Positions 1 through 33,633 are shown, numbered from the stretch's first letter. The stretch: DNA of 33,633 bases from Intoshia linei (GCA_001642005.1 LWCA01000287.1:1-33633), one strand, 5' to 3'. Translations and numbers: made by a program. Notes: generated by a model from the sequence alone, not told the origin.

Positions 1-355
1 TTTGGTTTAAAAAATATTTCCTAAAATCCCCCTTCAAATTTGATTCTAAAAAAAATCACCCTTAAAGTCCTGTTTAAAAAAAATTTCTTAAAATCCCTCT
101 TCAAATTTGATTCTAAAATAACCACCCCTAAAGTTTTGTTTAAAAAAAATTCCTAAAAACGTTTGGTTGAAAAAAAAATCTTAAAAACCCCCTTCAAATT
201 TTGTTCTAAAAAATTTATAAGAAACGCCCCTTAAAATTTGGTTCAAAAAAGTTTCTAAAACACAAAATTAAAATATAAATGAAAATTTTACTCATTCTAC
301 GTCTTGCCATAGAATGTGTACATTTCAGTGTTACACATTTTATACGACATATACA
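1..355. repeat. Degenerate ~35-40 bp tandem minisatellite array plus conserved ~85 bp tail (dispersed repeat family; truncated by window edge)
   Basis: Repeated units like AAATTTGGTTCAAAAAAAATTTCTTAAAAACCCCCTTC in 1-260. The tail at ~272-355 (aaatataaatgaaaattttac...ttctacg...gaatgtgta) closely matches ~11188-11275, which follows the same kind of array. Confidence 0.85.
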
Positions 356-579
356 ATATTTAATACAAAAATTTTAACCTATTATTTCATTATTTGAAAG
401 TACACACAAATCATAAAATAAAATTGTCGAATTTTCCCCTTAATTTAAGCTAAGAATTAAAGGGATTGTACAATGATATACATTTTGTATTTCATTTGAA
501 AATCAACCTGTAGTATAAAAAAAATATAAACGGTTAAACTTATATAATTCTACAAGGAATGAAGTAATAAATAGTAATA

Positions 580-1394
580 CAGTCAACCCTCTATAAGATG
601 AACCCTCTATAACGTGAACTTCTCTAATAATGAACAACAAAAAAAATTTAATATAGTTTACTATGAAAAAAGTAAATGAATCGTGAACATTCTACTACGT
701 GAACGATGAACATAATTTATCGAAATTAAAGTGAAGTTCTTATTGTTATTCACAATTATTGTATACAAAACGTGTTTTTCGAAAATTTTTTATTTCTGCA
801 AAATGAACAAAGAAAATTTAAAAAAAAGAAAATATTTAACTGCATATACAAAGAAAACTAATTCGTTTGTTTGATGAAGACAAAGGTAGTACACAACGTT
901 TTCTTGCTTCAAAACACAATGTATACAATACCATTGAAAAAAAATAATACATATGAAGAAAATAAAATAATGGCTGAACTTGAAGAGCCAGAAATCTTAC
1001 CTGTTACCCATTATGAAGCTAATTATCATACTAAAAAATTAGAAACATTTTTTATGATTATTACATAACCCAGAAAAATTATCCAGTGTATGGACTTTAA
1101 TGCAGGAAATAAAGTCTGAAAAATTGGCAAGATCATTAAAAATAACTGATTACTTTGGTTCTACTAAAGAAATCAAAAAATGAATTGATATAATTATTAT
1201 AATAATGTTTATTATTTAGTTTTCTTTGTAAGATGTAAAATTAATAAATAAGTTATATATTTTTTTGTGAATTGTTATAATATCAACTTCAATTTTACGG
1301 TTACTATACCAATAAATTTTTTGTTCACCATTTCTATAATCATGAACACTCAAATATTCAAGTCCCAAATGTTCACTTAGTAGAGGGTTGACTG
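580..1394 (+). mobile_element. Internally deleted pogo/Tigger-type DNA transposon
   Basis: Perfect 14-bp TIRs CAGTCAACCCTCTA (580-593) / TAGAGGGTTGACTG (1381-1394), flanked by TA at 578-579 and 1395-1396. Transposase remnants: N-terminal MNKENLKKRKYLT (~803) and C-terminal EIKSEKLARSLKITDYF (~1100-1156); no DDD core is visible between them. Confidence 0.85.
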
Positions 1395-1405
1395 TAACTA
1401 ATTAC

Positions 1406-3626
1406 CATCTGTTGTTCGCTCCACAGTATCATCGTGCATTAAAATCTAAAATTTGTAATTATAACTATAATAAATAGTATACTAAATAAAATCAACAAAA
1501 TGATCGGTGACCTTAAAAAAAGTATACATTATATTACACTAGCATAGGGGTCGGCAACCAGTGGTCCACAAATACTTTTGGTGGTCCTTTGAGTAAATAT
1601 GTAAATTATTTATTTTTAAAATTTTCAACTTTTAAACACTTTCCTACTATGATTGGCTCATTATAATCATTTTAATTCTGAATTTTACGATTGGCCTAGA
1701 ATCTAGGGACCTAGATATTATTTTGTTGAATATACTAGAACCGTTTCTCTAAGTTAAAATTGAAATGTATCATGTGTAAATTTTCAAAAACAAGGCCGTA
1801 GAATTTTTTGATATAAAAAATTGGCCCACAATATGCAAATTGTTGCAGACCCCTGAACTAGCCTACATAATTGACTTTTTTTCATTTGGATCGAATTATA
1901 CAATGTAATAAATTTAGTTTAATTAATATTTACATTTTTCGTTTTAGTTTTAATCCAAAAATTTGGAAAATATTCGTTGATAATATATTAAGTTATTTTT
2001 CACCGAGAATGTGTAGATTTCTGAGGTTGAAATTTTGTATTTATATCAACTGGAATAAACTCTATCAGAATAATCTTTTTTTTTAAATTTCACACCGTTA
2101 AGTATTTCACATTTTTTGTTAATAAAATATTTCGGAAAAAAATATATTAATACTAAAATGCTTTCTTGATCGTGAAGGCGCCACTTATTCAGATTGAAAT
2201 TTGTTGTGTGTGTTAAAAGGATACAACTGTACCACCTGTAAATTTTTTTAAAATATAAGGCTGTTTTAATTAACAAAATGGTAATTTGGGGTTTGTGACA
2301 CGTAAGAGTACACGATATGAGTTTCGGAGGTTGAAATTTATTTTGCTAACACCCCTGAAAAAACTGTAATTGAAATGTGGATTTTATAAAATTCTATGAC
2401 TGGTAGTTATTGAAATAAACGATAACACACACACAAACCATTATTGCATAGCATATTATATAAGTAAGGATTTACATAAAATGTATGAAAATTAATGATA
2501 CATGTTCTATAAGCTTTTTTCATGGCAATATCATGTCTTATATATCAGTAAATATTTTCAGTAAACAAACCGACAAATATGAAATGCTAAAATTATACAA
2601 TGATTTCCTAGTACACCAAATGGAAAAAAGTTAGAAAACACTGACTCCTCATAATTATCTATAAGTCATTAGCATGTAATTTACAATGTTCATGCTCTCT
2701 ACTAGAATACACTGCAATAAGAATCACAGATGTATCGCATGTGTGTATTGCTTCAATTTAACTTAATGAAATCAAGTATTATATGTTATAAAAAATATTA
2801 AATTTCTCAAAAAATAAAAAGAATACAAATGAAAATAATGTTTGCAAATAATTGAACTGAAAAATGAACAACAATATCCGATAACGTAACGACCCAAAAT
2901 TAATATTAGATTAAATTGTGTAAAAGTAAAATAAAATGGGAATAATGAAATAAAATTAATGTAAAAAACTTTAAAACTAACAATTAAAATAGTATATACA
3001 ATAATTTATATGGTGAAATAAGTTTTTTATTCAATATTTACAGAAAGTGAGTAAACATAAAAAGTAAATGCATTTTAACATTGAAATAAACACTCCAATG
3101 ACAAAATCTGATATTTCTAAACATTACAATTGAAAGCTTTTGGTTGCAATAAAATTACAAGACTAATTAAACAAGTCACCAAAAATATTAAAATAAAAAC
3201 GAATTGCCAATTTGTTAATACGTAAAGGTTGGAACGCATAAGTATTTACAGTTATTTGTTATTCAAATAAAAAGTGTCTAAATAAAAACAAAAATTACCA
3301 AATGACCATCTCTAGTTGAGGCAATATCAATTTCTATTGCCTTTTCAGGGAGTGACGCAATCTATAAACATTGAAAAAGTATAGACGAAACATACAAATT
3401 CGATAGATTCAAGTGTATTCTCTGGTGCATTATCCATATACCCTCTATGCCCAATTTTCTTTGCGTGTCGAATGTAATTTCTCATTTTTACATAATGATC
3501 CTCATTTGGTCGCGGAATTCCAAAATAACCAACGAATATTTTGAATAATACAATCGCAAACACAACTAAGAACCATAAAGTCACATTAAATATCAACATG
3601 TTTGAAAAGATCGTTATCAAATCCAT
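1406..3626 (-). CDS. GDE1: Glycerophosphodiester phosphodiesterase (GDPD family, GDE1-like), 5' part; 3' exons lie left of 1406 or outside the window
   Basis: Exons 3626-3396, 3361-3299 and 1445-1406 splice in frame (GT-AG; 34-nt and 1853-nt introns). They give an N-terminal TM segment, IGHRG...APENTL, AIEIDIASTRDGHL|ILMHDDTVERTTDG, the canonical GDPD motifs. A possible further exon at 438-379 is tentative. The GDE1 symbol (versus other GDPDs) rests on the N-terminal TM plus motif spacing. Confidence 0.85.
1545..1855. mobile_element. hAT-type MITE (family copy 1)
   Basis: TIRs TAGGGGTCGGCAAC / GTTGCAGACCCCTG. 8-bp flanks CACTAGCA / AACTAGCC (6/8, central TA). Internal sequence matches 14504-14778 in reverse orientation. 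Confidence 0.8.
1920..2470 (-). mobile_element. Non-autonomous Helitron-like element, 3'-truncated copy
   Basis: The minus-strand 5' end A|TCCTTACTTATATAATATGC...GTTTGTGTGTGTG resembles 5701. The body is reverse-complement homologous to ~6010-6410 and ~24755-24990. Left boundary is approximate. Confidence 0.7.
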
Positions 3627-4274
3627 TTTGTTTGTTTAGATTTTTTTTCCAAAATAACAAAATTGTAAACTTTAAATTTTCAATTGACTTTGACGTATAT
3701 AATGTAATTTTATATTAATAAAATTTGAAACAAGTTTCAATCTCTAGTTTTATTGTTTAACTTTATATTTATGTTCCAGAGTGAGTTTATTGTATAAACA
3801 ACACATGTATTTTAAACTTTACCAATTACTCTTCAAACACATGTATCCTAGTATGTTTGTTTTTTATTCAAGTCACTTTGAGTTATAGATGTTGGTCATA
3901 TTATTCATGTTTTATACACATCTCATAAATTTTCATTTTATTTTTCTTTGTAAGTGTACTGCACTGAATTTGTCGAAATTTTAAACAATATAAATTCAAT
4001 GATATATTATGTCATTACATGTATTTTACATTTTATTGTACTTATTTGAATATATCGTAACAATTTTTAAATATTTCAAGATGATAATGATAGAAAATGT
4101 GGAGTATGATTTATATTTATTTAATGATAACAAAAGTTAAACATAAATTTTTTTGAAATGTTACATTTACTCCATATTTAACCTAATCCTTTTTTGTGGG
4201 AGTGAATAAAGATTGAAATATGCATATTTAGCCATTATATACATTTGTACTAAATGATTCATGAAGGCATAATA

Positions 4275-4975
4275 CACTCTATAACGGTATATACTAGAAG
4301 GCGGTACCAAGAGATCATTAGAAAAAGTAATACAAAGTGATATTGTAGAAGTAGAATATCGTTAGAGTTACCGTTAGAGCTGTTCGTTATCGAAAGTACC
4401 AAACATTTCAATTTAAATAATTAAATAAATAAATTAAATAATTTAAAACTCTATTTTAAAATAATAATTCATATTTTGACAATTTTTCTTATTTTCCTAA
4501 TATAGGCTAGATTTCAGCTCTTAAATCATTCCTATATCTTCATACATTTTCTGTAAAATATATAATTCAAGTTCCTCAGCGTATTATCTGACTTTCATAT
4601 GTGTAATAATATAACTTTTTTCTAATTTAACCTTGATATTATTAACAGTAATATCTTCTATTTCTGTAATATCAGATTTTTGCTCAAGTATAGAATTATT
4701 CAAGAAATCTTCTTCATCATAATCTCGTTCGTAATGAGGTGAAAATTAATTATTATCAATTTCTAAATGAAGTATTAAAAACATTGTCATAATCAATAAG
4801 TGAATTTTTTAACAATTCTTATTTTAAAACAATTCTTAATTGATTTTTTGGATACATTATTCCAGGCTTCTATTGTAAACAGTATTGCATTTAACATTGT
4901 GGTAATATGTTTATTTATTTTTATTATTTTAATTTTTTTTGTTCGTTATTGAAAATTCAACATGTTCGTTAACAT
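4275..4975 (-). mobile_element. Probable decayed pogo/Tigger-like remnant
   Basis: Recurrent GTTCGTTA / CTCTATAACG motifs like those near pogo-type termini, and a stop-interrupted acidic stretch on the minus strand (DYDEEDFLNNSILEQKSDITEIED). No clean TIR pair found. Confidence 0.3.
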
Positions 4976-5037
4976 TTCATATTAATTGCTAAAATTTTTA
5001 AAAAATAAAAAGTAAACGGTTAATAATAAACGGTTAA

Positions 5038-5691
5038 CCGTTTATTTTCTAGCGTTCCATTAATGCAACACTTGTTTTAATTATTCATGGCAGCTCAATT
5101 ATATGATATTTATCAATTAAAAAAATGAATTAGATTTATTAAAATACGTGTTTTCTCGTGAAATTACTATTTTTTATAGTATAATTAGTATAATTGAGTT
5201 TATATATTATATATTGAGAAGAGAATCTAAAGGAAACACACCTTAGATTCCGTTCTGACCTAGCTGCATATCTCGTGAAAAATTCATCAAATTTGAATAA
5301 CAGGAACATATTGTCTGGTCCAAGTTCAAAAATACCTGATGAATTGCGTTATGATGGAATGCAGCATTATTTGGTCCATAATAATAAGCAGACAAGGTGT
5401 ATAGTATGTCATAAAAATACCTTCAAAATATGCGAAAAGTGTTGTAAAAAGATGCACATCAATTGTTTTAAACAATATCATAATAAATAATGAAATTTAT
5501 TTATTTTACAAAAAATATTTATTTTATACCTCAATGTTACCAATGTTCCATTAATGGAACACCTATAATTAGCGTTTATTAATTGACTTCAAAAAAATTA
5601 TGATTCTAAATGACACTACATTTCAACTTATAATGTAAGTATTCGGATATAATATGGTCTACTCATTTAAAAATATTAGTGATGAGAAGGC
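5038..5691 (+). mobile_element. piggyBac-derived remnant retaining the C-terminal Cys-rich domain
   Basis: ORF 5275-5490 reads DELRYDGMQHY...RCIVC...KICEKC...HINCFKQYH, matching the piggyBac/PGBD C-terminal zinc-binding motif. TTAA at 5034-5037 and 5692-5695. Repeated near-palindrome GTTCCATTAATG(C/G)AACAC at ~5054 and ~5545. TIRs are degenerate. Confidence 0.7.
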
Positions 5692-5700
5692 TTAACAATA

Positions 5701-7111
5701 TCCTAACTTATATAAAATGCTACGCTATTTTTGTTTGTGTGTGTGTTCCACTTTATTGAAATAACTACCACTCTTGCAATTTTTTAAAGACCACATTTCA
5801 ATTACAGTTTTTTCCGGGACGTATATTAAGATATATTTCAATCTCCCAATTTCACATCTTAAGGGTCAAAAACTTTTGTTGTCCCTCTTTTTGAAAATCA
5901 AACGAGTTGGAGAATTTAAAAAAATATATAAGCTGATGCGGATTTTATAATCATCAGCATTATCATAAATTTAAATTAAAAAATTATTTTAAATTAAATC
6001 TTCAAAGTCAAAACCCCAAATTACCCTTCTTTTTTTAATGAAAACAGTCCTAGAATTTAAAAAAATTACAGATGGTACAGTTCTATCCTGTTAACACACA
6101 TAAAAAATTTCAATCCGAATAAGTGACGACTTCACGGTCAAAAAAGCATTTTAGTATTCATATATTTTTTTCCGAAATATTTTATTAAAACAAAAAATGT
6201 GAAATAATTAACTGTCCGAAAATTAAAAAAAAGGATTATTCTGATAGAGCTTATTCCAGTTGATATAAGTAGAATAATATAAATATAAAAGTTTAACCCG
6301 AGAAATTTTCGCATTCCCGATGAAAAATAATTTTTAATATATTATTAACCAATATTTTTTAAATATTTCGATTAAAATAAAAATTGAAAATGTAAATATT
6401 GATCCTACAATTTCAAAACAAATATGCATTGAATGTCTACACATTTCCAATAAAGTAATATGGGTATAAATCTATATAATTCATTCCTTCGCAATTTTTA
6501 AATTTCAAATTCTTATTTTCAAAATATTTTGAATACAAATTTAAGTAGAAACAACAAAACTAAAACTAAACTAAAATTTGATAAAATTCGACTAAAATAT
6601 GTTTATAAAGTGAAGATTCGGTTAATTATTGATACAAATTGGTATTTGTAAGTATTTATTAAATTGGTACTGAATATATGTTATCACATTGAAAATGACA
6701 AAATAGTTTTTATTAAGGTTTAAGTTTTTATAATTTTATTTTTTCTGGAATTTTAGGCTATTTATGACAATTTTTAAAATTGGACTGTTTTTACTTTATT
6801 TTTATTATTATACACAAATTTAGACTAATAAATTAAAAAAATGGGATAACAATTGTTTTTAAAATTCTTTACGCAAATATTAAAACACAAAAAATTAAGA
6901 TATAATAATTCACTTTAAAGTAAAAAGTAATGTAATATGATGGTTCCACCTGAAACAAATTTGGGAACCACTCCTTTAAAGGATTGATAATAGTGAATAA
7001 TAGATTTTTTAAATTAGATTTTCAACGTGAATTTATGTGCTAAGTATAATAAAAATGTGCCCTCGGCAGAATTAGGTCCTGTTTGTACGTAGTACATAAC
7101 AGTCAATCTAG
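5701..7111 (+). mobile_element. Non-autonomous Helitron-like element
   Basis: 5' A|TC start followed by a TATATAAAAT and GTTT/GT microsatellite. 3' hairpin CTGTTTGTAC-GTA-GTACATAACAG (7079-7102) then CTAG|T (7108-7112). Body shared with other copies in the window. The 6430-7050 portion may contain nested material. Confidence 0.7.
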
Positions 7112-7436
7112 TACAATTATATAGCCGGTGCAGCAAAATTTTTTTTTATTTAAATTTGTGTAAAGTGAAACTTATTGGAAAGTACTGCTTTAAGGTGTCA
7201 TAAACGTTTAAGTAAAGTTATATAGTAGTTATACTCCGTTATTTGAAGTCTATTTTTGAAATTTACTAGTTGCTATTACAAATAAATTTATAATTAAAAT
7301 ATAATAATTATAATTATAACCGATTATAATTAAAGTGGGTTATTTTAGTTATTTAATTAACGTAACAACACAGGATACAATTACATGCAATTACAATTAA
7401 ATCAAATCTTAATATTAGTTGGCGGTTATATTAATA

Positions 7437-7915
7437 CATGGGTTCTTAACATTTTTTTATTTGGCCCTCAAAAAAATAATAAACTTACATTCTAAAAAAT
7501 TTAATATTATACCTACAATAACTAAAAATTGATGGATTAAATAGCTAACATGGCTTTAAATTTTATTAAATAACCTTTCAACATAAAAAAACACTGTCGT
7601 TTGTACGATCTATCAATATCATTTATTTTAGTAAATCCATAACGAATATAATCATCATTATATTTTCTTTTTTTGACATACATGTATGTTAATATTTACA
7701 TATTAAAATATGTTTTATATTAATGAACAGAATTTGACATTAATTTAACTTTAAATTTTCAATTGACTTTGACGTATATAAGTAATTTTATATTAATGAA
7801 ATTTAAAATTCAAGTTTAAAAAATATAGCTGTAAAATGATTATTCAAAAATTTCTGGCACCCTATAAACTAGTTTTGCACGCTAGGGGTGCTGGCACCCA
7901 GGTTAAGATCCCATG
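7437..7915. mobile_element. hAT-type MITE
   Basis: TIRs CATGGGTTCTTAAC / GTTAAGATCCCATG (13/14). 8-bp flanks TATTAATA / TATTAAAA (7/8). Confidence 0.8.
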
Positions 7916-8200
7916 TATTAAAAGGTTTATAAAATGAAAATTTACCATGAAAAACATGAAAAAATATGAAAAATTTTGGGCGAATTACAGAATTTTACTA
8001 TACTAGTACTATATAAATTAACCTGACGAAAACGGAGGTTTTACTGTATTACTAATAATAGAAAGTTTTGCAAGGGAAAATGTTAACTACTGTTTGTAAT
8101 CAAATGAAAATGTAAAAACGGCAAACTAAATTTAGTTAGTAAGATAATATTTATTAATTAAAAAATAATTTAAATAAATAATAATTATAATTCATTAAAA

Positions 8201-11200
8201 TTAGGCTAATAATAAGTATAAAAATAACAATAAACTGGAAATTTTAAGATAATAAGCACTGGCAATAACATATTCATCAGATATTTTGTTGCATAAATGG
8301 GATAGACAACATTGTTGACAAGTTTCAAGTGTGTCTGAAATTGAAGTACAATTTAAATTATCAACATTTGAACAAGTTTGATTTTTGCAAGATTGATGAA
8401 AAGATTTAATAACATTGCTAGATTTTTCTTTAATAAAAGTTAACCAACAAGAATGGGCACTGAAACAACCATAATCGGATATTGTATTTTTTAAACATCC
8501 ATTAATTGAATTGCATTCATAACACTTGAAAGAAGAACAATGATCATTATCTGTTAGATAAAAATTTGTCTTACATTTCTGACAATATTCGGGAGGATCA
8601 ATGCAGTTATTGCAATTTTGACATAAAATACATCTCTTGTCTTCTGTTATCGCAGCACCATGTTGACATGCATCGCATACCAAAGAATTGTTAAATTTGA
8701 CTTCAACATGACATTTATCACAAAATGGTATAACCCCACTACATTGATTGCAAATTGTACTATTGTTAACCACTAGTGAATAAGAATCAAATTTACAATC
8801 CAAACAATCCGAACTAGTCTTGCAGGAAATGCAATTGTCAGTGCAATATGTGCATGCATTTAGCAAATTGTCCCAAATGAACCCGTCTAGACACCTATCA
8901 CATGAATTGGAATCTAAACAAGTTTTACAATTTTGAGGACAATTTAAACAATTCGTGTCTATCGGATAAAAATTAGGTAAACATTTTAAACAATTGGTAG
9001 AGCTACAGGACACACAATTTGGTCTACAATTTTCACAAACAAATGATGTTGAATTAAAGTATTGGCTCAAATATCTACATTTTTGACAAGTATTTGGAGA
9101 AGTACACGTGATGCAATTCATTCCGCAGTTACTACATGTCTTTAACAGTGAATCATAAAAATAACCAGTTTTGCAAGTCAAGCATTCAGTTGAATTTACA
9201 CATGTAGCGCAATTTGTCATACATTTTTCGCATTGGTCATTCAAAAGATAGTGTTCTTTTGCGCATACATTGCAAACATTATAATTGTCGCAGAATTCAC
9301 AATTTAACGGGCACTTTTCACAAATTTGTAAATTATAATCAATGTTGCAGCTAATACATGAAGGTTCAGAAATTTCATCAATTTGGAAACACTTTTGACA
9401 GTCTAAATTGGTTGAAATGCAAACGTTGTTCTGGTTTAGACAATAACCATTCTGGCAGGTTGTACAAATTCCGCTTTTACATGAATTGCAGTTAATTGAA
9501 CATTTTTTACAAATCAAATTTTCATAGGAATGCCCAGTTTTACATGATATACATATATTTTCATTACACTCATTGCAATTTTCGATACACGGAATACACT
9601 GTGTCAATTCAGTGTTCATATAATGGCCTTTCAAACATTTTTGGCATGCTAGATTATCACATACTTGACAAAATTCTGGACATGGTTCACAATTGTTTAA
9701 TAAGCTCATGTAGGTTTGATCTTTACATTGAGTACACGTTACAGCATCAATACATTTTGCACAGTTTAATATGCAATTTTTGCATGTTCTTGTTACACTG
9801 TCCCAATAGGTTGCCATTGAATTATTATTAATTTCAAGTCCACATTTGTTACATTTGTATTCAGAATCTAAAAATTTGAATTTTTTAAAAAATAACAAAT
9901 AAATTATAATTATAATTGATAATTTTACAATACAAATTAGAAGCAAATATATTTTACATCATTACTTGTCAAAAGGTTCACGCTATATTACAGGGTATCC
10001 AATGATAAAGTCATGCATTATTTCAGAAATTAATTTAATATTATTAAAGAGAAAACACCACTAAATCCAACTCCAAAAGAGAAAATCAAAATTTACCAAG
10101 GCTTAAGATAAAAATTTAATTTTACCAACCCTTAAAGAAAAAATTCTTTTTTTCCAATATTTTTTTAAAAAACCCAAGTTTACAAACCCTTAGGGAAGAA
10201 ATTTATTTTTTTTAACTTTTTTTAAAAATTGAAATTTGATTTTATCCTTAGAGTTAAGCTGAGTGCATCCGTTAAATCTTAACGAGACTGCCGTTTTCAG
10301 TGTTAATTTTAAATATAAAAGTAAAAAGTAAACCACAAATTATTTTTAGCTTTTTCTACATTTTATATACGGTATTATAAAATGTAAAATATAAAACAGT
10401 ATAAAAAAGATAAAACATAACGTTAATGTAAAATTTCAAAACAATTAAATACAGAAAAATAATTAATAATGGTGGAATAATAAAACAAAACACATCAGTT
10501 ATGGATCCTATATTCTGACCTTTATTTAATCCTAAAATAAACGTACGTTAAAGTGTAATTTAGATAAGTCCATCATATTTGTGAATTTTGGAATGAATTG
10601 ATGACATGGAGTCAAAGCCGAAATAGCAGTCTCAATACGAAATCCTAAATGAAAAATAGGACCCTAAGAAATTTTTCAAAAATTTCTAAAAAAACCACCC
10701 TTAAAGTTCTGTTCAAAAAAAATTCCTAAAAACGCCCCTTCAAAATTTAGTTCAAAAAAATTTTTCAAAAAAACACCCTTAAAGTTTGGTTTAAAAAAAA
10801 CTTAAAAACCTCTTGACAGTTTGTTTAAAAAAAAATCTTAAAACCCCTTTGAAAGTATGGTTCAAAAAAAATATCTTAAAAACCCCCTTGAAAGTTTGGC
10901 GAAAAAAAAAACTTAAAAACCCCATTGAAAGTTTGTTTAAAAAAAATCTTAAAACCTCTTTCAAAGTATGGTTCCAAAAAAATCTTAAAAACCCTATTAA
11001 AAGTTTGGTTCAAATAAATTCTAAGAAACCCTTCTTAAAACTTTGTTAAAAAAAAATATCTTAAAAACCCCCTTGAAAATTTGTTTAAAAAAAATCTTAA
11101 AACCCCTTTGAAAGTATGTTTAAAAATAATTGTAAAACCACTTTTGAAAATATAGTTCAAAAAAAATTTCTAAAATTTCCTAAAATGGAAATATAAATGA

Positions 11201-13748
11201 AAATTTTACATATTCTACGACTTGTCCGTGGAATGTGTATATTTCACAGTTGTACACATTCTATACAACATATAATTTTAAATAAATAACCCAAAATTGT
11301 TCCGATTTGACAAGCAGAGCATTTAGCTTTTAAAAAGTAGTGTGGAGCAACAGTACATTGATTACAACTTTCTATCGTGTCTAGATGACACTTTTCACAT
11401 TGATAAACACTGTTGTCGTTAATAAAACGCTTTTTCAAGACATAATTGAATTCACATTCAATACACTGAGATAAACTGGAACATTTATTACAATTTTTAG
11501 GGCAAAATTCGCAAACTCCGTTACTCCAAATGCGTTTTGAACAAGATTTGCATTGATTTTCTAATGCTATAATGGTATTATCACACAAAGTGCACTCATG
11601 ATTATCGCTACTCAAAAAATAATTGACATCACATCTAATACATTGATCAGAATTACATTCCACGCAATTGAATGGACAGGTATGACAAGAAGGCACACCA
11701 TCTAACCAAATTCGTTCATTATCGGGTACATTACATGCTTCACACCGTTCTGAACTATATAGCGATTGAGTTGGACAATAAATATCTTTACATACAAAAA
11801 TGGAGTCAACATTTACCCATACACCACGACACACATTACATTCAACTTGAGATGTAATTAAATTTTTAGACGTACAATCAATTTTTTGACACGTATAATC
11901 TATGGACAGTCGAATCCACATGCTTCCTTGTTTAGTTTTTTCACATTTTTGACAGGTTGATTCCATTATGCTGCCTTCTTCTAAACTTTGACAATTCAAA
12001 GAGATGCACTTTCCGCCTTCAACGGGTAACCATTTACTATTTCGACACGCTCCACATTTTTCTTCCGTATACGCTTCATAAACTCGGTTTGTCGAACAAT
12101 TTTTTCCATATTTAACGCATTTCAAACCGGTCCAATAGTAATCTAGAGCTTGGTTGCAAATGTGTTCAGTTAATGGTACAGATTGAGTAAACAATTTGCA
12201 TTTTAATTCTGTTGCAGACCAATACATGAATGGAAAACAATAATTACATGAGGTAGGTGTGATAGGATTGTTACATAGCTGAGATACAAGTTTGGTACCT
12301 GAAACAGACCTTCCAAAACAGTGCAAACATTTATGTTCGGTTGACATGATTCCCCCGTCACATCCATATTCAATCGTTTGACATGCATTATTTAGCCAAA
12401 TTCTTCCTTCACATGCATTACATTCATTTTCTGATGTGGGGCTCATACATGTAGTGAAAATGCAACTTGTAGAATTCCAGTATAATTTCATTCTTTTACA
12501 ACCAGTACACTTTTCAGGAGTATCGAGAGAATCTGACAAGCAATTTATTACTTTGCAACCATTTCCATTCCAGTATCTGTTATGGCACTGACCACAATGG
12601 TTTTGAGATATTATCAGCTCGACATTATCACAATCAAAAGGTATACATTTATCTACTAAAGAATTCCAAATAAATCCACATTTGTCAAAAGAATCTTGTT
12701 CCCAATAATCAAAATTGTTGCATTTGTATCCAATATCGCATTTACCCATTACCCATATTCTGTTATCGCACGCATTGCATTCGCCTTGGGTTTGTACGAT
12801 TCGTAAATTTGTTTCACACACAGCTTGAACACATATATTGTTTAAAAAATAATATGAATTGCATTTTTCACATAATAATTGAGTACTGGCGTTACTACAT
12901 TCAATTCGAGCGCAATTTCCATTAGGTATGTATAAACCTGGCCGTGTGTTACATATTTCACAGCTTAATTGAGTTATTAATGTTTCATCACCACATTTGT
13001 TACATTTATCTGTAAAATACAAATTTTTGCACTTGTGACAACTTTCCTTTATACTAATTAAAACTGGATCAACCGAGGTACAGCTCATACATCTACTGAT
13101 TGTTCCTGTTACAACCCACACGTAACCTTCCATGCAACCATCAACCAATAAACCATTCACTGTACTGATACAATCACCATCACCTTCGCAATTCCTACAA
13201 TTAAGGGGACACGGAATACACTGGTTTGTGGTTTCATTGGACCAATAATTTCCATAAAAATGCAATTTACAATCTTGACAAGTATTTTGATCAAATTGTA
13301 AACATTTACGACATTTTTGGTTTTTATCCAAAAAATAACCATCAATACATAACTTACACATTCCATTCTCGCATAATTGACAAAACGAACAATTTTTTTC
13401 AATAGACACACACTTTGCCATTTTTGAAACATAATGATCCTTTTTACATATATCACAAGTTAAATACGATTTACACAAGTTACAGTTTTTTGAACATTCT
13501 ATACAAGTCCCATTGTAAACAAAATGAGATTTTTTACACAAATTACAACCATTTTTATCACAATTGATACAATTTAAACTGCATTTACTACAAACATGTC
13601 CATTTCGATAAAACCCTGAATTGCATTCTAGACATGACATGCTATTGTTTTCACATGATTCACAATTGTAAATGCTACATTCATTTAATGTTTCAATTGA
13701 ATTAAATCTAATTGTGAATATAAAAATCCAGAAAAAATTCATCAACAT
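8201..13748 (-). CDS. Giant Cys-rich (furin-like/CxxC repeat) cell-surface protein with C-terminal Ly6/uPAR domain and GPI-anchor-type tail, ~1374 aa, two exons
   Basis: Exon 1 13748-11291 and exon 2 9867-8201 join through a phase-1 GT..AG intron (11290-9868), reading ...CQIGTIL|DSEYKCNKC.... Total 4125 nt. Hydrophobic N-terminus MLMNFFWIFIFTIRFNS; dozens of CxxC modules; FKCYEC...CCLSHLCN at 8530-8288; terminal hydrophobic ISSLLLFLYLLLA* with no cytosolic tail. Confidence 0.85.
10670..11275. repeat. ~35-bp tandem minisatellite array (about a dozen units) plus conserved tail, inside the intron of the Cys-rich gene
   Basis: Units approximately AAAAAAATCTTAAAAACCCCTTTGAAAGTTTGGTT. The tail at 11188-11275 is homologous to 272-355. 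Confidence 0.9.
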
Positions 13749-13917
13749 TTTATAGCTATATTTTAATTAATATCTGTAATGTAAATATAAAATTTTAAAT
13801 GATATTGCGTTAAATTTATTAATTTAACGCACTGTATTATATTATAGTGCATATAGTTTTATTTAAACATATTCCTATAAAAAAGTTTATTTACAATATT
13901 GAACAATTTTTTAGACT

Positions 13918-16900
13918 CTATTTGGCCCAGTAAATTTGAAATTTTTTTTTTAAATTTTGTTTTTTTTCACATGATAAATAAGCCACTTGATCTTGAAGTT
14001 GTTCAAGCTTTTCAGACTTTAATATATTTGTTCGTTGTAGGCGTAATATTTTGCATATTAACATATTTTTATCGTAATTGTCGAGTGTCTATTATGATAT
14101 AATTAAGAGTTATACTTTAATATAATGTAGTATGAACATTATTTAAATAGTATCAATTACATTTCCAATTTAAATGTTGATGTGCATTTACTTTTATTGA
14201 ATTTATTACTTAAAATTTTTCAATTAACCCATTTGTCAAAATTAAAGGACATGATCCAAAGTTAAAATTTAAAATTGTCATTTTAACTTCAATTTCAACT
14301 CCATTTTAAAAAAATAAAAATTATTTTTAATCTTTCCAATTCAGTATCCATTAAAATTTAAAAAATTAGGTTTACAGAGACTATTATTAAATGAAAAATA
14401 TAGGATGATCCTATAGGATGATGTAATAAAAATATACAATTAAATGTATCTAAATTTAATGTATGATGTTTAAATGAATCCAGTTTATCGTGTCCTGCTA
14501 GGTCAGGGGTCGACAACCTTTTGAAGCTCGTGGGCACTTTTTTATACCAAAAAATTTACAAATGCTACATTTCAATTTTAACTGAAGAAAAACGGTTCTA
14601 GTATATTCAAAAAAATAAAATCCAGGGCAACTTGAAAATTCAGTATTAAAATGAATATAATGAGCTAATTATAGTAGAAAATGTTTAAAACAGTGTTTAA
14701 AGTTTAAAAAGAAATAATTTGCATATTTACTCAAAGGGCCAAATACATTATTTTGTTGACCACTGTTGCTGACCCATGCGCTAGGGCATACTATGAATTA
14801 CACAGATTCGAATGAGCCCATTCAACCAGTAACCGTTTTCAAAGAAAACAAAAAAATCACTTCACTGATATAAACTACTATAAATTAAACAAAAATTACA
14901 CGTAAACTTTGTTGGTCAGAAGATTCATTTCCAATAACTGATCCAGTTTCAGAATTATTTGCGGAAACTCTCAATTGTCGGTTCAAATCCTAAAATGTTA
15001 TTAAATTATGAATGCTACGACACAATTTAAATTTAGAAAAATTGGGTCACGCCAAAATCATCTAAGCCTTGGGAAACGGTAAATAAATATCAATTTTTAT
15101 AATATAAAAATTATCTATTATAAACATTTTTTATCAAAACGTAAATCGGGAATTTTTAGATTATTTTTTTAACAAACCTTAAAGGGGAGGGTTATTTAAG
15201 ATTTTTTTAACCAATCGCTTGAAGGGTATTTTCAGATTATTTCTTTACCAAACCCTAAAGGGGAGGGTTTTTAAAAATTTTTTTAACCAAATCCTTTAAG
15301 GGTATTTTCATATTATTTTTTTTAGTCAAACTTTAAAGGAAAGGGTTTTTAAAATTTTAAGACCCTTAAAGAGGAATTTTCAGATTATTTATACAATCAA
15401 ATCTTAAAAACCCTTCCCCTGTAAGGTTTTATAAAAAATCTAAAATAATCATCACCTTTAAGGTTAGGTTGAAAAAAATAATCTGAAAATTCCCCTTTGA
15501 CAGTTTGGTAAAAAATATTTTCATAATATGTAATTTTTATATTATGAAAATTGAAACTTATTTACCTAAAATCTAAGCCTTAGACTAGGTCAGTGTTTCT
15601 TAACTTTTTTTACTTATAAAATTAAATTAAATTAAATTAAATTAAATAAGTGGTCAATAAAATTGTAATTGTGAAATTAACATTGAAAACATTTATAAAT
15701 GAGTCGTCCATATGGGCCAGTAAAATAAAATTTTATTTACATGTCATTTAGTGTAACTAAATTAGAGTAAAATGAAAATCAATTCCATAAATACCTTTAC
15801 AATTCGTAGGTGACGGTTATTGAGAACATCCAAATTATCGTTAGATATCTTAAGTTGATTTTGTAATAATGTACCTAAAACAACGATTATAAATTACATA
15901 AACTAAATTTACTCAACAATACACCCACAACATTATTTTTTACGTAATTTACACAAATTTTAACAATTACATTTATTATAATATTCATCTTTGGTTTTGA
16001 CAGCTTGTTTTAGCGTCTGTTCACATTCCTCCAATTCGGAGGTTAGTTTTAATTGCTAAAATATATTTATTTTTGAATTCTAAAATTGAGTTACATTTCA
16101 ATATACACAGTGTGTCAATTTATTAGGCAGATCACTAAAATTGATGTAATAAACTCTAGGAATGATAAAAACTTAATTTTTTTTGTAATTAGGTGGCTTT
16201 TAATTTCATATACTTTAACTTTACATAAACTTTTTATTTACATATTATTGTTTATTTACTTAAATTTGTGTGTCAATTTGTTAGGCAAATCTAAAGAATA
16301 TTGATAAATGAAAAGGAATATAACATTGAAATTTATTTCTAATGTTTAATATAGTTACCATATACCTGTAACAATTTAATCAATTTTCCATCAACAGAAT
16401 CTGTCAACTTCTTGACGCGTTCTGGTTAAATTGTACTAGACACCTGTTTTATCGCATTCCACAGTGATTCAATGGAATTATATTGGGTTCTAGCAGCATA
16501 TAGTTTTCTAAATGGTAGTTATATGTATAGTTAATAGGTTATAAAAATATTACATCTTTATCATGCTGCAATAATTTTATATTGGATTTAAATCTGGACT
16601 GTTAAGAGGCCAAATTATTAACTTTTCTCCATTAATGCCATTTTCTGATAAAAATTTCCTACTATATGATCATGAATGGGAAGGTGCATTATCGTGCATG
16701 AATTTGAAATTGTTTTTAAATTCTTCACTCTTTGAATTGAACCATGGAAAGTAGTTCTCCTCCAAAAACTGTCTAACTAACTATAAAAATTTAAACATCT
16801 TAAAATAGTGAATATTATAATTTAGAATTTAATTTTACGCCACTAGGAATTCGAAATGGTCCTAACACTTGACTACCAAGTATTACAGCCCAAAACATGA

Positions 16901-19900
16901 CCTCTCCTCCATTTTATTGGCGACGCAATCTAATCGGAACTTTAGCATCATTAAGTACCCAGCCTCTTGACCACCCATCCGGTCCATCTAAAGTTGCACA
17001 GCATTCATCAGTGAACAGAACCATCTGGAAATTTGTCTTTAAATTGAATTTAGCCCAATTAAGACGTTTTACTTTTTTACTCGTAAATTTTTTGACAGAA
17101 GCAATGGTTTTTAATACTCTACAACGAGTATTTCTCGAGACATTGATAATGTTACAAGTTGTAAATAATTTGGAACTAGTAGCAAGTGGTGTGGTAGATA
17201 TTTTCCGCCTTAATCGAGATAATTTTCGCGGTATCACTACCTTTTTTCCACATTTTGACTTATTATTTTTTTTGATGGGTAATGAGCCCATTTTTTAATT
17301 GTTCGATGGTCGCGTTTTAGAACTTTGGATATTTGAAGAGTTGTCTTTCCTCTGGCCAATAAGTCTGTTATTTGACTTTTTTCGTCATTATTTAAGTCAT
17401 TTTTTTGTCCCATTTCAAATTTGCCTAACAAATTAACACACTAATTTAAGTAAGTAAAAAATAATATGTAAATAAAAATTTTTTTTTTACAAATTAAATT
17501 TAGTTTATTTAATGAATAATATTAACATCAATTAAAAGCCACCTAATTACAAAAAAATAATTAAGTTTTCATCATTCCTAAAGTTTATTAGATCAGTTTT
17601 AGTGATCTGCCTAATAAATTGACACTGTGTACAGTCAATCCTGTTCAATATGAACATTAGCGTACTAAATTTTATTATTGTTCATATTATCGAGGTAAGT
17701 GAACACTGAAAAAGATATAAAAAAAACAATTAAAGTTAAAATTATGTTCATATAAAAAAATTTCATTATGTGAGCTGTTCATGTTGAAGAAGATTCACTG
17801 TATTAATAATGTATTGTACTGTAATATACACAAAAATAAAGTATATAATATACATTATTGTCGTAATCAACTTTGTTTACATCAAGTTTTTTTTGTAATT
17901 TTTGAATTAAGGATTTTTGTTTTGGCATCTACATTTTACAAAGTTATACAGTATATGAATGCCGTTCAAATTCAAATTGTTTTAATTTCAAATTTATTCG
18001 ATATTTTTTTAGTCTCCAAGTCAAATGCATACATTATATATGTGTATAATATATACTGTATATACAAATGTACATTGACTTAAAAAAATATTTAATTATG
18101 GTTGATTTTACGGGATTTCAATTTAATAAAAATTAATTAACATTTTTGTAAATATTAATAATCCACCTAATAACAACATCGATTTAATTTATATACATGT
18201 TGTAATTGCATGGATTATAATATATTATTAATGAGAGGGTTCAGATCTCGAGGTACCGTTTAGTGTGTAACCACGGAATCTGGAGTCTAGATCATATAGA
18301 AAATGATTATTTTTGTAATTATATCATGTCTAATGTTATAAAATTAACAAAAATATACCGATGTTTCGTATTCTATATTAGCAGCTCTTAATACTGTATT
18401 AGATTCAGTCAACTTTTCAACTAATTGGATACATTTGGAATATTTGTTGTAAATGTTCTCCTTTTCACTTAAAAGTTTATCGTGAGTTTCCTTTATCTTT
18501 TGTAAGCTAACAAGTTCAGAATTTCTATAGAATAAAATGATACAGTAAATAAAAAAAGATTTAAAACTTTTGTTGGTTCTTCAGTTTCCAGAGGAGAATA
18601 TCAATTTCGTCAATTAGACAATTTATGGTGGATTCATTATACATACTTAATTTAGCCTAAATTATAATCTAATTATGAATTATTAAATACCATTTAAACA
18701 TGACAATACAATTGTATTATAATTATAATAATTACTAGATGGCTGTTATGTACTTCGTACAAATAGCAGCTATCTCTGCCGAAGACGGACGTTTTAATTT
18801 CATGACACAATTTTTTTAATTTATTATAAAAAATTTAATATTATTATTGCGATGATGATATCCCAAAATTTAATTTTTATAAAATTATAATTCCTGCATC
18901 AGTATCATAGTACATTTTTTTTAATTTCCACGGCTCGTCTGATTTTAAAAAAAAAGATAATTGGATTTTTGGCCGAAAAGATGTACCCCTTATGAACATA
19001 AAATATTTTCGCGTCCTAAAAATTTTCCATATATTCCAAACATGAATTTAAATAAATCAAAACTATATTCATGAAATTTTCAAATTCTCGTGACCCCGCT
19101 TGAAAAACACTGGAATACAATTAATTTTTTTATTAACGGAATTTTAGGTTCATACAAAATTGTTAAAAAGAAAATGGATTCCGTTATAGTGAATTTTTTC
19201 CGTTATAGTGGATTGTTTCCGTTATATTGGATTGTTTCCGTTATATTGGATTTTTTCTGTTATAGTGAATTGTTTCGGTTATAATGAATTTTTTCTGTTA
19301 TAGTGGATTTTTTCCGTTATAATAAAATTCCGTTAATTTAGACTAGATTTAACAGAATTAAATATACTGCATACATAAAAACAGACGTTAATTTTCTTAC
19401 AATTAGAAGTTACTTATAATTTAATATCATAAATGAAAACCTTTAAAGAATCATTATCTTCTTCAATTTCCTAAAATACAAAATTCAATTTGATGTTTAT
19501 AACTTGTTATTCATAATTTGTCAATAATAATAAATAATTTTACCGAAATTTTATCTTTTAATGTTGAACATTCCAATTTAAGCGTATCATTACAAGCATG
19601 TTCATTTTTTAATTTTTCCATTGCTAGTGCCATTTGAGCATGAAATGATTTGTTTTGAGTTAGAGACATACATTCAACTTTAAGATTGTTAATTTCATTT
19701 TGCTAATTAAATAAGCTTACAAAGTTAATAATAAGTTAATAAATTTATATCAATACAATGTAACTATTATTCGATATGAACATTTTTTTTTATAATGGGA
19801 ATCAAATAAAATAAGATTTGAATATAAATTTACCTGATTATTAATTTTATTAATTAAACCGGCATTTTTATTTTGAGTTTGTTTATTTATATTAGCCAAT

Positions 19901-21665
19901 CGATTAACTTCTTTTTTACATAGATAAATTTCATGTCTAGATTTTTTAATTTGATTTTCTAGGTTAATATTCTTCTTTTCCCCCTCAGCAAATTTCATTA
20001 CCATAGAATTTTTGTCTTTTTTCACTAATTTAAATTCCTCACAAATCTAAAAATATCAATATAGAATAAAAAACTCAAAACCAATAAAATATAAACTAAG
20101 TTATCAAGTCCCAGACTCGTGCAAATCTCCTTGGAGAAACCCTAAATCAAGTGTTGTGATTTTATAAAATTATATTAAACTTATAAAATCGATAAATATA
20201 ACAAATACAAATAATGTATATTAACCCATATACTCCCAGTGTGACCATATGGTCAAACATATATACAACATTACATTTATAAAAACACGTATCAAATTGA
20301 AACAAAGTTAATTAAATATGAAAAATTAAATTAATTAGTATATTATATAACATTCGAGTATATTAGTTATGAGTTTTCACCGAATAGTCTCCTGTGTCAC
20401 TGACAGTGGGCCAAAATAATTTTTTAAAGCAAAAAAAATTCATTAAAAAAATGTTTTATATTTTTTTTGTTAAAGTTGTGACAACTGAATTTAATGAATA
20501 CCATATGATGAATTCATGTATTGGCTACAATTTGATGAAATAATTAGGTATATTGACATGCGGTTTTATATATACACGCTTTTATTTGCCTTATTCTCCC
20601 AATGTGAACATATGGAATGTGAAATAACTCCATAACTACAATTGGTAATTACCTAAAATTATATATGGTGAAAAATAGGCAAGTATGTATTAACTTCCAT
20701 AATTTTTGGAAAAATCGAAGCCAAAAAATTATAAAAATTTGTCTGGGAGTATATGGGTTAAAATTATCAAATTTGCTAAAAATTAACATGTAAAAAAATA
20801 AATAATAAATTAAAAAATACCATATCGTACAAACGTTTAGAAATGATATCATTAGTTATTTCAGTTTGCGATGACATGCATTTTGCATTCGCAAGTCTAT
20901 AAAATGAAATTATCAATATCAAGAGATAAATCATACTTGTTAGGGATAGAAGCAGTGGAAATTGTGTTTGAATTGGAGTCAATGTTAGATGAACAAACTT
21001 GACAAATTGATGAAACATTATGATGGCTAATTTTTGTCAAAACAAGGGGAGAATCAATGGAGCGAAATGAATCAAAACTGAAAGTATCTTTTCTAAAATG
21101 GCGATTAAATATATAAATATCAGTTAATAAGTTTCAAAAACACCACAAATTGATACAAAAATATATACTACAGTCCAGTCTGTTCAATGACAACACAGCT
21201 CAATTTAAACTTAAAATTTTTTTATAATTAATACAATTTCATGTATATTATACATTGTATAATAATAAATACAGTAGACGGTGTTAATTCAAATTGTCAC
21301 TTAAATTCGAACCATAATGTTCACATTGACCAATTTGAACTGCAAATTGGACAGATAATGGAAATTACGCAGTTCTAAATGTTTCTTTTGAGCATGATTC
21401 TTTACTTTTTAAGTTATAAATTGTTTTTTTTCTAAAATGGCTACAGATTAATAATTATTTATGTAAATGAAAACTTTTTAGGTAATTTAAATAAATTTAA
21501 ATCTTTTGAATAAAAATCCAAATGAATCAAATTTAATCTGATTGGTAACGAAACTGATACTCCCCATTTTGTTTCAAGTATTTCATGGTCAATATCTTTT
21601 TCTGGCAAGGAACATGTTGACTTCATTTCCGAATATGAAGTGGAGCAAGAACTGGAATTGTTCAT
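13918..21665 (-). CDS. CCDC186: Coiled-coil domain-containing protein 186 (CCCP-1/Golgin-104 orthologue), ~522 aa, 13 exons
   Basis: In-frame GT-AG exon chain: 21665-21475, 21431-21369, 21092-20937, 20896-20821, 20046-19834, 19702-19544, 19470-19441, 18656-18568, 18524-18359, 16055-15971, 15874-15795, 14989-14900, 14088-13918. Family motifs recognised in order: KNSMVMKFAEGEK, LVEKLTESNTVL, RHLRIVKDLNRQL, DKNMLICKILRLQRTNILKSEKLEQLQDQV. The first four exons are supported only by frame and splice consistency. Confidence 0.8.
14504..14778. mobile_element. hAT-type MITE (family copy 2, inverted relative to 1545-1855)
   Basis: TIRs CAGGGGTCGACAAC / GTTGCTGACCCATG. Flanks TGCTAGGT / CGCTAGGG (6/8). 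Internal AAACGGTTCTAGTATATTCAA is the reverse complement of ~1726-1746. Confidence 0.8.
15071..15570. mobile_element. Foldback/Mutator-like element with modular inverted arms
   Basis: ~36-bp inverted repeats at 15078-15113 and 15531-15566. Internal ~35-bp modules switch orientation midway. 11-bp direct repeat ATCTAAGCCTT at 15060-15070 and 15571-15581. Confidence 0.7.
15619..15647. repeat. (AAATT)n microsatellite
   Basis: About 6 tandem AAATT units visible directly. Confidence 0.8.
16106..17629 (-). mobile_element. Tc1-family transposon (DD37E spacing), near full length with a pseudogenised transposase, in a CCDC186 intron
   Basis: Long TIRs (CACAGTG(TG)TCAATTTATTAGGCAGATCACTAAAA...) with an inner repeat of the terminal motif at ~16269 and ~17420-17440; TA flanks at 16104-16105 and 17630-17631. 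Frameshifted transposase pieces: MGQKNDL...RDHRTIKK, VLFTDEC..TLDGPDGW, FMHDNAPSH, WPLNSPDLNPI*. Confidence 0.93.
17632..17800. mobile_element. pogo-type MITE directly abutting the Tc1 element
   Basis: Imperfect TIRs CAGTCAATCCTGTTCAATATGAACA / TGTTCATGTTGAAGAAGATTCACTG. TA at 17630-17631 and 17801-17802. Confidence 0.75.
18735..19407 (-). mobile_element. Non-autonomous Helitron-like element carrying a 19-bp tandem array
   Basis: Minus-strand 3' end CTAG|T (18738-18734) preceded by hairpin GCTGTTATGTAC-TTC-GTACAAATAGC, similar to the hairpins at 7079 and 25107. The putative 5' TC at ~19407 is less certain. Confidence 0.6.
19176..19336. repeat. 19-bp minisatellite (~8 units, consensus GGATTTTTTCCGTTATAGT)
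   Basis: Directly visible tandem units. Confidence 0.9.
20225..20757. mobile_element. piggyBac-type MITE
   Basis: Perfect 15-bp TIRs CCCATATACTCCCAG / CTGGGAGTATATGGG. TTAA on both sides (20221-20224, 20758-20761). Internal repeat of CTCCCA.TGTGA.CATATGG near 20596. Confidence 0.92.
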
Positions 21666-22708
21666 TTAATCTCATAAAAAATTAAATGTTTCCAATTTTA
21701 TGTATGTCAGTATCGATACAGTTAGTACAGCAATATGTAGTGTAGCAACTTGATATAATGATTAAAATATATCAGATAAAAATCAATTTGAGTCATTCAC
21801 AAGGTAATGTCTAGGACTCGAAGGTAAAGCTAGTGCTAATGTTTATATTAATTATAATTTTTAACCAGTGTGGTAACTTATTTAGTCACATTATGGAATA
21901 TCAATAACTATAAATATATAATGATTAAATCATTAATTATAAATTCTAATTCAACATGTATAACTTTTGCAAGATGTCTTGTTTGTTTGTTGTCTTGATT
22001 CTTGAATATTTTTTACTGTCTTGTAAATATTCCATCATAGTAATTTTGATGTAGAAATATTTCATTTTTCTTAATACAATTTTTCATCAAAATCAAATAA
22101 CGTTTCTAACATAATCATGGTATTTTATCAAAACTTACATTAAAATGTCAATTCTTGCAAATGCTTTAATTAGTACAAGATATTTTCCCTAAGGGTTTCA
22201 ATTTGATTGATGAAATGGTTGAGAGAACTACAATTGTTTTTGTAGATGAAGACGCCAATTTGAGAAGTTGAAAATAGGTTTTTGGAAGCGGTAAAAAATG
22301 TAACAAAAGAAAAATTTTTAGAGCAGAATTCTCAGTTAACTTTCATTTTAATGTTTAAACACTTAAACTAAATACTATACAAGTATTTCACTGGAAATGG
22401 TTAAGTGCTTTTTGGACCATGGTCAATTGAAAATATTTGACTACTTGCCTAAGGAATCTTGGCCTATAAATCGTATATTTATTGATAAAAAAATTTGTAG
22501 TGTATTTTGGCAATTCCCTCTTATGAAAATCAATTAACTTGCCATTTTTGTAATGATGACAAAGTACATAATGCAACAAAGACCCATATAAAATAAAAAA
22601 TTTATTATATCGAATATTGATCCAAAATGTGGATTTCACATACAGATAAATAAATATATCTTAATAATAATACTATTAAAATATATAAATCCATTTAATT
22701 TTATATTT

Positions 22709-23571
22709 TTATGTGAATGTGTCAAAATTTGAAACTTCTGGAAAATGATTTACAGCATTGACTGAACCCATATCCTCTAATGTTATATATCCGTTTTTAG
22801 CAAGGTTTCTTCTAAATGGAAGTAAATAAAATAAAATATACAATATTACTTCTTATTGAGATAGCGATACATGATAAATGCAATCACGGGAACAGAAGAA
22901 ATGACGATGCACATGATCACAATCAAAACAGCAGGATTAGATGCATCAGATACATGTTTTCCTTGATTACGTTCTGTAAGCGGTGTGAGAGGTTTATACG
23001 GTGTTGATTCATTACGAAAACGATCAGTTTCATTGATATGATAAAGTGGAAAGTCTTGAATTTTTTGTTTAACCGTTGTGGATAGATTGTTCAAAGAATT
23101 TGATTCATGTAAATTTGAATCTGGCGTACTGATTGGTTTAATTGTACTGGATGTAATATTAGATAAAGTTAGATTTTCCACAGTTGTAGTTTCAGTTTCA
23201 TTTTTATTTACAGGATTTATAATCTTTGTGTCATTTAAATTTAAACTTTTTCCACCAAAATCAGTACTATTTGTTGAAGTTGCATTAGATAATGGAATTG
23301 GCTCAATTTTTGAATCTGTAATATTGCCATTTACTAAACTGTTGACCGTGTCAATGCTACTGTGTGTCTCATTTAATTTTACGGTGGAATTGTCGACTTT
23401 TATTGTCATATTTTTTGGAGAATCAGTTTGGTTAGTTTTTTTTACATTGTCATAGTTGTAATCTGTCGTATTGTCCAGGCTAAATACAATGAACGATACT
23501 AAATTCAATTAAAATACAAATTTTATTCATTTCTTACGTAATACAACTATCGTTGAAATTATAATTTTCAT
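22709..23571 (-). CDS. Mucin-like, highly N-glycosylated type I membrane protein, ~261 aa, 3 exons
   Basis: Exons 23571-23538, 23498-22850 and 22811-22709 splice in frame. Signal peptide MKIIISTIVVLLSFIVFS; S/T/N-rich ectodomain with 15 NxS/T sequons; TM AVLIVIMCIVISSVPVIAFIM; basic stop-transfer YRYLNKKR; cytosolic GYITL. Confidence 0.85.
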
Positions 23572-23883
23572 AAGTTTCTTGATTTGAAAATAATTAACTT
23601 CAAATAAACAGAATCATTCGTTCTTATCAATTAATCCAAGTTTGTTATGGAACGTATCTTGGTAATACATTGTGGCGACATTTTATAAATAATTTGAATA
23701 CGTTCAAGTTAAATTTTATTCAGTTATGTAGGACACGTGGATTCTCTAATTTATTGATTTTTTAAATTTATAATCAACAAAAAATGAGACAATGAGATAT
23801 TATTACAATAATATTAACAAATTGAAAATGATTTAATGATTCAATCAATTTAGTTTTTGAAACACAATTTGTACAATGTACAA

Positions 23884-25139
23884 TCCTTTACTTAAATAAA
23901 AATATATAAAATTGAATGTCTGTGTGTTACCGTATACTTAAAAAATGAACAGTCGTAGAATTTAAAAAACCTAATTTCTAATAGTTTTTCGCAAGGTGTG
24001 TTGATATCTATTTTTCAATTTTCGAATTTGAGTTCTTTAGTGCATAAACCTAACATCAACCCAAAAATTTAATCAAAAATAAATTCGGGACGAGTTGCAA
24101 AAAAATCATTAACATTGTCGTAAATCTTAAAAAAGATTCAGAAACGCACACCTATGTGGTCAAAACCATAAATTACCCTTTTTTTAATAAATGACAATAT
24201 ACATAATTAAATTTTAATGTAGTCCTACAATTTAAAAAAAATTTACAGTTGATACAATTATATCCAGTAAACCAGTACTTTCCAACCGGTGTGTCGCCAA
24301 ACTTTTTAAAATTTGTATGACCAAATAAAATTTTTGGTTTTAAATAGCATAAATAAGATTTTCAAATGAAAATAAAATTTTTACATAACTAAAATAGTGT
24401 TATTTTTCACTAAATTTAATTAAATTCATCACCAAAATGATTATTTTACAGTCAAAATCAATAAATAAAACATCAAATTACTTATAAAATACACCTTTTC
24501 ATATCGTTTTTGAAATAATGAAAAAATAATTTAAATCTCGTTTATACAAATGTAATTTTTTTAATAAGATTACATATATAATTATTTTTAATCTATAGTG
24601 GAGCAGTTATTTTAAATTTATTTTGAGATTATTATTGGAAAAAATTTCGTTTCAACGAATCAATAGTATATTTTTAGATTGGTTTATCGCAAAAAGTTTT
24701 CCGATTGAAATGTGTGTCGCCAACCAAAATGGGTTGGAAAGCACTGCAGTAAACACACACAAAATTCAATATAACAGAGTCACCCCTTCACGGTCAAAAA
24801 AGAACTTTAGTATTCATTTTAAAACTATTTTATTGTGATACAGTTTATTCCAATTGATATAAATACACAATTTCAACCTCAGAAAATCCTCAGAAATCTA
24901 CGCATTCCTGGTGAAAAATAACTTTTAATATATTATCAACCAATACTTTTAAAATGTTTGGACTAAAATTAAAATATTCATCTTACAATTTCAAAAAAAA
25001 TGTAAATCATGTGTAGACGTTCATTGTCAATGAAAGTTGAGATTTTATTATTGAATTTATTTTTTCGGTTGAATTAAAAAAGTCTCCAAGTCTCGCAGTT
25101 AGGATGCTGTTTTGTACTTTGTACAAAACAGTCATATAG
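23884..25139 (+). mobile_element. Non-autonomous Helitron-like element (hosts a nested hAT MITE)
   Basis: 5' A|TCCTTTACTT...GTCTGTGTGTT. 3' perfect 11-bp hairpin CTGTTTTGTAC-TTT-GTACAAAACAG (25107-25131) then ATAG|T (degenerate CTAG). Body homologous to ~6010-6420. Confidence 0.75.
24273..24746. mobile_element. hAT-type MITE nested in the Helitron-like element
   Basis: TIRs CAGTACTTTCCAACC / GGTTGGAAAGCACTG (14/15). Perfect 8-bp TSD CAGTAAAC (24265-24272, 24747-24754). The empty site is visible in the paralogous copy near 6084-6100. Confidence 0.93.
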
Positions 25140-25352
25140 TTAATTATAATGAATTGAAATAAAATTTTAACTGATAGAAATAATTATAAAAGTGTATTTA
25201 TACTATTTACAAGGTTTTATAACCATTAAATTAATCTTTATTTGGATTAATAATTGGCGGATAAATTTCATTTTTTATTAATTCTTGTTTATCCAACTAA
25301 AAATAAAATTAATTGATAAATACAATGAGCCATTATAATTTTTATTATCCAA

Positions 25353-28300
25353 TTATTGACCAATATTGGATGAATCAGTCTACAGAAAAAATGGAATGCA
25401 TTCCATCATATAAAAAATATAAAATTTACAACTACAATTATACTGTAGTTCAAAACTTACTTTACTTGAAGCTTGAAATTTAATTGATTCTTTCTTAGCT
25501 TCAATCCCAACTTCTCCAGTGCAATACGAATCATAAATTGTAGACATACAACACTTATATCCCCATTCGCCATTTAGATAATGAGAACCCCATATAGTCT
25601 AAAAAATATAATATTTAAAAAAATGAGATAATATAATATATTAGAGCAGTGAATGAATTTTACTGTTTTAATGGTCAATAAAAATTTTTTTTAATATTTA
25701 TTTATTATACATATGTATAAATAAATTGTCCCTTCGATCCCATTTTCTATTGATTGTATTAGATCTAGCAAATAGTGCAACTAATCCACTAATGGGGTAT
25801 GAAATGGGACACAAAGGGGGGGGGGGTTGTGTAACACTAAATTATAAAATCTAAAAATAAAAAAATTACAACGTGATTTCCATGATAATCGTCTTCAGGG
25901 TAAATAGAAAGAATCTTGGTAACATTGGAACTCTTAATTAATTTACCCGTATTGTCATATTCCTCATATGCATCAGTTTGAGAAATATCCAATATTTTGT
26001 CATGATCTTTCATATACTGTTCACCCCCATATTTGTTAATAATATCTTTGGATAACGAAATTTTGTGATGTTTAACCCTCTGTTTATATGCTTTATTTAA
26101 TAAAGCTAATTTGGTAGGATCAGCTGACAACTGAACTTCAGTCCCTCGCTCATAAGCTTCCCAGGCAAAGAGCTGCTGTTGAGTCATATTTTGAACATCA
26201 CCAGACGCTAATTCAAAATTGTCACCAAAATAGTTCTTATTGACGTCGCTTTTATTGGTACCGACAAAAGGATTATCACGCATTGAACGACTTTTAGGGT
26301 CATAAAACGCTGAACTCAAATCCAAATTGTACAAATATTTAGCCGTATCCTCTCTAATCCTCAAATTTCTAACAGTAATACGTTCTTTAGACTCAAATTT
26401 TTGTCCTGGTACATCACCAGTTTCTTCGACTTCTTCGTCAGATTTTTTGTCATTAAATTCATTTTCTTCGTCTGCTTTTAAAACAGACTCATTTAATTTA
26501 TCTTCTTTTAATTTTTTACGAGTTTCTTCAATGCTTTCAAACTCTTCTACAACTTCATTATACATTCTAGGATCATACCCCTTCCATCTGTCTCTCTTTG
26601 CAGAAAAATTTAAATTATCGTAAATTTTTTTCTCGACTTCCGTAGGAATGTATCCATCGTCAGAGCATAAATTTTTATTGGAAAATTTTGCAGATATTTT
26701 TCGAGGTTTTTCCATGCATTCCTTTTTTGTGTGCCCCATTGCTCCACAGTTTTCACAGGCCCCAGGTCGATAATGTGTTGAAGGTGGTCGTTTCAATCTG
26801 CTACGTTTTTTCATGATTTCATCAGTTTCGTCGATTGTCACCACATGTTCATAGTGTCTTTGGTGCGATAATGTTGGTGCTCCAGTAGTAATATACCACG
26901 GTGCATCCATCATGTATCTTGGAATGTGTGGATTTATGTCGCTAAATATTGAATTAGTGATATCAAGTACATTTTATTTTTGGTTTAATAAATATAATCA
27001 GAATATACGACAGTCAGTCATTTTGGGTTGGTCCCAAATACAATAGACCTAACTTCCCAGTACTTTAAATTAATTAAAAATAATCTTTTTAAAATGTCTT
27101 TCTAATTATTATGTATCATTGTCGACCTCCACGTTTTTTTATTTAGATATTATTATTAAATTAATTTTTTGATATTTCATTTTTGAAAATTATAAAAACT
27201 ACATACGCTAATTTGTAAATCATCGCTTTTGTGAAAGATTTTGTTAATACATGTATAATATCTATATTTTTTAACCAAACTTTAAAAGAGTTTCTAAATT
27301 TTTTTTTTGAATAATCAAAGTTAAGATTTTTGATTTGTGCAAATTGTTTTATCACTTCATTTAAAGTGTAAATACATTACAGTTTGGTTAAAAAAAATAT
27401 TAAATACTCCCTGGAAAGTTTGGTTAAAAAATATATATAGTATTCTCCCACTACTCGCCAACTCTATAACTCGCCATTAATTTAAAACCATTATTCAAAA
27501 TAAGTTTACAGTTAACTGTTATTTTGTATTAAATTTTACAATTTGTATTACAATTTACATTTTATTGTAATTTAACCTTTAATTTAAAGGTTTTATCTGC
27601 TGTTTCTATAGTTTTAAATTCTCTATTTCGCTAAATTTTTCTAAATCCCAAGAATGGCGAGTTATAAAGACTCTTTATTACAGAAAATACTGTATATAAA
27701 AAAAATTTTAACAAAATCTTTTACAAAATCGAAATTTACAAATTGACGCACTACGTAACATACATTATGTATTTTAGTTGAGTCATTTTTAAGATTGTAG
27801 ATTTTAAGACCATTGTAACAACGCACAGAAAATAATTTAATTGTAAATAATTAAAAAAAAAAAAAGAATCAAAAAAATGCGCGTAAAATTTAAATTATTA
27901 TTTATAGTGAGTTTTTAATTCAACTTTTCATTTATACACAGACAGTCAAATTTTAACACCGATAAGAACTATCGCGATCATTGAATAACAAAGAAATGGT
28001 TATAGTGCAATCTCAATACAAGAACTGCGACACATTTTTCAAAGCGAGCGACATAACTTTAATAATTAAAAATATCAGCGTGACAATATTCATATCACCA
28101 CAATTTTTCCCAAGCATTCAATGTTCATTTTAAAAAATTGATATATAAAGTAAATAATTCAAAATAAAAGCATACTGTCCTCGTTCATCTTTGAGTGGAG
28201 CCATAGCTCCATCTTTTCTGGCCTCGTCCAATTCCTGATATTTTTTATAATCGGATCGTGATTTCATTCTGGTAACATCGCCATCCTCATCAACATCTTG

Positions 28301-28443
28301 CAACTAATTTTCAACTTTAATATTGTAAAAATAATTGGCCACATTTGACAATAACTGTATAAATCTGCATAAAGCCGTATAATATAAATTTAAAAACATA
28401 CTTTAATAATTTTAGAAACGGGTAACGTGTGTTTTTGGGACAT
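25353..28443 (-). CDS. SLU7: Pre-mRNA splicing factor SLU7, ~468 aa, 5 exons
   Basis: Exons 28443-28402, 28303-28176, 26941-25870, 25598-25461 and 25379-25353. Motifs [18 protein letters not shown], zinc knuckle [62 protein letters not shown]...YCTG. The first and last exons are less certain. Confidence 0.95.
27438..27692. mobile_element. pogo-type MITE in SLU7 intron 2
   Basis: Ends TA|TAGTATTCTC / GAAAATACTG|TA. Inner inverted motif CTCTATAACTCGCCATT / AATGGCGAGTTATAAAG. Confidence 0.6.
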
Positions 28444-28567
28444 TTTAAAAGATATGAAATGAAATGTATATAAATTAAAACGAATACATTATAATATATA
28501 CTTTATTGGTATGTTACTAAAACGACTGCATTATATTGTACAATGAAACAATTAAATTAATAGTATA
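28444..28567. promoter_or_regulatory. Putative compact bidirectional promoter between SLU7 and SUZ12
   Basis: Only 124 bp separate the two inferred, divergently oriented ATGs. Promoter function is inferred from this geometry. Confidence 0.55.
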
Positions 28568-31500
28568 ATGGTTACTAAAAAGAAAATTGAACGAATAAAA
28601 GGTTTATATATCTAAACTTTAAAATTTTATTGTAATCAATAGTGGTATGTGAATTTTACAAAATAATGAGTGTGCGAATGGCCATTTCGGTATATTCATG
28701 CCAATATCAATAAATTCAAATATAGCCAATATTATTGAATCGTAATTTACAATATGTGAGAGAATCAACACCCCAACAGGCAATAGCCAAACGGTATGTA
28801 AACTTTGAGTCAATTAGTCACTATCAATTAATTATAAATATCCTTTTTAGTGTTACACATAAACCAAAGCCATTAGAAGACATTGTATCATTTTTAAACA
28901 AACGAGCGTATATTTATTTTATTCTGTTTTTTTCATATGTAGGGATGATAATTCTTAAAATGAAATTAAAAAATAAATTTTTAGATTGCCAATTTCACGC
29001 CATTTTATACTGTTTGTGAAAAATATCAAAGTTAACAATAGTAATATTTTGATTTCAAAATTTGGTTTGATTTGAAATTTTTAAGATAAAAACTATGAAG
29101 TTGAAAAGAATGTAAAGTTGCAAATTTATTTTGTGACTGGAACAGATTCTACTGAACGTATAATTAAATACGTTGGTTCATGCATAGCTCCATCAAGTGA
29201 TCGAAACATTTCTCCACTTAAATGGCAAAAATTTAATGTACAGTTGCCCTTAAGTATGCAAATTAAAATGTTGCTTAAAACTAAATATACCAATAATTTA
29301 CTTAAAGGAAGTAACGAAAATTATGGTATCATTGTGTATATTTTTGTAAATCCATGTAGATCAATTTGACAATGATGTCTGTTTTGAATTAAAAAATGTC
29401 ACGTGTCTTAAAAGTGGACAGTACAATTTAATGTCGAAAAATAGTTTTTATATTTTTCAGTTTCGTTTATGATTTCATTTAGATATGTGGACTGTCAATT
29501 TACAATTGTTGTTTGATGAAGAAATTGATTCACTTCTTTCGCTTATTCCTTGCCCGGGTACGATTTCGTTATTACAAATTTATTTCATTTACAATACATT
29601 AACGGTACCCAACACTTTTGCCTCTGTCGAAAATGTACAGTAATAAATTTAACGGCGCATTGGGCAAAATAGTTTGGGAATTTTTCAACAGTATTTTAAT
29701 TAATAATGTTTAAATTATGCTTTTAGACAAGGAAGAACAAATTCTAGCTTATTCTGTTGATAACAACATTAAATTAACTTATGAATTTGTCGAATTGAAG
29801 CAGGATAATCGCAAATTTGTGAGCGAAACACATTCATATAACCGTTGTCCATGGTGCTTTGAAACTCTACCCAATATTTTTGCTTTAATGCAGCATTTGA
29901 AATTTTTCCATTCTTGGTTTACGTTTAATCTATCCGCTGTAATTTATATTGATATAAATTTAATATAATTATAAGTTTATTGAGTACAGCTTTTGAAATT
30001 TTTTCAACAAAATTTCAATGTTGACTCCTTTATATATTTTAAATGGCGAACATTCATTTGAGCATGTATTGTTAGAGCGACATAATCATATATTTTGCTA
30101 ATTAATCATATTGATTTAATCACCCAATTTTTAAAAATTTTCAAAACAATTTTGAGACCAAAATTTGATAGGTTTTTTTTATGGGAAGCTTTTTTTCACC
30201 CAATTTTTAAATATTTTGAAGATAATTTTGGGATCAAAATTTGGTAGGGTTTTTAAATTTTTAAAGAATTTGAACATAATTTTGGTGCTAAGATTTGGTA
30301 GGATTTTTAAGGGAATATTTTTAACATTTAAAAATATCTTCAAAATCTTTAGAAATTTGGTAAAAAAAATATTCGCTTAAAAACCTTTCAAAATTTTGGA
30401 CGAAAAATTATCATAGAAACCTTTAAAAATTTGGTAATAAAAATTGTGTCCTTAAAATCCCTTCAAAATTTTGGACGAAAAATTATCATAACAAACATTT
30501 AAAAATTTGGTAAAAAAATTGTTCTCTTAAAAACCCTTCAAAATTTTGGACGAAAAATTATCATGAAAACGTTTTAAAATTTGGTAAAAAAATTGTTCCC
30601 TTAAAACTAACCTAACTAAATTTTGGACCAAAAATTATCTTATAATTTTTTAAAAATATATATAGTGAAAAATTTTCCCTAAAGACGCCCACAAAAAGTT
30701 CTTGAAAAAATCATGATAAATTAGTAAAATTGATGATTATGTCATTTTGAGTATTCCCGTTCAATTTTTATATATGCAATTAGGATTCTCCATTTTCATA
30801 CCGAATAAAAGTAAAATTGAAATCATATATTGATGAAACGTATGAAGGCCCACAACAACACCTACCAGTAAACCCTCATTCAAAAGATATATTAATGTTT
30901 CATCACGGTCCACACCAAATTGTTCCATACACTGAAACATTAGTATCAGGGTAATAAATTCATGGATATATTAGGCCTTTACATTTTATTTTTAGAAAAA
31001 CCCTCTTAAATTATGAATTATCTCAGTTTACTGACTCGAATCAAGTTTTTAAAATTATTCCAAATCATAATAGGTGATTTTTTTAATTTTAATATACATT
31101 ATACCACTGAATCATTAGAGTTTACTACAACCCCACTTCCTGCCGTCAACTTTCAGCCTCAGAAGTAATAAAATCTCAATTGCACGAATCTTCCACTGAT
31201 TGGATCAAACAATTAAATACAATTGTAAATTAATATATTTTAAATACAAATTTTATAATTTTCATAGATGATTAATGATTTTTATGATGTTTCCAACGAT
31301 GAAAAAAAATTTATGCTCATGTGGAATAATTATTTATCCGAAAAAAAGTTATTAAACACGGACTAATAACTAAATAACTTATTTAGATGTTTTGCTGATT
31401 CGCAAATGTACACAACTTGCTGTTCATTTCTGATAAAAAATAAAAATTTTATAGATTGTGATGAAATGTGGAACCAATTTCTGCACCATATTACAAACCT

Positions 31501-31576
31501 TTTCGATTACCATCTTTTAAATCAGGATCAAATTTATGAATTAATTTCGAGAAATTTGAAAATGAATCAAGATTAA
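28568..31576 (+). CDS. SUZ12: Polycomb repressive complex 2 subunit SUZ12 (multi-exon)
   Basis: N-terminal spliced motif EFYKIMSVRMAIS|PILLNRNLQYV (exons 28568-28601, 28643-28689, 28726-28793). C2H2-type finger RCPWC...LMQHLKFFHSWFTF (~29843-29926). VEFS box HNR|VYY...DWIKQ...MINDFYDVSNDEKKFMLMWN...FADSQM...FLHHITNLFDYHLL. Stop TAA at 31574-31576. Middle exons were not fully resolved. Confidence 0.92.
30069..30745. mobile_element. Foldback-like MITE with ~45-bp TIRs and inverted modular tandem repeats, in a SUZ12 intron
   Basis: Left GAGCGACATAATCATATATTTTGCTAATTAATCAT versus right ATGATAAATTAGTAAAATTGATGATTATGTC. Internal ~60-70 bp repeats (AAAATTTTGGACGAAAAATTATCAT x3). The same TIR recurs at 31605-31839. 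Confidence 0.75.
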
Positions 31577-31604
31577 CTGTTTATATTTAAAATTAAATTC
31601 TAAT

Positions 31605-31839
31605 TCATTACAGCGACATTATCATCGATTTTGTTAATTAATCATAATATTTTTATGGTTTCTGACAATGACTAACACTTTTTAGAGTTCTATGAATGGA
31701 ATATTTTTTTCTACCATTTTTAAAAATTTTGTTAAAAAAAATGTTACCTTAAATAAATATGAATAAGAAACCCACTAAAATTTCGTGAAAAAATCAACAT
31801 GATAAATTAGTAAAATCGATGATTATGTCGCTCAAACGA
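31605..31839. mobile_element. Short copy of the same ~45-bp-TIR MITE family between the SUZ12 and AMPK-gamma stop codons
   Basis: CAGCGACATTATCATCGATTTTGTTAATTAATCAT (31611-31645) is inverted relative to ATGATAAATTAGTAAAATCGATGATTATGTCGCTC (31799-31833). Confidence 0.8.
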
Positions 31840-31888
31840 ATGTACGTCGTTAAGAATTGTAATTGGTAAATTTAATGATTTTATTAAA

Positions 31889-33468
31889 TTAAAAAAAACT
31901 GGATTGATCGTCATGATTTTTTAAGACTATGAATTTGAGTATATCAGATAACGACAATATTCCGACCAACTTTTCGTTCTCGTCGATTACGTTAAGTCGA
32001 TGAATCTAAATTAAAATTAAAGTTTTGAAATTAAAATATAGAATGTTGTACCCCATACAAACAAATTTTATCGATTGCAGCTAATAATGTATTCGACTTT
32101 TTGATGTAATATACAGTTTCAGGATTCTAAATTGGAAATCAAAATAAATGATTTAAAAAATAAGGGTAGTTAAACAAAAATAAATGTCGACTAATAAAAT
32201 TTTACCATAACTTTTAACCTTTTCACTTCATTTATAGACATATCAATTCTAGAATCATGTAAATGTATTATAAACAAATAGATACGTAAATATATTGCTC
32301 GCCACAAGGTTCTAATATATAATGTATAAATTATAACAATTATCCTTTAACGGTTTGGTTTCAAAAAACCCATGTCTTTAAGGTTTGGTAAAAAGTATAA
32401 TCTGAAAATTTAAAAAGTACATATATAAGTAACCAACTCTGTACCAACCTAACTAAAGGGAAATATCCCCTTTTTTCAATATTTTTTTGAAAAATCCGAT
32501 TTTAACCAAATCTTATGAACAACAAATTCTTAATCCATTACCAAAAATAAAAAATCCAATATTACCAATCTAACTTAGGGAAATATTCCCTTTTTCCAAT
32601 ATTTTTTTGAAAAACACGATTTTACCAAATTCTATGAGGAAAACCTTTCATTTTTTCATAAATGTTATATATTTCATGTTTTCATTGGAATCCAAAAAAT
32701 AAATTTTAGAATTGAGGGTCCGCACACTATTTTAATCTGGACCACTGCAGTAAAGGTTACTATAAACCAAGGATTCTCAACCTTTTTTAAGCCCCTTAGT
32801 CAAAATTTTTTCATTTAGCAGGATTTTTATTGCAGGATTATCGCGCCCTCCAAAAATATTCATCATGGACTCTAATAATTAAAAACAAGTAAAAAACCTT
32901 GATTTTAGTGTAACGTGTAGCTTTATACGTTTAATGCAATGTATAAGAAAATTATAATATCAATTTAAAAATAAGTTTTCTGAAAATAAATAGCCCTAAA
33001 TGGGCGATATCGCCCCGTTGACAATCCCTGATATAAACGATGAAACTATATACTAACATATAAGTACAAATATGTCAAATTTGCTGAACACATCAACAAC
33101 TTTGCCATTATCATCAACAATTGGTAAAGAGGATATTCGTTGATCCACCAATAAACGTAAGGCGTCTTTTAAAATGCAATCGTATTTTATCTAAATCAAT
33201 CAATATTAATAATATATTATGAATCATAAGTCTACTATCACTATTTTTTTCTTAGAAAAATTTATGGTGCGCTCCAAATTTTAATGTATTTGACAGGTTC
33301 ACCCTGAAGTAAAAAAAGTATTCAGTGACAAATATGAAGCGTTTTTTTGCCAACACGATATACAATAGTTCTTAAAATTAAAATTACCGTAAATGTACTT
33401 TTATAGGTTCCAATATTCAAATCGTCAATAGATTTATACAAAAAAGATGGTAAACAAACAGTTTTGAT
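31889..33468 (-). CDS. PRKAG: 5'-AMP-activated protein kinase gamma subunit (CBS domains 3-4); 5' exons beyond the right edge
   Basis: Exons 33468-33388, 33190-33068, 32311-32286, 32248-32206, 32126-32052 and 32005-31889 are in frame: [71 protein letters not shown]. Confidence 0.93.
32440..32645. repeat. ~120-bp-period degenerate tandem duplication (dispersed family, related to ~10090-10230)
   Basis: ACCAA.CTAACT.A.GGGAAA...CCCTTTTT.CAATATTTTTTTGAAAAA...GATTTT occurs at ~32443 and ~32564. Confidence 0.7.
32768..33030. mobile_element. hAT-type MITE in an AMPK-gamma intron
   Basis: TIRs CAAGGATTCTCAAC / GTTGACAATCCCTG (12/14). Flanks CTATAAAC / ATATAAAC (7/8). Subterminal palindrome GGGCGATATCGCCC at 33002-33015. 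Confidence 0.82.
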
Positions 33469-33633
33469 CTAAACGTATAAATAAGGTGTAGAACTCGTGG
33501 TATCGCTCAAATTCAACCAATCAAGTAAACTGTAGTGTTGTCAAATCTAAAAATCTGAAAATACCTTTAATCGTAAAATAACGGATATTTAGAGATAATT
33601 ATATAGATAGAGATGAAGGACCAAAAGAATTTA

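What the first reader, a model, noticed from the sequence alone, without database searches (positions are those of the whole stretch)
8201..13748. Giant VSP/i-antigen-like Cys-rich surface protein capped by a Ly6/uPAR domain and GPI signal in an animal genome
Seen in sequence: the two large ORFs join through one phase-compatible intron into a ~1374-aa protein with a signal peptide, well over 1200 aa of CxxC-type modules (roughly 15-20% Cys by eye), an LU/three-finger domain and a terminal hydrophobic tail with no cytosolic part. No protease or kinase domain is present. Established knowledge: long catalytically inert CxxC rods are typical of protist surface coats (Giardia VSPs, Entamoeba Igl, ciliate immobilisation antigens); in animals, furin-like repeats usually accompany PCSK or receptor-kinase domains, and Ly6 proteins are usually small. 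Inference: this is a lineage-specific chimeric coat protein, possibly one member of a surface-antigen family at a host interface, convergent with protist antigen systems.
Basis: partly seen in the sequence, partly recalled or inferred. Interest (0 to 1): 0.8.

Follow-up and report, generated by a model that had tools for sequence, protein, structure and literature searches.

The report
Giant cysteine-rod protein with Ly6-like cap
This gene of the parasitic worm Intoshia linei encodes a roughly 1,370-residue rod of disulfide-rich repeats that ends in a Ly6/uPAR-like module and a probable lipid (GPI) anchor signal. It is the intron-poor member of a family of at least 12 such genes, a design not reported for animals, and its function is untested.

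Summary
Two minus-strand ORFs (13748-11291 and 9867-8201) join in phase across a GT..AG intron. The product is 1374 aa: a hydrophobic leader, about 1240 aa of cysteine modules (14.8% Cys), a 12-Cys Ly6/uPAR-like module and a short hydrophobic tail.

The window is Intoshia linei (orthonectid). The gene is deposited as hypothetical protein A3Q56_02836. That model starts 36 residues too late and adds a doubtful 102-nt exon.

The gene is not single copy. A profile of the last-repeat-to-Ly6 junction finds 12 loci. Seven other loci show the CxxCCxxxxCN ending plus a hydrophobic tail. The paralogues carry about one module per short exon; this locus has two giant exons. Its 1.4-kb intron is almost entirely dispersed repeats.

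The C-terminal repeats match protist VSP-type proteins (E down to 3e-91). The Ly6-like module has no detectable sequence relative outside the family. One unlabelled ENA protein has the same design.

The three-finger fold could not be confirmed, because AlphaFold2 gave poor models. The closest paralogue pair tested is old and under purifying selection (dS about 0.95, dN/dS 0.17), so a variable-antigen system is unlikely. The surface-coat role is inference.

This scan has already noted the same family on other DNA of this genome.

The parts
11291..13748 (-). Exon 1: ATG at 13748, 819 codons plus 1 base, ends in phase 1
   Evidence: There are 0 stops in frame against 44 and 104 in the other two frames. 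It is identical to residues 1-783 of the deposited protein from Met37 onwards.
13698..13748 (-). Hydrophobic leader (aa 1-17), probable signal peptide
   Evidence: This is the most hydrophobic window of exon 1. It aligns with the first exon of the paralogue on contig C30, leader included, at E 1e-9. No signal-peptide predictor was available.
13134..13679 (-). N-terminal block of furin/VSP-type 6-Cys modules (aa 24-205)
   Evidence: The spacing is C-x2-C-x3-C-x2-C-x4-5-C-x2-C-x10-12. Pfam VSP PF03302 scores 22 bits (E 8.8e-5), below its 31.4-bit cut-off.
11688..13091 (-). Middle block of about 11-13 four-Cys 'W modules' (aa 220-687): C-x9-12-C-x2-C-x4-9-W-x4-8-C
   Evidence: Alignment A1 has four invariant Cys and a nearly invariant Trp. 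The profile finds the same module on at least 8 other contigs. No Pfam or PDB sequence hit.
11292..11687 (-). Start of the C-terminal furin/VSP-type block (aa 688-819)
9868..11290 (-). Intron of 1423 nt, GT..AG, phase 1, built almost wholly of dispersed repeats
   Evidence: One search shows the splice sites. The stretch is 23.5% GC and has stops in all frames. The median I. linei intron is 57 bp (PMC6543705).
10668..11287 (-). Dispersed repeat family 1 with a 36-bp tandem core (10690-11126)
   Evidence: The genome search gave 1096 first-look candidates; the 40 scored gave matches at 69-91% identity, mostly 72-85%. Tandem Repeats Finder result.
10543..10644 (-). 102-nt cassette exon of the deposited model only (35 aa, 1 Cys); doubtful
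   Evidence: Searches show the 35 extra residues. About two thirds of it lies inside a low-copy repeat also found on contigs C2475 and C2133. It breaks the C-x2-C-x11-C-x2-C spacing that the direct join gives.
9892..10240 (-). Dispersed repeat family 2
   Evidence: 816 first-look candidates, 69-90% identity.
8201..9867 (-). Exon 2: 2 bases plus 554 codons plus the stop
8540..9865 (-). C-terminal block of about 13 furin/VSP-type modules, ending in the conserved C-I-D-P junction
   Evidence: Ten perfect C-x2-C-x3-C-x2-C-x4-6-C-x2-C units. Relatives carry PF03302, best E 3e-91. The junction is conserved in 12 loci.
8288..8530 (-). 12-Cys Ly6/uPAR-like module (F-K-C-Y-E-C ... C-C-L-S-H-L-C-N)
   Evidence: The Cys spacing is 2,5,9,5,19,4,7,9,2,0,4. 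It carries the xCxxC and CCxxxxCN motifs that define the family (PMC6893729). The Atlas feature search returns only three-finger-clan clusters, at scores of 0.76-0.82. Exon-level HMMs are specific for this module. There is no Pfam hit and the fold is unconfirmed.
8204..8287 (-). GPI-attachment-type signal: small residues (A-S-A), a short spacer, then a 10-13-residue hydrophobic end with no cytosolic residues
   Evidence: The same layout occurs in 7 paralogues. No GPI predictor was available.

Best explanation
This is a real, selectively maintained Intoshia linei gene. Its product enters the secretory pathway through an N-terminal leader. The product is an extended, heavily disulfide-bonded rod of about 35 small cysteine modules: a furin/VSP-type block, a block of Trp-containing 4-Cys modules, then a second furin/VSP-type block. 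It ends next to the membrane in a 12-Cys Ly6/uPAR-like module. It is most likely held on the outer face of the cell by a GPI anchor that replaces the short hydrophobic C-terminal tail.

The gene is one of at least 12 paralogues with the same block order. It is the only one seen here whose modules are not split by short introns. It has two giant exons and a single intron swollen by repeat insertions, which points to intron loss or a retro-copied origin.

Shown: gene structure, module anatomy, family membership, sequence constraint.

Inferred: the signal peptide, the GPI anchor, the three-finger fold, and the role (a passive coat or an adhesion/recognition rod on the parasite's cell surface).
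For: - Gene structure: ORFs, splice sites and phase. A deposited protein uses the same outer splice sites.
- Constraint: 0 stops in 1373 codons. 6.5% of all single-base changes would be nonsense, so 13-40 stops would be expected at 5-15% neutral divergence. The repeats in the intron are 15-28% diverged from their other copies.
- Start codon: the leader and first module align with the first exon of paralogue C30.
- Family: the junction profile finds 12 loci at E <= 5e-5 over the full profile. Seven other loci show CxxCCxxxxCN plus a hydrophobic tail and a stop. The 5 Cys of the N-terminal half of the Ly6-like module are invariant in 11 paralogues. Block order is collinear with C30 and C1359.
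- The Ly6-like module is distinct from the rod modules. Exon-level HMMs hit only that module among 6770 open segments. The next-best hits of the C-terminal HMM are the small canonical Ly6-like genes of the same genome, which Pfam UPAR_LY6 picks up exon by exon.
- Atlas features point only to three-finger-clan clusters.
- Rod: VSP-type relatives.
Against: - No Pfam three-finger model matches the module. The best result is one family member at E 0.074 to UPAR_LY6_2.
- phmmer against 1.84 billion representatives and a PDB profile search found nothing.
- AlphaFold2 gave pLDDT 55 (single sequence) and 52 (half-covered alignment). Only a beta-hairpin at residues 4-14 was modelled.
- No expression data, signal-peptide predictor or GPI predictor was available.
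- A 1.4-kb repeat-filled intron is atypical for a genome with 57-bp median introns and might splice poorly.
- This copy scores lowest of the family against the family HMMs.
Confidence: 0.75

Rival explanations
1. The family is a variable surface-antigen system like Giardia VSPs or ciliate immobilisation antigens. One member at a time would coat the parasite, and switching would evade the host.
For: - A multigene family of at least 12 loci in a parasite with under 9,000 genes.
- The rod is VSP-like in sequence.
- A GPI-type end, as in ciliate i-antigens.
Against: - Members are old and diverged: about 20-45% identical to this gene in the Ly6-like region.
- The closest pair tested has dS about 0.95 and dN/dS 0.17.
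- Block order is fixed.
- The members lie on 12 different contigs, with no second copy in this 33.6-kb window.
- Twelve genes is small for an antigen repertoire.
- Nothing is known about expression.
Confidence: 0.08
2. This particular locus is a dying or dead copy: a retro-copy interrupted by transposon insertions that is no longer spliced or expressed.
For: - It is the only intron-poor member; its open frame at the junction exon is 585 aa against 71-186 aa elsewhere.
- The intron is built of dispersed repeats.
- It is the most divergent Ly6-like module of the family.
- Earlier notes of this scan mention relic members elsewhere.
Against: - Both exons are fully open over 4.1 kb, where 13-40 stops would be expected at the divergence level of the inserted repeats.
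- All cysteines of the module pattern are kept.
- The splice sites and phase are intact.
Confidence: 0.1
3. The C-terminal module is not a three-finger domain but one more divergent cysteine module, and the tail is a membrane-spanning anchor rather than a GPI signal.
For: - No family-model or structural support.
- Cys-rich sequences easily mimic short motifs.
Against: - The module has its own conserved 3-exon structure and 12-Cys pattern in the paralogues.
- Its HMMs match none of the many rod modules but do rank the canonical small Ly6-like genes next.
- It carries both the xCxxC and the CCxxxxCN motifs, and the Asn.
- The tail is 10-20 residues with 0-3 residues after it in every member.
- Atlas neighbours all belong to the three-finger clan.
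Confidence: 0.1
4. The contig is protist contamination in the assembly, because its best sequence relatives are ciliate and amoebozoan proteins.
For: The named hits of exon 2 are Tetrahymena and Entamoeba proteins.
Against: - The family sits on 12 contigs.
- The same contig carries an ordinary Slu7 splicing-factor gene.
- There are no in-frame TAA/TAG codons, as a ciliate genetic code would require.
- The paralogues carry short introns between modules; the median I. linei intron is 57 bp.
- A published survey found LU domains in animals only (PMC13719153).
Confidence: 0.02

Closest known systems
Ly6/uPAR (three-finger, LU) GPI-anchored proteins, such as CD59, Drosophila Boudin/Coiled/Quiver and schistosome Ly6 proteins
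   Same: An xCxxC start, a GC before the fourth Cys, a CCxxxxCN end followed directly by a GPI-type signal, and a membrane-proximal position. The 12-Cys spacing matches the small Ly6-like genes of the same genome.
   Different: Known members are small (one to four LU domains) or carry kinase, 7TM or a few other partners. A 2026 survey lists only 5 LU genes of standard design in orthonectids and no furin/VSP-repeat partner in any phylum. Here about 1240 aa of cysteine modules precede the LU-like module. Pfam models do not detect it.
Giardia VSP-type CxxC repeat proteins (Pfam PF03302), including ciliate and Entamoeba relatives
   Same: Long arrays of CxxC modules. Exon 2 matches such proteins at E 3e-91 to 1e-3 with 25-32% identity.
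   Different: This protein scores below the Pfam cut-off (22 against 31.4 bits). Giardia VSPs end in a transmembrane helix and a short cytoplasmic tail, and the Entamoeba hits carry kinases. This protein ends in an LU-like module and a GPI-type tail. The middle W modules have no VSP counterpart.
Ciliate immobilisation antigens (from my own knowledge; not tested here)
   Same: GPI-anchored, periodic-cysteine, catalytically inert surface proteins encoded by a multigene family.
   Different: They have no LU module and show mutually exclusive expression. No sequence test was made here.
Animal furin-like (FU) repeat arrays, such as the PCSK5 Cys-rich domain and FRAS1 (from my own knowledge)
   Same: C-x2-C-x3-C-x2-C-type modules in tandem.
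   Different: Those arrays accompany protease or other domains. No named animal protein appeared among the relatives.
P0031, an unnamed 915-aa protein from ENA assembly ERZ25070167
   Same: FU-type repeats, an I-D-P-P junction at the same distance before C-Y-x-C, a 10-Cys LU-like module ending CCxxxCN, and a hydrophobic tail.
   Different: 10 Cys rather than 12, a 39% GC contig, an unknown organism, and only weak pairwise similarity in the cap (E 0.049).

Membership tests
Ly6/uPAR (LU, three-finger) domain | N-terminal LxCxxC-type motif and C-terminal CCxxxxCN motif with an invariant Asn (PMC6893729) | tested here: met
   F-K-C-Y-E-C and C-C-L-S-H-L-C-N. Both are conserved across the paralogues.
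Ly6/uPAR (LU, three-finger) domain | 8-10 or more Cys at LU-type spacing within about 60-90 aa | tested here: met
   12 Cys in 81 aa, with spacing 2,5,9,5,19,4,7,9,2,0,4. Small Ly6-like genes on contig C245 have the same topology in their C-terminal half, C-x5-6-C-x10-C-x9-C-x2-CC-x4-CN.
Ly6/uPAR (LU, three-finger) domain | Match to a curated family model (Pfam clan of UPAR_LY6, Toxin_TOLIP, Activin_recp, QVR) | tested here: not met
   No hit at E <= 10 for this protein. One paralogue fragment scores E 0.074 to UPAR_LY6_2. PF00021 in the genome hits only contigs C245 and C2823.
Ly6/uPAR (LU, three-finger) domain | Three-finger beta fold | tested here: inconclusive
   AlphaFold2 gave pLDDT 55 and 52. 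Only a hairpin at residues 4-14 was modelled where the alignment had depth. No fold search was run on such models.
GPI-anchored protein | C-terminal signal: small omega-site residues, a short polar spacer, a hydrophobic end and no cytoplasmic tail | tested here: met
   ...I-A-S-A-Y-Y-L-K-I-S-S plus 10 hydrophobic residues, then the stop. The paralogues show the same layout. This is read from the sequence only.
GPI-anchored protein | Anchor actually attached (PI-PLC release, or a predictor score) | not testable with these tools
   No predictor or experiment was available.
Giardia VSP family (PF03302) | Pfam gathering score | tested here: not met
   The best segment scores 22 bits against a cut-off of 31.4. 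The relatives do carry PF03302.
Giardia VSP family (PF03302) | C-terminal transmembrane helix with a short conserved cytoplasmic tail (from my own knowledge) | tested here: not met
   The protein ends in the hydrophobic stretch itself.
Variable surface-antigen system | A large repertoire of similar genes under diversifying selection or recombination, with exclusive expression | tested here: not met
   12 old, diverged loci. dN/dS is 0.17 for the closest pair tested. Expression is not testable here.

The most novel reading that the evidence does not exclude
Orthonectids, among the most reduced animals, have built a family of giant GPI-anchored 'VSP rod plus Ly6 cap' proteins. In this reading the family forms the host-facing coat of the parasitic plasmodium or of the free-swimming stage, an animal counterpart of protist coat proteins. 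This intron-less copy would be a retro-duplicated member with its own, perhaps stage-specific, expression.
Probability: 0.15. Interest if true: 0.8.

Novelty: new variant of a known kind. Interest (0 to 1): 0.55.

Why it matters
- A published survey found few three-finger (LU) proteins in orthonectids: 5 genes, all of standard design. If the cap is a true LU domain, this family more than triples that count. It also adds a partner domain, a VSP/furin-type rod, that is not on the survey's list of architectures.
- A genome of about 8,700 genes that keeps at least 12 genes with coding sequences on the order of 4 kb of one design is probably using them for something central to its parasitic life. 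That makes them first candidates for the molecular surface of a parasite whose host interface is essentially unknown.
- The locus is a clean example of an intron-poor copy inside an intron-rich family, and of a short intron inflated by repeats.
- It also shows that the public gene model lacks the signal peptide.

Tried and rejected
- Pfam on whole ORFs and on seven segments gave only sub-threshold VSP hits and no LU hit.
- PDB sequence searches with both exons, the cap and a family profile gave nothing meaningful.
- phmmer of the cap against 1.84 billion representatives returned only itself. That search cannot see even the in-genome paralogues, so it says little about absence elsewhere.
- The first own-genome searches with whole exons suggested a single-copy gene. 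This was an artefact of exon-by-exon matching. A 62-position junction profile then found 12 loci.
- AlphaFold2 on the single sequence gave pLDDT 55 with all helices.
- I tried to feed AlphaFold2 an alignment of paralogue exon fragments. MAFFT stacked fragments from different parts of the domain in six attempts, so only the N-terminal-half alignment A6 was usable. The result was pLDDT 52. No fold search was run on these models.
- A word search with the cap of P0031 found no relatives.
- Contamination and pseudogene readings were considered and judged unlikely (see the rival explanations).
- The joined 1374-aa model was never searched or folded. The exons were used separately by reference. The deposited spliced protein P0001 was used only by its id: whole in one ESM Atlas look-up, in pairwise comparisons, and restricted to its exon-2 residues in the homology search.
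Full report
SOURCE AND GENE. The window is 25% GC. It is contig C1055 of a 41.6-Mb, 3520-contig assembly. A word-indexed search with exon 1 returned one protein at 100% identity: 'hypothetical protein A3Q56_02836 [Intoshia linei]', 1372 aa, which UniRef names an EGF-like domain-containing protein. The same contig carries a clear Slu7 splicing-factor ORF (Pfam E 5.5e-81). So this is an orthonectid, a highly reduced parasitic animal.

OBSERVATION.
- The two minus-strand ORFs are real (834 and 581 aa).
The donor GT is at 11290-11289 and the acceptor AG at 9869-9868. Exon 1 ends in phase 1, and the split codon G|AT continues the second ORF's frame. The product is 819+1+554 = 1374 aa.
- Cys content is 14.8% (13.6% in exon 1, 16.8% in exon 2), with 83 CxxC motifs and 15 N-x-S/T sites.
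- The coding frames have no stop. The other frames have 5-13 stops per 100 codons.
- I did not search or fold the joined protein. The exons were used separately by reference. The deposited protein was used only by its id: whole in one Atlas look-up and in pairwise comparisons, and restricted to its exon-2 residues in the homology search.

GENE MODEL AGAINST THE DEPOSITED MODEL.
1. It starts at Met37, so it lacks the hydrophobic leader. The cysteine pattern continues upstream of Met37. Residues 1-49 align with the first exon of the paralogue on contig C30, leader included (E 1e-9). The start at 13748 is therefore the better one.
2. It inserts a 102-nt, frame-neutral exon at 10543-10644 (35 aa, one Cys).
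   - The direct join gives C-x2-C-x11-C-x2-C, which fits the neighbouring spacers. The insert would break that pattern.
   - About two thirds of the insert lies inside a low-copy repeat also present on contigs C2475 and C2133.
   - I regard it as doubtful, but only RNA-seq can decide.

THE INTRON. It is 1423 nt in a genome whose median intron is 57 bp (PMC6543705). Almost all of it is dispersed repeat.
- 11287-10668 is a family with 1096 first-look candidates and a 36-bp tandem core.
- 10610-10341 is a low-copy repeat.
- 10240-9892 is a second abundant family with 816 candidates.
- Only a few bases at each end are unique. The simplest reading is a short intron inflated by insertions.
- The inserted copies are 15-28% diverged from their relatives, yet the flanking 4.1 kb of coding sequence has no stop. 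6.5% of possible substitutions are nonsense, so 13-40 stops would be expected at 5-15% neutral divergence. The gene has therefore stayed under selection since those insertions.

ANATOMY.
- aa 1-17: hydrophobic leader.
- aa 24-205: about five 6-Cys modules of furin/VSP type (C-x2-C-x3-C-x2-C-x4-5-C-x2-C-x10-12).
- aa 220-687: about 11-13 four-Cys modules with a nearly invariant Trp (alignment A1).
- aa 688-1262: about 17 more furin/VSP-type modules, ending in a conserved C-I-D-P junction.
- aa 1266-1346: a 12-Cys module, F-K-C-Y-E-C ... G-C ... C-x2-C-C-x4-C-N.
- After that: I-A-S-A, a short spacer and a 10-13-residue hydrophobic end, followed by the stop.
- Pfam finds no catalytic domain. Its only matches are sub-threshold VSP hits, the best at 22 bits against a cut-off of 31.4.

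IS THE CAP A Ly6/uPAR DOMAIN?
For:
- It has both motifs that the literature uses to define the family (LxCxxC and CCxxxxCN with the invariant Asn; PMC6893729).
- The Cys spacing is LU-like, with one extra pair in the third loop.
- A GPI-type signal follows directly.
- The Atlas feature search returned only three-finger-clan clusters (DUF753, UPAR_LY6, QVR, Toxin_TOLIP, Activin_recp), at lead-level scores of 0.76-0.82.
- In the paralogues the module is a separate three-exon unit.
- HMMs built exon by exon hit only these units among 6770 open segments that include hundreds of rod modules. The next-best hits of the C-terminal HMM are the small canonical Ly6-like genes of the same genome. Pfam UPAR_LY6 picks those up at the exon level, and they share the CxxCCxxxxCN ending.

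Against:
- No Pfam three-finger model matches.
- phmmer against 1.84 billion proteins and PDB searches found nothing.
- AlphaFold2 failed, with pLDDT 55 and 52.

I put the LU reading at about 85%. It is not proven.

FAMILY.
- Whole-exon searches of the genome first suggested a single copy. That was an artefact, because the paralogues are cut into 30-60-aa exons.
- Inspection of weak hits showed two more genes with the same design, on contigs C30 and C1359.
- A 62-position profile of the last-module-to-cap exon (alignment A2) found 12 loci at E <= 5e-5 over its full length: C1359, C1055 (this gene), C30, C2714, C2611, C78, C1651, C2509, C1634, C1281, C2065 and C298.
- Seven of the other loci show CxxCCxxxxCN plus a hydrophobic tail and a stop within the fetched flank.
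- The Trp-module profile hits at least 8 other contigs.
- The block order is shared with C30 and C1359: leader, FU block, W block, FU block, a special module, the C-I-D-P junction, then the cap.
- This gene has a 585-aa open frame at the junction exon; the others have 71-186 aa. It is therefore the intron-poor member. Intron loss or a retro-copied origin is an inference.
- This gene's cap region is about 20-45% identical to those of its paralogues.
- The closest pair tested, C30/C2714, has dS 0.95 and dN/dS 0.17 over 129 cap-region codons. The family is old and under purifying selection.

RELATIVES ELSEWHERE.
- Exon 2 matches 33 proteins at E 3e-91 to 6e-3. Nearly all carry PF03302 (VSP). The named ones are Tetrahymena hypothetical proteins and Entamoeba transmembrane kinases. 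Coverage stops before the cap.
- Exon 1, whose words came from its first 500 residues (the N-terminal FU modules and most of the W block), found only itself.
- One hit, P0031 (915 aa, ENA assembly ERZ25070167), has FU-type repeats, an I-D-P-P junction at the same distance before C-Y-x-C, a 10-Cys LU-like module ending CCxxxCN, and a hydrophobic tail.
  - Its contig is 39% GC and also carries intron-split RCC1-like and kinase-like fragments, so it is eukaryotic.
  - It has no detectable relatives of its own.
- The design therefore exists in at least one other, unidentified organism.
- Because these searches miss even the in-genome paralogues, 'lineage-specific' cannot be claimed firmly.

LITERATURE. 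A 2026 survey of LU proteins in invertebrate genomes reports 5 such genes in the one orthonectid genome, all of standard design (LU only, or receptor kinase). Its list of new architectures (Kunitz, C1q, fibrinogen-like, Ig, IGFBP, LRR, MAM, VWA/VWC and others) has no furin/VSP-repeat partner (PMC13719153). I found no paper linking Intoshia with such proteins.

EARLIER NOTES OF THIS SCAN. After I had reached the above, a look-up showed that other windows of this genome had been flagged for the same kind of gene. Two follow-ups had concluded: a family of at least ten genes with fixed repeat order, the public annotation missing the cap, an unidentified eukaryote with the same design, and no sign of a variable antigen. 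My results agree and were obtained independently. What is particular to this locus is the two-exon structure, the repeat-filled intron and the defects of its deposited model.

MECHANISM AND VERDICT.
- Most likely this is a secreted, GPI-anchored, disulfide-stiffened rod that projects from the cell surface, with a three-finger module at its base.
- The family probably forms part of the parasite's cell-surface layer or mediates adhesion or recognition. This is inferred from the architecture alone.
- The antigen-switching idea is unlikely.
- The finding is real. It is a new variant of known kinds (LU/GPI proteins and VSP-type rods) and is of moderate to good interest.

Noticed in passing
window 25837-26913 (-): A 358-aa ORF encodes a pre-mRNA splicing factor Slu7 with a CCHC zinc knuckle (Pfam Slu7, E 5.5e-81). 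It shows that the contig is ordinary nuclear DNA of the animal.
   Followed up: yes
window 22846-23508 (-): A 220-aa ORF rich in Asn/Ser/Thr, with many N-x-S/T sites, a C-terminal hydrophobic helix and a short basic tail. It looks like a mucin-like type I membrane protein. No Pfam match.
   Followed up: partly
window 10668-11287 and 9892-10240: Two abundant dispersed repeat families of the I. linei genome (about 1100 and about 800 first-look candidates). The first has a 36-bp tandem core and is often found as adjacent inverted copies on other contigs (for example C2278, C2540, C2601), as a foldback or MITE-like element would be. Here they fill an intron.
   Followed up: partly
L013 (contig C245, 6879-9998) and L014 (contig C2823): Small canonical Ly6-like genes: two on opposite strands of C245 and one on C2823. 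They end in CxxCCxxxxCN or CCxxxxCN. The C245 genes share the extra Cys pair seen in the cap of the giant family, which hints that the cap was recruited from such a gene.
   Followed up: partly
L042 (ENA ERZ25070167 contig, gene at 4335-7082): An unlabelled eukaryotic contig (39% GC) carries a large terminal exon encoding FU repeats, an LU-like cap and a hydrophobic tail. The frame stays open upstream of the called start, so the called protein is probably N-terminally incomplete. The neighbours look like an RCC1-repeat gene and a kinase gene.
   Followed up: partly
L022 9302-9424 (contig C1359, 19302-19424): The middle cap exon of paralogue C1359 lies about 1.9 kb downstream of its first cap exon, an unusually long intron for this genome. 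Its last cap exon was not found before the contig end.
   Followed up: no
window 13641-13748: The deposited gene model A3Q56_02836 starts at Met37 and so lacks the signal-peptide-like leader. Proteome-wide secretome predictions for this species may miss this protein, and perhaps its paralogues.
   Followed up: yes
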